Assembly: GCA_044224215.1 (NCBI GenBank)
Contig: JBGAKX010000004.1
Span: 7,709 to 71,708 of the forward strand
Direction: 5' to 3'
DNA from: Blastocatellia bacterium
Lineage (GTDB): Bacteria; Acidobacteriota; Blastocatellia; UBA7656; JADIYM01
Length of the DNA: 64,000 nucleotides
A program made the translations under genes and the position numbers. The notes beneath the pieces were generated by a model. That model ran no database searches, was not told the origin of the DNA, and worked only from the letters and a program-made list of their open reading frames with translations. Shown piece by piece: positions 1 to 64,000 of this stretch. Position 1 is the first letter of the stretch. Each line of letters starts with the position of its first letter.

Positions 1-81
1 CAGAACGGAGGCCGTGAACGGCACGAGAGCGGCGAGGGCAACGGCGAGCGCGATGCCGGCCGCCAGTACGCGCTGTTTCAT
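1..81 (-). CDS. N-terminus of a secreted/envelope protein (runs off the window edge)
   Basis: ATG at 81 reads MKQRVLAAGIALAVALAALVPFTASVL, a Sec-type signal peptide; a sigma70-like promoter lies upstream. Not in the ORF track. Confidence 0.65.
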   Translation of the reverse strand, partial: MKQRVLAAGIALAVALAALVPFTASVL

Positions 82-177
82 AAAGGATCCACAACTCCCT
101 GCAGAGGCAAAGTTTCCGAATAAGGCGGGCGGAGCGTTTGCTCCCGTGGCCAACATCGGCCCGCATGAAAGTCCCAA

Positions 178-206
178 AGTATACCAAAGGGTTCTGAACC
201 CGCCAA
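178..206 (-). promoter_or_regulatory. sigma70-type promoter for the gene at the left edge
   Basis: Minus strand TTGGCG-N17-TATACT. Confidence 0.5.
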
Positions 207-299
207 CCCTCGCGACTGCTGCAGATGGAACAATTTACATGAACGACGGCCGGGTGGGAGTCTTGCGGCTGAACGAATGCGGACTGGAGTGCAGATCTG

Positions 300-330
300 C
301 CACCCGCCACCTACCGGTGGCGGTACTGGG
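300..330 (+). repeat. REP-like palindrome, family A, copy 1
   Basis: CCACCCGCCACCTACCGGTGGCGGTACTGGG, identical over 31 nt to 40366-40396; 8-bp stem CCGCCACC/GGTGGCGG with a TACC loop. Confidence 0.85.
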
Positions 331-364
331 GCGCATTTGGCGCGGTGCCGGGATGATCGACGGC

Positions 365-404
365 TGATCCGCGTTCATCCGTTTCATTCGCGTAATCTGC
401 GGCC
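365..404 (-). repeat. Dispersed repeat, family B, downstream of clpC
   Basis: Reverse complement GGCCGCAGATTACGC-gaatgaaa-CGGATGAACGCG matches 7978-8017 in blocks of 15 and 12 identical nt. Confidence 0.75.
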
Positions 405-423
405 TGCCCGAAGGATCCGGCGC

Positions 424-2838
<2,415 letters not shown>

Positions 2839-2841
2839 TCC

Positions 2842-3591
2842 TCAACGTCCCCCGCTGCTCGTATCGCTCGATTGGACGGAAGCCCCGTTCTCGAGCAACT
2901 GCCCGTCCTCCAAATGAAACACCCTGTCGCAAAGAGCGGCCAGCCGTTCGTTGTGCGTAACGATGATAGAGGTCAGCCCTTCCGCGGCATGCACGGATTG
3001 TAGCATGCCATGGATGGATTCCCCGGTTCGGTGATCGAGGTTTCCAGTCGGTTCGTCTGCAAGGAGCACACGCGGCTTGTGAACCAGCGCACGGGCCAGT
3101 GCGACCCGTTGTGCCTCGCCGCCCGACAGCTCACCCGGACGGTGATCGAGCCTGCCGGCGAGACCAAGTCGTTCCAAGATGCCAACGGCGCGATCTTTCG
3201 AATCGCGCCGGCTATCGCCGCTGATCAGCAGCGGCATCATCGTGTTCTCAAGAGCTGTGAATTCGGGAAGCAGGTGGTGGAACTGGAAGACAAACCCGAT
3301 CTTCGTGTTCCGAAACCGCGCCAAGTCTACATCCCCCATTCTGGTGATGTCAAACTCGGCGACCGTGACGCTGCCGGACGTCGGGCGGTCCAAACCTCCC
3401 AGAATGTGAAGTAACGAAGACTTGCCCGCGCCGGACGGACCCACGATGGCGACCATCTCGCCCGTCCGAATCGTCAGCGCGAGGCCCTCGAACACGTGCA
3501 CCGCACGCTCGCCCGATCCGTAGACCTTGGTGAGCGCGTCCGTCGCGATCGCGATCGCGCCGACGGACGTGTTCGACGCGACGTTACTCAT
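2842..3591 (-). CDS. lolD: Lipoprotein-releasing ABC transporter ATP-binding protein LolD
   Basis: [32 protein letters not shown]; overlaps the lolE-like permease. Confidence 0.88.
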   Translation of the reverse strand: MSNVASNTSVGAIAIATDALTKVYGSGERAVHVFEGLALTIRTGEMVAIVGPSGAGKSSLLHILGGLDRPTSGSVTVAEFDITRMGDVDLARFRNTKIGFVFQFHHLLPEFTALENTMMPLLISGDSRRDSKDRAVGILERLGLAGRLDHRPGELSGGEAQRVALARALVHKPRVLLADEPTGNLDHRTGESIHGMLQSVHAAEGLTSIIVTHNERLAALCDRVFHLEDGQLLENGASVQSSDTSSGGR

Positions 3592-4828
3592 ACCTGAGCG
3601 CCTCGACGGGATCGAGCCGTGCTGCCGACCGCGCCGGATAGATCGTCGACAGGAGGCTGATCACGACCGTCGCAACCGCCACAACGGCGACGTCGAACGG
3701 CCGGACATGAAAGCTGACGTGGCTGATCGAATAGACGTCCGCAGGAAGCCGGATCACCTCGTATGCATTGAAATAGATAGCGAGACCGACGCCGAGGATC
3801 GAACCGACGATCGCGCCGACCACGCCGATGGCGAGACCCTGGTACACAAAGATCCTCAGGACCATCGCGTCGCTCGCGCCCATCGACTTCAGGATGCCGA
3901 TGTCCGCGGTCTTCTCCATCACCATCATCGTGAGCAGCGTGATGATGTTGAGCGCGGCGATCGTTACGACGACGACCAGTACGATGAAGAACCCGAGGCG
4001 CTCGAGCGCGAGCGCGGCGTAGAGCGGTTCGTTCAATTCCTGCCAGTCGCGTGTCGTGTAGTCGTCGCCGGCAACCGCCACGACCTCCTTGCCGATCTCC
4101 TTCACCGCATAGATGTCGTCGACCTGTATCTGCACGACCTGCACGACTTCGACGTTTCCGGTGAGCCGCGCGTCGGCATCGAGCGACACATACGCCCACC
4201 GCGAGTCGTAGTCGTACAGACCCGACTCGAAGATCCCGACGACGCGAAAGTCTCGCGATCGCGGCACTATGATGTCGCCGAGCGCCTGCGGGCTCGGCGC
4301 GACGACCGTCGCAATGTCTCCGAGACGCAAGCCCGCTTCGGTGGCGAGCTCCCGGCCGACGACGAGCCCGTCGATCGGCTCGCCGTTTGCGCCGAGGCTC
4401 TGTTCTGCCAGGCGCGCCGGATCGCCCTCGACCGTCATCCGGTAGACCTCGTTCGAGCGGTCGCTCGTGGACGTGTCGACGCCCTTCAGGATCGCGCCGG
4501 CGGCCGCCTCGCGGCCCTGGATCAGGACTGTCTGGTAGAGCGTCGGCGTCGCGCTGCGGACGCTTGGGACGGTTGAGACCCGCTTGATCAGCTCGCCTGC
4601 GTTGCGGATGGGAAGCCCGTCGCGGCGGACGACGTTCAGATGCGCGGTTCCGGCGAGGATCTTGGACTGCATGTCCTCGCGAAAGCCCGTCATCAACGCC
4701 ATGACGAGCACGAGCGCCGCGACACCGACGGCGACCGCTCCGACAGCGATCGCCGTGATGATCGAGAGCATGACCTGCTTGCGCCGCGACCGCAGGTAGC
4801 GGATCGCTACGAAAAGCTCAACTGGCAC
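3584..4828 (-). CDS. lolE: Lipoprotein-releasing ABC transporter permease LolC/E
   Basis: ELFVAIRYLR start, LMTGFREDMQSKI, DWQELNEPLYAALALE, MEKTADIGILKSMGAS, LPADVYSISHV; GTG start. Confidence 0.88.
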   Translation of the reverse strand: MPVELFVAIRYLRSRRKQVMLSIITAIAVGAVAVGVAALVLVMALMTGFREDMQSKILAGTAHLNVVRRDGLPIRNAGELIKRVSTVPSVRSATPTLYQTVLIQGREAAAGAILKGVDTSTSDRSNEVYRMTVEGDPARLAEQSLGANGEPIDGLVVGRELATEAGLRLGDIATVVAPSPQALGDIIVPRSRDFRVVGIFESGLYDYDSRWAYVSLDADARLTGNVEVVQVVQIQVDDIYAVKEIGKEVVAVAGDDYTTRDWQELNEPLYAALALERLGFFIVLVVVVTIAALNIITLLTMMVMEKTADIGILKSMGASDAMVLRIFVYQGLAIGVVGAIVGSILGVGLAIYFNAYEVIRLPADVYSISHVSFHVRPFDVAVVAVATVVISLLSTIYPARSAARLDPVEALRYE

Positions 4829-4909
4829 CGGGCAAGGATACCACTAGCCCTTCCGTACAATGCAGCACGGCGCGGGATGTCGCCCCGCGTCCGGCAGGGG
4901 CGAACCGGA

Positions 4910-5365
4910 CTACTCGGCCCGGCGCAACTCGGGGTGTTCGTTGAGGTTTCGCACGAACGCGACGTCGAGATCGGCGCTCGGGAAGAACATCGTCGACTCG
5001 GCGCGATCGATCGTTCGCGGCTCGATGCGCAGGTGGAGCAGCCGGTCGGCAAGCGACGCCTTCACGAACGAGAGGAACGACGGGTCGATCTCGGCGAGAA
5101 ACGCCTGGAACGTCGCCGCGTGCTTTGTCGCCACGAGCTTCGGATCCACGGTGACCGACGTGTAACTCCGCGAGTCGCCGTCCTCGTAAACGAGCGTGAC
5201 CGAGACCCTGCCGGTCGTCGTGTCGGGCAGCGCGACGAACTGCAGCCGCTGGTTGCCCTCCTGGTATGAATCGAGCTCGGGGATGGCCGCGGGACGAGCA
5301 TTGGCGATCGTCGAGACGCCAAGCGTCGCAATCACGAGTGCAAAAACAAATGCCAGATTCTTCAC
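4910..5365 (-). CDS. Hypothetical secreted protein (151 aa)
   Basis: GTG at 5365 gives MKNLAFVFALVIATLGVSTIANA (signal peptide, A-N-A cleavage site); GC3-rich codons in the body. Confidence 0.65.
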   Translation of the reverse strand: MKNLAFVFALVIATLGVSTIANARPAAIPELDSYQEGNQRLQFVALPDTTTGRVSVTLVYEDGDSRSYTSVTVDPKLVATKHAATFQAFLAEIDPSFLSFVKASLADRLLHLRIEPRTIDRAESTMFFPSADLDVAFVRNLNEHPELRRAE

Positions 5366-5539
5366 GATGTAGTGCCTTGAGGTGGTATGAGTTCTTCCGC
5401 GTGTCGGTGGAAGACGCGCTTTATACACGACGAGCCGCCAATTGCGGTCATTGTGAAATTGTTGCGGAGCGGCCGCCGAACTCCGTGTTTGCTGCAACCC
5501 ATTGAAACTGAACGGCTCGACCGCTCGTAAACAACCGGC

Positions 5540-7972
5540 ATGAAGCACATCACGCGTCTTTTCCTCGTCGCACTCGCGGCGGTTGTTGCCGCCGCACCCG
5601 TCCCTGGAATGCCGCTCCAGACGGCAGCCGCGCAGCCCGCGTCACAGGCGCCCGATCTTGCAACGCGACTCGCCGCGATCGAGAAGGCGATCGACGCCAA
5701 GCGGATCGAGTTGGGGATTCCCGGCGCGTCGCTCGTCATCGTCAAGGACGACAAGGTGGTCTTCCAGAAGGGCTTCGGGTTGCGGGACGTCGACCGGAAG
5801 CTGCCCGTGACGACCGACACGCTGTTTGCCATCGGCTCGTCGACCAAGGCGTTCACTGCGATGTCGGTGGTGATGGCCGCCGACGATGGCAAGCTCTCGC
5901 TCGACGACTCGCCCTCCAAGTACCTGCCGTACTTCACGATGGCTGATCCGGACGCCGCACAGAAGATCACGATTCGCGACCTGCTGTGCCACCGGTCGGG
6001 TCTGAACCGGACCGATCTCGCATGGGTCAGCGGGCAGCTCAACCGCGAAGAGATCATTCGCGTCGCTGGAAAGGCGAAGCCGACGGCGAAGCTCGGCGAG
6101 AAGTTTCAATACCAGAACGTCATGTTCATCGCGGCGGGCGAGATCGCAGCCAAGGTGGAAGGCACGAGCTACGAAGAGCTTATCGCGCGACGGATCTTCA
6201 AGCCGCTCGGGATGACCTCGTCGACGCTGTTCGTGAAGGAGATGCAGTCGCGGCCGGACCATTCGCTCGGTTACGAGTACAACTTTTCGACGAAGACGAC
6301 GCGCGAGCTCCCGACGCGCGTGCTGCAGGCAGTCGCTCCGGCGGGCGCGATCAACTCGAATGCTAAGGACATGGCCCAGTGGCTGCGTGTGATGCTGGGT
6401 GGCGGCGTGTTCGATGGCAAGCGGCTGGTGTCGGAGGCGGGCTACGCACAGCTCATTTCAAAGCAGATGGAGGTCACGCCGACCGTTGGCTACGGGCTCG
6501 GCTGGTTTCTGAGGACGTGGAACGGGCACAAGATCGTCGAGCACGGCGGCAACATCGACGGGTTCAACGCGGCTGTCGCGATGATGCCGGACGAACACGT
6601 CGGGTTCGTGTTACTGACGAATGTCACGGCGTCGTCGATCGGCGAGTTTGCGATGGCGACCGTGTGGAAGAACCTGGTCGGCACGCCGGATTCGGCCGCT
6701 GCCTCCGACGTCGCGGGTGCCGGCGGCGAGACGGTCGATCCGCAGCTCGAGGCTGGAACATACCTGTTTCGCGAAGCCGGTCTCGAGATGAGCATCACGT
6801 TCTCTGAGGGCAAGCTGACGATGACCGTTCCGGGGCAGCCGCCGTATCCGCTCGAACGGGTTTCGGGCAGGAGGTACAAGCTCGGTCTCCCCGCGCCCGA
6901 AGGGTTCTTTGCGACGTTCCGGCCCATCAAGGACAAGCCGGGAGAGACGGAGATCTATCTCGAACAGCCGCAGGGCAACTATGTGCTTCCGCGAAAGGCC
7001 GGGGAACAGGCCGCCGCACCAAAGGGTGAGATTTTTGACGAACTGACGGGCGTCTACGACGCCGAAGGCGCACAGGCCAAGGTTGAGATCTCCACCGCGA
7101 GCGGCAGTTCCGCGCTCGTCGTGCCGGGCCAACCTGCGTACCCGCTGAAACTGAAGGCAAAGGACGCGTATGTCTTTGTCGGGCTGCCCGATACCTACGA
7201 GCTCACCGTCAAGCGTGCTGCCGACGGCGCCGTGACCGGCTTTGCGCTGAAACAGCCAAACGGCACGTTCAACTTCACACGCGCCAAGGAGGCGGTGGTC
7301 GATCTGTCGGTCGACGAATTGTGGAAGCGGATCGTCGACGCCGCGGGCGGCGAGGCCGCGATCAGGAAGTATGCGTCATCGGCTTCCGAGATCGAGGTGG
7401 ACCTCGTCAACCAGGGCGTGACCGGTACGGGAACGACATGGGCAAAGGCGCCGGCGGCAACCGCCACGTCGATCACGCTGACGGCGTTCGGCAAGACGAT
7501 CGGAACGGTGCGCACCTATTTTGACGGCGCGGCTGGCGGCGAGGAGATTTCGTTCGCGCCGACGCAGACGTATTCGGGCCGACGGCTCGAAGACGAGCGG
7601 ATCGGCGCGACCTACTTCGAGATCCTGAACTGGAAGACGCTGTACAAGTCGGTGGTGATTCGCGGGAAGCAGAAGCTCGGCGACGAGGAGGCGTATGTCG
7701 TCGTCAAGACGCCCGAAAAGGCGAATCCGGTCACGGACTACTACTCGACAAAGGACTTTCGGTTACTTCGGCGCGATTCGATCGTGTGGAGCGACACCGC
7801 GAACACGGGGCTGCCAAGCACGTCGACGATGTCGGACTACCGGCAGGTCGAGGGCGTGTGGGTGCCGTTCATGATCACGACGAACAACATCGCGAACGGC
7901 GACATCGTGGTCCGGGTGAAGTCCATCAAGTTAGGCGCCGCGATCGACGATGCGGTGTTTCGGGCGAAGTGA
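5540..7972 (+). CDS. Serine hydrolase (class C beta-lactamase family) with duplicated accessory domains and a C-terminal LolA-like/DUF620-like domain
   Basis: Signal peptide; FAIGSSTK (SxxK), FQYQN (YxN), EHGG; PGQPPYPL/PGQPAYPL repeat; C-terminal DYRQVEGVWVPF. Confidence 0.88.
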   Translation: MKHITRLFLVALAAVVAAAPVPGMPLQTAAAQPASQAPDLATRLAAIEKAIDAKRIELGIPGASLVIVKDDKVVFQKGFGLRDVDRKLPVTTDTLFAIGSSTKAFTAMSVVMAADDGKLSLDDSPSKYLPYFTMADPDAAQKITIRDLLCHRSGLNRTDLAWVSGQLNREEIIRVAGKAKPTAKLGEKFQYQNVMFIAAGEIAAKVEGTSYEELIARRIFKPLGMTSSTLFVKEMQSRPDHSLGYEYNFSTKTTRELPTRVLQAVAPAGAINSNAKDMAQWLRVMLGGGVFDGKRLVSEAGYAQLISKQMEVTPTVGYGLGWFLRTWNGHKIVEHGGNIDGFNAAVAMMPDEHVGFVLLTNVTASSIGEFAMATVWKNLVGTPDSAAASDVAGAGGETVDPQLEAGTYLFREAGLEMSITFSEGKLTMTVPGQPPYPLERVSGRRYKLGLPAPEGFFATFRPIKDKPGETEIYLEQPQGNYVLPRKAGEQAAAPKGEIFDELTGVYDAEGAQAKVEISTASGSSALVVPGQPAYPLKLKAKDAYVFVGLPDTYELTVKRAADGAVTGFALKQPNGTFNFTRAKEAVVDLSVDELWKRIVDAAGGEAAIRKYASSASEIEVDLVNQGVTGTGTTWAKAPAATATSITLTAFGKTIGTVRTYFDGAAGGEEISFAPTQTYSGRRLEDERIGATYFEILNWKTLYKSVVIRGKQKLGDEEAYVVVKTPEKANPVTDYYSTKDFRLLRRDSIVWSDTANTGLPSTSTMSDYRQVEGVWVPFMITTNNIANGDIVVRVKSIKLGAAIDDAVFRAK

Positions 7973-7977
7973 AGACG

Positions 7978-8017
7978 GGCCGCAGATTACGCAGATCAAG
8001 CGGATGAACGCGAATCT
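7978..8017 (+). repeat. Dispersed repeat, family B, downstream of the serine hydrolase
   Basis: GGCCGCAGATTACGCAGATCAAGCGGATGAACGCGAATCT; homologous to the reverse complement of 365-404. Confidence 0.75.
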
Positions 8018-8086
8018 GATCGAGCTGGCGCGGAGACGGTTTGGCCCTCTGATAAACTTTGGCCCGTCGCGGCCGTAGAAGGGAGC

Positions 8087-8989
8087 GTGTCTGAGCGCGT
8101 GGAACGTGGGTGCACCATCGTCGTCGCAGCGCCGACGCCGTTCATGGCGAACGGCGCCGCCGATCTTGCGGGCCTGAAGTCCAACATCGCCCGCTGGGTC
8201 GAGGCCGGTGTCGACGGCGTGCTCGTTCTCGGCTCCACGGGAGAAGCGATCCATCTCGACGACTCCGAATCCGACCAGGTCATCGCGGCCGCGCGCGAGG
8301 CGCTCCCGGCCGATCGTGAGCTGTATGTCGGGACGGGCCGGTCGACAACCACGGCGACGATTCGTCAGTCGCTTCGTGCTGCCGAGCTCGGCGCGGACAT
8401 CGCGCTCGTGCTCACGCCTCATTACTACAAGCAGGACATGACGGACGCGGCACTCGGCCGCTTCTACACGGCGGTCGCCAACTCGTCGCGTGTTCCCGTC
8501 TATCTCTACAGCATGCCGGCGCTTACGGGCGTGTCGATCTCGGCCGGTCTCGCCGCCCAGCTTTCAAGCCATGCACGCATCGCCGGGTTGAAGGACAGCT
8601 CCGGAGACGTCGCCGGGCTGTTCGAGCGCGTGGAGGCGTGCCCGTCCGAATTCCGCATCGTCAGCGGAAGCGCTCGTGCCGTCTATCCCGCGCTCGCGGC
8701 GGGTGTTCGCGGCTCGATCCTCGCGATCGCGTGCGTCGCGCCTGAGATCGCCGTCGAGGCGCATCGCACCTGGGCGCACGGCGACGCCGATGCCTCGCGC
8801 CGCGCATCGGCAACGCTCGCGCGGCTGTCGGCCAGGCTCTCGCCCCTTGGAATACCAGGGCTCAAGGCGGCGATGACTGTTCGGGGATATGCTGGCGGCA
8901 TCTGCCGTCAACCGTTATCGTTCGATTTCAAGGCGATGCGCGATGTCGAGAGCGCCCTCGCCGAGGCCGGGCTCAGCGACCGTTCGTAA
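8087..8989 (+). CDS. Dihydrodipicolinate synthase (DapA/NanA/HOGA) family aldolase
   Basis: LGSTGE, LTPHYY, YLYSMP, Schiff-base lysine in AGLKDSSGD. Confidence 0.88.
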   Translation: MSERVERGCTIVVAAPTPFMANGAADLAGLKSNIARWVEAGVDGVLVLGSTGEAIHLDDSESDQVIAAAREALPADRELYVGTGRSTTTATIRQSLRAAELGADIALVLTPHYYKQDMTDAALGRFYTAVANSSRVPVYLYSMPALTGVSISAGLAAQLSSHARIAGLKDSSGDVAGLFERVEACPSEFRIVSGSARAVYPALAAGVRGSILAIACVAPEIAVEAHRTWAHGDADASRRASATLARLSARLSPLGIPGLKAAMTVRGYAGGICRQPLSFDFKAMRDVESALAEAGLSDRS

Positions 8990-8993
8990 TCCT

Positions 8994-10697
8994 ATGACCA
9001 CACCCACCGCAGGTTCGCCGGTCCAGCGGTTGCGGTCCGTGCCGTTCACGGCCGTGCCGCGCATGAGCGCGCTGTTTCGTGATTATCTCTATGCGCCGGA
9101 ACGGGTTGCGTCTTTCTACGACCATCCGTGGACCGGCGTCGACGGGCTGCGCGCGCTGGCGCCGAAGATCGCCGCGGCAGCGCTCCAGCGCGACCGGGTA
9201 GCCGACGTGCTCGCCGGGCAGAACCGCCGGTACGGCTCGTCCGTGCTTGCGCTCGAGCACGTCGAGATGCTGCGCCACCCCGAAAGTGTCGCGGTCGTCA
9301 CCGGCCAGCAGGCCGGATTGTTCGGCGGACCGTTGTTCACGATCTACAAGGCGCTCTCGGCGATACAGCTTGCCGCGCAGCTGCGCGAGCAGGGAACGCG
9401 CGCGGTCCCTGTGTTCTGGATCGCAAGCGAAGACCACGACTTTGAGGAGGTCAACCACGTCACGGTCGCGTCGCGCACGGGCCAGCTTGCGACCGTCCGG
9501 GTGGAACCGTGCGGCTACGCCCCCGATCAGCCTGTCGGAAACGTGGCACTGTGCGCCGAGATCGGCGAGAAGATCGACGAGTTCTTTGCCTCGCTGCCAT
9601 CGACGGTCTTTTCGGAGCAGTTGCGCGCGGACCTCGCGGCGTCGTATGCGCCGAATGTCGGCTTTGCCGAAGGATTCGCGCGGTTGATGGCCAGGCTGTT
9701 CGCTCCGTTCGGCGTCGTTCTCCTCGATCCGCTGGATCCCGACCTGAAGGCGCTCGCGTCGCCGACGTATGCGGCGGCGATCAGGCGCTCGCCGGAGATC
9801 GCGGACGCGCTCGTCGCGCGCAGTCGCGAGCTCGTTGAATCGGGCTACCACGCACAGGTCCACACGGCGCCCGACATGGTCTCGCTCTTCATCATGGAGG
9901 ACGAGCGGCGGCGCGCGATGATCCGTCGTGACGGGCGATTCGAGCTCAAGACGGGCGAGCGGTCGTATTCGACCGACGACCTGCTCCAGTTTGCCGAGGA
10001 CTGTCCGGGCTGTCTGAGCCCCAACGTGACGCTGCGCCCCGCGGTTCAGGACACGCTGCTGCCGACGGTCGCGTATGTTGGAGGTCCCGCGGAGGTTGCG
10101 TACTTTGCGCAGCTCCAGCCCGTCTACCATCTCGTCGACCGGCCGATGCCGGTCATCGTGCCGCGTGCGAGCGCGACGATCGTCGACCGCGAAAGCGCCA
10201 AGACGCTCGACCGGTTCCGGATCGGGTTTGAAGAGCTGTTCGAGGACGACGACGTCGTCATCCGGAAGATCGTCGAGCGTTCGGTCGACGAATCCACGGC
10301 CCACCTCTTTGACCGGACGGAGGGCGAGCTGCAGGCAAACCTGGAGCAGCTGCAGACCGCGCTCGCCGGTGTCGACGCGACACTGGTCAAGTCGCTCGAG
10401 CTCAGCCGCCGGAAGATGCTCTATCAGCTAGGAAAGCTCCGGACGAAGTTTGTCCACCGTGCCGCGGAGCACGACGCCGCGATCCGTGGACGCCTCGGGA
10501 GCCTGCAGGCGCACGTGCACCCGAATCACGGCCTGCAGGAGCGCAGCCTGAATGCATACACGTACCTCGTCATGACGGGGTATCGGCTGGTGGAGGATCT
10601 CGCGATGGCGGTCGATTCGGAACTGCGCGACCACCAGATCCTCGATCTGGGCGGCATCTCGTCACAGGTCTTCACCGCGTCGGACGATGGACGGTAG
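8994..10697 (+). CDS. bshC: Bacillithiol biosynthesis cysteine-adding enzyme BshC
   Basis: VVTGQQAGLFGGPLFTIYKALSAI, FWIASEDHDFEEV, SPNVTLRP, YVGGPAEVAYFAQL, LQER; ATG 4 nt after the dapA-like stop. Confidence 0.92.
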   Translation: MTTPTAGSPVQRLRSVPFTAVPRMSALFRDYLYAPERVASFYDHPWTGVDGLRALAPKIAAAALQRDRVADVLAGQNRRYGSSVLALEHVEMLRHPESVAVVTGQQAGLFGGPLFTIYKALSAIQLAAQLREQGTRAVPVFWIASEDHDFEEVNHVTVASRTGQLATVRVEPCGYAPDQPVGNVALCAEIGEKIDEFFASLPSTVFSEQLRADLAASYAPNVGFAEGFARLMARLFAPFGVVLLDPLDPDLKALASPTYAAAIRRSPEIADALVARSRELVESGYHAQVHTAPDMVSLFIMEDERRRAMIRRDGRFELKTGERSYSTDDLLQFAEDCPGCLSPNVTLRPAVQDTLLPTVAYVGGPAEVAYFAQLQPVYHLVDRPMPVIVPRASATIVDRESAKTLDRFRIGFEELFEDDDVVIRKIVERSVDESTAHLFDRTEGELQANLEQLQTALAGVDATLVKSLELSRRKMLYQLGKLRTKFVHRAAEHDAAIRGRLGSLQAHVHPNHGLQERSLNAYTYLVMTGYRLVEDLAMAVDSELRDHQILDLGGISSQVFTASDDGR

Positions 10698-11106
10698 CCA
10701 GAGCGCTCGAACGCGGGCGGCTTCGCACCTTGCAGTCGTCGCGGCGTTCGGCGCGACGGGTCTCGTCGCCGGCGTCACGGTCAAGCCGCTGTACGACTAC
10801 GCGTGGTCCCATCCGATGGTGATGCTGACCGGCGAGCTCCTGCTGCTGGGCGTATTTGCGGCGTCGTTGCGATATCGGGCGCTCCGGTGGCCCGCCGAGT
10901 GCGCGTTCTGGGTATTCGCAGGGATGACCGCGGGCCCGCTCGTGTACCGGGCCGCCGACGAGCTTCACGGACTTGCGACGGCGTGCGCCGTGCTGGGCGG
11001 CGCGCTGGTTCTGTCGGTGCTCGCGGTTCGCCGGCTGCCTGGGTCGAGGGCCGATGCCGGCGGGCCAGGCGAAGATGACGCCACGACCCCACAAGTCGAT
11101 TGTTGA
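10687..11106 (+). CDS. Hypothetical membrane protein (about 4 TM helices)
   Basis: Four hydrophobic segments; start overlaps the bshC stop. Confidence 0.6.
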   Translation: MDGSQSARTRAASHLAVVAAFGATGLVAGVTVKPLYDYAWSHPMVMLTGELLLLGVFAASLRYRALRWPAECAFWVFAGMTAGPLVYRAADELHGLATACAVLGGALVLSVLAVRRLPGSRADAGGPGEDDATTPQVDC

Positions 11107-11131
11107 CAACGGCTAGACCGGGTCTTAGACT
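11103..11131 (+). promoter_or_regulatory. sigma70 promoter of the transglycosylase-amidase operon
   Basis: TTGACA-N17-TAGACT. Confidence 0.7.
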
Positions 11132-11240
11132 TGTCCCGGTTTCTGACAATCCCGCGGTCGTCCCGGTTTGCTCGCATCCGCACGAGGGTGACGTGCTGCC
11201 GGGGTTTCGCTGCGCGGAAAGCAGCTACAGTGGAGGTTCC

Positions 11241-12107
11241 GTGGTGCGTCGTCTTCTGATTGCCGTGGCGATGTGTGCGTGCTGTCTTGCCGCGGGCGAG
11301 GCACGCGCCCAGTCAGCGTCGCCGTCGGCCGTCCAGGGGCAGATGGAAGCCACCGGAACCACCGAGGTCGACGTCGCGCCGGTTCCTCAGACCGACCAGG
11401 ATTCGAACGGGGACGACGCGCCAGCCGTGTTCGAGCAGATCAACGATGCGCGTCCGGCGGACCCCGCTCCGGAGGACGCTTCGCGCCTGAACGCGAACGG
11501 GGTTGATCCCCGATTTGCGGTCGAGACGCTGACGAATGCCGTCCTGAGTGCGAATGGCGCCGTATGGGACCCGACGCTTGGCGGGCTGACGACGGGCGAT
11601 CCGGTGATCGATCGCTACATCATCGAAGCCGGACAGCGCCACGGTGTCGATCCGAAACTCGTCCACGCGGTGATGAACCAGGAATCGAGGTTCAAGAAGA
11701 ACGCCGTGTCGCCAAAGGGCGCGAGCGGCTACATGCAGCTCATGCCGGGGACCGCGAAGCGGTTTGGCGTGACGGACATCTTCGACCCCAAGCAGAACAT
11801 CGACGCGGGCACGCGCTACCTGAGGTTCCTGCTGGACCTTTTCAACAACAACGTCGAGCTTGCGCTTGCGGCGTACAACGCCGGCGAGTACCGCGTGATC
11901 CGCGAGGGGTATCGCGTGCCGCAGATTCGCGAGACGCAGAACTACGTCGCGTCGATTACTTCGCGGTACTACGGAAAGACGAAACGGAAGTACCTCGTGA
12001 CGTATGGAAAGTCGTCGATGGACGACCGCGAGCGCGACGAAATCCGCGTGCAGGCACAATCGACGTACGACGACCGCGGGACCGAGGTCTTCTCGAACAA
12101 CTTCTAG
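11241..12107 (+). CDS. Lytic transglycosylase (SLT/GH23 domain), secreted
   Basis: GGAGG then GTG; signal peptide; VMNQESRF catalytic Glu, GASGYMQLMPGT, LAAYNAG. Confidence 0.9.
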   Translation: MVRRLLIAVAMCACCLAAGEARAQSASPSAVQGQMEATGTTEVDVAPVPQTDQDSNGDDAPAVFEQINDARPADPAPEDASRLNANGVDPRFAVETLTNAVLSANGAVWDPTLGGLTTGDPVIDRYIIEAGQRHGVDPKLVHAVMNQESRFKKNAVSPKGASGYMQLMPGTAKRFGVTDIFDPKQNIDAGTRYLRFLLDLFNNNVELALAAYNAGEYRVIREGYRVPQIRETQNYVASITSRYYGKTKRKYLVTYGKSSMDDRERDEIRVQAQSTYDDRGTEVFSNNF

Positions 12108-12168
12108 CTCGTTGCCGGACTTCGAATCCGGCGTTGCACACTGTCCGCCCCCTGTCGGAGTCATCTGT

Positions 12169-13974
12169 TTGAGGATCACGCGCCACCGAATTCCGGCGGT
12201 TCTCCTCACGCTCGTTGTGGGGCTGTGGGCGAGCGTCGGAACGTCGCTGCACGCCGCTCGCGTCGAAGAGCACGACCGCACGCTTCCCGAGCGCATCTAC
12301 GCGAGCGCCGCGAGCGAGGAAGCTGCGCTCAAGCAGCGCGCGTTCGAGGATCGCTCGCCCGACGACTATCCGCGCGTGATCGACCTCTATCGCCAGGTCA
12401 CGCAGGCGTCGACCGTCGCCGAGCTTCGCGACCGGGCCGAAATGCGAATGGCCGATCTGACACGCGAAATGGCGCTCAGGACCGGCGACGCGGCACAGTT
12501 CGTCGAATCGATCGATCTCTACCGGCGGCTGGTCATCAACAGCCCCGACAGCCCGTATCTCGGCGAAGCGCTGACGGCGATCGCCGACATCTATGAGCGG
12601 CAGATCCAGGACGTCGACGGCGCGATGGCGGCGTATCGCGAGATCGCCCGCCGTTTCCCGCATTCCGTATCGGGTCGCGAGGCGGACGCGAATCTCGCGC
12701 GGCTCGATCCGAGCATGTCCGGCGGCGACACGGGAACCGACATCATCGGGACGGTGACGACGCCCGGCGCCGAGATTGCCGTGGTCACCAGCGCCGACAC
12801 GCCGGTTGCTGGACGTGTCGTCAACATCCGCTCGTTCGCCGGTCCGGACTACGCTCGAATCGTCGTCGACCTCAACCGCGGCATTCAGTACAACGAGAAA
12901 CGCGACGGCACGCGCGTCAGCTACCACCTTCCGGGAGTCGAGCTGTCGCAGACGCTTGTCGGCCGCCGGCTGTCGACGCCGCGCGGCAGCATCCTGCGCG
13001 GGATGCAGGTGCAGCAGATGGGCGACGGTGTGGACATCTCGCTCGATCTCGCAAAGCTCGACTCGGCGTCGGCGTTCATGATGGACGATCCCTCGAGGTT
13101 GATCATCGACCTTCGCGGCGGCGGCGCACGGCTGCCCGGCGATCTCGCGCCGCGCTCCGCGTCACCCGGCGGACCCGTTTCACTCGATGCGGCAGGTCTC
13201 GACGTCGCGGGTCTCGCGCCCTCGCGCGGTGCGCAGCCCGACATTCCCGCTCCGCCGGCGCCACTTGCGCCCGGGCTCTCGCCCGGGCCCTCGGGCGCGC
13301 CCCGCGAAGCGCGCGGACCCGTGCGGTGCATCGTGCTCGACCCGGGCCACGGCGGGCAGGACACGGGCACGATCGGACCGGGAGGGCTCGCGGAGAAGGA
13401 CGTCTGTCTCGACATCGCGCGTCGCCTGCGCGCGTCACTGCGCGCGGAATTGCCTGGCGTCGAGATCATCATGACTCGGGACAGCGACCGGTTCGTGTCG
13501 CTCGAAGAGCGCACCGCGATCGCGAATGCGCGCAACGCCGACCTGTTCATCTCGGTCCACGCGAACGCCAGCCAGCAGTCGTCGGCGAGCGGTGTCGAGA
13601 CGTTCGTGCTCGATCCGTCGGCGGCGCCCCAGGCGGCGCAGCCTGCAAAGGAGAAGGACCCGTCGCAGGCGTACGCGCGCGTGACGTTCGCGTCCCAGTT
13701 CGCCGAGTCGCGGGCGCTTGCCGGCTACGTCCAGGGGAGCCTCGTTCGCGGAATCAGCGCGAAGAGCCCGAGCTCGGCAAAGGACCGTGGCATCAAGCAC
13801 GCGTCGTTTGCCGTGCTGCGCGGCGCGCGCATGCCGAGCATCCTCGCCGAGGTGTCGTTCGTGTCGAACCCCGACGACGAAAACAGGTTGAGGACGCCGG
13901 CGTTCCGGCAGAAGATTGCAGCGTCGTTGACGGCCGGAATTCGCGGTTACGTGCGAGCCGTCGGCTCGTCCTGA
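12169..13974 (+). CDS. N-acetylmuramoyl-L-alanine amidase (TPR-like region + AMIN + Amidase_3)
   Basis: GGAG then TTG start; VLDPGHGG, EKDVCL, SLEERTAIAN, FISVHAN, ILAEVSF; AMIN-like YARIVVDL...PSRLIIDL. Confidence 0.9.
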   Translation: MRITRHRIPAVLLTLVVGLWASVGTSLHAARVEEHDRTLPERIYASAASEEAALKQRAFEDRSPDDYPRVIDLYRQVTQASTVAELRDRAEMRMADLTREMALRTGDAAQFVESIDLYRRLVINSPDSPYLGEALTAIADIYERQIQDVDGAMAAYREIARRFPHSVSGREADANLARLDPSMSGGDTGTDIIGTVTTPGAEIAVVTSADTPVAGRVVNIRSFAGPDYARIVVDLNRGIQYNEKRDGTRVSYHLPGVELSQTLVGRRLSTPRGSILRGMQVQQMGDGVDISLDLAKLDSASAFMMDDPSRLIIDLRGGGARLPGDLAPRSASPGGPVSLDAAGLDVAGLAPSRGAQPDIPAPPAPLAPGLSPGPSGAPREARGPVRCIVLDPGHGGQDTGTIGPGGLAEKDVCLDIARRLRASLRAELPGVEIIMTRDSDRFVSLEERTAIANARNADLFISVHANASQQSSASGVETFVLDPSAAPQAAQPAKEKDPSQAYARVTFASQFAESRALAGYVQGSLVRGISAKSPSSAKDRGIKHASFAVLRGARMPSILAEVSFVSNPDDENRLRTPAFRQKIAASLTAGIRGYVRAVGSS

Positions 13975-14001
13975 TCGTCGCGCCACGAGGAGTCCCCAGA
14001 C

Positions 14002-14382
14002 ATGGAAAGCAACGCAAGCCCGGTCCGCGTGCGGTTGAGCGACGCGCTCTTTACGACGATCCGCGCGGCCGTCGAAACGGATGCCAGCCACCAGCGCAGG
14101 ATCATTCTCTACACGTCGTTCGGCGTCGTGCGCGGAACGGTCTCGGCCGCCGCGTTCGGCGAGACGAACCGGATGGCGGACACCCGCCTCGAGAACACCA
14201 GCCGCGTCGTGATCGATCCGGATGTGATCGAGCTCGAGCAGTGCACGGTCGAGCACTCGTCGAATCATCTTCCGACAGGGATGTTCGACCGCCTGTTCGT
14301 GCGCGTCGACGACGTCCGCGGCTTTGCGATCGACGATGGCTCGGGCGGCTGGCAGAAGGACAGGGCCGCGGATTCGCGCTGA
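14002..14382 (+). CDS. Hypothetical protein, possible Sm/LSm-like fold
   Basis: GAGGAG RBS; beta-strand pattern ILYTSFGVVRGTV...IELEQCTVE...LFVRVDDVRGFAI. Confidence 0.7.
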   Translation: MESNASPVRVRLSDALFTTIRAAVETDASHQRRIILYTSFGVVRGTVSAAAFGETNRMADTRLENTSRVVIDPDVIELEQCTVEHSSNHLPTGMFDRLFVRVDDVRGFAIDDGSGGWQKDRAADSR

Positions 14383-14397
14383 CCGGCGGCGTGTCCC

Positions 14398-15099
14398 TTA
14401 AGCGTCGGTCCGCTCGAGCGCGTTCTCGACCAGCAGTCCCTTCTCGAGGTGCAGCTGGCGCTTGGCAAAGCCGGCGGCGTGCGGATCGTGCGTCACCATC
14501 ACGATCGTCTTGTTCAGCTGCTGGTTGAGCGTCGCCAGGATCGTCATCACCTCTTCACCGCTTCGCGCGTCGAGGTTGCCCGTAGGCTCGTCGGCAAGAA
14601 TGATGTCCGGGTCCACGACGATCGCCCGTGCGATCGCGACGCGCTGCTCCTGTCCGCCCGAGAGCTGCTTGGGCCGGTGATCCATCCGATCCGACAGCCC
14701 CACGAGCTCGAGCGCCGTGTCGACGCTTCGCTTGCGGTCGGACTTGGAGAGCCCTGTCAGGAGCAGCGGCAGCTCCACGTTCTCGAACGCTGTCAGCACC
14801 GGAATCAGGTTGAACGACTGGAAGATGTACCCGACGTGCCGGTTGCGCCACTGCGCGAGCTGGCTTTCGCTCAGGTTGCCGAGGTTCGTATCCATCACCG
14901 ACACGTCGCCCGAGGTCGGCCGGTCGATCCCCGCGACAAGGTTGAGCAGCGTGGACTTCCCCGATCCCGACGGCCCCATCAGCGCAAGAAACTCGCCGCG
15001 TGGAATGTCGAGGTCGACATTGTCCAGCGCAAGGACCTCGAACTTGTCGCGCGTATACAGCTTTGTCACGCCCCGCAGCCTGCCAACCAGATCACTCAT
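14398..15099 (-). CDS. MacB/LolD-type ABC transporter ATP-binding protein
   Basis: [31 protein letters not shown]. Confidence 0.93.
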
Positions 15100-15114
15100 A
15101 GACCCCTCGCATCC

Positions 15115-16482
15115 TTATTGACCTTCGATCCGCACATGGTCGCCGTCGCCGAGCGACTCGGCATTCTTCGTCACGACGCGCTCGCCGCCCGCCAGTCCGT
15201 CCAGGACGTAGAACCGGTCGCCGGACGCCTCACCCTTCCGAATCGTCCGCATCTCGACCCGATCGCCCTTCACGACGAACACAAAATCGCTTCCGCCGCG
15301 CGACACGACCGCAGCGGCAGGCACCAGGACGCGTGACACGGCCTGCGTCGCTTCTGGCGCCTTCTGCTGCGGAGCCAGAAAATTCACGCGAGCGTTCATC
15401 TCGGGCCGCAACTGCTCGTCGGGATTCTCGACCTTGACCTTTATCTGCACCGTCGCCTTTGCGCGATTCGCCTCGGGCGCGATCTCTTCGATGAAGCCCT
15501 TGTAGCGCAGGTTCGGATACGCCTCGGGGATGATCTCTGCCGGCTGGTCCATCTTCAGCTTCGAGAAGTCCGCCTGGCTGATGTCGAGCTCGATCTGGAG
15601 ATCGTTGAGGTCGGCGAGCGAAACGACCGCCGTCCGCGTTCCGCTGTCGCCGAACGCGGACGGGCTGACCATCTCGCCCAGTTCGACGATGCGCTGCAGC
15701 ACCGTTCCCGTCACAGGCGCCGTGATAACGGTGTTGGCAAGCTGTGTCTCGGCGTACGCCAGTGCAGCCTTCATCTGGTCGACCTCGGCCGCGGCTGCGC
15801 GCACCTGCTCCTCTCGCGGTCCAAGGTCCGTCAGCTTGCTCGACTCGCGGGCCGTTTCGAGCTGCGATCGCGCGACATCGCGCCGGGCCTGCGCGCGATC
15901 GAACTCGGCCTTTGACGTCACGCCGGCGCGATACAGCTGTTCGACGCGACCGAACTCGAGCTCGGCGTCGCGCAGGTTCGCCTCGGCCTGCGAGACCGTC
16001 GCGCGGTCGCGTTGCTTCTCCTGAGGACGCGAGCCCGACTTCAGCTCGTCGAGTCGCGCTTGGGCGAGCGCGACGTTTGCGCGTGCCTGCGCGACCTGCG
16101 TGCGAAACTCGCTGTCCTCAAGCCGGACGAGCACCTGGCCCTTCTCCACCTTGTCGCCCTTGTCGACGCCGATCCACTCGACGCGGCCGAGGACCTTTGA
16201 GCCGACCGCGATGCGGTGCGCCGCGACAACATACCCGCTTACGGTGAGCACGGTGTCGCCCGCCGCGGCGCCGCCGGACTCGACCGTGACATCGGCCACC
16301 GTGACCGTTCGCGACCTGTTTAGAAAGAGGTACGCCGACACCGCCACCACGGCGACCACGATGGACAACCCGAGCAGCGCCATGCGCGGCACGCCCTGCT
16401 TGTTGTTGCCCGAGCCGCCCGGCGAGCGGTCGATCCGCAGGCTCTTCAGACGCTCGTCAAGTGATCTGTTGTCGACAGCCAT
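15115..16482 (-). CDS. Efflux periplasmic adaptor (MacA/HlyD-type membrane fusion protein)
   Basis: N-terminal TM, lipoyl-like GDKVEKGQVLVRL, long coiled hairpin, ITAPVTGTV, GLAGGERVV. Confidence 0.9.
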   Translation of the reverse strand: MAVDNRSLDERLKSLRIDRSPGGSGNNKQGVPRMALLGLSIVVAVVAVSAYLFLNRSRTVTVADVTVESGGAAAGDTVLTVSGYVVAAHRIAVGSKVLGRVEWIGVDKGDKVEKGQVLVRLEDSEFRTQVAQARANVALAQARLDELKSGSRPQEKQRDRATVSQAEANLRDAELEFGRVEQLYRAGVTSKAEFDRAQARRDVARSQLETARESSKLTDLGPREEQVRAAAAEVDQMKAALAYAETQLANTVITAPVTGTVLQRIVELGEMVSPSAFGDSGTRTAVVSLADLNDLQIELDISQADFSKLKMDQPAEIIPEAYPNLRYKGFIEEIAPEANRAKATVQIKVKVENPDEQLRPEMNARVNFLAPQQKAPEATQAVSRVLVPAAAVVSRGGSDFVFVVKGDRVEMRTIRKGEASGDRFYVLDGLAGGERVVTKNAESLGDGDHVRIEGQ

Positions 16483-16522
16483 GACTCCCTTTTCCGGTCG
16501 GGCCGCGCGCCCGGCTGCTCAG

Positions 16523-17686
16523 CTACGACTCGCGCAAGGCATCGACGATCTTGTAACGCGACGCCCGTATGGACGGAAGCAGGGAGCCGAGCAGCCCGAT
16601 CCCGCCTCCGAATATGAGTCCCGCGAACATCAACGACGGCGTCAACCTGAAGTTGAACGCGATCTCGCTGAATGTCTGGAAATTGCTCGTGCCCGTCGAG
16701 ACGAGGTTGAGCGGCAACGCGAGCAGAATCCCGATCGCGACGCCGAGCAGCGCGATCGCCACGGACTCGAGCACGAATGACACGAGGATGCTGATTCGAC
16801 CAAAACCGAGAACGCGCAGCGTTCCGATCTCTCTCGTGCGGTTGGCGACCGTTGCGTACATCGTGTTCATCCCGGCAAACCCCGCGCCGATCGCCATGAT
16901 GAGCGCAATGAACGTGCCGAGACCCTTGATCGCACCCGACGTCGGTCCCTGCTGATCCTCGTACCACTTCAGCTCGGATACGGCCTTGAGCTGCAGTCGC
17001 TGATCATCGGTGATCCGCTTGGACAGCGCCTCGAGCGCCGCCTGATCTTTCGCCCGCAACAGCACCGACGAGTACGACGGTCGGTTCATCGCGTTCTTGA
17101 GGGCATTTCCGTCGACCCAGATCTCGGACTCGAACGCCTTGCCGCCGGCGTCAAAGATCCCGACGACGGTAAACTCGGACGCCTGGATCTTGAACTTGTC
17201 GCCGATGCCGAGCGCCTGGAACCTGTCGGCGATACGCTGCGACACGATCGCTTCGGCAAGCCCGGGCGTGAACGTGCGGCCTTCGACGATCTTGAACCCG
17301 GAACGGAGCTCGTTCGACTTCGGGCCGACGCCGCGGATCGTCACATTCGAGCCCTGTGCCTGGCCCTTCCGGGCGCGATAGATCAGCGTGATCGCCTCGG
17401 GCGCAACCATCGGCTCGCCATTCGCCGTTGCGACGCCGTCGAGAAACTTGATCGTGTCGAGGTTCTCCTGGCTCACATCGCTCGTGAGCTCCGCTGTGCT
17501 GCCGTTGCGAACGACGATCAGGTTCAGCGGCTCGCCGCTCGACGACAGGGTCATGTCGATGCCCTGCGCGAGCGCCATCACCATCAGGAACACGGCCACG
17601 GTGATTCCGATGCTGAGCGCCGTCGAGATCGTCGTCCCCTTGCGGACAAAGATGTTCCGAATGTTGTACTTCAGCGGAAGCGCCAT
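16523..17686 (-). CDS. ABC transporter permease (MacB/FtsX family)
   Basis: MALPLKYNIRN start coupled (TAATG) to the upstream permease; NRTREIGTLRVLGF. Confidence 0.9.
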   Translation of the reverse strand: MALPLKYNIRNIFVRKGTTISTALSIGITVAVFLMVMALAQGIDMTLSSSGEPLNLIVVRNGSTAELTSDVSQENLDTIKFLDGVATANGEPMVAPEAITLIYRARKGQAQGSNVTIRGVGPKSNELRSGFKIVEGRTFTPGLAEAIVSQRIADRFQALGIGDKFKIQASEFTVVGIFDAGGKAFESEIWVDGNALKNAMNRPSYSSVLLRAKDQAALEALSKRITDDQRLQLKAVSELKWYEDQQGPTSGAIKGLGTFIALIMAIGAGFAGMNTMYATVANRTREIGTLRVLGFGRISILVSFVLESVAIALLGVAIGILLALPLNLVSTGTSNFQTFSEIAFNFRLTPSLMFAGLIFGGGIGLLGSLLPSIRASRYKIVDALRES

Positions 17687-18825
17687 TACTCGACCCTTCG
17701 GAGCGCTTCCGCGATCGTCATGTTCGACACGCGGAACGCGGAATACGCGACACTGAAGACACCGACGAGCACGGCTCCCACGAACGCGGCGACAAGCGTC
17801 TGTGTATCGGGCCTGAACGACATGAAGTTCGGAATGTAGAGGCTGAGGTCGACCATGTTGAACGCCAGCGCCGCCCCGCCGATGCCGACAAAGGCGCCAA
17901 TCAACGCGAGGACGAGTGCCTCGCCGACGAACAGCATCGCAATCGTGCCGCGCTGGAACCCGAGCGCCTTGAGCGTGCCCACCTCGCGCGTGCGCTCGCG
18001 AACGGTCATCGCCATCGAACTGCCCATCACGAGCAGCAGCGAGAACGTGATCGCGCCGATGATGCCGTACATGAACTGCTTCACGCCGCCGAGCATCGTC
18101 TCGAAGCTGATCGCGAATTCGCGCTCGGTCTCGGTCTTCGTGGGAGCGTCCGTGTTGACGAACATCGCGTCGACCGCCTGGGCGATCTTCGGCACGTCGT
18201 CGACGGTCTTTGCCACGATGCCGAGCGTGCCGACCCTGTCCTTGGCATACGACGGGTTCAGTTCGTTGAAGTAGTCGTAGTGAAAGAACAGCGTCTTCTC
18301 GTCGGATCCGGTATAAATCCCGGTGATGTAGAGCTCGACCTCGGTGTTGTAGATCGGGCTCTTGAGCGTGATCCTCTGGCCCTCGGTAAAGTTGTAGAGC
18401 TTGGCGAGCTTTGCACCGACGATCGCGCCTTGCCGGTTCTTCACGAACGCGTCCCACTGGGCGTCGGACATGACCAGCTCGGGCTGATATTCACGAAGCG
18501 TCTTGTCGTCGACGGCGAACTGGGCAAAGAAATTCTTCTCGTCGATGTAGACGCCCCCGTACCAGCAGTACGGCGTCGCCAGCTTGACGCCCGGGACGGC
18601 AGCGACCTTGTCACGATACGCGTAGGGGAAATCGAACGTGAGCGAGACGGCGTGCCGCGACACCAGTCGGAGCGGATTCGCCGAGGCGCTTCCGCGATGC
18701 AACTCCGTGAGGACCGTCGCGAGCGTGATGATGAGGAACAGCGACACCGCAAGGCTCGAGACGGTCAGTAGCGTGCGACGCTTGTTTCGAAGGATGTTCT
18801 TGAAGATCAGCTTCCCGTACTTCAT
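17686..18825 (-). CDS. ABC transporter permease (MacB/FtsX family)
   Basis: KNILRNKRRTLLT, ERTREVGTLKALGF, four-TM FtsX layout. Confidence 0.9.
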   Translation of the reverse strand: MKYGKLIFKNILRNKRRTLLTVSSLAVSLFLIITLATVLTELHRGSASANPLRLVSRHAVSLTFDFPYAYRDKVAAVPGVKLATPYCWYGGVYIDEKNFFAQFAVDDKTLREYQPELVMSDAQWDAFVKNRQGAIVGAKLAKLYNFTEGQRITLKSPIYNTEVELYITGIYTGSDEKTLFFHYDYFNELNPSYAKDRVGTLGIVAKTVDDVPKIAQAVDAMFVNTDAPTKTETEREFAISFETMLGGVKQFMYGIIGAITFSLLLVMGSSMAMTVRERTREVGTLKALGFQRGTIAMLFVGEALVLALIGAFVGIGGAALAFNMVDLSLYIPNFMSFRPDTQTLVAAFVGAVLVGVFSVAYSAFRVSNMTIAEALRRVE

Positions 18826-18983
18826 GCAGTCCCTCCGTCAGCCCACACAAAGCGAACGCACCGCCGGCGGATCGCTTACGAACGGTCCTACGTGCCCCCC
18901 CGGAAACAGGCGCAAGTGTGACCGGATTTGCGCGGTGTCGCAAGTGCGGCCCGGACGGTGCGCGACACCGCCCAACCCCGAAT

Positions 18984-19069
18984 CGGAGCTGAGTGCGGTA
19001 GCGCTCAGGCCCCAACGTCAAACGGCGAAACTCGGGTTCTCCCCCGATCCCTCACGGGATCGGCTCTGC
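18984..19069. repeat. Inverted doublet of REP-like palindromes, family C
   Basis: 19044-19069 CCGATCCC-TCAC-GGGATCGG-CTCTGC; degenerate partner at 18984-19008 (CGGAG-CTGAGTGC-GGTA-GCGCTCAG). Confidence 0.7.
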
Positions 19070-19142
19070 GTGTCCGCGCACTCATATTCGACGCGATCTG
19101 CTGTGATATGCTGCGTCGGTTTCGGATCGGACGCGACACTGC

Positions 19143-19811
19143 ATGAAACGCCTTGTCATCGCCATCGACGGACCCACGGCAGCCGGCAAGAGCACGGCCG
19201 GACGTTCGCTTGCGGCGAAACTCGGGTACGTCTACATCGACTCCGGCGCGATGTATCGGGCGGTCGGATGGAAGGCGATCGCCGATGGCGTGGCGCTCGA
19301 CGACGACGCCGCGTTGACCGCGCTCGCGTCGCGAATCCGGATCGGACTCGGCGGCGATCCTCAGCGACCAACCGTGACGGTTGACGGCCGCGACGTCACG
19401 GCGCTCATCCGGACGCCAGCCGTCGACGCGGCAGCTTCGCGGGTCTCGGTCGTGCCGGGCGTTCGCGCGGCGATGGTCGCGCAGCAGCAGGAGCTCGGCC
19501 GCGACGGCGGCGTCGTCATGGACGGCCGCGACATCGGGACGCACGTCTTCCCGGACGCGGACGTGAAGTTCTTTCTGGTCGCGGATCCGTCAGAGCGCGC
19601 GCGCCGTCGCCACGACGAGAACGTCGCGCGTGGCCGCGACGAGTCGCTCGACACGACTCGCGCCGCGATCGACGAGCGCGACCATCGCGACACGACGCGC
19701 GACGCCGCTCCGCTCCGCACGGCGGACGATTCGGTCTCCATCGACACGACGTCCCTTTCGCCTGACGCGCTCGTGGCCCGCATGCTTGAAATAGTGGAGT
19801 CCCGCCGGTAG
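19143..19811 (+). CDS. cmk: Cytidylate kinase
   Basis: IAIDGPTAAGKST, YIDSGAMYRAV, VMDGRDIGTHVFPDADVKFFL, ERDHRD. Confidence 0.96.
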   Translation: MKRLVIAIDGPTAAGKSTAGRSLAAKLGYVYIDSGAMYRAVGWKAIADGVALDDDAALTALASRIRIGLGGDPQRPTVTVDGRDVTALIRTPAVDAAASRVSVVPGVRAAMVAQQQELGRDGGVVMDGRDIGTHVFPDADVKFFLVADPSERARRRHDENVARGRDESLDTTRAAIDERDHRDTTRDAAPLRTADDSVSIDTTSLSPDALVARMLEIVESRR

Positions 19812-19844
19812 ACTCACATGTCCGCAGAAGGCGTGGAAACTCCA

Positions 19845-20477
19845 ATGTTTACGGGGATCATCGAAGAGATCGGCCGCATCCGGCGCATCGCGCCAGCCGC
19901 CGGCGGCGCGCGCATCGAGGTCGAAGCGGCTCGCACGCTCGAGGGCGCGCGAGAGGGTGACTCGATCGCGACCGACGGTGTGTGTCTGACCGCCGTCCGG
20001 CTGTCCTCCGGATCGTTCGAAGCTGATTGCTCGGCCGAGACGCTCAGACTGACCTCGATCGGCGGCATGCGCGCCGGGGACCGCGTCAATCTCGAGCGGG
20101 CGCTTGCGCTCGGCGACCGCCTCGGCGGACATCTCGTGCAGGGCCACGTTGAAGGCGTCGGTCGCTTTGTCGGCCGCCGGCCCGAGGGCGAATCGCAGAT
20201 GTTGCGGTTCGAGTATCCCGCCGAGCTCGGACGCTACCTCGTGCACAAGGGCTCGATCGCGGTGAGCGGCATCAGCCTGACCGTCGCGGCGCTCGACGAT
20301 CGATGGTTCGAGGTCGCGGTGATACCGGTCACGCTCGAGCGGACGACGCTCGGCGCGATGGAGATTGGCGCGCGTGTCAATCTCGAGACGGACATGATCG
20401 CGAAGTATGTCGAAAGCCTGCTGAAGGCCGGTTTTTCGGATCTCGTGACGCGGCGACCGGCGAACTCACTATGCTAG
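19845..20477 (+). CDS. ribE: Riboflavin synthase (alpha chain)
   Basis: [11 protein letters not shown]-terminus, [46 protein letters not shown]. Confidence 0.96.
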
Positions 20478-21652
20478 CGACAATCGAAGAAGCGATTGAA
20501 GACATCAGGAACGGTCGCGTGGTGATCGTCGTCGACGACGAGGACCGCGAGAACGAGGGCGACCTCGTGTGCGCCGCCGAGAAGATCACGCCCGAGATCA
20601 TCAATTTCATGGCGCGCGAAGGCCGCGGCCTGATCTGTCTTCCGCTCACGCAGGAGCGGCTCGACACGCTGCAGATTCCGCTGCAAGTGCCCGATCCCGA
20701 GAACACGTCCGGATTCGGGACGGCGTTCTGCGTGTCGATCGAGGCGCGGCGCGGCGTGACCACCGGCATTTCGGCGGCGGATCGCGCGACGACGATCCTG
20801 ACTGCCGTCGATTCGCACACGCGGCCCGGCGACCTTGCGCGCCCCGGCCACGTGTTCCCGCTGCGCGCGCGCGACGGCGGCGTCCTTGTCCGTCCGGGGC
20901 AGACCGAGGCGTCGGTCGACCTCGCGCGCATCGCCGGTCTCGCTCCGGCGGCGGTGATCTGCGAAGTCATGAACGACGACGGCACGATGGCGCGGCTTCC
21001 ACAGTTGCGCGAGTTCGCGGATCGTCGCGACCTGAAGATCATCTCGGTGGCGGACCTGATCGCCTACCGGATGAAGACCGAAGTGCTCGTGCGCCGTGTT
21101 GCCGAGGCCGATGTGCCGACGCCGTACGGTGTGTTTCACGGTGTCGCCTTTGAGAACACGATCAACGGCGATGTCCATCTGGCGATGCACAAGGGACCGA
21201 TTTCACCTGAGCCAACGTTGGTCCGTGTGCATACGCAATGTCTGCTCGGCGATGTGTTCGGCAGCCTGCATGACAAGGCGGGCTGGCAGCTCTACCGATC
21301 GCTCGAGATGATCGCGGACGAGGGTCGCGGCGTGCTGCTCTATCTCGATCTTCGCGAGCGCAGCCACGAGCTCGTGCAGCATCTGAAGTCGTACGCCAGT
21401 TACGATCCCGCCGTCGCACCCGGTGCGCAGGCTGGGGCCGAGGTGCACGGCGATGCACGCGAGTATGGTATCGGGGCGCAGATCCTCCATGCGCTCGGTC
21501 TCCGAAAGATTCGGATTCTCTCGAACCATCCGCGAAAGCTCGCGGGTGTCGAAGGGTTCGAAATCGAAGTGGTCGATTTTGTTCCAATCGAGCGGCGCGA
21601 GGGATCAGAACACAACGTTCCGGATTTCAAGCAGCATCTGACTGAGGTCTGA
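20471..21652 (+). CDS. ribBA: Bifunctional DHBP synthase / GTP cyclohydrolase II-like protein (GCH II domain looks degenerate)
   Basis: [44 protein letters not shown]; the GCH II part reads [20 protein letters not shown] and lacks the RCDC motif. Confidence 0.9.
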
Positions 21653-21660
21653 CACACACC

Positions 21661-24600
21661 ATGGGTACTCCCGCTCCGGATTCCTCTCGCCGGGCGGGCG
21701 CGAAAGGCTCAGTGAGGAAACGGATCCTTATCACTCTCGGCGCGCTGGCCACCCTTGTGGTCATCGCATGCATCGGCCTTCTGATCTGGTATCAGACTGG
21801 CGGATTGAACCGTAAGGCCGAGGCCCTTGTCCGGGAACAGCTCGCCGCGATGAACATCCGCGCCGATCTCGGGCAGGTCGTCATTACACTCCGGCCGGGA
21901 AGGGCCGAGTTCGAGCGAATTGCCCTGTATCCGGGCGAGGACACCGAGCCATTCGTGACGGCGGATCGGCTGACCGTCGACTTCACCATTACCAGTCTGT
22001 ACGCCCAGACGGTGGAGTTGAAATCGGTCGAGCTCGTAAACCCGGTGGTTACCGTTCGCTTTGACGACCAGGGCCACTCGAATGTCGACTCGATAAGGTT
22101 GCCGGACCGGAAGAAGCCGGAATCGGCCTCGGATCAGGTGGCGTGGCAGGCGGCAACGTTGACGGTATCGGGCGGACAGATCAACTACGGCGACGCAAGA
22201 CACAAGTTCGACGGTTCGGTGCGCAACCTGCGCGTCGGCCTCGAGCCAAAATCCGGCGAAGGCGACACGCTCGTTCGACGGCTCGTGCTCGGTTTCTCGG
22301 ACAGCAAACTCGTATACGACCAGCGCGAGATTGCCGGCATCAGCGCCGAGCTCGGCGCAGACGTGACGCGCCAGGGTGCGACGATCGACAAGCTCACGCT
22401 CGAATCACCGATCGGTACGACGTCGATCACCGGAACGGTCGCCGAATGGAAGGATCCTCACTACCAACTGAAGGTCAACAGCACGGTTGCGATCGACCAG
22501 ATCGGAGCGGTCGCGGATCCATCGGCAGGGCTCACGGGAACCGCAATGCTCGACGGAACGGTGACCGGGCACGGATCCGAGTACGCGTTCAACGGCAACC
22601 TGTCTGGCGACAACGTCCTCGTTGCGGGCGTGCGCCTGGCGCACGCGAGCGCGACGGGAAAGTTGCAGGGAGACAGGCTCGACTATGCATGGCAGGGCGC
22701 GCTGATCGCGTCGCGGCTCACGATGAGCGGCTACGACGTCTCGAGCGTTCGGTACGAAGGCAGCGCGACGGGGAACGGCGGCGTACCGCAGCTCGACGGG
22801 ACGCTGTCGGTAGGGAGCTTCGGAGGGCACGGCGTCTCCGGATCGGGACTGAGGTTCGAGGGTTCCGTCGACGCTGCCGAACGATCCGCCGACGGCAATT
22901 TCGGGTTGAACTCGCTGTCGGCGCGAACCGTGCGCGCCGGGAGTATTCGCGCGCACGTGGCTGCGACGTCGGACGCGATCGACGTCTCGAGCTTTACGGC
23001 AGTCGTGTTTGGCGGCAGCGTGAACGGCTCGGCGAAGGTCCGGCTCGACACGGGTCAGTCGTCGTTGAGGGCCGAGTTCCGCGGCATCGACATCGACAAG
23101 TCGATCGGCGCGGCGTCGCCCGACGCGCCGAAACTCAGCGGAAGCGCAAACGGCTCGATCGATCTGACGTGGCCCGGCATGCGGATGCAGAACGCGACGG
23201 GAACGGTCGTCGCGACCATCAAGGGAACGATACCGTCCGACACGGGCGGACATCCGGTTGACGGCGATATTGCGCTGACGGCGGTTCCGGGCCGGCTCAG
23301 AATCGACAAGGCGAATTTTGCGAGCGGGGATTCTCACATCACGGCGGTTGGCGAGATCGGATGGGACCGCACGGCTGATGTGACCGTCACGGCAGATGCC
23401 GCCAAGGGCGAAGACCTCATCGCGCTTGCAACGGCTGCTAGCCCCGCCGTCGGAGAGATGCTCGCGCAGCGCAAGGTGGCGATCGATGGTCCGTTCCACT
23501 TTGACGGACGAATTACCGGAACGCTCGCGACACCGTCGATCGACGGACGCGTCCAGATCGCCCGTGTCGTCGTCAATGGCGAGGAGCTCGGGTCGTTCTC
23601 GGCTGCCGTTGTCCGGGAATCGGCGGGCGTGACGCTCCGCGACGCACGTGTGGATCGTAGCGACGGCGCGTCGATCGCGTTCAATCTGTCGTTGCCCACG
23701 ACGCCAGGCGCGGGACAGGTCGTCGACGCGACCATAACGCGATATCCGATCGTCTCGCTCTTCAACCTCAGTCCGATCGGTGCGTCCGAGGACCTCAAGG
23801 CGTTCGGCGGCAATGTCAGTGGGCATGTACGACTGACGATTCCGAGCGAATTGAAGAAGCTGAAAGACTTGATCGGTTCGCTCGACCTGACTGTCGACGG
23901 CGCGACGCTGAAGGCCCAGCCGCTCGAACGGCTACGCATAAGCGTGCGCTTTGGAGAACGGGTCAACGAGATGCCGGTCTTTGAGCTCGCGACGGCTCGA
24001 GGTCGGATGACGGGACGGGGAACGTACGACAAGGAATCGGACAACTACTCAGCCTCGTTTGACGTCGCGAACATCGACCTCAAATTGCTCGAGACGTTGA
24101 TGGCGTCGACTGACAAGCCGCCGCCTGTCACAGCGAGCGGAAGCGTCACCGGGCGCATCGAGTTGTCCGGCAGGAACGGCGCAAATGGAAACGAACTGAC
24201 GGGACTCAACGGCAGCTTTGCCGGGTCCGACGTGATCATCGAGCGCGAGCCGATCGGATCGCCGGCGCTCACAGTTTCAACGGGACCCGATGCGTCGGGT
24301 GCGCCGGTGGTGACCGTAAAACTCGCAGGCGACATTCGCGGACAACGTCGCGAGATCGCCGGCCAGATCTTTGTGGCCGAGGAAGACCAGCCGTTCAAGG
24401 TCGCGCTTGCGTTCGACGGGTTTGACGCGCTTGGCCTCGCGGGTACGCCGCCCGAGGGCGTCACGTCGCGCGTGACCGGCAATGTGTCGGTCGAGGGATT
24501 CCTCGCCGACCTGTCGGCCGAGAATGGCATTCGCGAACGGCTGCGAATCGACGGCCGGTTCTCGGAGCTGTCGCTCGTCGCCGACGTGGACACGAACGGA

Positions 24601-26016
24601 CGGCAGTACACGATAGCGAACAAGGGCGACGTCGTGTTCGGCGTCGCCGACAACGCGCTCAGATTCGAGAAGGCGACGTTCTCGGGCGACAGCACCGAGG
24701 TCACGCTCTCTGGCGATCTTGCGCTCGCGGCGCCTGCCGTCTCGAACCTGACGGTCTCGGGCGACGTCAACCTCGAGCTCATCTCGACGCTCGCGCGTAA
24801 CGTGTATGCGACCGGTTCGGCGAATATTCAGGCATCGGTCGGCGGTCCGCCCGGAGACCCGCGCTTTACCGGATTCGCCGATCTCAAGGACATCGGGCTG
24901 CGCGCGGTTGATGTTCCCGTAGCGATCACGAACGGGGCGGGACGCGTGGTCTTCACGTCGAACCAGGCGCTCATCGAGTCGATGACGGCCCAGGCGAACG
25001 GCGGACGCGTCGTCGTCGACGGCGGCGTTCTGTTCGAGGGGCTCAAGCCTGCACGGTGGCGGTTTGGCATCGACGCCAAACAGGTTCGCATGACCTACCC
25101 GCAGGACGTGCGGTCGATCCTCGACGGCGATCTGACGCTGCAGGGAAATCGCCAACTGCAGGTCCTCAGCGGGACCGTCAATCTGCGCCGCGCCGAGTTC
25201 ACTCGCGACATCGATGCCAACGACATGCTCGCCCTCGACAGCCGCCGGTCGCAGTCTGCGATCGGCACTGGCGCAAGTACGGCGCGCTCGCTGATTCGCC
25301 TCGACCTGAACGTGGAGGCGCGCGACTCCATCATCATCCGCAACAATCTTGCGGACATCGCCGCAAGCGCTTCGCTCGTGCTGACCGGCGCGATCGACGA
25401 TCCGGTGATCGACGGCCGCGCGACGATCACGCGCGGAACGCTCGACTTCAGGGACAACGAGTACCAGATCAACCGCGGAGTCGTGCGGTTCCCCGGAAGG
25501 CTGGGCGGCGAGATCACGTTCGACATGCAGGCCGAGTCCGACATCAAGGGATATCGCGTGACCGTCGGCATCGCGGGCACTCCGACCAAGACGTACCCTG
25601 TGTTGCGCAGCGAGCCCGCACTCACCGAACCGCAGATCGTGTCGTTGATCCTTACAGGCGACATCGGCTCGGGCGAAGTGTCCACACAGAACCTCGGACA
25701 ACAGGGCGTCAACCTCGCGAGTGCGCTGTTGACGGAGGCGCTGTCGCGTTCGGTCGAGAAGCGCACGGGCGAACTGTTCGGCATCAACCGGTTCCAGATC
25801 GACCCGCTCGTCGGCGGCAGGAATCCGTCGGCGCGGGTGACGATCGGCCGCCAGGTCAACAAGAACCTCTCGATTCTCTACTCGACGAACATCTCGTCCG
25901 GCGAGGACCAGGTGATACAGCTCGAATACAAGCTGAGCAACCGGTTCTCGCTGGTCGCGTCGCGCGACGAGAACGGCGCATACGGGCTCGACATCAGGGT
26001 CAGGAAGCGATTCTGA
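21661..26016 (+). CDS. tamB: Translocation and assembly module TamB (AsmA-like, DUF490 C-terminus)
   Basis: N-terminal TM anchor, long beta-taco repeats, C-terminal DPVIDGRATITRG...LRSEPALTEPQIVSLIL...LEYKLSNRFSL. Confidence 0.88.
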   Translation: MGTPAPDSSRRAGAKGSVRKRILITLGALATLVVIACIGLLIWYQTGGLNRKAEALVREQLAAMNIRADLGQVVITLRPGRAEFERIALYPGEDTEPFVTADRLTVDFTITSLYAQTVELKSVELVNPVVTVRFDDQGHSNVDSIRLPDRKKPESASDQVAWQAATLTVSGGQINYGDARHKFDGSVRNLRVGLEPKSGEGDTLVRRLVLGFSDSKLVYDQREIAGISAELGADVTRQGATIDKLTLESPIGTTSITGTVAEWKDPHYQLKVNSTVAIDQIGAVADPSAGLTGTAMLDGTVTGHGSEYAFNGNLSGDNVLVAGVRLAHASATGKLQGDRLDYAWQGALIASRLTMSGYDVSSVRYEGSATGNGGVPQLDGTLSVGSFGGHGVSGSGLRFEGSVDAAERSADGNFGLNSLSARTVRAGSIRAHVAATSDAIDVSSFTAVVFGGSVNGSAKVRLDTGQSSLRAEFRGIDIDKSIGAASPDAPKLSGSANGSIDLTWPGMRMQNATGTVVATIKGTIPSDTGGHPVDGDIALTAVPGRLRIDKANFASGDSHITAVGEIGWDRTADVTVTADAAKGEDLIALATAASPAVGEMLAQRKVAIDGPFHFDGRITGTLATPSIDGRVQIARVVVNGEELGSFSAAVVRESAGVTLRDARVDRSDGASIAFNLSLPTTPGAGQVVDATITRYPIVSLFNLSPIGASEDLKAFGGNVSGHVRLTIPSELKKLKDLIGSLDLTVDGATLKAQPLERLRISVRFGERVNEMPVFELATARGRMTGRGTYDKESDNYSASFDVANIDLKLLETLMASTDKPPPVTASGSVTGRIELSGRNGANGNELTGLNGSFAGSDVIIEREPIGSPALTVSTGPDASGAPVVTVKLAGDIRGQRREIAGQIFVAEEDQPFKVALAFDGFDALGLAGTPPEGVTSRVTGNVSVEGFLADLSAENGIRERLRIDGRFSELSLVADVDTNGRQYTIANKGDVVFGVADNALRFEKATFSGDSTEVTLSGDLALAAPAVSNLTVSGDVNLELISTLARNVYATGSANIQASVGGPPGDPRFTGFADLKDIGLRAVDVPVAITNGAGRVVFTSNQALIESMTAQANGGRVVVDGGVLFEGLKPARWRFGIDAKQVRMTYPQDVRSILDGDLTLQGNRQLQVLSGTVNLRRAEFTRDIDANDMLALDSRRSQSAIGTGASTARSLIRLDLNVEARDSIIIRNNLADIAASASLVLTGAIDDPVIDGRATITRGTLDFRDNEYQINRGVVRFPGRLGGEITFDMQAESDIKGYRVTVGIAGTPTKTYPVLRSEPALTEPQIVSLILTGDIGSGEVSTQNLGQQGVNLASALLTEALSRSVEKRTGELFGINRFQIDPLVGGRNPSARVTIGRQVNKNLSILYSTNISSGEDQVIQLEYKLSNRFSLVASRDENGAYGLDIRVRKRF

Positions 26017-28805
26017 TGTTTGGTGGACTCGTCCGAGCCGCGCTGCGGTGCATGGTTGTGGCCGCCGTCGCGTGCGCGCTCGGGGTCGTGGCATCGGCAC
26101 AGGACCTTTCGTCGTATCTCGGCAAGCGGATTCATCGCGTTGACATCGAGTTCGCGAACGGCTTGAAGATCGACGGCGGCGAGTTCAGGCAGTTTGTCGA
26201 GCGGTCGGTTCGCGCGGGGAACGAGCTGTCGGAAGAGGAGGTCCACGTCTCTATCGAGCGGCTGATGTCGGCGGGTCTTGCGTCAAAGGTCGCCGTGGCA
26301 GTTGCCGTCGACGGCGACGGGGTCGTGGTCACCTACCGCATCACACGCCTGGTGCGCGTGGCGTCCGTGAAGTTCGGCGCATTGTCGACCACCGCCACCG
26401 AGGGCATTCGCGCCCAGTTGACTGGCCTCGACATAGGAAGTGTGCTCACCGAGGGAGTGCTCGACAGGGCCGCCGACGAGATCGTGCGCTACTACCAGGA
26501 GCGCGGATACTTTGACGCGCAGGTCAAGCGAACCGTCGTCGTCGACGATACGGGATCCCGGGCGACGGTCGACTTTGCGATCGAGCAAGGCGAGCCGACT
26601 CGCGTCTCGACGTTCATGGTCTCGCGCGATCCGAGCGTGTTGCCGGATCTGGAAGCGAAATTGACGCTCAAGGAAGGTGAGCGGTACACGGCCACCGCGC
26701 TCGAAGCGGACCTCGTCACGATCCGCAAGGCAATGCTCGACGCCGGATACCTCTCGCCCGAAGTCGGCGAACCCGAAGTCGAGCGAAACCCGGCCGGCAA
26801 CACCGTTGCCATCTCGGTGAGCGTCATCGCGGGCCCTCGCGTGACGGTTGCGGTCGAAGGCGTCAAGATCGATCAGAAACACCTGCGGACGCTGCTGCCG
26901 ATCTACACCGACGGAGGGCTCGACGAATTCCAGCTGTCCGAGGGCGACCGGCGTCTCGCCGACGAGCTTCAGCGCGAAGGCTACTTCTTTGCGCGGATCA
27001 CGCATCGCGTCGACAACGGTCCGTCCGCCAACAGCAGGATCGTCACGTACACGGTCGATCGTGGCCGCCGATTCAAGATCACCGACATTGAGATCGAAGG
27101 CACGACGGCCGTGACCTACGCACAGCTGCGAGATGAACTTCAGACGCAGGAAGCCGGGTTCATCGTGCTCGCGCGCGGGCTGACGAGCCGCAGCATTCTG
27201 CAGCGGGACAGCGACTTCATCGAAGGCAGGCTGCACGCGATCGGGTATCGACAGGCGCGCGTCGTCCAGCGAAGGCAGGGCGTCCTGGCAGACTCGGACG
27301 ACCTGGTGATCACGTTTGTCGTCGAGGAGGGCCCGCGCACGCGCATTGCCGATGTGGCGTTCCGTGGAAACCAGGTGTTTGCGACGAGCGAGCTGCTTGC
27401 CGAGCCGTCCGCAAAGTCGGGCGACTGGTACTCGGACGCGAGCATCAGCGGGGACTCGCGCGCGATGCTGCAGAAGTACGCGTCGGCGGGGTACATCACG
27501 GCCGAGATCACGCCGCAGATCGTCGACATCGACAGTACGAGCGTCCGCGTCATCTATGTCGTCAGCGAGGGCCTGCGCGCGTTCATCGGAAACGTCTCGA
27601 TCGTTGGCAACACGACGACCGGGACGCGCTCCATCAGTCGATACGTCGAATTCAAGCAGGGCGAGATCCTCAGGCTCGATGCGTTGCGCAAGACGGAGCG
27701 CCAGCTGTACGAAACCGGCGCGTTCCGGCAGGTGCTGATCCGCAGCGAGCCTGCAGGCACCATGCCTGACGGCCTCAGCGAGATGCGCAACGTCTACATC
27801 GAGCTCGAAGAGGCGCGACCGTGGCTGATCGTGTACGGCGGCGGCTTCAACACCGATGACGGGCCGCGCGGGCTCTTCGAAATCTCGAACGCGAACCTGT
27901 TCGGCAGGCTGAACACCGGATCGCTCAGGGTGCGCATGAGCCCGAGGGTTCAGATCGCCGAGCTCTCGTATTCGAATCCGAGGCCGTTCGGATGGGACCT
28001 GCCCGGGCTGCTGCAGCTGCGGTACGACCGCGACGTGATGGACGCGTTCACGTCGACGACGTACGCCGTGATCGCTCAGCTTCAGAAGCGGCTGTCCGAT
28101 CAGTCCGGATTTTTCTTCCGATACAACTTTGAGCGTGTCAGGACGTCGAACCTCGATCTGTCACCCGACCAGATCGCGCGCGAGGATCGGCCGGTGACGC
28201 TCGGAAAACTCTCCACGGTCTACTACCGGGACTATCGCAACAGCCCGTTCGATCCCGATGGCGGGACGTTCATCTCGCTCGAGGGCACGATCGCATCGAC
28301 CGTGCTCGGCGGCAGCGAGCGATACGTAATGGGGCGGGCCGAGTACCAGCGCTACGACAAGCTGCCTCGCTATCCGTCGCTGGTCTACGCTGGTGCTGCA
28401 AAGCTCGGATTGGCGGCGCCCTACGGCGAGTCGACCGAGATCCCGATCAGCCAACGGTTCTTTTCCGGCGGCTCGCGCACGCTCCGAGGCTTCAAGTTCG
28501 AGGAGGCGGGGCCGCGTGACCCCGTCACCAACCAGCCCGTCGGTGGAAACCTGCTGATCGTCATCAACAACGAATTGCGCTTCCCGATCCTCAGGCGCCT
28601 CGGCGGCGCGGTCTTCTCGGATACCGGAAACGTGTTCAAGAAGGTCTCCAAGTTCCAGTTCGACAAGCTGACCGAGACGATCGGCTTCGGGCTGAGGTTC
28701 GACACGCCCGTCGGCCCGATCCGCGTCGACTATGGCTATCTGCTGAACGCGCCGAACGGGGTGGGCCACAGCGCCGTGCACCTGTCGTTCGGCCAGGCAT
28801 TCTGA
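26016..28805 (+). CDS. Omp85-family outer membrane protein (BamA/TamA-like) with seven POTRA domains
   Basis: ATG overlaps the tamB stop; repeated POTRA pattern (..GY..A.V); RFFSGGSRTLRGF loop; GLRFDTPVGPIRVDYG; C-terminal HLSFGQAF. Confidence 0.92.
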   Translation: MFGGLVRAALRCMVVAAVACALGVVASAQDLSSYLGKRIHRVDIEFANGLKIDGGEFRQFVERSVRAGNELSEEEVHVSIERLMSAGLASKVAVAVAVDGDGVVVTYRITRLVRVASVKFGALSTTATEGIRAQLTGLDIGSVLTEGVLDRAADEIVRYYQERGYFDAQVKRTVVVDDTGSRATVDFAIEQGEPTRVSTFMVSRDPSVLPDLEAKLTLKEGERYTATALEADLVTIRKAMLDAGYLSPEVGEPEVERNPAGNTVAISVSVIAGPRVTVAVEGVKIDQKHLRTLLPIYTDGGLDEFQLSEGDRRLADELQREGYFFARITHRVDNGPSANSRIVTYTVDRGRRFKITDIEIEGTTAVTYAQLRDELQTQEAGFIVLARGLTSRSILQRDSDFIEGRLHAIGYRQARVVQRRQGVLADSDDLVITFVVEEGPRTRIADVAFRGNQVFATSELLAEPSAKSGDWYSDASISGDSRAMLQKYASAGYITAEITPQIVDIDSTSVRVIYVVSEGLRAFIGNVSIVGNTTTGTRSISRYVEFKQGEILRLDALRKTERQLYETGAFRQVLIRSEPAGTMPDGLSEMRNVYIELEEARPWLIVYGGGFNTDDGPRGLFEISNANLFGRLNTGSLRVRMSPRVQIAELSYSNPRPFGWDLPGLLQLRYDRDVMDAFTSTTYAVIAQLQKRLSDQSGFFFRYNFERVRTSNLDLSPDQIAREDRPVTLGKLSTVYYRDYRNSPFDPDGGTFISLEGTIASTVLGGSERYVMGRAEYQRYDKLPRYPSLVYAGAAKLGLAAPYGESTEIPISQRFFSGGSRTLRGFKFEEAGPRDPVTNQPVGGNLLIVINNELRFPILRRLGGAVFSDTGNVFKKVSKFQFDKLTETIGFGLRFDTPVGPIRVDYGYLLNAPNGVGHSAVHLSFGQAF

Positions 28806-29533
28806 TGATGGAGAGATTGCGCGATCGAAGGTCCTGGATAGCGGCGGCGCGTGCCGTCGCGTTCGCCGGAGCCTTGGCGAGCTCGCTTGCCGGAGTCTCC
28901 GCGCAGAGCGGCGCGGTGAAGCCTGCTCCCGCAGCGCTGGTCATCGACCAGACGACGGCGCGCGTCAACGGCGACCTCATCCTCAAGAGCGAGATCCTGT
29001 GGAACCTGGCGCTGCTCAAGAATGTGGCGCCGTCGCAGTTCTGGGACGCCAAGACGCAGGATCAGATGCTGCGCACGCTGATCGACCAGCGGTTGATCCT
29101 GCTCGAGGCGGCCAAGCTCCCGAGCATTCGCGTGTCGGACGAGGAGGTCGCGAAGGCCGTCAGCGAGCTGCGCGACGAGTTCAACAGCCCGGACGATCCG
29201 CAGCGCTTCGAGCGCCGCGGCCAGCTCGTCGGCCTCACGGGACCGCGTCTGAACGAGATCGTGCGCGCGCGGCTGCGCATCACCAAGTTCGTCGATTTCA
29301 GGTTCCGGACGTTCGTGGTCGTGACGGAGCCCGAGATGCAGCGGTACTTCGACACCGAGCTGCGCACCGCGCCCGAGATGCAGGGATTGACCGAGGCTGC
29401 GCTGAAGGCCGCGTTCGAGGCCAATCGGGGCACGATCGAGAAGATCCTGATCGAGGAGAAGGTGAACGCGGCGATCGACACGTTCCTCGAAGAGGCGCGC
29501 GTGCGTGCCGAGATCGTCCGGCTGGATACGTAG
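28805..29533 (+). CDS. SurA N-terminal-domain chaperone (no PPIase domain seen)
   Basis: Signal peptide; IDQTTARVNGDLILKSE, LRTLIDQRLILLEA, VSDEEVAKAV. Confidence 0.75.
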   Translation: MMERLRDRRSWIAAARAVAFAGALASSLAGVSAQSGAVKPAPAALVIDQTTARVNGDLILKSEILWNLALLKNVAPSQFWDAKTQDQMLRTLIDQRLILLEAAKLPSIRVSDEEVAKAVSELRDEFNSPDDPQRFERRGQLVGLTGPRLNEIVRARLRITKFVDFRFRTFVVVTEPEMQRYFDTELRTAPEMQGLTEAALKAAFEANRGTIEKILIEEKVNAAIDTFLEEARVRAEIVRLDT

Positions 29534-29542
29534 AAGCGCGGG

Positions 29543-32263
29543 TCAGCGATCTTCGGGCAGGTCGAGCGCGGAGCGGCCCTGCCGGCCGCGCGAGATCCTG
29601 CGCGTCTGGGTAGGCTGACCGATGTTCTCGTTGCCGATCGACCCGATCCCCCCAAGCGTGAACGTGAAGTAGAACTGCGTCTCGTCGCGCAGGTTTTGCG
29701 GCAGGTTGTACGTGGCGACGTTGAACTGCACTCCGCAGCAGTCCCACGCATAGCCGAGATACGTGCGCGAGTTCACGATACGGCCGCTCGAGATCATGTC
29801 CGCGAGATCCGTCGTGTCGATCCGGTCGGTGAAGTCGATGTTCAACCGCGTCCCGCCGTAGACGCCGCGCTGCAGGTTGCCGAGGTCGACGGCCGTGATC
29901 CACTGGTTGCCGGCGAACGTGCCGGGCTCGATCTGGCCCTTGCGCGCGCGGAACCTGCGCGAGAAGAAATACGCCTCGGAGATCTGCCAGTTCGTACCGC
30001 GCGCACCGCCAGTCATCGCCAGGTCCTTGAATCCGTTGCGCTGCACGTCGTAGTCGACCATCAGGTCGGCAAACAGCGCCGACAAGGGCCGCGCGCGGGC
30101 CAGAATGTTGATCGGCGAGAACCGGCGCTCGATGCCGCCGTAGCTGAATCCCGAGAACGTGTCGATCGGATAGAACTGGTTGCGGCGAACCGGGCTGAAC
30201 GACCCGCCGAACGTCGGATCGATGAAGTACTTCTGGCGAACGGTGATCGAGAGCACTTCGTGCGGCTGGCCCGACGAGGTGGTCTCGTCATCATCGTCGG
30301 TGTCGCCCGTCTCGTCGGAGTCCTTCGCCTTTTTTCCCGCGCCCTTTTCGTGCCGGGTGACAAAGAACCGGTTCGTGATTCCGTACTCGACCTCGTTCGT
30401 GTCGGCGATGGCGTCGCGCTCGTCGAACAACAGCGTCTGCTTGAACTGATCGATCCCCGCAAGCCGCCGATAGACGACGTACGGTTCGATGACGTGCTTG
30501 AAGTTGGGCTCGCCGTCCTTTGTCATGTAGACGCGGCCGAGCACCGGAGGCCTCACCTCGACCGCAAACTCGAGGTAGTTGCGCGTCAGGTTGTCGCTCA
30601 GCACAAGACCTGGGTTCAGCGGGTCGAACAGTTGAATCGTCTGGGCGCGCGCGCCGGGCGGAGGATTGAGAATTCTCGGGTCGTTCGGATCGAGCGTGAA
30701 GCGCGACGGATCGTACCGGAACGCCGCCGGATTCAGGCTGTTCGAGTAGAACGTCGTGCGCAGGGCGAGCGACGGGGTAACGGCCCATCCGCCCATGTCG
30801 AACGGCAGCGGCAGCGTGAACCGCGGGTAGAGATCGAGTCGCTGAACGATGCTCGGCGTCTGGAAGACGGTCGTGTCGCCGATGCGTTCCTCGCGGCGAA
30901 GGCCTTCGGCGGCGGCGTCGAACGAAAAGTACAGCGGGAACTTCTTGAACAGCGGCCGGTCGTACGTCAGCACTTCGACCGACGGCAGGTGCCGGATGTT
31001 GATATTGACGTCGGTCGTGTTGTCGGGATTGACGATGTTCTGCTGGTTGATCGTCGTCGAGTCGCCCTCAGCGAGCAGGTTGAAACTGAACCGGTCGTAG
31101 TTGTTGTTGAAGTAGAGCGTCGACCGTTCCTGCGGATTGATGATCTCCTCGTAGGTGTCCGAGAACGTCCGCCGGAACGCGAGATTCGAGGTGATGCGCG
31201 TGTCGGCCACGGCGACCCAGCCGTGCGGCAGGTACTGAACGCCCTCGAGAAAGAACGCGCTGCCGCCCTGGTCCGGACCGGGATCGCCGAACAACCGATC
31301 CTTGACGATGTAGGTCCCCAGGCGGATGCCCGAGCGCTCGTCCGTGCGCGCCCGGAACTCGAACCCGAACCCGAGCCCGCGAGAACTGAAGTAGTCGCCG
31401 CGGAATGTCGCGTCGGCGCTGCGCCCGAGCGTCTGGTAGTAGGCCTGGCTGTACGTGAATCCCTTCGTGTTCGAGTTTCCAAAGCGCGGCAGGAGGAATC
31501 CAGACTGCCGCTCCTTCCGATCGATGGGGATCGACGCGTACGGCAGCCAGAAGATCGGCACGCCCTTGATGTCAAAGACGGCGTTGCGCAGCCGCACGCG
31601 GTCGTTCACCTTGAGCCGCGCCTGGTTCGACTTGAGCGACCACTTCGGGATCGAGTCCTCGCACGCCGTCAGGTCGGCCTCGTAGAGGATGTACTCGTCG
31701 GCCGCAACCTTGTCGATCCGCTTGGCGGTGTAATACAGAAACTCGCCGGTTGCGGTTCGATCCGTGAAGCCCGTCGCGTCGTAGAACGTCCCGAGCTTTG
31801 TGGCCATGTTCAACTCGGCGCGCCGGGCGGTGACGCGCTGAGAGGTGCCCTGGTCGAACACGACGTTCCCCTCGGCAACGGCGTCGTCGTTCGTCGTGTT
31901 GTACTCGACGCGGTCGGCCTGCAGCCGAATGTTCTGGTAGCGCGCGTCGACGTAACCGGTATAGATGAAGACGTCGCCGGTCTTTGTCTGCGTCGAGGAT
32001 TCGATCGTGACTTCGGAACCGACCTGCCTGGTCTCCTTCGCGCCCTTCTTTCCGTTCTTGCCGCCCTTGGCATTCTTGTCGGGTGCCTGTTCCGGCGACT
32101 GCGGCTCGGCCTGCGCGGGTTTTTCAACCTGCACTGGCGCCACGGACGTCCCGGACGGAGCGGGTGGAGGCGCAAGCGGCGACTGCGCTGCAAACGCGGT
32201 CGAGGACAGCAGCGCACACGCGAAGGCGAACAAACTGAATCGTTTGGAGACACCCGGGCTCAT
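29543..32263 (-). CDS. lptD: LPS-assembly protein LptD
   Basis: Signal peptide from ATG 32263; OstA-like RLQADRVEY...AEGNVVF; LTACEDSIPKW; PIFWLPY...RQSGFLLP; WDCC near the C-terminus. Confidence 0.9.
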   Translation of the reverse strand: MSPGVSKRFSLFAFACALLSSTAFAAQSPLAPPPAPSGTSVAPVQVEKPAQAEPQSPEQAPDKNAKGGKNGKKGAKETRQVGSEVTIESSTQTKTGDVFIYTGYVDARYQNIRLQADRVEYNTTNDDAVAEGNVVFDQGTSQRVTARRAELNMATKLGTFYDATGFTDRTATGEFLYYTAKRIDKVAADEYILYEADLTACEDSIPKWSLKSNQARLKVNDRVRLRNAVFDIKGVPIFWLPYASIPIDRKERQSGFLLPRFGNSNTKGFTYSQAYYQTLGRSADATFRGDYFSSRGLGFGFEFRARTDERSGIRLGTYIVKDRLFGDPGPDQGGSAFFLEGVQYLPHGWVAVADTRITSNLAFRRTFSDTYEEIINPQERSTLYFNNNYDRFSFNLLAEGDSTTINQQNIVNPDNTTDVNINIRHLPSVEVLTYDRPLFKKFPLYFSFDAAAEGLRREERIGDTTVFQTPSIVQRLDLYPRFTLPLPFDMGGWAVTPSLALRTTFYSNSLNPAAFRYDPSRFTLDPNDPRILNPPPGARAQTIQLFDPLNPGLVLSDNLTRNYLEFAVEVRPPVLGRVYMTKDGEPNFKHVIEPYVVYRRLAGIDQFKQTLLFDERDAIADTNEVEYGITNRFFVTRHEKGAGKKAKDSDETGDTDDDDETTSSGQPHEVLSITVRQKYFIDPTFGGSFSPVRRNQFYPIDTFSGFSYGGIERRFSPINILARARPLSALFADLMVDYDVQRNGFKDLAMTGGARGTNWQISEAYFFSRRFRARKGQIEPGTFAGNQWITAVDLGNLQRGVYGGTRLNIDFTDRIDTTDLADMISSGRIVNSRTYLGYAWDCCGVQFNVATYNLPQNLRDETQFYFTFTLGGIGSIGNENIGQPTQTRRISRGRQGRSALDLPEDR

Positions 32264-32368
32264 AGGGACGTGTGAGTCTAGCACGCCGCGCATTCGACCG
32301 GACACCGTGATTGGCATGGCTCGGCACGGCTGTCCGGCAGCGCGGGCAATTGAGTACAATGCCCGGTC

Positions 32369-32989
32369 ATGCCGACGCTTCGCGACATGGCCGGGAGACT
32401 CGGGCCGCTGCTGATCGATCCGCGGGTCGAGGATCCTGCCTCCGCAGATCGGCGGCAGGCTGCCGTGGCGCTCATCCTGCGTGAATCCGTTCGCGGCGGC
32501 GCCGACGTGCTGCTGATCAAGCGGGCCGACAATCCGCGCGACCATTGGTCGGGACACATCGCGCTCCCTGGCGGCCGCCGCGACGAGACCGATGCGTCGC
32601 TCGCGACGACCGCGTTGCGCGAAACGCGCGAAGAGGTCGGGATCGCGCTCGGCGTCGACGACATTGTCGGTCGGCTTGCGCGGCTCAGTCCGCAGAATCC
32701 GCGGCTCCCGCGCATCGACATCACGCCGTTCGTGGTGCTCGCGGACGCTTCGAGCGAACCGACGCCGAATCACGAGGTGGCCGAGTGCTTCTGGGTGTCG
32801 CTCGACGAGCTGATCGCGGCGGGGCCGACCCGTGTCGTCCATCTCGAGATCACCGGCGAACGGCTCGAGTGGCCTGCGTATCCGTATCGCGAGCATTTGA
32901 TCTGGGGGCTCACGGAGCGAATCCTGACCGAGTTCATTGCGCTCGTTCAGCAGATCAGGGAGGTGAGCGGACCGCATGCCACAGTTTGA
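32369..32989 (+). CDS. Nudix hydrolase, CoA pyrophosphatase-like
   Basis: LLIKRA...WSGHIALPGGRRDETDASLATTALRETREEVGI Nudix box; IWGLT. Confidence 0.9.
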   Translation: MPTLRDMAGRLGPLLIDPRVEDPASADRRQAAVALILRESVRGGADVLLIKRADNPRDHWSGHIALPGGRRDETDASLATTALRETREEVGIALGVDDIVGRLARLSPQNPRLPRIDITPFVVLADASSEPTPNHEVAECFWVSLDELIAAGPTRVVHLEITGERLEWPAYPYREHLIWGLTERILTEFIALVQQIREVSGPHATV

Positions 32990-33326
32990 GCGTCACGTGT
33001 TCGTGTGCACGAATCAGCGGCCGTCCGACAGTCCGCGGGGTTGTTGCGACCCGGAAGGAAAACGGGCGATGCAATCGCTGTTCAAGGCGGCGCTCGCGCG
33101 GCGGGGGTTGAAGGGACGCGTGCGCGCAAACGCCGCAGGGTGTCTCGACCAGTGCGAGCACGGACCGACGGTGGTCGTGTATCCGGACGGCGTGTGGTAC
33201 GGGTTCGTCACGGCCGCCGACGTCGACGAGATCGTCGAGTCGCACATCATCGGAGGGCAGCCGGTCGAGCGGCTGCGGCTCGCCGAATCGTGCGTGAACG
33301 TCGCGACGTGTCCGCACAAGTCGTGA
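32976..33326 (+). CDS. Thioredoxin-like [2Fe-2S] ferredoxin
   Basis: HVFVCTN...GCC...GCLDQCEHGP.VVVYPDGVWY...DEIVESHI. Confidence 0.92.
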   Translation: MPQFERHVFVCTNQRPSDSPRGCCDPEGKRAMQSLFKAALARRGLKGRVRANAAGCLDQCEHGPTVVVYPDGVWYGFVTAADVDEIVESHIIGGQPVERLRLAESCVNVATCPHKS

Positions 33327-33327
33327 C

Positions 33328-33413
33328 GCAGAGCCGATCGCGTGAGCGATCGGTGGAGTCCGACGGGTCGTGCAATTAGGGGTTCCCCCGATCCCTGACG
33401 GGATCGGCTCTGC
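33328..33413. repeat. Inverted doublet of REP-like palindromes, family C, between convergent genes
   Basis: 33328-33353 (rc CCGATCGC-TCAC-GCGATCGG-CTCTGC) and 33388-33413 (CCGATCCC-TGAC-GGGATCGG-CTCTGC). Confidence 0.85.
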
Positions 33414-33420
33414 TTTCGCG

Positions 33421-35490
33421 TCAGTTCACCAGCAACGGAGGCTCGCCGCCCGGCTCGCCCTCTTCCAGCTCCGGATCGGACGGATCGGGCGTCTGCTCGT
33501 CGATCTCCCACACCTGGAACAGCGCCGGCGACACCTCGGTCACAAAGCGCGACGGTTTCTGTATGACCGTTTCGCGCGTGCGCTCGACGACGGTCAGCGG
33601 ATAGCAGACCGCCAGCTGGTCGCGGGCGCGCGTGATGGCAACGTAGAACAGCCGCCGCTCCTCCTCCTCGCTGTCCGCCGTTCTGAGCGACCTTGCCGAC
33701 GGAAACCTCCCGTCCGATGCCCAGATGACGAACACCGCGCGCCACTCGAGCCCCTTCGCCTGGTGGATCGACGACAGTACCAGGCGTTCGTCCTCGTCGG
33801 CCCCCTCGACGATGTCCTCGCCGGCCGTGCCGCCGGGTTCGCCGAACCGCTCGGTGTTTACGAGCGCGAGATCGCTCAGGAACGCCTCGGTCGAGTCGAA
33901 CTGCGTGGCAAACCGCGCAAGCTGCCGCAGATCCTCTTCGCGGGCGTCCGCGTTCTCGTACGACCCCTGCAGGTGGTCGAGATACCCGCGCTGGAGGATC
34001 GTCTCGATCTGTTTCGCGGGGTCGCCCGCGACGCCCGGCGCGATGAGCGCGCCGACGAGCGCCGCAAACCGCGCCCAACCGTCGCCAGCGGGCGCGCTCT
34101 CCACGGCGCCTGCGCGTACGAGGGCAAGCGGATTCTCGGCGATCGCGAGCCGCTCCCAGATGCGCGCGGCTGTGCGCGCGCCAACGCGCGGGATCAGTCT
34201 GAGGACGCGCTTCCACGCCAGCTCGTCGCGAGGATTCACGACGAGCCGGAGGTACGAGATGACGTCCTTGATGTGAGCCTGCTCGAAGAACCGCAGACCG
34301 GAGCGGATCGAGTACGGAATGTTGCGTCGAGAGAGCTCCAGCTGAAGCTCGAGCGCGTGCCAGTGCGAACGGTAGAGCACCGAGACCTCGGAGAGCGGCA
34401 TGCCTTCGTCGCGGAGTTCGAGCACGCGCGACGCGACGAACGCCGCCTGCTGCTCGGCATCGCGCAGCGGCACGAGCGCCGGCTCGTAGCCGGATGCGGG
34501 CCGAATTGCGCGCAGCTGCTTTGGCAGCTGCGCCCGGTTCTGGGCGATCGACGCGTTCGCGAGCGTCAGGATCTCGGGCGTCGATCGGTAGTTCGATTCG
34601 AGCCGGTACTCCTCGGCGTCCGGGTAGCGCTTGCCGAACGTGAGCATGTTGCCGATGTGGGCTCCGCGCCAGCCATAGATCGACTGGGCGTCGTCGCCGA
34701 CGACCATCAGGTTTCGGTGCGCCGCGGCAACAAGGTCGACGATCTCGGCCTGCAGCGTGTTCGTGTCCTGGTACTCGTCGACGAGCACGTGCTGGAACTG
34801 GTCCGAGATCGCGCGCGACACCTCGGCGTTCTCGAGCATCAGGCGGCGCCAGTTGACGAGCAGGTCGTCGTAGTCCATCGAGTTCCGCTCGCGCTTGCGC
34901 TGCTGGTACAGGTATTCGACGCGTTCGATCTGCGAGGCGAGCGGCTCAAAGTATGGATATGCGATCGCGAGAACCGCACCGATCGACTGTCCGGTATTGG
35001 TCGCATAACTGAAGATGTCGCGCAGCACGGCCGCCTTTGGAAAGCGGCGGGCGCGGGTATCGATCGCGGCCTCGTCGACCGCCGTGTCGACGAGATCGGC
35101 GGCGTCCTCGGAGTCGAGAATCGTGTAGTTCGCGGAGTATCCCAGCGATTCGGCGTGGCGCCTGAGCAGCCTGTTGGCGACCGAGTGGAACGTGCCGCCC
35201 CAGACACGCCGGACATCGCCGCGAACCAGCGATTCGACCCGTCCGAGCATCTCGCGCGCGGCGCGGTTCGTGAACGTCACGACGAGGATCCGCGACCCGG
35301 GAACGCCCGATTCGATCAGCCGCGCAACGCGGTACGTGACGGTCCGAGTCTTGCCCGAACCAGCGCCGGCGATGACCAGCTTGGGTCCGAGACCGGATGC
35401 GACGACGCGGTACTGCTCTTCGTTCAGCGCACGTGCGTAATCGACCGCATACTGTGTCTGAAGCTCCCGCTTGATCGTGTACCGCTTCAT
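33421..35490 (-). CDS. uvrD: UvrD/Rep/PcrA-family ATP-dependent DNA helicase
   Basis: AGAGSGKT, TFTNRAA, TFHS, VDEYQD, VGDDAQSIYGWRGA, NYRS, HQAKGLEW, EERRLFYVAITRA. Confidence 0.93.
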   Translation of the reverse strand: MKRYTIKRELQTQYAVDYARALNEEQYRVVASGLGPKLVIAGAGSGKTRTVTYRVARLIESGVPGSRILVVTFTNRAAREMLGRVESLVRGDVRRVWGGTFHSVANRLLRRHAESLGYSANYTILDSEDAADLVDTAVDEAAIDTRARRFPKAAVLRDIFSYATNTGQSIGAVLAIAYPYFEPLASQIERVEYLYQQRKRERNSMDYDDLLVNWRRLMLENAEVSRAISDQFQHVLVDEYQDTNTLQAEIVDLVAAAHRNLMVVGDDAQSIYGWRGAHIGNMLTFGKRYPDAEEYRLESNYRSTPEILTLANASIAQNRAQLPKQLRAIRPASGYEPALVPLRDAEQQAAFVASRVLELRDEGMPLSEVSVLYRSHWHALELQLELSRRNIPYSIRSGLRFFEQAHIKDVISYLRLVVNPRDELAWKRVLRLIPRVGARTAARIWERLAIAENPLALVRAGAVESAPAGDGWARFAALVGALIAPGVAGDPAKQIETILQRGYLDHLQGSYENADAREEDLRQLARFATQFDSTEAFLSDLALVNTERFGEPGGTAGEDIVEGADEDERLVLSSIHQAKGLEWRAVFVIWASDGRFPSARSLRTADSEEEERRLFYVAITRARDQLAVCYPLTVVERTRETVIQKPSRFVTEVSPALFQVWEIDEQTPDPSDPELEEGEPGGEPPLLVN

Positions 35491-35540
35491 CTGACGTGAG
35501 TATACGGCAGGTCGGCGAGGCTTCGAACCGGGGCCATGAG

Positions 35541-35585
35541 GAAAGGCCTCACACAGAGGATTGCACGTTCCTCCGCGTGAGGCCT
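35541..35585 (-). terminator. Intrinsic terminator after the small sigma54-driven ORF
   Basis: Minus-strand RNA AGGCCUCAC-GCG-GAGGA-(8)-UCCUC-UGU-GUGAGGCCU-UUCC; the 17-bp stem is continuous only on the minus strand (G-U wobbles). Confidence 0.7.
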
Positions 35586-35624
35586 CGCCTCTGAACCGTT
35601 GCTGTGCGTCTGCTGTGGACCGGG

Positions 35625-35858
35625 TCAGGCCGCTTCGTTGAACAGGGCCTTGAACATGTCGCGCGCTTCCATCGCACTGCGGGGCGTGCGCTTGAGGGCC
35701 GGGTTGGGTCCCGACGCCTTTGCCTTTCGAATCACTGCCTTCTGCTCGGCTCGGGCCGACTCTTCTGCCTGCCGAGCCGCGATGGCATCCGCCTTGATCA
35801 ATCGTGGAGCGGCTGCCATCGTCGTCGATCCCTGCTGCGCTGCTCTCTTGGTCTTCAT
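35625..35858 (-). CDS. Small basic Ala/Lys/Arg-rich protein (77 aa), function unknown
   Basis: GGAG RBS before ATG 35858; flanked by a sigma54 promoter and a terminator. Confidence 0.7.
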   Translation of the reverse strand: MKTKRAAQQGSTTMAAAPRLIKADAIAARQAEESARAEQKAVIRKAKASGPNPALKRTPRSAMEARDMFKALFNEAA

Positions 35859-35959
35859 AATCGTCTCCAACAGCTCGGTTTCGTTCAGAAACGCGAGCAC
35901 CCTCTAAGTCTTTCCTGGTTGTCTTTCAATCCGAGAACTGAAGCTGTCGCAGATTTCTC

Positions 35960-35975
35960 AGCAATCTGTGTGCCA
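35960..35975 (-). promoter_or_regulatory. sigma54 (RpoN) -24/-12 promoter
   Basis: Minus strand TGGCAC-ACAGA-TTGCT, an exact match to TGGCAC-N5-TTGCW. Confidence 0.8.
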
Positions 35976-36070
35976 TAAGCGCCGATCGAGTGTGCAATCG
36001 GTCAATCTGCCGTAATAAACTGAAAAACGGCCTGAATTGTTCGCGAATTCTCGGGGCGGATCCCGCGCGC

Positions 36071-36133
36071 TTGGGACGAAGTGGAGCCAGCGTGTCCCAA
36101 ATTTGAGCAATGCTGCACCATTTGGTGTCGCAT
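36071..36133. promoter_or_regulatory. Candidate enhancer (UAS) palindromes for the sigma54 promoter
   Basis: TTGGGAC-N16-GTCCCAA (36071-36100) and ATGCTGCACCATTTGGTGTCGCAT (36110-36133), about 95-160 bp upstream of the -24 element. Confidence 0.4.
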
Positions 36134-36325
36134 TTCTTGGACATCCGGCGCAGCGTGTGGCGTTTTTGTCCGGCACCGTCTGGGATCGCTACACGGAAAC
36201 GCGCGGCTTCCGATCGCGAATCGGTTTGCACCTTGCCGCGCCGCGGCAGTATGATACGGCGTCGTCTTGCGCTCCGTTCGCGGGCGCATCAAGCCGATGT
36301 ATCAAGGAAGTGGTTGGGGTCTCCT

Positions 36326-37459
36326 ATGGGTGTGTCCCCCTCGGGAAAAGGTAAGCACACGCGTCCCGACGGCATGACGTCGCCGGTCGATGCGGTGTCT
36401 CCCGAGCAGGAGCGGTTTGTCACCAGCCCGATGTCTCACAGACCCGTGCCCATACCCGGGCGTCCGACGGGAAACATCGTGTCGAGCCCGTTTGGCACCG
36501 GCAGCGTTTCGTCCAAGGCGCTGCGCCCCGACGCGCCGACTCCTGCGGTTCCGCTTGCGTCGCTGCTCGAGGACGCCCAGGAGGACATGCTCTGGGGAGG
36601 CAGTGAGGCCGAGCGTCGCACCGCGCTCGAGGCCGCCGAGCAGGACCTGACGCTGTACCGACTCGCCATCGACGCCACCAACCTCACGTACGAGCAGGCG
36701 TTCACGATTCTTGCGCTCACCGTCGAGTTCTTCCACCAGGGCGAGCACGTCGAGCGTGTCGAGCAGCACGCGCTGCGAACCGCGGCCGGTGTGGTGCTCC
36801 GAATCCAGCGCATGGTCGCCGACGAGCCGCTCAGGATTCTCGCGCCGTTCTACCTGAACCAGCTCCGGAACATCTTCCAGGCGTGGCACCTCTACCGCGA
36901 GCTTGCAAAGGCGATCGACAACCGCAGCGACTTCCTCGTCCGGATGCGCGGCAAGGGCGACCGGCTCATTCTCGACAGCCTCTTCAGCGAAGAGGGACGC
37001 TCGATGCTCGCGGCCCGCGTCGACGGGTTCATCGAGGCGTGTTCGCGAATGCAGCTCAGCTCCGAGCCGCTCAAGCGCGCCGAGTGGATCGGCAAGCTTC
37101 TCATGTACCGCACCGAGAACGACGAGTGGCAGGTGCCGCCGGAAGCGTGTCTCGGTCTGTGCACGCGGCTCTTGCGCGAGATTCACGACGAGGCGCTGAT
37201 GGGCGCGCTCAGAAACCTGGCGCTTGCATCGTGGGAAGGGCTCTGCAAGGAGACCAACTACCTGCGGGACATCTTCCAGGACGCGACGACCAGCGAGGAC
37301 ACGGTTCGCGGCGTCATCCTGATCCGCACGTCGATACCCGTCGTCGGTCCGCAGATCGAGAACGCCGACTCGGTCCCGTACTTTCCGGAGCACAACGCGT
37401 TCCGCGATCAGGACAAGAACAAGCGCGACAAGCAGCGCATCGTTCGGCTGATCGTCTGA
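36326..37459 (+). CDS. Hypothetical, mostly alpha-helical protein with a Pro/Ser-rich N-terminus (start uncertain)
   Basis: Strong GC3 codon bias from about 36370 onward; no recognised motif. Confidence 0.75.
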   Translation: MGVSPSGKGKHTRPDGMTSPVDAVSPEQERFVTSPMSHRPVPIPGRPTGNIVSSPFGTGSVSSKALRPDAPTPAVPLASLLEDAQEDMLWGGSEAERRTALEAAEQDLTLYRLAIDATNLTYEQAFTILALTVEFFHQGEHVERVEQHALRTAAGVVLRIQRMVADEPLRILAPFYLNQLRNIFQAWHLYRELAKAIDNRSDFLVRMRGKGDRLILDSLFSEEGRSMLAARVDGFIEACSRMQLSSEPLKRAEWIGKLLMYRTENDEWQVPPEACLGLCTRLLREIHDEALMGALRNLALASWEGLCKETNYLRDIFQDATTSEDTVRGVILIRTSIPVVGPQIENADSVPYFPEHNAFRDQDKNKRDKQRIVRLIV

Positions 37460-37478
37460 CGCCCGGGCGCTGTCGGGT

Positions 37479-38378
37479 ATGGATCTCGACCGGCTCCGAG
37501 GGTATCTCGCGTTTGCGCGCGTGCTGAATTTCACCGCCGCCGCGCGGCAGATCAACATCTCGCAGCCCGCGTTGCACGCCCAGGTCAAACAGCTCGAGAC
37601 GGAGGTCGGCGTGGCGCTGTACGCCCGGGAGTCCGGGCGCCTCGTGCTGACCGAGCAGGGTCGCGCCCTGCTGATGTTCGGCCAGAACCTGCTCGACGAG
37701 GTCGAGCGGTTCGAGACCGGCCTGCGCGGCCAGAATCTGAACGAGGAGCTGCGGCTGGGTGCGGGCCTGACGGCGACGCTCTACCTGCTGCCGGCACCGT
37801 TGCGCGAGTTTCGCGCGAAGTGGCCGGACGTGGAATGCCGACTCGCGGTGCATCACCGCGCGGACACGCTCGGCATGCTGCGGACCGCCGAGCTCGACCT
37901 CGGCGTGACCTCGGTCGAACGCGTGCCCGACGACATGAAGGCGTTCGTCTGCGCGCGCACGCGCCACGCGCTGATCGTGCAGACCGGACACGCGCTCGCG
38001 ACCGCGCGCAGGATCTCGCTCGCCGACATCGCCGAGTTCCCGCTGGTGCTGCCGCGGGCCGGCCTGCAGCACCGCCGCATGATCGACGATGCATTCCGCC
38101 GCGCGGGCGTCGAGTACCGCGCCGCGCTCGAGACGGAAGGCTGGGAGGTCATGAAGCACTACGTGGCGCTCGGCTTCGGGATCGCGATCGTCAACGACCT
38201 GTGCCTCGCGCACAGCGTGCCGCCCGAGATCGTCGCGCGACCGCTCGCCGATCTGTTCCCCGAGCGCGTCTACCGGGCGATCTGGGCGCGGAAGCGGCGG
38301 TTGCCGGAACCTGCCGAGCAGTTCCTCGCGTACCTGCGGGGACGCTCCGCAAAGGGCCGCGCCGAGCGCACGGGCTAG
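37479..38378 (+). CDS. LysR-family transcriptional regulator
   Basis: NFTAAARQINISQPALHAQVKQLETEVGVALYAR HTH; LRTAELDLGV; VALGFGIAI. Confidence 0.95.
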   Translation: MDLDRLRGYLAFARVLNFTAAARQINISQPALHAQVKQLETEVGVALYARESGRLVLTEQGRALLMFGQNLLDEVERFETGLRGQNLNEELRLGAGLTATLYLLPAPLREFRAKWPDVECRLAVHHRADTLGMLRTAELDLGVTSVERVPDDMKAFVCARTRHALIVQTGHALATARRISLADIAEFPLVLPRAGLQHRRMIDDAFRRAGVEYRAALETEGWEVMKHYVALGFGIAIVNDLCLAHSVPPEIVARPLADLFPERVYRAIWARKRRLPEPAEQFLAYLRGRSAKGRAERTG

Positions 38379-40300
38379 CTTCTCCGAAATCCCTCGGGTC
38401 GCTGAAACTGCTTCTCGATGTCACGGATGGTGAACCGCAGCAGGATCGGCCGCCCGTGCGGGCACGTCCACGGATTCTCGGTCGCCAGCAGTTCGTCGAT
38501 CAGCCACGTCATCTTTTCGTCGGTGAGTGACATGTTGATCTTGATCGCGGCGCGGCACGCGAGGCTCGCGGCGATCACCTCGCGCAGCACGTCGAGCGAT
38601 CCGCGGCCCTCGGCGGCGTCGACGGCTTCGAGGAGTTCGGTCAGCAGCGTTCGCGTGTCGCCGGCGGGAAGCTCGGCGGGGACCGACGTGATCGCGACGG
38701 TCCGCCCCGACAGCATGAGCAGGTCGAACCCGGCGGATTCGAGCTCGGGCTGAAGCCGCTCAAAACTCACCGCCTGGGCGGGCGTCAGGTCGATCGTCTC
38801 GGGAATCAGCAATTGCTGTCGAACCGGAGGTTCAGACGTGTTTCGCGCGCGAAAGCGCTCGAACAGGATCCGTTCGTGCGCGACGTGCTGATCGATCAGC
38901 AGCAGACCCTCGTCGTCGGTCGCGACGACAAAGCTCCGGCGGATCTGGCCGAGCGGACGGATGCGCCCGCTGATCTCGCCTTCGTGGTGGGCGCTCCGGT
39001 CATCGACCAGCGCGAGACCGCGATGCGACGGTTCGGTGCGCGCGTCGTCCCCGGACGTCTCGCGAGGCTGCGTATCGTCACGCGCGAACCACTGTGCAAC
39101 CGCCGGCGGTTCCTCGAGCGCAGGTGACGCCGCGGCCGGCGACGGAACACGGTAGCCGATCGCCAGTGCAGGCTGATCGGGCCGCGGCAGCGGCGGCCAC
39201 GCGCGCACTGGTGGCGGCGCTGCGGTCGTCTGATGGGCTTCCGGCTCGGCATCGACGTCTATCGACGCGACGCCGTGGACCTCGGGCGCCGGAAATACGG
39301 CGACGGGCCGGCGCGCGCGCTCGAGCGCGTCGCGGATCGCCGATCCGACGATCTGCCGGACGAACTGCTCTTCGCGGAACCTGACCTCGGTCTTGGCGGG
39401 ATGGACGTTCACGTCGATGCGGTCCGGCGGCAGTTCGACGAACAGGATCGCCGCCGGGTACGTGCCCGACGGCATCATCGAACGAAAGCCATCCATGATC
39501 GCCCGGCCCAGCAGACGGTCGCGAACGTACCGGCCGTTTACGAACAGATACTGCGCCTCGCGCGATGTTCGCTGCTCCTGCGGGTTCGACACGTAACCGC
39601 GGACGCGCACGCCGTTGGCCTCCGTCTCGACCTCGACAAGGCGGTCGACGAGCGGGGCGCCGAGCAGCTGGTACGCGCGCTCGCGAAGCGTCCCGACCGG
39701 CGGCACGCCGATGGTCTCGCGGCCATTGTTCACGAGGCTGAACGCGACGCCCGGGTTCGCAAGCGCGTAGTGCGTCACGAGGTTGGTAACGTGAAAGCTC
39801 TCGGTCGCGTCGCTCTTCAGGAACTTCCGTCGCGCGGGCATGTTGAAGAACAGGTCCTTGACCGCGACCTCGGTACCGCCGGGCCATGCGACGTCGCGCA
39901 CGGCTCCGAGCCGTCCACCGTTGATCGCGAGCTGCGTGCCAGCGACCTCCGGGTGCGACCGTGTCGTGAGCGTCAGTTTCGAGACGGACGCGATCGACGG
40001 CAACGCCTCGCCGCGGAACCCGAACGACGCGATCGCCATCAGGTCCTCGGCTGTCCGCAGCTTGCTGGTCGCGTGGCGCTCGAACGCAAGGATCGCATCG
40101 TCGCGCGTCATGCCTTCGCCGTCGTCCGAGACGCGTACGAGGCTGCGGCCTGCGCCTGCGATCTCGACCTCGATGCGGGTGGCGCGGGCATCGAGCGCGT
40201 TCTCGACGAGCTCCTTTGCGACGGAGGCGGGGCGTTCGACGACTTCGCCCGCGGCGATCTTGTTGGCGAGGAGCTCCGGAAGGACACGGATCTTTGACAC
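38375..40300 (-). CDS. mutL: DNA mismatch repair endonuclease MutL
   Basis: NKIAAGEVVERPASVAKELVENALDA, HATSK, FGFRGEALPSI, DVNVHPAKTEV, DQHVAHERILFE, ACRAAIK, CPHGRP. Confidence 0.97.
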   Translation of the reverse strand: MSKIRVLPELLANKIAAGEVVERPASVAKELVENALDARATRIEVEIAGAGRSLVRVSDDGEGMTRDDAILAFERHATSKLRTAEDLMAIASFGFRGEALPSIASVSKLTLTTRSHPEVAGTQLAINGGRLGAVRDVAWPGGTEVAVKDLFFNMPARRKFLKSDATESFHVTNLVTHYALANPGVAFSLVNNGRETIGVPPVGTLRERAYQLLGAPLVDRLVEVETEANGVRVRGYVSNPQEQRTSREAQYLFVNGRYVRDRLLGRAIMDGFRSMMPSGTYPAAILFVELPPDRIDVNVHPAKTEVRFREEQFVRQIVGSAIRDALERARRPVAVFPAPEVHGVASIDVDAEPEAHQTTAAPPPVRAWPPLPRPDQPALAIGYRVPSPAAASPALEEPPAVAQWFARDDTQPRETSGDDARTEPSHRGLALVDDRSAHHEGEISGRIRPLGQIRRSFVVATDDEGLLLIDQHVAHERILFERFRARNTSEPPVRQQLLIPETIDLTPAQAVSFERLQPELESAGFDLLMLSGRTVAITSVPAELPAGDTRTLLTELLEAVDAAEGRGSLDVLREVIAASLACRAAIKINMSLTDEKMTWLIDELLATENPWTCPHGRPILLRFTIRDIEKQFQRPEGFRRS

Positions 40301-40365
40301 GCGCGGATTCTATCGACGCGCGCACAGGAACAGCAACGGGGAACCCTCTTTGTGGCACCTGAAAT

Positions 40366-40490
40366 CCACCCGCCACCTACCGGTGGCGGTACTGGGTCCA
40401 GGAGAGCACCTAACGTGCCGAATCCGATCGCGCGTGACGACACGGCCAGGTTATGCATTGCCACAGTACCGCCACCGGTAGGTGGCGGGT
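40366..40490. repeat. Inverted doublet of REP-like palindromes, family A (copies 2 and 3)
   Basis: 40366-40396 is identical to 300-330; 40464-40490 is the reverse complement of ACCCGCCACCTACCGGTGGCGGTACTG. Confidence 0.85.
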
Positions 40491-40503
40491 TTAAGGCCAC
40501 TTC

Positions 40504-40533
40504 TTGACACGTTTCGAAGCGCAAGCGTAGCAT
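40504..40533 (+). promoter_or_regulatory. sigma70 promoter of tRNA-Cys
   Basis: TTGACA-N18-TAGCAT, 18 nt before the tRNA. Confidence 0.7.
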
Positions 40534-40551
40534 TCCCGGTCCTTTCCGTCC

Positions 40552-40622
<71 letters not shown>

Positions 40623-40624
40623 TC

Positions 40625-40666
40625 GTTGCCGCAGATTCGCGCCTATCCGCGTGAATCTGCGGCAAC
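40625..40666. terminator. 14-bp hairpin between the convergent tRNA-Cys and the nuclease gene (related to repeat family B)
   Basis: GTTGCCGCAGATTC...GAATCTGCGGCAAC; shares the CCGCAGATT core with 7978-8017; overlaps the nuclease stop codon. Confidence 0.6.
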
Positions 40667-42100
40667 TCGCGTCAGCGCCACGGGCCGCCGCCTCCAGTTC
40701 GTGTTCAATCCCACGACGATCGCTTCGACGTCCGGCGCGAACAACCGAACCGCGAGCGACACGCTTGCGTGCATCCGAAACAGCGGCGCCACCAGGTACA
40801 GGACCGGCGGCCGCGGGTCGAGCTCGATCCCCGGAAAGTACCCGCGCCGCGCAATCTCGCCGCGCAGGTGGTGCCAGCGGACGCGGCTCCAGTAGTTCAG
40901 GCCCTGCAGCGGCAGCGCGCGGTCCTCGGCCGCCTTCACCTCGATGACGGCGAGCCGCCCTCCGCGACGCACCGCGAGCAGATCGATCCGGTCGCGCGAC
41001 TGCCCCCGAAACGCCGGCACCTGTTCGTACGTGCAGCGCGGATCGATCAGCGGATCGATCGCTTCGACGTGATCGCGTAGCGTCGACACGAGCCATCGCT
41101 CGGGAAACGCACGGTAGAGCGGATGTTGCGGGTACGGCGCGTCAGCAGATCGCACGTGCTCGAGCTCGCGCACCATCGCCTCGTACGCCGGCCACGATGC
41201 GTCGTCGAGCCGGGCGCGTCGCTTCCCGGTTCCGGAACTCGCGACGTTGCCACGAGCAGATGCGATCTCGAGCCCGCGCATCGTGATCCGGTCGCGCGCG
41301 TCGCCCGCGCGCCGCGAGTGCCTGAGCACCGCCGGCGCGACCGCGAGCATCCGCGCGACGAGCGCACTCGCGGGAGGTTCGGCGATCGACCAGATCGCAC
41401 GACCACCTTGCGGAAGACCACCCTGGTCGTGCGGCCGCACCTCGGCGAGACCTGTCGTCGTCGCCACGTCGAAGAGCCGAATTGCCGCGCGCGGCGCACA
41501 CCAGACGAGCCGCTCGGCGAGCACCGACACCGCCGGCGGCGCCGAGAACACCAGCAGATCCGCCGCACGTCCCGTCGCGCGCTCCAGCCGGTCGCGCAGC
41601 ACGATGCCCGCCGCGAGCGCGTCGTCGGCAAACCGGTCCGGGCAGCGCGGCGCGACGGCGATCACGGCCGCCCGCTCACGGAGCCCGGTGCGGACGCTCC
41701 CGAAGATCCGATCGCCCCGCCGAGTCAGCGTGGCCGAGTCGGGTCCCCAGTGCCGTTCGATGGCGTGTCGCACCGCCTCCTCGAACCAGTCGTCTCCCCA
41801 GCTGAATGGCCCGAAGCCGTCCGGTGCAATCCGCAGAACACGTCCCGGACGGCCGAGCGGACCACGGACCTCGACGCGCAGCTCGCCGCCGCGCTCCTCC
41901 CATCCCGTGACGCGCCACATGCGGCCGGCATCTCCGGCGCGCAAGAGGACTTCGCCATGGCTCCCCACGAGCTCCACGCCGTCGGTCGCAAGACCGGCGA
42001 GGCTTGTCACGCCTTCGAACAGCGTCCAACCGCCGGCGGCGCGCACGGCAATCGCGTCGCGCAGCGCCTCAAAGTCGGTCGGACACGTGACTCGCCTCAT
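40643..42100 (-). CDS. Protein with a C-terminal NucS/EndoMS-like PD-(D/E)XK nuclease domain
   Basis: PERWL...RIDLLAVRRGGRLAVIEVK...LQGLNY matches the E...D...ExK...Q..Y pattern; alternative GTG start at 42112. Confidence 0.7.
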   Translation of the reverse strand: MRRVTCPTDFEALRDAIAVRAAGGWTLFEGVTSLAGLATDGVELVGSHGEVLLRAGDAGRMWRVTGWEERGGELRVEVRGPLGRPGRVLRIAPDGFGPFSWGDDWFEEAVRHAIERHWGPDSATLTRRGDRIFGSVRTGLRERAAVIAVAPRCPDRFADDALAAGIVLRDRLERATGRAADLLVFSAPPAVSVLAERLVWCAPRAAIRLFDVATTTGLAEVRPHDQGGLPQGGRAIWSIAEPPASALVARMLAVAPAVLRHSRRAGDARDRITMRGLEIASARGNVASSGTGKRRARLDDASWPAYEAMVRELEHVRSADAPYPQHPLYRAFPERWLVSTLRDHVEAIDPLIDPRCTYEQVPAFRGQSRDRIDLLAVRRGGRLAVIEVKAAEDRALPLQGLNYWSRVRWHHLRGEIARRGYFPGIELDPRPPVLYLVAPLFRMHASVSLAVRLFAPDVEAIVVGLNTNWRRRPVALTRVAADSRG

Positions 42101-42207
42101 GGTGGTTCGCACCAGGTGCGACGTACCACGATCGAGCGACGCACGCGCACTGTTGCGTGCAAACGCGCCAACTCTCTGAGCAGAAATGAGTTACGGGAAG
42201 ATGCCGC

Positions 42208-44030
42208 TCAGCGCTGCACGATTCGCGGCAGGACGTCGGGCTCGCCCGAGGGCCGAGCGACGCTCTCCATTCCGTTCGGAAAATACTCGTCCCAGCGGCA
42301 GTCGACGCGTTCGACGATCTCGGCGTCTGGGAAGAGCTCCTTGGGATAGGACGGTTTCACGCGCGCGTCGATGACGATCGGCGGCGTGTACGCCAGGTGG
42401 TGGCGGCGAATGTCGGCGCCAGCCGAGTAGATATCCCCCGCGGGCTCGAATCGCGTGAAGACGCTCCACAGGAACTGAGGCTGCGACTGAGCGACCGATG
42501 CATCATCGACGAGCACGACCAGCGGCCACTCGGCAAACGCGTCGTGCGACGCGATCGCCTGTGCCTGTGCCGGATCGTCGCCATAGGGCGCACCGGCAAC
42601 CGCGATGCACCCCGCACAGAACACTCGGACGTCCGACACGCCGCGAGGCGGTTCGCCGCGGAACTCGCGGGGGAGCTCGCGCACAGGGTCGCCGAGCCCA
42701 AGCAGAACGCCCTTCGAGCCGTGGTTGAGCTTTGGCCCCGTGTAGTCGAGCGTGTCGTGCGAGAGATTCGAGAAGATGAACAGGTCGCGCCACCACTCGC
42801 ACCGTGCGAGCACGTGCTCGAGGAGTCCCGCAAAGTCCGACAGGTCGCGCGACGCGTCCGTCAGGATCAGGAACTTGGTCAGCGACAGCTGTCCCTCGCC
42901 GAGAATGCGGAAGGCCGACACCATCGCTTCGCGTGCGTAGCGGTCGCGCACGACGGCCGCGGCGAGCGAATGAAACCCGGTCTCGCCATAGCTCCACAGG
43001 TCGCGAACGGTCGGCATCACGACGGGGAAGAGCGGCGACAACAGCGACTGCAGGTAGTCGCCGATGAGGAAGTCCTCCTGCCGTGGCTTGCCGACGACGG
43101 TCGCAGGGTAGATCGCGTCGCGCCGGTGATAGACGGCATCGGCGTGGAAGACAGGGAATTCGTGAGCGAGCGAGTAGTAGCCGTAGTGGTCGCCGAACGG
43201 GCCTTCGAGCCGCCGTTCGTTTGGCGGCACCTTCCCGACGATCGCGAACTCGCATTCCGCCACGATCGGGTGGACGCGATCCGGCGGCGACGGCGCGACG
43301 CGCGGCAGCCGTTCACCCATCAGGAGCGACGCCAGCATGAGCTCGGGCACGTTCTCGGGGAGCGGTGCGATCGCCGAGAGGATCAGCGCAGGCGGGCCGC
43401 CGAGCAGAATCGTCGCGGGCAGCGACTCGCCGCGCGATTCGGCGACGTTGTAGTGAAAACCCCGCCCTTCTGGATCTGCCAGTGGATGCCGGTCGTCTGT
43501 TGGTCGTAGACGTGGATGCGATACATCCCGAGGTTGTGAGCGCCCGTGTCCGGATGTTCGGTGTACACGAGCGGCAGCGTGACGAACGGTCCACCGTCCT
43601 CCTGCCACGTCGTCAGGATCGGGAGCCGGTCGAGCCGCGCGGGACGGTCCACGGCTTCGGTGACGGGACCCGACGACACGCGCTTGAGTCCAAGCTTGAG
43701 CCCTTGCATTCCGAGATGGCGGTAGCTCCACAGCTTTCCGAGCGTGGGAGGCATGATCGTCTCGACCATGCGGACGACGTCGCGGACAAACTGCTCCGGT
43801 CGAGGCCCGAACGCGAGGTCGATCCGGCGGGCGGTGCCGAACAGGTTCGTGACGACCGGAAACGAACTGTTTGAAGGATTTGTGAAGAGCAGCGCCGGGC
43901 CGCCGGCGGCGATGACGCGACGGTGGATTTCGGCGATCTCGAGGTGCGGATCGACTGGCGCGGAGATTTCGACGATCTGGCGCTCGCGGCGGAGGGTGGC
44001 GAGGAACTCTCTCAGGCTTCGCATGCTCAT
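42208..44030 (-). pseudogene. UbiD-family (menaquinone-pathway type) decarboxylase interrupted by a one-base frameshift at about 43460 (pseudogene or sequencing error)
   Basis: 5' frame: HLEIAEIHRRVIAAGGPALLF...TTWQEDGGPFVTLP...NLGMYR..HWQIQKG; 3' frame: GFHY...EGPFGDHYGYYS...GKPRQED. The join needs one more G in GGGGTTTT. Confidence 0.85.
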
Positions 44031-44190
44031 CGGCGACACGATATCAGAATCGATCCGCGCGCAGAGTGTAGCGACGATGAAAGCGCCGTCGCGCTTCGCT
44101 TGTCGGCGCACTCCAAGGAGTCGAGCGCATATGGAGTGCGCCGGCAAGCCCGAAGGGCGCGACGGCGCTTTAGGTCACGTCGCACGGTCG

Positions 44191-45849
44191 TCACTCATCC
44201 GTCACCACCTCGACCTCGCTGATCGCCGTGTCCAGCGAATCGCCGCCGTGATAGACGTCGTCAATCACGATGCGAATCCATGCGACCGGCCCGCCGCCAA
44301 TCGCAACCGACTGCTCGTGCATCATGCCGTCGAACGTCGCCGGTATCCGCCGCCCATCCGACAACTCGATCGTCACGTGCCAGAGCCGGTTGTTGCTCAC
44401 CCAGATCTTCGGGCTCTTGAAGTATCCCGGCGCGACCCTGATCGACTTCACCTGCGACGACTGCGACAGACGAACGGTCAACGCCTCGCCGGCCCCGTCG
44501 CCGGGAACGCCTTCGACCCATGCCGTCGCCAGATCGCCGTCCACGGCCAATTCGGCGCCGTAGCTGTTTCCACCCATCGACGGCCGGACGCTCGTCGCCG
44601 AGGCTGTCAGCGTCACCACGCCGGCCGACGGCTCGTACGACTTTGGCGCAACGGGCCCCGATCCGGCGGGAGGCTTCGCCGGCTCGGGTTGAACGGTGAC
44701 GGGCGGGCTTCCTCCTCCTCCCGACACGCCAGGAGGCGGCAACGGCCGCGGCCACAGGACATAAATAATGATAGCGACCGCGACGAGCAGCAGGATGCCA
44801 ACGATCGCACCGGCGCCGATCGCCACTTTCATACCGGTTCCCGACGGAGGGATGGACCGAACCGGAACGGTTTCCGGCGTGCCGCGAAGCCCTTGATCCA
44901 CAAAGGTTTGCTGGTCCGGGACCGTTCCTGCGGCCGGAGTCTGGGGCGCGGTCGGACGCCCCACCGGCACGGTCATCGTCGGTTGCGCAGGCGACGGTGC
45001 GACGTGAAGCTCGGTGCGCGACACGGCCTGCGCCCCTGGCCGCAACGCGGCGCGGAGCGCGGCGGCCGACGGCGGCCGATCATCGCGCCGGAGCGCCATC
45101 GCCGAATGCACCGCGACCGCAACCGATTGCGGAACAAGAGGATTGAGTTCGGTTGCCGGCCTGAGCGGGTCGGGCTGGCCGTTCACAAAACTGTCGGCGC
45201 GCTGGACCGCGTCGGGCGGGAGTATTCCCGTCAACAAGTGAAAACAGGTCGCCGCAAGCGAGTACAGGTCGCTGCGTGCGTCGGTGCCCGTTCCGCGAAT
45301 CTGCTCGAGCGACGCATAGTTCGGCGTGTAGCCGAGAACGCTGCCGGTGGTCTGCGTAAACTGCTCGGCCAGACCCTTCGCCAGGCCGAAGTCCAGCAGG
45401 ATCACGTTGCCGCGCGGCGTCAGCTTGAGGTTCTCGGGCTTGATGTCGCGATGGATGATCGGCGGCTCCTGCGTGTGCAGGTAATCGAGCAGGTCCAGCA
45501 ACTGGTCGGTCCACCGAAGGACGTCGTCGACGGGGAACGGAGTCCCGCGCGCCGTGAGCATCGCGCCAAGGTCCTCGCCGGCGATGTACTGCATCACCAG
45601 AAACTGACCGTCACCCTCGAAGAAGTGGTCGATGACGTGCGGCAGCCCGGCGTGCTGGAGCGTGTTGAGCAGCTTCGCCTCGCGCTCGAACGCCTTGCGC
45701 AGCTGGTCGCCCGACACGAGCGTCTCCTTGAGCGCCACCTTGCTGCCAAACCGCTGATCCGTTGCCAGATACACGGCGCCCATCCCACCTTGTCCGAGCT
45801 TTCGCTCCACAAGATAGCGGCCCTGAAGCACCGTGTTTGGCGTCAGCAC
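44191..45849 (-). CDS. Membrane Ser/Thr protein kinase with an extracytoplasmic discoidin/F5-8C-like domain
   Basis: [35 protein letters not shown]; one TM; [18 protein letters not shown]; GTG start after AGGA. Confidence 0.92.
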
Positions 45850-46112
45850 GGCGAGGATCCTGCACACAAAAAGTTCATTTGATTCAACATTGCCATGAGT
45901 GGCGTCGTGATGTCACACTGCGGCACCAGCGAGACAGCGCGGCGCGGCGCCGATTCTCGGCCAGGTGGAACCTTTCATTGTTCAGGGTCACGGGACCTGC
46001 GGTTCCATTCAGCCCAACCGTGAACCGGTTCGGGCACGGCAGGACCTCTCCCGCCGACCTCGACAAGCGGACGGCACGACACGGGCGTTCCCTTTCTCCG
46101 GAGGCATTCCTG

Positions 46113-47480
46113 ATGGATGACGCGTTGACCGTTCACCGTCTTCACTTCGCGTTCACTGTGACCTATCACTACCTGTTCCCCCAGTTGACGATGGGGCTTG
46201 CTCCGCTGATTGTCATCTTCAAGAGCCTTTACCTGTGGAAGGGTGAAGAGCGCTTCAACATCGCCGCCCGATTCTGGGCCAAGATCTTTGCGGTCTCGTT
46301 CCTCTTTGGCGTCATCACAGGCATTCCGATGGAGTTCCAGTTCGGAACGAACTGGGCGGCGTTTGCGCGGTTTGCCGGCGGCGTGATCGGCCAGACGCTC
46401 GCCATGGAAGGCGTCTTCGCGTTCTTCCTCGAATCCGCGTTCCTCGGCCTGTTCCTCTACGGCGAGAAGCGGCTTGGCAAGAAGGGCCACTGGTTCGCCG
46501 CCCTGATGGTGTTCGTCGGTTCGTGGCTATCGGGGTTCTTTATCATCGCGACCGACGCGTGGATGCAGCATCCGGTCGGCTACACGCTGATGCCCGATGG
46601 CTCGGTCATGCTGCAGAGCTTCTGGGCGCTGATCTCGAATCCGTGGGCATGGCGCCAGTACTGTCACAACATGGGCGGGGCGGTCGTGACGGGCTCGTTC
46701 GCGATGGCGTCGCTCGGCGCGTTCTACGTGCTGACAAAGGCCCAGGCCGAGTACGGCAAGCTGTTCGTGCGCGTCGGAATCACCGTCGCGCTCATCGCCA
46801 GCTGCTGGCAGATGTTTCCGACCGGCGACTGGCAAGGCAAGATGGTCGCCCTGCACCAGCCGGTGACGCTCGCGGCCATGGAGGGCCTGTTCCATAGCGA
46901 CGAAGGCGCTCCGATGGTCCTGATCGGCCAGCCGAACCTCGAGACCCAGACGCTCGACAACTCGATCGAGGTTCCCTACGTGCTGAGCATTCTGAGCTAC
47001 AAGCGATGGAACGCCGAAGTGAAGGGCCTCGACGCGTTTCCGAAGGAGAACTGGCCGGACAACATCGCGCTCCTCTACTACAGCTACCACATCATGGTAG
47101 GCCTCGGGACGCTGTTCTCGGCCATCATGGCGCTCGCGGTGTTCCTGCTGTGGCGCAAGAAGCTCTTTACCACCGCGCCGGTCCTGTGGGTGCTGATGCT
47201 CGCGTTTCCGATGCCCTTCATCGCGAACACCGCGGGGTGGATCAGCGCGGAGGTCGGACGCCAGCCGTGGCTCGTCTACAACCTGATGCGCACCGAGCAC
47301 GGCATCTCGCCGATGGTTTCGTCAGGCAACGGAATGTTCACGCTGCTCGGTTTCATGGGCATGTACACGGTGCTCTCGATCCTGTTTCTTTTCATCATGT
47401 GGCGCGAAATCGAGCACGGACCCGCGTACCTCGATTCGCTGGACGCCGAGCTCGCACCCGCGGCCGGTGCCGTGAACTGA
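46113..47480 (+). CDS. cydA: Cytochrome bd ubiquinol oxidase subunit I (short Q-loop)
   Basis: HYLFPQLTMG, MEFQFGTNW, MEGVFAFFLESAF, AWMQHPVG, AEVGRQPW; GGAGG RBS. Confidence 0.96.
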   Translation: MDDALTVHRLHFAFTVTYHYLFPQLTMGLAPLIVIFKSLYLWKGEERFNIAARFWAKIFAVSFLFGVITGIPMEFQFGTNWAAFARFAGGVIGQTLAMEGVFAFFLESAFLGLFLYGEKRLGKKGHWFAALMVFVGSWLSGFFIIATDAWMQHPVGYTLMPDGSVMLQSFWALISNPWAWRQYCHNMGGAVVTGSFAMASLGAFYVLTKAQAEYGKLFVRVGITVALIASCWQMFPTGDWQGKMVALHQPVTLAAMEGLFHSDEGAPMVLIGQPNLETQTLDNSIEVPYVLSILSYKRWNAEVKGLDAFPKENWPDNIALLYYSYHIMVGLGTLFSAIMALAVFLLWRKKLFTTAPVLWVLMLAFPMPFIANTAGWISAEVGRQPWLVYNLMRTEHGISPMVSSGNGMFTLLGFMGMYTVLSILFLFIMWREIEHGPAYLDSLDAELAPAAGAVN

Positions 47481-47508
47481 CGCCCGAGAACCCTCGAAAG
47501 GTGACCTG

Positions 47509-48549
<1,041 letters not shown>

Positions 48550-48560
48550 CGCCGGGCGCG

Positions 48561-48604
48561 AAAAACTCGCGCAGGGACAGACTGACGATGTGTCCCTGCG
48601 CGAG
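48561..48604 (-). terminator. Intrinsic terminator between cydB and the convergent gene
   Basis: 14-bp stem CTCGCGCAGGGACA/TGTCCCTGCGCGAG followed by U5 on the minus strand. Confidence 0.75.
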
Positions 48605-48624
48605 GCGAGCCTCGTCCACGCGGC

Positions 48625-49770
48625 TCAACGTTGGGGGCTATCGACGTCCAATGCGGGCTCGGCCTGCAACTCCTCGACCGACACGACCACGTCGTCGGGA
48701 GCGCCCTCGACGACGTCCGGGTAGACGACCTGCTGGTCTTCGGTGTCGTTGTTGTCGATTCCGTCGAGTTGTTCCACGGCTGCGCGCGCGGCTTCGGCCT
48801 CGGCGTTCGCACGTGCCTCGGCGTCCGCCGCGAGCGCCTCGGGGAGCTCGTCGAGCGTCACGACCATGCTCTCGAACTGCGCCTTGACGTCGGCCTTTGC
48901 GCGGGGTGTCTCGGCGTCGTAATACTTCGCCGCGAGCCACTGTCCGGTCGTCCAGTCAAGCTGCTCCGCGGCCAGCTGCATGAGCCATCCCGTGTCGTCG
49001 CGCTCGCCCGCTCCCGGGTTCGCGATCCACACACGAAGCTGGTCGACCACGCGCATGTCCTTGAACCGCGCGAGGTACGACAGCAGCGGATATGCGGCAT
49101 CCGGCCGGTCGATCGACTGGAGCACCGTGATCAGCCGTTCAACCTGCATCGTGTCGATCGTGTCCTCCATCGACACCTCGCCGTCATCCTTGAGGTCATA
49201 GACGACGCCGGTTCGGCCCAGCTCGCCCATGCCCCACTCGCGCGTCGGCTCCTCCTCGATGCAGCGGATCGACCATTCGCCCTGGCGGCGGGCCCGCTCG
49301 ACCGAGTCCTCGATGTCCAGGGTCGCGAGGTACTCGACCACGCGTGCCGCAAAGACGTCGCGGCGCCATCGGTCCGTGACGTCGATCGATTCGTACGCCA
49401 GAAGATCGCCGTCGCCGTCGGGTATTCCGATAAATACGAGATACAAGCCGTCGCTTCCGTCCCCGAAGCCGGACATTCCGGCGACCGTCAGCGGCTGCGA
49501 GCCGTCGAACGGTCCCTTGAGCGACTGCACGATGTCGAGCGTCGCAAGCTGCACGGTGAACTCGTTGTCGTCGACCTTCCTGTTCTCGACGGTCAGGTCC
49601 CGCGCCGTTGCCACGACGATCGCATTCGCATCGCTGATGTACTCGCTGAGCCTGGGCGGCGCGGGGCACGCATGTGCCGTCCGAACACCGTACGCTGGAA
49701 GCATCGCCAGCGCGCACACGAATCCCAGCACACCCGGCAGCACGCGCCGGAGCCCGATCGTCCTCAGCAT
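48625..49770 (-). CDS. Hypothetical secreted protein (TIMP/NTR-like N-terminal pattern, helical middle, acidic tail)
   Basis: AAGGAG RBS; signal peptide ending AHA-C; CPAPPRLSEYISDANAIVVATA...DIVQSLKG. Confidence 0.7.
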   Translation of the reverse strand: MLRTIGLRRVLPGVLGFVCALAMLPAYGVRTAHACPAPPRLSEYISDANAIVVATARDLTVENRKVDDNEFTVQLATLDIVQSLKGPFDGSQPLTVAGMSGFGDGSDGLYLVFIGIPDGDGDLLAYESIDVTDRWRRDVFAARVVEYLATLDIEDSVERARRQGEWSIRCIEEEPTREWGMGELGRTGVVYDLKDDGEVSMEDTIDTMQVERLITVLQSIDRPDAAYPLLSYLARFKDMRVVDQLRVWIANPGAGERDDTGWLMQLAAEQLDWTTGQWLAAKYYDAETPRAKADVKAQFESMVVTLDELPEALAADAEARANAEAEAARAAVEQLDGIDNNDTEDQQVVYPDVVEGAPDDVVVSVEELQAEPALDVDSPQR

Positions 49771-49900
49771 GATGTTGTCTCCTTACCCCGTCGGGCCTTT
49801 AGACGTGAGAGGACTGCGTCCGGTTCCCGCCTGCGGCGGTGTCTGCCCGATCCCTGGCAGAAGAACGGGTCCGCTCGGCGATTCTTGCGAGCCCGTGGCG

Positions 49901-50365
49901 CTACAACGCCAGCAGTTCCTCGACGAGCTTCTCCTGCAGCCACTCCGCCAGCTGTGGCAGACCCCGTGAGGTCAGGAGCTGGTGCTTTGGATTCGCCCGG
50001 TACGAACCGTCGACGACCGAGCCGTTCTCGGCGCGGAACGCCCCGATGATGTCCTCGGACTGAATCTCGCCCTCGTCCTCGCCAACGCGCAGGTCGACCA
50101 TGAACAGCCACCCGTCGCCGTGCTCGCTCGCCTGATGCTGGAGCGCCGGGTCGTCCGCGCCATACTTGCCGATGACGTAGTTCAGAAAGTCCGAGAACTC
50201 GACGTTTGGTGTGAAGTTCGCTGGCGTAATGTCCGCGGCATCCTTGGGCACGGTTCCGACGACGGCGGGCGACGGCAGCCCTGCGGCGAGCGCCCTGTCG
50301 GGCGGAATCACGGCGAGCATGCTCACCCAGCCGTTCTCGGTCTCGACATCGTAGAGGTGGAACAT
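49901..50365 (-). CDS. Hypothetical protein (154 aa)
   Basis: ATG 50365; typical codon bias; GWLFMVDLR...EDIIGAF...GSYRANP motif; divergent from trpA. Confidence 0.7.
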   Translation of the reverse strand: MFHLYDVETENGWVSMLAVIPPDRALAAGLPSPAVVGTVPKDAADITPANFTPNVEFSDFLNYVIGKYGADDPALQHQASEHGDGWLFMVDLRVGEDEGEIQSEDIIGAFRAENGSVVDGSYRANPKHQLLTSRGLPQLAEWLQEKLVEELLAL

Positions 50366-50440
50366 CGGGCGGAAACCTAGCAGATCGGTCGGTCGCGGGG
50401 AAGATTCGCCCGTTTCGCGGATGCTATACTCGGCCGCGAC

Positions 50441-51232
50441 ATGTCGAGCATCCAGGGTCGGTTCGAACAGGCGCGCGCACGGGGTTGCGGGGCGATGATC
50501 CCGTATGTCACCGCCGGATATCCGTCGATGGAGATGACGGTCGATGTCGCGGTTGCCGTTGCGGAAGCAGGCGCCGATATTCTCGAGCTCGGCGTTCCGT
50601 TCTCGGATCCCGTGGCGGACGGACCCGTCATCCAGCGTGCGTCCGAGGCGGCGCTCGCCGCCGGCGCCACGCTCGAACGCTGTCTCGACGCCGCGTCCGA
50701 GATTCGGCGCCGATGCGATGTTGGCATCGTGCTGTTCAGCTACTTCAATCCGCTGTTTCAGTTCGGTCTCGACCGGCTCGCGGGGAGGCTCGCGGATTCG
50801 GGCGTCGACGGCGTGCTCGTGACGGATGTCGTTCCCGAAGAGGGAGAGCCGCTGATCGCGGCGATGCGACCTCGCGGCATCGACACCGTGTTTCTCGCGG
50901 CGCCGACGAGCACGTCCGACCGGCTCGAGCGCATCGCGCACGCGGCGACGGGGTTTGTCTACGCTGTCTCGCGCACGGGGGTGACCGGAGCGCGCGATCA
51001 GATGGACGCATCCGCGCGCGAGCTCGTCGCGCGGATTCGACCGCATACGCAGCTTCCCGTCGCGGTCGGGTTCGGCGTTTCGTCGAGCGAGCAGGTTGCT
51101 GAGATCTGGCGCTACGCCGACGGAGCCGTCGTCGGGAGCCGCATCGTGGCCGAGATCGAAGCGGCCTCCGGCGCGCCCGATCTTCCAGAGCGTATCGCCG
51201 GCCTCGTGCGCGGCCTGATGCCGGGGACATGA
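50441..51232 (+). CDS. trpA: Tryptophan synthase alpha chain
   Basis: PYVTAGYP, LELGVPFSDPVADGPVIQRA, SYFNP, FLAAPTS, YAVSRTGVTG, VGFGVS, DGAVVGS. Confidence 0.97.
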   Translation: MSSIQGRFEQARARGCGAMIPYVTAGYPSMEMTVDVAVAVAEAGADILELGVPFSDPVADGPVIQRASEAALAAGATLERCLDAASEIRRRCDVGIVLFSYFNPLFQFGLDRLAGRLADSGVDGVLVTDVVPEEGEPLIAAMRPRGIDTVFLAAPTSTSDRLERIAHAATGFVYAVSRTGVTGARDQMDASARELVARIRPHTQLPVAVGFGVSSSEQVAEIWRYADGAVVGSRIVAEIEAASGAPDLPERIAGLVRGLMPGT

Positions 51233-51233
51233 C

Positions 51234-53579
51234 GTGACGATCCGTCCCGGTTCATCTGCACGCCGGTTTGCCGCCACCGTTGTCGCGATTCTCGTGTCGA
51301 TGACGGTCGGCGCGCGCGCGGCTCGGGACACAACGTCCGAGTCCGCATTCGGCGAACGACTGGCGATCGCCGTCGTCGACCGGCTCTACCCCGAGTCGTA
51401 CGGCGCGCCGGCCGCGACATCGGGCGGCACGCTTCGCGCCGACGATCCGGCCGATCAACCGCTCGTCGACAAGTGTGCGCGGCTCACCAAAGGGACGAAT
51501 CCGTTCGCGCCGGACGGCGGCCCGCTCGAGGCCGCGTTGGCGGCCGTCTGCGCGGTCGAGCAGGTTTCGACAGCCGAATCCGTGGCGGCCGAGATCGAGC
51601 AGCGCCGGCGTTGTGAGCAGGCGCTCGCGGCTGCGCGTGCCGCGCAGTCCGGTGTTTTGACGGCGCATTGCCTCACCTGGCTCGGGCTCTATGCGCTGCA
51701 GGGAGGCGACGCGGTCACCGCAAGGAGATTCCTGAGCGAAGCCGCAAGCGTCGCCGAGACCGCGCGGCTCGCGCGGATCGCGATCACCGCACGGCGCAAC
51801 CTGTCGGTGACGTACGCGCTCGAGGGTGACATTGCCGCGGCGATGCGCGAGGACCAGGCGGCCGAGAAGGACCTTGCGCTGACGTCGATGGCGGCCGACC
51901 GGCGCCGTGTCGGACCTCCGCTGTATGCCGAGCTCACCGATTTTGCGGCGCGGCTCGGTGACCCGCAGCTCGCGGGGTCGTACGCCCGGCGCCGCGCCGA
52001 ATTGATGGTGGAGGCAAATGCTCCCGCGCCCGACTCGGCGGATGCGTGGGAGCGCGTCGCACAGTTGCTCTCGCAGGCGGTGCGCGACGGATCGCCGGCG
52101 GCCCAGGCCGCGGCGGATGCATTCTCGGACGCCGCAACTCTCAGGATGGCGGCGCGTCAGAAGGACCGCGCGGTGGTGGATTACACTGCCGCAGGTGTTC
52201 TGCTCGTCGAGAACGCGACGGGCGCGGCCGCGCGCATCCCGTTGCAGAAGGCGCTGGCGATCGCGACGTCGCTCGGCGATGCGGGCGTGCGTGCAAGCGT
52301 CGAGTACTGGCTTGGTCGGTCCTATCTCGCCGACGCGCATCGCGCCGATGGCGCGGCTGCCGTTGCAGCACGGGATCGCGGCATCGCGCTCCTCGAGACC
52401 GCGCTCGCGCGGTTGAAGCCGGCACACCGAAACCACGCGGGCTCGAACTCCGAGATCGAGGCGACCCTTCATCTGTGGATCGGCAAGGCGCTGCTCGAGC
52501 GAACGCCGACCGACGCGAGCATTCTGCGTGGCGCCATCGGGCACTTTCGCGAAGCGTTCGTCGACACGCTCGCTCACGGTGACGTGAACGAGGCCGTATC
52601 GTGTGCAGAGCTGGTCATTCGCTCGACGGCGGCGCTGGGCGAACCGGTCGCGGCGGGCCACGCGGCCGAGGAGCTCTACGACCGGTTGTCGGCGACGGGA
52701 AAAATCGATCCCGCCAACGCGGCGCGCGCGCTCGGCCGGCAGCTGCAGGACGCGCTCGCCGCGAACCAGTCGGCGGGGACGCTTCCCATACCGGTGGTGT
52801 CGTTCTATGACCACGTCGCGGTGTCGCTCGTCGCAGCGCCAGACAACAGATCGGCGGCCATCGAGGCGCTGCTCGTCGAATCGGCGGCAGCGCGCGGCGA
52901 TACGGCTCTCGTGAGCGAGCGGGCGGAACGCGCATACAGTGCGCTCGTCTCGGCAGGGAAAAACGACGACGCATACATGCTTGCAGACGCCGTGCGCGCC
53001 GTCTGGACGGGACGCAACGCGTCGAATGCCTCAAAGTGGCTGGATCGATGCGCCGAGCTCGCCACCGCCGCGTATGAAAAGGCGATCGCCGAAAAACGCA
53101 TTGAAGCCGCGACACGCGCCGCCGACCGGCTCGCCGCGATTGCAGAGATGCGAGGCGACGCCGCCGATCTGCAGAGATGGCGGACGGTTCGCGCGGAGCT
53201 CTGCGGCCAGGACGCGCAGCGCATCGAGGCGACCGGCAAGACGGCACTTGCATCCGAGGCGTGGCGCGGCGCCGCGGACGCGTCGCGCGTCGCGGGCGAC
53301 CTCGCCGCAGCGCGCTCAAGATATGACCGCGCGGCCGTGCTTGCAGACGCCGCGCAGAACCTCGATTCACGCGCGCTGGCGCTCGCGGGACTGGCTGCCG
53401 TCGAGCGGGACCTCGGCGACCGGACGGCTGCTGCCGAGACAGCGCGCCAGGCGTTCGCCGATTTTTCCGACCTCGCGACCCGCGCGACGGACGCAACCGT
53501 CAGGCAGCGCTTCACGGAGCGGGCGGACGAGATGCGCCGGCTGCTCGCCGAACTCGACGGCGCGAAACCGCACGACTGA
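51234..53579 (+). CDS. Secreted Ala-rich TPR-like repeat protein
   Basis: Signal peptide; helical repeats such as AHCLTWLGLYALQGGDAVTARRFLSEA and ASVEYWLGRSYL; GTG 1 nt after the trpA stop. Confidence 0.7.
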   Translation: MTIRPGSSARRFAATVVAILVSMTVGARAARDTTSESAFGERLAIAVVDRLYPESYGAPAATSGGTLRADDPADQPLVDKCARLTKGTNPFAPDGGPLEAALAAVCAVEQVSTAESVAAEIEQRRRCEQALAAARAAQSGVLTAHCLTWLGLYALQGGDAVTARRFLSEAASVAETARLARIAITARRNLSVTYALEGDIAAAMREDQAAEKDLALTSMAADRRRVGPPLYAELTDFAARLGDPQLAGSYARRRAELMVEANAPAPDSADAWERVAQLLSQAVRDGSPAAQAAADAFSDAATLRMAARQKDRAVVDYTAAGVLLVENATGAAARIPLQKALAIATSLGDAGVRASVEYWLGRSYLADAHRADGAAAVAARDRGIALLETALARLKPAHRNHAGSNSEIEATLHLWIGKALLERTPTDASILRGAIGHFREAFVDTLAHGDVNEAVSCAELVIRSTAALGEPVAAGHAAEELYDRLSATGKIDPANAARALGRQLQDALAANQSAGTLPIPVVSFYDHVAVSLVAAPDNRSAAIEALLVESAAARGDTALVSERAERAYSALVSAGKNDDAYMLADAVRAVWTGRNASNASKWLDRCAELATAAYEKAIAEKRIEAATRAADRLAAIAEMRGDAADLQRWRTVRAELCGQDAQRIEATGKTALASEAWRGAADASRVAGDLAAARSRYDRAAVLADAAQNLDSRALALAGLAAVERDLGDRTAAAETARQAFADFSDLATRATDATVRQRFTERADEMRRLLAELDGAKPHD

Positions 53580-53599
53580 CGGGTCAGGTCCGCCGCGTG

Positions 53600-54511
53600 T
53601 TACGCGTCGCGATCCGCGACCGCTTCGCGCAGCCGGTTCTCGAGAACGCGCGACGGCGAGAACTCCTGCATGCGCAGGTAATGGGCTGCGGCCGCGAGCA
53701 TGGCGTCGTCGGGAATCAGACCGATGAGCTCGGTCGACAGGATGCCGACCCCGCGGGTCTCGGCTTCGTGGCGAACGGCGTCGAACGCGACGTGTATCGG
53801 CGTCACAAGATAGTTCACGAGATTCATCGAGACCTGCACGCGGTCGCGCGACCGGATCTCGAATCCGAGCGCCTTGATGAACGGCACGCCGCCCGAGCTG
53901 AATCTCACGGCACGCGCGATCGCTCGCGCAACGGTGATGTCGTTTGTATCGAGCAGCACGTTGAAGGCGATCAGGGGGCCGCGCGCGCCAACCGCCGTGA
54001 TCCCGGCCGTCGGGTGGACCCTCGGGAGGCCGACGTCCGGCGCGCGGCGCGGAACTGCGCCGATCTCGTCGCGGATCCTCTCGAACTGTCCGCGCCTGAG
54101 GTCCGCGAGGTTCCGGTGTTCAGGCACGCGCGCCGACGCTTCGTAGTAGTACACGGGCACGCCGCATTCGTGCCAGATTCGCTCGGCGACACGATGCGAC
54201 GATTCCACGCACTCCGCCATGGTCGCTCCGTCGAGCGGCACGAACGGCACGACGTCGGCGGCGCCCATTCGGGGATGCGCGCCCTGGTGGCGAGTCAGGT
54301 CGATCAACGCGACGGCCCGGGCGACGCCGCGGAACGCGGCCTCCTCGACCGCAGCCGCATCGCCGGCGAATGTGACGACCGACCGATTGTGGTCCGCGTC
54401 GGACTCGCGACGCAGCAGCAGAATTCGGGGCACGGACGCGATCGCGCCGACGATGTCGTCGACGACGTCGTGATTGCGGCCCTCGCTGAAGTTCGGGATG
54501 CACTCGATCAC
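53600..54511 (-). CDS. ftcD: Glutamate formiminotransferase (formiminotransferase domain of FTCD)
   Basis: IECIPNFSEGR, DADHNRSVVT, HQGAHPRMGAADVVPFVP, VGARGPLIAFNV, VQVSMNL; GTG start preceded by TACAAT. Confidence 0.93.
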   Translation of the reverse strand: MIECIPNFSEGRNHDVVDDIVGAIASVPRILLLRRESDADHNRSVVTFAGDAAAVEEAAFRGVARAVALIDLTRHQGAHPRMGAADVVPFVPLDGATMAECVESSHRVAERIWHECGVPVYYYEASARVPEHRNLADLRRGQFERIRDEIGAVPRRAPDVGLPRVHPTAGITAVGARGPLIAFNVLLDTNDITVARAIARAVRFSSGGVPFIKALGFEIRSRDRVQVSMNLVNYLVTPIHVAFDAVRHEAETRGVGILSTELIGLIPDDAMLAAAAHYLRMQEFSPSRVLENRLREAVADRDA

Positions 54512-54590
54512 GCGCGGTATTGTAAGCCACGCAACGCGCGATTCCATCTTGACGCGCGGCTGTCCGGACACGGACAGTACGGCCGAGGCA

Positions 54591-56408
54591 ATGATGACCG
54601 CGAGCGACGAAACGCAGACGCCGGACACTGGCGACGATGCGGCGAATGCGCCAATGGCCCGGCTTCGGGCCGCGCACGCCGAGTCCGACGGGTTCGAGCG
54701 CGCGTTTGTGTATGGCGTCTTCGTCCTGATGGCTGTGGGCGTGCTGTGGTACGTGTGGGAATACGGCCGCAACCTGCCGTTCTGGGACGACTGGGAATAC
54801 ATCCCCGTCCTCAGCGGCAACCAGCCGTTCAGTCTGCAATGGCTGTGGACGGCACAGAACGAGCACCGGATGCCGCTCGAGCGGCTCGTCATCTTCATCG
54901 TCTGGCGAACGCTTGGCGACATTCGCGTCGTCATGGTGCTCGCAAACCTCGTCGTTGCGGCACTCGCTCTCTGGTTGATGGAGACCGTGCGCCGGTATCG
55001 CGGGCGCGTGAGCTACACGGACGCCTTCATTCCTCTCGTGCTCCTGCATTGGGGCATGTGCGAGAACATGATCTTCGCGATACAGATCTTCTTTGTGATG
55101 GCGCCAGCGCTTGCCATGTCGATCCTGCTCGTCGCGCTGACGCAGTGGCATGGCCGGATCGCTCGCGTCGTCGCGATCAGCGTGATGCTCGCGCTGCTTC
55201 CGATGCACGGTGCGATCGGTCTCACGCTGCTGCCGGCCATGTTGGCGTTCGTCGCGTACCTCGGCGTGTCACGGCTCCGCTCGGGTGACCTGCACGGTCG
55301 TCGCGATGCGCTCGTGCTGCTTGCGGGATGCGTCGCTGCCTCGCTCGTTGCCGTGCTCTACTTCGTCGACTTTCATCGAATACCGAGCCATCCGGGCATG
55401 CGGTCCGCGGGCGGCGTCGTGCGAACCGTTGCGGAGGTGCTCAGCCTTGCGATCGGTCCCGGCATTCAGTCGATGTGGCCCGTCGCGGCCGGCGGGGTCG
55501 TCGTGGCCGTCGCGGCGGCCGTCATATTTGCCGCTGCTGTTGCGTTCGCGCGGCCGTCCGATCGCGAACACGCGATCGCGCTGCTCGCCGCGATGGCCGC
55601 GTTTGCGCTGCTGATCGTCGCGGTTGGGTACGGCAGATCCGGGTTCGGGCCGGGACAGGGCTTTTCGTTCCGTTACGCGATCTTTGCGGCGCCGCTTCTG
55701 TGCTGCGCCTACCTGTCCATCTCGATGTTTGCAACCGACGCGCGCGGACGGTTTGTGCGCACCATGCTGCTGCTGGCGATCGTGACTGTTCTGCCGGCGA
55801 ATACGCGCATCGGAATTACATACGGGATCGATCGCGCGGACCGCGCCGACGTCCTGACGGCGGCGATCGACGCCGGGGCGCCGCCCTCGGTTGCCGCCTC
55901 GCGCAGCTGGGACCGCGTGTATCCCGATCGCGACGTGCTCGGCGAGCGGCTCGAAATGCTGCGGGCAGCCGGGTCCGCGCCGTATCGCGGCCGCGTCGAT
56001 GGAGATCGCCAGGTACGATACCGCGAGGAGGCTCTGCCGCTCGCGGTCGTGGCGGCGAACCAGGCGCACGTCGCCGACGGTCAGGTGATCGGCGACGGTG
56101 AGGATCCGTACGTCGTGTATCAGCTTCCGGCTCCGGAGTACGTCTGCGGAGTGCGGCTCGAGTATGCGGTCACGAATGACGCCAGTGTGCCGCCCGAGAT
56201 GCAGGTCTTCTGGAGCCTGTCGAGCCACTTCGATTTCGCGGAGGGCCGCAGATCCGAGGCATTCACGGTTCCCCAGGGTCCGGACACCCGCGAGACGACG
56301 GTCTGGATTTATGACACAATCGACCGGATGCGAATCGACCCGGACCGCCGTCCGTGCACGTTCAGGCTTGTGAGGGCAACATTGCTGTTACGGGAGACCA
56401 ACGAGTGA
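54591..56408 (+). CDS. Polytopic membrane protein, probable GT-C-fold glycosyltransferase with a C-terminal periplasmic beta domain
   Basis: About 12 TM; acidic PFWDDWEY loop after TM1; NEHRMP; overlaps a GT2 gene. Confidence 0.6.
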   Translation: MMTASDETQTPDTGDDAANAPMARLRAAHAESDGFERAFVYGVFVLMAVGVLWYVWEYGRNLPFWDDWEYIPVLSGNQPFSLQWLWTAQNEHRMPLERLVIFIVWRTLGDIRVVMVLANLVVAALALWLMETVRRYRGRVSYTDAFIPLVLLHWGMCENMIFAIQIFFVMAPALAMSILLVALTQWHGRIARVVAISVMLALLPMHGAIGLTLLPAMLAFVAYLGVSRLRSGDLHGRRDALVLLAGCVAASLVAVLYFVDFHRIPSHPGMRSAGGVVRTVAEVLSLAIGPGIQSMWPVAAGGVVVAVAAAVIFAAAVAFARPSDREHAIALLAAMAAFALLIVAVGYGRSGFGPGQGFSFRYAIFAAPLLCCAYLSISMFATDARGRFVRTMLLLAIVTVLPANTRIGITYGIDRADRADVLTAAIDAGAPPSVAASRSWDRVYPDRDVLGERLEMLRAAGSAPYRGRVDGDRQVRYREEALPLAVVAANQAHVADGQVIGDGEDPYVVYQLPAPEYVCGVRLEYAVTNDASVPPEMQVFWSLSSHFDFAEGRRSEAFTVPQGPDTRETTVWIYDTIDRMRIDPDRRPCTFRLVRATLLLRETNE

Positions 56409-57145
56409 CCGAGCCCCGGAACGAAACGGTGTCGGTGCTGATCCTCGCGCACAACGAGGCCGAGAACCTGGCGGAGCTGCTTCCGTCGGTGCGCGAGATC
56501 ATCGAATCCGAGGCCTTTCCCTTCGAGATCATCGTCGTGGACGGCGGTTCGGACGACGACACGCGCGGCGTCGCGCACGAACGGGGCGCTCGCGTCGTTC
56601 GGCAGGTGCTGCCGGGATACGCGAACGCGTTTCGCGAGGGACTGGCGGAGTGCTCGGGCGACCTCGTCGTGACGCTCGACGCCGACCTGTCGCATCGGCC
56701 CGGATTCGTCGCTCAACTGCTCGCCGCACGGCACGACGCCGAGATCGTGATCGCGTCCCGCTACGTGGCCGGCGGGGGCGCGGATATGCCGTGGACGCGA
56801 AGGGCGTTGAGCATCCTTCTCAACCGGACGTACACGCTGCTGCTCGGGTTGCGTTTGTCGGATGTTTCGAGCGGGTTTCGACTCTACAACCGCCGCGCGC
56901 TCGCGATGCTGACACCCCACGGCCGGCATTTCGACATCTTGCCCGAAATCGTCGTACTCGCCGCGCTGGCCGGGTGCAGGATCGCGGAGATCCCGTTTCA
57001 TTACCACCCCCGGGAGGCCGGCGTCTCGAAGGCGAGGGTGATGAAGTTCGGGCCGTCGTACGTACAGACGCTCGTGCGGTGCATGCGCGCGCGATGGCGC
57101 ACCGCGCCGCACCGGCACGAGACCTCGTCGGAGATCGCACCCTAG
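56405..57145 (+). CDS. GT2 polyprenol-phosphate glycosyltransferase (DPM1/GtrB-like)
   Basis: LAHNEAENL, VVDGGSDD, TLDADLSH, IASRY, DVSSGFRLY, EIPFHY; GTGA overlap. Confidence 0.9.
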   Translation: MTEPRNETVSVLILAHNEAENLAELLPSVREIIESEAFPFEIIVVDGGSDDDTRGVAHERGARVVRQVLPGYANAFREGLAECSGDLVVTLDADLSHRPGFVAQLLAARHDAEIVIASRYVAGGGADMPWTRRALSILLNRTYTLLLGLRLSDVSSGFRLYNRRALAMLTPHGRHFDILPEIVVLAALAGCRIAEIPFHYHPREAGVSKARVMKFGPSYVQTLVRCMRARWRTAPHRHETSSEIAP

Positions 57146-57169
57146 AACGTCCGTTGTCGGGGCGCCGCG

Positions 57170-58423
57170 TCAGGCCGCGCCGGACACCACCGTCCCGCGC
57201 TTGACGACGGTACGCGCGTGATTCACGCCAAAGAAGTACGGCACGCCGCGGTAGTCCGGCGTGTCGAAGACGACGAGATCCGCCTGCTTTCCGGGTTCGA
57301 TCGTGCCGATGCGATCCCCGCGGCCAAGCGCATACGCGGCGTTGACGGTGGCGGCAGTGAAGGCCTCGCTCGGGCGCATTCGCATCTGCGTGCACGCAAG
57401 CGTGAGAACCATCTGCATAGACGCCACCGGCGAGCTCCCCGGATTGAAATCGGTCGCGAGAACAACCTTTGCGCCGGCCTCGATCAGCCTGCGCGCCGGT
57501 GGGTACTTTGCAAGCCCGAGGTTGAAGACCGACCCCGGCAGCAGCACCGCCGTCACGGCGCTTCCGGCGATCGATCGAATCCCCGCGTCGTCGAGCTGTT
57601 CGAGATGATCGGCGGATGCGGCGCCGATCTCGACCGCAAGCTCCGTCCCGCCCGAGCGTGTCAGCTGATCCGCGTGGAACCGCGGCACAAGGCCGTGCGC
57701 CTGCGCGGCCGCGAGCACGCGGCGCGTGTCGTCGACCGAGAAGACATGCGCTTCGCAAAAGGCGTCGCAGCCTTCGGCGAGGCCTTCACGGGCGACGCGC
57801 GGGATCATCTCGTCGATCACCAGGCGGACGTATGCGTCGCGCCGGTCCCGGTACTCGTCGGGAAATTCGTGCGCGCCGAGCAGGGTCGGCGAGATCTCGA
57901 GCGGCGTGTCATTGGCAACACGACGGAGCGCGCGCAGCTGCTTGAGCTCGTCGTCGACGGTGAGGCCGTAACCGCTCTTCGCCTCGATCGTCGTCGTTCC
58001 GTGGGCGAGAAACGTCGCCGCGTGCCGGCGAGCGATCGCGACGAGCTCGTCTTCCGACGCCGCGCGTGTCAGCCGGACGGTCTGCCGGATGCCGCCTCCC
58101 GACGCTGCGATCTCCTCGTACGTTGCGCCCGCTATCCGCATCTCGTACTCCGCGGCGCGCGTGCCCGCAAAGACGGGGTGCGTGTGCGCGTCCACAAAGC
58201 CGGGTGCGACGGCGCATCCGGCGGCGTCGATTCTGACCGTGTCGGGATCTGCGCGTCGCGCGACGTCTCGTGTCGTGCCGACCGCCTCGATGACGCCGTC
58301 GCACGCAAGGACGGCGCCGTTCTCGACGATGCCGAGGTCGGCCATCTCTGCGCCAACGCGAGCACGGCTGGGGCCGTTCAGCGTGAGCAGCTGCGCGGCG
58401 TTTTCGATCAGGAGTGTGGCCAT
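57170..58423 (-). CDS. hutI: Imidazolonepropionase
   Basis: PGFVDAHTHPVFAG, GGGIRQTV, GTTTIEAKSGYGL, LGAH, FHADQL, SADHLE, ATDFNPGSSP. Confidence 0.97.
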   Translation of the reverse strand: MATLLIENAAQLLTLNGPSRARVGAEMADLGIVENGAVLACDGVIEAVGTTRDVARRADPDTVRIDAAGCAVAPGFVDAHTHPVFAGTRAAEYEMRIAGATYEEIAASGGGIRQTVRLTRAASEDELVAIARRHAATFLAHGTTTIEAKSGYGLTVDDELKQLRALRRVANDTPLEISPTLLGAHEFPDEYRDRRDAYVRLVIDEMIPRVAREGLAEGCDAFCEAHVFSVDDTRRVLAAAQAHGLVPRFHADQLTRSGGTELAVEIGAASADHLEQLDDAGIRSIAGSAVTAVLLPGSVFNLGLAKYPPARRLIEAGAKVVLATDFNPGSSPVASMQMVLTLACTQMRMRPSEAFTAATVNAAYALGRGDRIGTIEPGKQADLVVFDTPDYRGVPYFFGVNHARTVVKRGTVVSGAA

Positions 58424-58641
58424 GGAATTGTCCGGGCGATTCTAATGCACGCGCCGGTTGCGGAACACCTCTGCCGGAATTGACTCTCGGATGTGAGAGG
58501 CACAGTATGGCCGCAATCACTCATGGCGAGCGTTCCGTCGAGTCGCAGGCGCGTTCGGCACGACGTCCGGCGCGCTTGAGGCAACCACGACGCCCGTCGA
58601 CTCAAACCTTGAAACGGCTGGGGATCAGACGGAGGTATGTG

Positions 58642-58908
58642 ATGGATGCGGATACGGATTTGGCATTGCTGCGTTCTCGTGTTGTGTATCTCGAGGGCAT
58701 CCTGTGGTCTCTCGGAAAACTCCTGACGGGCGTCAAGGTTCCAAACGGCAGCACGGGACCCGGCACGCCACCGACCTCAGCTGACATGGACACGGCCCTC
58801 GCGGCGTTCGGATCGGCACTGTCGGGCCGCAGCGGCACCGGCTGCCCGCCGTGGTGCAACATCGACAACACCGCGCTCAACCGGCCCGTGGACTGGCCGA
58901 CGTACTAG
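58642..58908 (+). CDS. Small protein A (88 aa) with a GTGCPPWC motif
   Basis: GGAGG RBS 6 nt before the ATG; clear homology to the next ORF. Confidence 0.75.
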   Translation: MDADTDLALLRSRVVYLEGILWSLGKLLTGVKVPNGSTGPGTPPTSADMDTALAAFGSALSGRSGTGCPPWCNIDNTALNRPVDWPTY

Positions 58909-58981
58909 CCCTGAACACGCTGCCATTCGTTCACACGATCACTCGATAACGAACGCCGCCTTCGCGGACGAGGAGACCCGT

Positions 58982-59305
58982 ATGCCAACAATCGAACAGC
59001 GCGTTCAATTGCTCGAAGACAAGATAGACATTCTCGAGGACATCCTCTTCTCCCTCGGCAGGGCGCTGAAGCTCGGCGAGGCGCCGGCCGAGGCCAACTG
59101 GACGGCGCGTCCCGGCGGCGTGGCCGCCCTGCAGACGATCGACGACATCCTGTTCACGATCGGGAGCTACCTGGCGGACAGGACGCTTGCCGAACGGGTG
59201 GCGCTCGGACGCGGGACGAGCTGTCCACCTGTCTGTCCGAATCCGGTCAACATCGAGGCAGCCGTCGTGGCGAATGCTCGGCGGGTCAGGAAGCCGAAGC
59301 GGTAG
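58982..59305 (+). CDS. Small protein B (107 aa) with a GTSCPPVC motif, paralog of A
   Basis: GAGGAG RBS; homologous to 58642-58908; its 3' end overlaps the convergent kinase by 20 nt. Confidence 0.78.
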   Translation: MPTIEQRVQLLEDKIDILEDILFSLGRALKLGEAPAEANWTARPGGVAALQTIDDILFTIGSYLADRTLAERVALGRGTSCPPVCPNPVNIEAAVVANARRVRKPKR

Positions 59306-62300
59306 AGACGACGACGACGTCGCTGGTGACGGTGCCTCGCACCGTGACGAGCGCGCCGTTCCTCGCGTCGAACGTGAAGATCCTGTCCGACGGGAACGAC
59401 GTCACGCGGCGCGCGGGACCGCCCGGCGCCATCGACCGGATCTGTGACACGCCGTCGATGTCGTCGATGAAGAGCAGTTCGTGGCTGTCCGCGGACCATC
59501 GAATTCGCTGATAGTTCATTCGCGGAATCGACAGAATCGAAATATCAAATGCTTGCGCGGCACTCGAGCCGTCGAGCGGCATTACCGCTCCGCGAACGTG
59601 CGAATCGCCTTCCGTCTGCTGCGTGAAGACGACCCACCGGCCGTCCGGCGAGATCGCCGGCCAGTTTGCGTACGTCCCGCCGAGCAGCACCGTCCCCGAG
59701 CCGTCGAGCGCCTTGCGCCAGATCGACGCGCCGAGCTCCTTGTTGGTCTGACCCTGGTACACGAGCGATCGTCCGTCGGGCGACACTGCCGGGTACTCGT
59801 CGTCGACGTCCGCCGTGATCTGTTCAGGAACGCCCGCCACCTCCGCGTCGACTCTCCAAATATTGAAAGGGCCCGACCGGTTCGACGCAAAGTAGACGGT
59901 TCGATTGTCCGGCGCCATTGCAGGATCGCGGTCGACCGCAGCGTGAAACGTCAGCTGTCGCTGATTCTGGCCGTTGTCGTCGGCGACATAGACGTCAAAG
60001 TTCCCTGAGCGCCGGCTCGAATACAGGATGCGTCCGTCAGGCGTCCACGACGCGCCGAGGATTCGGTCATGCCCGACCGTGATCGGATGCGCATCGCTGC
60101 CGTCGGCCGCGTGCGACACCCACAGCGACTGATGGAACGCGGTCTGCACGGCCGCCATCCTGCCGTCGCGCGCAACCGTGACGCCGTCATAGCCGCTCGT
60201 GTCCTGCGTGATGCGCGATGCCATCCCGCTGGGGTACGCCACGCTCCACAGTTCCATGTCGCCGAGCGCCGCCGAAGCGACGGACGCGACGAGCGCATTC
60301 CCGTCGGGCAGCCACGCCACTCGGTCCACGTACCACCACGTGAGCGGCGTGATGAGGCGAAACGACGGGTCGCCGACGGTTATCTCCGCGATCCCGCCGC
60401 GGTAACCGTTCGAAGTGTCCGAGACCGAGCACGCGATCCGCGCGCCATCCGGCGACCACGACGGCGTCTCTTGCGCAAAAATGAGCGGTGTCGACGTCGT
60501 CCACAACGACCGCTCGCCGCTGCCGTCGGCATTCGCCATCATCAGGTCCGCATGCTTGCCGCTCTCGTCGCGCCGAATGAACGCAATACTCTCGTCTGTA
60601 GGCGAGATGGCGACACCACTGTCGGCGGCCATCACGACGGGTTGTGGCGATCCGCTCGGCAGCGGCAGCTTGTAGATCGTCGTCCCGCCCACGCTTTCCG
60701 ACGCACAGTAATAGATGGACTGGCTATCGTGGGTGAACGTGACATTGGAGAGCCATGCGTCGGACGGATCCGTGATGCGCACCTTTCCACTTCCGTCGAC
60801 CCGGCAGAGGTACAGGCTCATCGTGCCCTGCTCCTCCACCGCCGCCACGACCTGCGATCCGTCCGGCGAGATCGCCGCGTCGACCGCGTTTCCGGTAAAT
60901 GTGACGCGTCGAACGTCGGTGACGATGAAGCGCTGAGGTCGCTGGGTGCGGCCGATATGCAGCGCCGCCCACACGGCTCCGGCCGTCAACGCAAGCAGCA
61001 CGATCGCGCCGACGAGGCGCACGGCATTGATGCGCCACGCCCGACGAGGTGCGGGCTCCGGCACGAGTTCGATGACCGTCGTTGCGGTCGCCGACTTGAC
61101 GTCGAGCGCGGCTCGCAGGTCGCCGATGAACTGGCCGGCGCTTGCCGGTCGATCGGAGCGGGCTTTCTCGAGCGCGCGCGACACCGTCGCCGAGAACCTG
61201 CGCGGGACGGACGGATCGACCACGTGCAGCGGTTCGGGCGTCGCGACGAGGTGAGCGCGTCGGATCTCGCTCGAGTTGCGGCCGTGGAACGGCGTGGTGC
61301 CGCTGACGAGCTCGTAGACCACGACACCGAGGCTGTACACGTCGGCACGCGCGTCGATCTCGGGCCCGCCGTCCGCCGGCACGTCGCCCCACTGCTCCGG
61401 CGACATGTAATGCGGCGTGCCGATGACGTGGCCCGGCTGCGTCACGTTCGCTGCAGCCTCGAGCGGTTCGGCAAGGATCTCGCGCAGCTTGGCAATGCCG
61501 AGATCGAGCAGCTTGACGACGTGCTTGTCGTCCGGATCGGCGATCATGATGTTCTCGGGCTTGATGTCGCGATGCACGATCCCCTGCGAATGCGCCTCGT
61601 CGAGCGCATCGGCGACCGGTCCAAGCAGTTCGACGGCCCGCGCCGGGGTCAGCCTGCCGTGCTGCTCGCACTCTTCGCGCAGCGTCGGTCCGTCGACGAA
61701 TTCCTGAACCATGTACGTGAGCCCGTCGGCCGACGTGCGCAGGTCGTAGACCGTCACGATGTTCGGATGCTGCAGCGTGCGCGCGACCCGGCCCTCGCGC
61801 AGGAAGCGCTCGAGCCGCTCGGGCTCGGACGTGAGCTGGCGACGCAGGACCTTGAGCGCAACGTGATCCCTCAACAGCGCGTGTTGCGCGAGATAGACGT
61901 ATCCGAAGCCACCGCCCTTGATGAATCGCTCGACGTGGTAGAGGCCGTCGATCGTCGTCCCGACGAGCGCTTCGGGGTCGTCGACGAGAACTTCGCCGTC
62001 ACGGGGACACACGAGCTCGCCGGAGCTGAAGTGGCCCGAGCACTTGGGACAGACGCGGATCTGGCTCGACGAACTGTCGGCAGCCGAGCGCACCGCTGCG
62101 TTGAGGTCGGCGCCGTCCGCGAGCCGTGTCGAACCGGTAATCACGGGACCGCCGAGCAAGCTGTCGGTCTGCTCGTCCGCGGCGAGGAGCGTGAGCACTT
62201 CGCGCTTCAGGTCCTCGTTGCCGCCGCACTCGCGATCGAGATACGGAATCCGATCGTCCGACGCGAGCTCGACACACGCGTGAAACAGCCGCTTGACCTG

Positions 62301-62318
62301 TTCCCAGTCGGTGGCCAT
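59286..62318 (-). CDS. Membrane Ser/Thr kinase with an ECF-associated N-terminal helical domain, a Cys4 knuckle and a TolB-like (PD40) beta-propeller
   Basis: WEQVKRLFHAC...EDLKREVLTLL; CPKC-x9-CPRDG; [26 protein letters not shown]; TM; repeats ISPDG/WSPDG/WTPDG; start coupled (TGATG) to the sigma gene (GTG 62321 is an alternative). Confidence 0.92.
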   Translation of the reverse strand: MATDWEQVKRLFHACVELASDDRIPYLDRECGGNEDLKREVLTLLAADEQTDSLLGGPVITGSTRLADGADLNAAVRSAADSSSSQIRVCPKCSGHFSSGELVCPRDGEVLVDDPEALVGTTIDGLYHVERFIKGGGFGYVYLAQHALLRDHVALKVLRRQLTSEPERLERFLREGRVARTLQHPNIVTVYDLRTSADGLTYMVQEFVDGPTLREECEQHGRLTPARAVELLGPVADALDEAHSQGIVHRDIKPENIMIADPDDKHVVKLLDLGIAKLREILAEPLEAAANVTQPGHVIGTPHYMSPEQWGDVPADGGPEIDARADVYSLGVVVYELVSGTTPFHGRNSSEIRRAHLVATPEPLHVVDPSVPRRFSATVSRALEKARSDRPASAGQFIGDLRAALDVKSATATTVIELVPEPAPRRAWRINAVRLVGAIVLLALTAGAVWAALHIGRTQRPQRFIVTDVRRVTFTGNAVDAAISPDGSQVVAAVEEQGTMSLYLCRVDGSGKVRITDPSDAWLSNVTFTHDSQSIYYCASESVGGTTIYKLPLPSGSPQPVVMAADSGVAISPTDESIAFIRRDESGKHADLMMANADGSGERSLWTTSTPLIFAQETPSWSPDGARIACSVSDTSNGYRGGIAEITVGDPSFRLITPLTWWYVDRVAWLPDGNALVASVASAALGDMELWSVAYPSGMASRITQDTSGYDGVTVARDGRMAAVQTAFHQSLWVSHAADGSDAHPITVGHDRILGASWTPDGRILYSSRRSGNFDVYVADDNGQNQRQLTFHAAVDRDPAMAPDNRTVYFASNRSGPFNIWRVDAEVAGVPEQITADVDDEYPAVSPDGRSLVYQGQTNKELGASIWRKALDGSGTVLLGGTYANWPAISPDGRWVVFTQQTEGDSHVRGAVMPLDGSSAAQAFDISILSIPRMNYQRIRWSADSHELLFIDDIDGVSQIRSMAPGGPARRVTSFPSDRIFTFDARNGALVTVRGTVTSDVVVVSTASAS

Positions 62319-62893
62319 CACTCAGCCTCGGCGCCGGAAATCGCGCGATGCAGCCACGCGCGCGCGAGCCGCCACTCGCGTTCCACGGTGGCCGTTCCAA
62401 CGTCCAGCACCTCGGCGGTCTCGGAGATCGTCAGCCCGCCGAAGTAGCGCAGCTCGACCACGCGGGCCAGCCGTTCGTCCGTCGCCGCGAGCGCGTCGAG
62501 CGCATCGTTGAGCTCGATGACCTCGACGTCGAACTCGTGAGGAACGGGGAGGTCTTCGTCGTATGTCACGCGCACGAGTGCGCCCGCACGCTTGCTCGCG
62601 CGATGCCGGCGCGCGTGGTCGACGAGCGCCTGGCGCATCATCCGCGCGGCGATCCCGAGAAAATGCGCCCTGCTCTCGGGCTGCAGCCCGCTCTGGTCCG
62701 CGAGCTTCAGATACGCCTCATGCACGAGAGCGGTGGGTTGGAGCGTGTGGCCCGCACGTTCGCCGCGAAGGTAGCCGGCGGCCATGCGCCGCAGTTCCGA
62801 GTAGACCAGCGGCATCAGCTCGTCGAGGGCGGTCCTGTCCCCGGCGCGAAGCTGGTCCAGCAACCGCGTCACGTCACTGTCGGTCGTCCGCAT
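62318..62893 (-). CDS. ECF-type RNA polymerase sigma factor (TIGR02999-like, kinase-associated)
   Basis: DVTRLL...GDRTALDELMPLVYSELRRMA, HTLQPTALVHEAYLKL, VVELRYFGGLTISETAEVL, WRLARAWL. Confidence 0.93.
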   Translation of the reverse strand: MRTTDSDVTRLLDQLRAGDRTALDELMPLVYSELRRMAAGYLRGERAGHTLQPTALVHEAYLKLADQSGLQPESRAHFLGIAARMMRQALVDHARRHRASKRAGALVRVTYDEDLPVPHEFDVEVIELNDALDALAATDERLARVVELRYFGGLTISETAEVLDVGTATVEREWRLARAWLHRAISGAEAE

Positions 62894-63039
62894 TGCCGTA
62901 GGCACCGGAATCGGTTCTCGTGACCAGACTCCCCCTGGTCTGATGGAGACCGGCTTCGATTATCGCTCTACCCAATGAGGGGATCAAGTAGGCGCCGCGA
63001 CAGGGACGCGGCCGGTCCACCAACAAGGAGGTATGGGTG

Positions 63040-63498
63040 ATGAATACGATTCAATCCGTCAGCAACGTTGTCCGCCGTGTCGCACTTGCAGCGATGGCGG
63101 CCAGTATCACCGTGGCGGTTGTCGCGGCTCCCGCATTCGGGCGGTTGCACAACCAGATCCGTGTCACGATTCCATTTGCGTTCAGCGTGGGCAAGACGGC
63201 GATGCCGGCGGGTGAATACACCGTGCAGGACATTGCCAATGGCGCGCTTCACGTGAAGTCGATGAAGGGCGACGAGTCGACGATCGCACTCGGTCGGCTC
63301 GAGACCGAGGAGATTCCTGCCGAAGGCACGCCGACGCTGGTCTTCAACCGGTACGGCTCGGAGTGTTTCCTTTCGGAAGTCCGCACGGGTTGGGACCAGA
63401 GCGTCTACAAGTTCCGGGCGACGGCTATCGAAGAGCGGCTCGCTCGCGAGGGCAACGGCCCGGGCGAAGTCCTGCTCGTCAAGGCCACCATTCGGTAG
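63040..63498 (+). CDS. Secreted beta-rich protein of unknown function
   Basis: AAGGAGG RBS; signal peptide; IRVTIPFAFSVGKTAMPAGEYTV...TLVFNRYGSECFLSEV; GTG 63037 is an alternative start. Confidence 0.8.
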   Translation: MNTIQSVSNVVRRVALAAMAASITVAVVAAPAFGRLHNQIRVTIPFAFSVGKTAMPAGEYTVQDIANGALHVKSMKGDESTIALGRLETEEIPAEGTPTLVFNRYGSECFLSEVRTGWDQSVYKFRATAIEERLAREGNGPGEVLLVKATIR

Positions 63499-63524
63499 CG
63501 ATCGATCCGGCTCCCCCCGGCTTC

Positions 63525-63619
63525 CACGGACCGTGTCCGGCGCGTCGCGCCGGCCGGTCCGTGGTTCGTTTGTGGCGCTCACACGGACCGTGTCCGGCGC
63601 GCCGGTCCGTGGTTCGTTT
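63525..63619 (+). repeat. Tandem duplication of a terminator-like hairpin (2 copies)
   Basis: CACGGACCGTGTCCGGCGCG-[TCGCGCCGG]-CCGGTCCGTGGTTCGTTT at 63525-63571, and the same without the 9-nt insert at 63582-63619. Confidence 0.8.
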
Positions 63620-63670
63620 CGGGCGGCATCGTGACCGCATCGCAGTCGAGCGTGGCATAATACGCGTTCT

Positions 63671-64000
63671 ATGCCGTCGATCTTTGTCACGACTGGGGAG
63701 CTCCCCGAGAGCGCACTGGACATGTTGCGCACTGCGGGCGATCTGCGGGTCTGGTCGGGTGCGACTCCGATGCGGGCAGACACGCTCGCCGCCGAGATCC
63801 GGGAGGCAGACGCGCTGGTGACACTCGTCGACAACACGGTCGACGCGTCGGTGCTCGCGGCTGGCCTGCGGCTGCGGGTCGTGGCGAACGTCGCCGTTGG
63901 ATTCGACAACATCGATCTCGACGCGGCGAGGCGGCGCGGGATCTGGGTCACGAACACTCCCGACGTTCTGACCGACGCGACGGCGGACCTCACGTTTGCG
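63671..64000 (+). CDS. D-2-hydroxyacid dehydrogenase (glyoxylate reductase-like), N-terminal part, truncated by the window edge
   Basis: My translation (not in the ORF track): MPSIFVTTGELP...VVANVAVGFDNIDLDAARRRGIWVTNTPDVLTDATADLTFA. Confidence 0.92.
   Translation, partial: MPSIFVTTGELPESALDMLRTAGDLRVWSGATPMRADTLAAEIREADALVTLVDNTVDASVLAAGLRLRVVANVAVGFDNIDLDAARRRGIWVTNTPDVLTDATADLTFA

Follow-up and report, generated by a model that had tools for sequence, protein, structure and literature searches.

Within the window, by which we mean the whole 64,000-nucleotide stretch of Blastocatellia DNA analyzed here, two small genes, A and B, lie in tandem on the forward strand and face the end of a gene for a receptor Ser/Thr kinase (Table 1). 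The kinase gene is preceded by a gene for an ECF sigma factor, from which a gene for a secreted protein diverges. The first-pass annotation of this DNA had drawn attention to A and B as two open reading frames with strong ribosome-binding sites, the second of which overlaps the kinase gene by 20 nt. Its coordinates proved exact, both ribosome-binding sites were found, and the convergent overlap spans positions 59286-59305. The predicted kinase consists, in this order, of an N-terminal segment, a Hanks-type kinase domain, one membrane helix and a PD40 beta-propeller. The secreted protein has no match in Pfam and is 42% identical (E = 6e-41) to the product of the equivalently placed gene in two other loci (L027 and L029), with lengths of 153-166 aa among the loci.

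Table 1. Positions of the genes, signals and motif codons at the A-B locus, in window coordinates
Feature	Positions	Strand	Details
Sigma-70-type promoter of the A-B operon	58480-58508	+	TTGACT-17 nt-CAGTAT; conserved across loci
5' untranslated leader (inferred)	58509-58641	+	~127 nt; ends in GGAGG
Ribosome-binding site of A	58631-58635	+	GGAGG; at the end of the 5' leader
Small protein A	58642-58908	+	88 aa; type with CPPWC that ends in RPxxWP
CPPWC codons in A	58843-58857	+	Residues 68-72; invariant alignment columns
A-B spacer	58909-58981	+	73 nt; without a promoter of the conserved type
Ribosome-binding site of B	58970-58975	+	GAGGAG; within the A-B spacer
Small protein B	58982-59305	+	107 aa; second type, CPP(V/I)CP followed by a basic tail
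CPPVC codons in B	59222-59236	+	Residues 81-85; from the family alignment
Receptor Ser/Thr kinase	59286-62321	-	1011 aa; Pfam Pkinase (1.5e-43), PD40 (1.8e-28)
ECF sigma factor	62318-62905	-	PF07638 (2.7e-56); stop overlaps the kinase start by 4 nt
Candidate promoter of the sigma-kinase operon	62959-62987	-	TTGATC-17 nt-GATAAT; in a conserved block
Secreted protein	63037-63498	+	153 aa; signal peptide; divergent from the ECF sigma gene

A and B are paralogous genes under purifying selection

The two small proteins are paralogous (26 of 81 positions identical, BLASTP E = 3e-9), and their alignment spans all three ordered blocks of similarity that had been noticed earlier: helix 1 with ILxSLG, helix 2, and G-T-x-C-P-P-x-C. 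Each protein contains exactly two cysteines and no histidine. A hydrophobic N-terminus or a membrane-helix-like stretch was found in neither, in agreement with the first-pass description of A and B as proteins without a signal peptide and without further cysteines.

To see how the genes evolve, we compared them with orthologs on two metagenome contigs, one of which (L037) has both genes (A 81% and B 90% identical) and the other (L003) only B (68% identical). The ratio of nonsynonymous to synonymous substitution (dN/dS; Nei-Gojobori) was 0.17 for A and 0.29 for B against L037, and 0.39 for B against L003. A ratio near 1, which had been considered as the case that would speak against a protein under selection, was thus not what we found; the values indicate purifying selection. 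Most of the differences from the metagenome orthologs fall at third codon positions, and the GC content at these positions (0.78 in A and 0.81 in B) resembles that of the neighboring genes (0.82-0.83). Because the low dN/dS, the third-position bias and the host-like base composition coincide, we conclude that A and B are coding and native to this genome, that is, genuine genes under purifying selection. The opposite reading, in which the two frames are untranslated and their conservation reflects a DNA or RNA element, would explain neither the low dN/dS and the position of the changes, nor the presence of ribosome-binding sites and a host-like composition, nor a protein motif that stays invariant among members only 20-30% identical, and we consider it extremely improbable.

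We also observed that the center of A (58650-58830) has diverged from L037 by 31%, mostly at third codon positions, compared with 5-12% in its flanks. This pattern suggests a recombinational import or an old allele.

A small family with an invariant cysteine pair

Relatives of A and B are rare. Word-indexed searches returned only a handful, and an HMMER profile search of 1.84 billion representative proteins gave seven matches, four of which are distant small proteins (P0009, P0010, P0011 and P0013). A second profile round enlarged the family to about 30 sequences, and scans of metagenome and genome collections with a B-type profile added no further members. A profile match to a 1702-aa phage-tail-like protein (P0012) was discarded as a coiled-coil artefact. 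Among 23 aligned members, the invariant columns are L11, L18, E19, C81, P82, P83 and C85 (B numbering), so that C-P-P-x-C is present in 23 out of 23; two further members have CPVWC, which reduces the core motif to C-P-x-hydrophobic-C. Homologs that conserve the cysteine pair, on which the first-pass annotation had made its proposal depend, therefore exist. Nearly all members have exactly two cysteines and most are acidic (pI 4.2-5.1), and no conserved His or Met column appears in the family alignment. The small protein of one genome (G004) carries PKCPPWCPINSP.

We then asked whether the family is already known under another name, an outcome that had likewise been allowed for. Neither A and B nor other members of the family gave a significant match in Pfam, NCBIfam, PADLOC or PHROGs, and the PDB sequences retrieved with a profile were merely generic coiled coils (E at least 0.23). 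Membership in DUF6907 (PF21848) was considered and rejected: this domain was matched by 4 of the 23 members with a best E-value of 0.033, one member's score was 13 bits against a gathering threshold of 26 bits, and the match is confined to the CPPWC segment (profile positions 9-30 of 116). In the literature, CPPWC occurs only in papers on conotoxins, and we found nothing on DUF6907. On this evidence the A/B family is undescribed; we use the word new in the sense that it matches nothing known, rather than to claim a demonstrated new system.

Each protein is a tandem repeat of a helix and a cysteine motif

The first-pass annotation had pointed to an internal repeat in B (EDILFSLG / DDILFTIG), and the repeat is real at the level of the family. 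Profiles of the N-terminal and C-terminal units align with each other (hhalign probability 95%, E = 3e-8), with the 'APxExNW' of the first unit set opposite the CPPxC of the second, and one distant member, P0010, retains CPPLC after both helices. These two observations lead us to read the protein as a tandem duplication of a unit of ~40 residues. Judged from the alignments, the unit is composed of an amphipathic heptad helix, ILYSLG-xx-L, a short linker and C-P-x-hydrophobic-C; the first unit is usually without its cysteines, and the pair is kept in the second. Helix 1 comprises four heptads with 7-8 hydrophobic a/d positions.

AlphaFold2 monomer models built with the family alignment predict helices at residues 3-29 and 46-61 of A (pLDDT 63) and 4-31 and 50-65 of B (pLDDT 58), and at this low confidence the cysteine-bearing tail is predicted to be disordered. 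Low pLDDT values of this kind are, in our view, frequent where folding depends on oligomerization, as it may do here. A Foldseek search with the model of A returned nothing below E = 4.

Two old subfamilies in one family of Blastocatellia

The small gene occurs in all five genomes of the window's GTDB family, once or twice in each. It is missing from 55 further relatives of that order and class, in which nothing better than chance-level matches was seen (E above 0.01). The carriers are soil and sludge Acidobacteria, namely uncultured Blastocatellia represented by metagenome-assembled genomes, and all family members come from this one bacterial family and from close metagenome relatives in which the flanking amidohydrolase is 75% identical. 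The copy in one genome (G002) has two compensating 1-nt deletions and hence an apparent frameshift; since the contig name suggests a long-read assembly, we read these deletions as assembly errors and not as the mark of a pseudogene.

A maximum-likelihood tree places A together with the sister genus's single-copy proteins (support 93/88), with which it shares CPPWC followed by RPxNWP, and B together with P0009, P0011 and P0013 (support 83-88). The sequences are short and the branches long, so these groupings are indicative only. They suggest that A and B belong to two anciently separated subfamilies and did not arise from a recent local duplication. The first-pass idea of a diverged duplicate family under selection for the cysteine pair thus holds as far as paralogy, purifying selection and the invariant cysteines are concerned, and fails with regard to a recent duplication at this locus. 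Other lineages have only one of the two types at the corresponding locus. Most simply, a tandem pair would have been present in the ancestor, and different lineages would have lost different members of it; alternatively, A could have been imported by recombination.

The small gene is tied to the kinase gene

To examine the genomic context, we compared 13 loci (the window, L037, L003, L021, L022, L023, L024, L019, L020 and L026-L029). In 13 out of 13, the small gene lies tail-to-tail with a gene for a PD40 protein, at a stop-to-stop distance between a 20-nt overlap and a 28-nt gap. Wherever the contig was long enough, the PD40 part turned out to be the C-terminal end of a larger protein, a Hanks-type kinase with a single membrane helix, and the kinase orthologs at these loci are 40-60% identical to that of the window over their whole length. 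Locus L003, which is apparently rearranged or chimeric upstream of the propeller, was excluded from the question of the sigma factor and kinase. The ECF sigma factor is 80% identical and equivalently placed in three genomes of the sister genus, and the ~33-nt block that contains the candidate promoter of the sigma-kinase operon is also conserved with that genus. The conservation of the secreted protein, ECF sigma factor, kinase and small gene together defines a fixed four-gene block.

Outside this block, the gene order changes. The upstream neighbor of the small gene is a HutI-like amidohydrolase in the window, L003, L021, L023 and L024 and a deoxyhypusine-synthase-like gene in the sister genus; in L022 it is the end of an open reading frame that resembles, by eye only, a carbohydrate-binding module. 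The block itself is reduced in one genome (G001), in which the cognate ECF sigma factor is gone genome-wide and the secreted protein is gone from the locus, with the kinase and the small gene kept. The conserved link, as far as gene order can tell, is therefore that of the small gene to the kinase gene, and not to the sigma factor. In the window's family there is exactly one kinase of this type per genome, always with a small gene. In the sister family, a genome may have as many as 19 kinases of this type, and beside the seven closest of them that we checked the small gene was absent, which shows that such kinases can do without it. Taken together, we are confident that A and B are real genes of a new family that is tied in gene order to the kinase.

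This adjacency could nevertheless be a matter of simple inheritance, given that the members all come from one family and its near relatives. The small gene would then encode a lineage-specific coiled-coil protein with a structural, stress or storage role, unrelated to the kinase, and would merely have inherited its position. The confinement of the family, a promoter of housekeeping type that lies outside the kinase operon (see below) and the kinases of the same type that do without the small gene in the sister family all fit such a protein. Inherited order accounts less well for the fact that the order has been broken at least three times on the upstream side and once on the sigma side (G001), but never at the junction between the small gene and the kinase gene, even where the small proteins are only 20-30% identical. 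We regard an unrelated protein as a possibility to be taken seriously, albeit not as the probable outcome.

The gene content of the block also bears on two readings in which the cysteine pair would serve an exported or processed peptide. The first-pass annotation had considered a ribosomally synthesized and post-translationally modified peptide (RiPP) precursor, with a helical leader and a cysteine core, whose enzymes would in this case be encoded elsewhere. The conserved N-terminal helices, the C-terminal tails that vary around the fixed cysteines, and the Ser/Thr residue just before the pair in A and B are all features that such a precursor could have. Yet no maturase or transporter is part of the conserved block (gene content of the window, L003, L019, L020 and L021), and no radical-SAM, YcaO, lanthipeptide-synthetase or peptidase gene was found beside the loci examined. 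Nor did NCBIfam give a match to a leader of the NHLP or Nif11 type; in addition, no genome carries more than two copies, and selection acts over the whole length of the protein, second helix included. We therefore regard this proposal as very unlikely.

Alternatively, the small protein could be exported as a disulfide-bonded peptide that is sensed by the periplasmic PD40 propeller of the kinase. Propellers of the PD40/TolB type bind short disordered peptides, and the A-type tail, (D)GSGPSVRPxNWP, recalls what we take to be the TolB-binding box of colicin E9, a resemblance that we treat as a lead only. A conserved cysteine pair, an RPxNWP tail that is conserved in the A-type subfamily and predicted to be disordered, and a propeller located beyond the single membrane helix of the kinase would suit this arrangement. 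Against it, all members are without a signal peptide or lipobox and without an upstream extension to provide one, the conserved block is without an exporter gene and already includes a separate secreted protein, and the RPxNWP tail is missing from B-type members. An exported ligand hence seems improbable to us.

A and B have their own promoter

Upstream of the small gene we found a promoter-like pattern, TTGAC(T/A)-N17-(G/C)A(C/G)TAT-G, in the window and in L037, L003, L023, L019, L020, L027, L028 and L029; L024 fits the pattern with an 18-nt spacer. This promoter was recognized only through the comparison of loci: a generic scan for promoters and terminators yielded no promoter at all and, as its only terminator-like site, a weak one on the minus strand. 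The sequence of the promoter spacer varies freely between loci, and the pattern occurs once in the 64-kb window (0 expected by chance), upstream of A only. Its reading frame differs between the two genera, which marks it as a signal in the DNA rather than a piece of coding sequence. In the window, the spacer contains a palindrome, CTCTC-GGATGT-GAGAG (58484-58499). Given that a promoter of the conserved type is absent between the two genes, A and B are probably co-transcribed, as one transcript with a leader of ~127 nt if transcription starts where the promoter predicts. This leader has diverged from L037 by ~5%, compared with 10-12% for the coding flanks. Searches of Rfam gave no family match for the leader and only a sub-threshold match to ybhL for the locus.

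These observations speak to a further proposal of the first-pass annotation, in which the small gene belongs to the regulon of the ECF sigma factor and is an output of the sigma/kinase pair. The small gene does adjoin the sigma-kinase operon, and in the window's lineage a GGAAC motif is found just 5' of the -35 box. However, this motif is not kept in the sister genus, the promoter that the two genera share belongs to the sigma-70 type, and the small gene persists in G001 despite the genome-wide loss of the sigma factor. Control by the ECF sigma factor thus finds little room in these data, and we judge it to be unlikely.

A possible interchain cysteine site on the cytoplasmic side of the kinase

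Having weighed these alternatives, we return to the reading in which the small proteins act together with the kinase. We tentatively propose that they form a coiled-coil oligomer with an interchain metal or redox site made of cysteines, and that this oligomer modulates the kinase or is itself a substrate of it; we hold this to be possible rather than probable. An oligomer held together through the cysteine pairs had been among the proposals of the first-pass annotation and seems plausible. The small cytoplasmic proteins would be produced as one operon from their own housekeeping-type promoter, and their helical hairpins would associate as a coiled coil, giving homo-oligomers in most species and possibly A/B hetero-oligomers in the window's genome. 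Association would let two or more chains contribute their cysteine pairs to a shared thiolate site, which could bind a metal (Zn, Cu(I) or Fe-S) or heme, or form a reversible disulfide. The small protein would then take part in the kinase pathway from the cytoplasmic side, either modulating it or serving as a substrate.

Oligomerization, the metal or redox site and the interaction with the kinase are all steps that we infer. The absence of a signal peptide and of a membrane helix leads us to expect the reducing cytoplasm, an environment that would favor a metal site over a structural disulfide. With a single cysteine pair in each chain as the only conserved ligand, a four-cysteine site would need two chains. 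Several observations weigh against the model: the small gene is convergent with the kinase gene and so is not part of its transcript, the small proteins matched no metal-binding or kinase-binding family, their monomer models have low confidence, and the adjacency to the kinase could be inherited, with kinases of this type in the sister family doing without a small gene. A more specific version, in which the small protein is a third component of the ECF-sigma/Hanks-kinase module, A and B are heteromeric, and their coiled-coil/thiolate assembly gates the receptor kinase or is phosphorylated by it, is less likely still.

Modules of an ECF sigma factor and a Hanks-type kinase are widespread, and to our knowledge their inputs and accessory factors are largely unknown. 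If the small protein is indeed tied to the kinase, it would be a concrete candidate for an accessory regulator or substrate of such a module, and, if the model is true, would add a new cysteine-based small-protein fold. The reach of these findings is narrow, as they concern one family of uncultured Blastocatellia.

Comparison with known systems

In the Rad50 zinc hook, a cysteine pair is located on a coiled coil and two chains share one Zn. The small proteins are similar in that they have an antiparallel helical or coiled-coil element, one pair containing Cys-Pro per chain and no other conserved ligand, and one cysteine pair of P0010 lies in a loop between two helices. They differ in spacing (CxxxC, compared with CxxC in Rad50) and in the position of the pair, which in most of them follows helix 2 instead of sitting at an apex. 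There is no match in sequence or fold, and the zinc hook serves us as a working analogy.

Heme regulatory Cys-Pro motifs, which occur in Irr, HRI and Bach1, offer a second lead by analogy. Here the likeness is that a Cys-Pro with a hydrophobic residue after it is invariant and stands in a disordered part of a protein that looks regulatory, with a kinase next door; unlike these motifs, the small proteins have a second invariant cysteine three residues on.

The first-pass annotation had compared the cysteine pair with that of the Sco/SenC copper chaperones, with which A and B share the CxxxC spacing and B-type members the CPxxCP form. Beyond the spacing, this comparison breaks down, because A and B are small, helical and without a membrane anchor. 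We rejected membership since no SCO1-SenC thioredoxin-fold domain was found (Pfam and NCBIfam; A, B and 23 members), the models show two helices and a coil, and the distal copper-ligand histidine is missing, in line with the lack of any conserved histidine column. Two other cysteine families were also set aside: thioredoxins and glutaredoxins with CxxC, as the spacing is C-x3-C in every member and there is no thioredoxin-like domain, and the zinc-binding anti-sigma (ZAS) proteins with HxxxCxxC, as there is no histidine, the cysteine spacing is wrong and Pfam gave no match.

The small mitochondrial Tim proteins resemble the family in size (~90 residues), in their helix-loop-helix form and in CX3C, and P0010 even has two motifs. 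We nevertheless rejected membership among the twin-CX3C proteins, since every member but P0010 has just one CX3C, located outside the predicted helices; moreover, a Pro-Pro within the motif is incompatible with the helical CX3C geometry of Tim. There is no homology, and the A/B family is made up of predicted cytoplasmic bacterial proteins.

Membrane peptides that modulate histidine kinases are known from MgrB/PhoQ and SafA/PhoQ. By analogy, a very small protein that is encoded outside the kinase operon could tune a receptor kinase here as well; in contrast to MgrB and SafA, A and B are predicted to be soluble, and the neighboring kinase is of the Hanks type.

Finally, the block recalls the pairs of ECF43 sigma factors and Hanks-type receptor kinases, such as PknT/EcfP in Vibrio and PknS/EcfK in Xanthomonas (PMC13147305). 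That work describes the kinase-sigma pair only, which it treats as a pair of two components, and no small protein with a cysteine pair (PMC13147305). The extracytoplasmic part also differs, being a PD40 propeller here and tetratricopeptide repeats in PknS (PMC13147305). In kinase-linked ECF43 sigma factors, a threonine (QTTA consensus) replaces the acidic motif of region sigma-2.2 (PMC13147305). The sigma factor of the window contains LQPTALVHEAY, in which LQPTA takes the position of the QTTA phospho-threonine motif, and the PF07638 sigma gene lies directly upstream of the gene for a transmembrane Hanks-type kinase. Judged by PF07638, adjacency and motif, the sigma factor and kinase next to the small genes fit an ECF43-type module.

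Kinase gene and sister-genus loci

The receptor Ser/Thr kinase with a PD40 propeller that neighbors the paralogous small-protein genes A and B belongs to a gene type found once per genome in the family of this bacterium and as up to 19 paralogs per genome in the sister family. Before its kinase domain, at about residues 90-115, the protein carries CPKC-x10-CPRDG, which, judged from its sequence, is a three-Cys half zinc ribbon. The sister-genus ortholog keeps this cysteine motif as CPRC...CPVDG.

One sister-genus genome (G001; loci L018, L019, and L026) has lost the cognate ECF sigma factor, the best remaining paralog being 56% identical, and the gene for the secreted protein is gone from this locus, while the kinase and the small A/B-family gene converging on it are retained. 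An ISL3 transposase lies close to this locus. In a second sister-genus genome (G002; L029, 6001-6289), the small gene is broken across frames by two single-base deletions, which between them restore the frame. Judging by its name, the contig comes from a long-read assembly, so this split looks like an assembly error rather than a pseudogene.

Divergence within gene A

Compared to its ortholog on metagenome contig L037, the first two-thirds of A differs by 31%, whereas divergence is just 5-12% in the leader, in the remainder of A toward its end, in B, and in the genes on either side. Third codon positions hold most of the differences in this segment (38 out of 62). Together, these observations point to recombinational replacement or an old allele, and not to faster protein evolution.

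Putative regulatory sites and neighboring genes

The perfect palindrome CTCTC-GGATGT-GAGAG, which could be an operator site, was found in the window and in L037, and was absent from metagenome contig L003 and the sister genus. Upstream of the sigma factor gene, the block of about 33 nt that is conserved with the sister genus may carry promoters that overlap and point in opposite directions, one serving the sigma operon and the other the gene for the secreted protein. A Pfam search gave no match for the 644-aa membrane protein or for the 153-aa secreted protein. The sister genus keeps a counterpart of the latter in the same position (42% identity), and we consider the secreted protein a candidate target of the ECF sigma factor or a candidate periplasmic partner of the PD40 domain.

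Positions of the features discussed, in window coordinates
Feature	Position	Strand	Context
644-aa multi-pass membrane protein	54474-56408	+	upstream of family-2 glycosyltransferase
Family-2 glycosyltransferase	56354-57145		downstream of 644-aa membrane protein
Perfect palindrome	58484-58499		within A-B promoter spacer
Divergent segment of A	58650-58830		first two-thirds of A
Kinase-PD40 gene	59286-62321	-	
TTGATC-N17-GATAAT	62959-62987	-	upstream of ECF sigma, inside ~33-nt block
153-aa protein with signal peptide	63037-63498	+	divergent from ECF sigma
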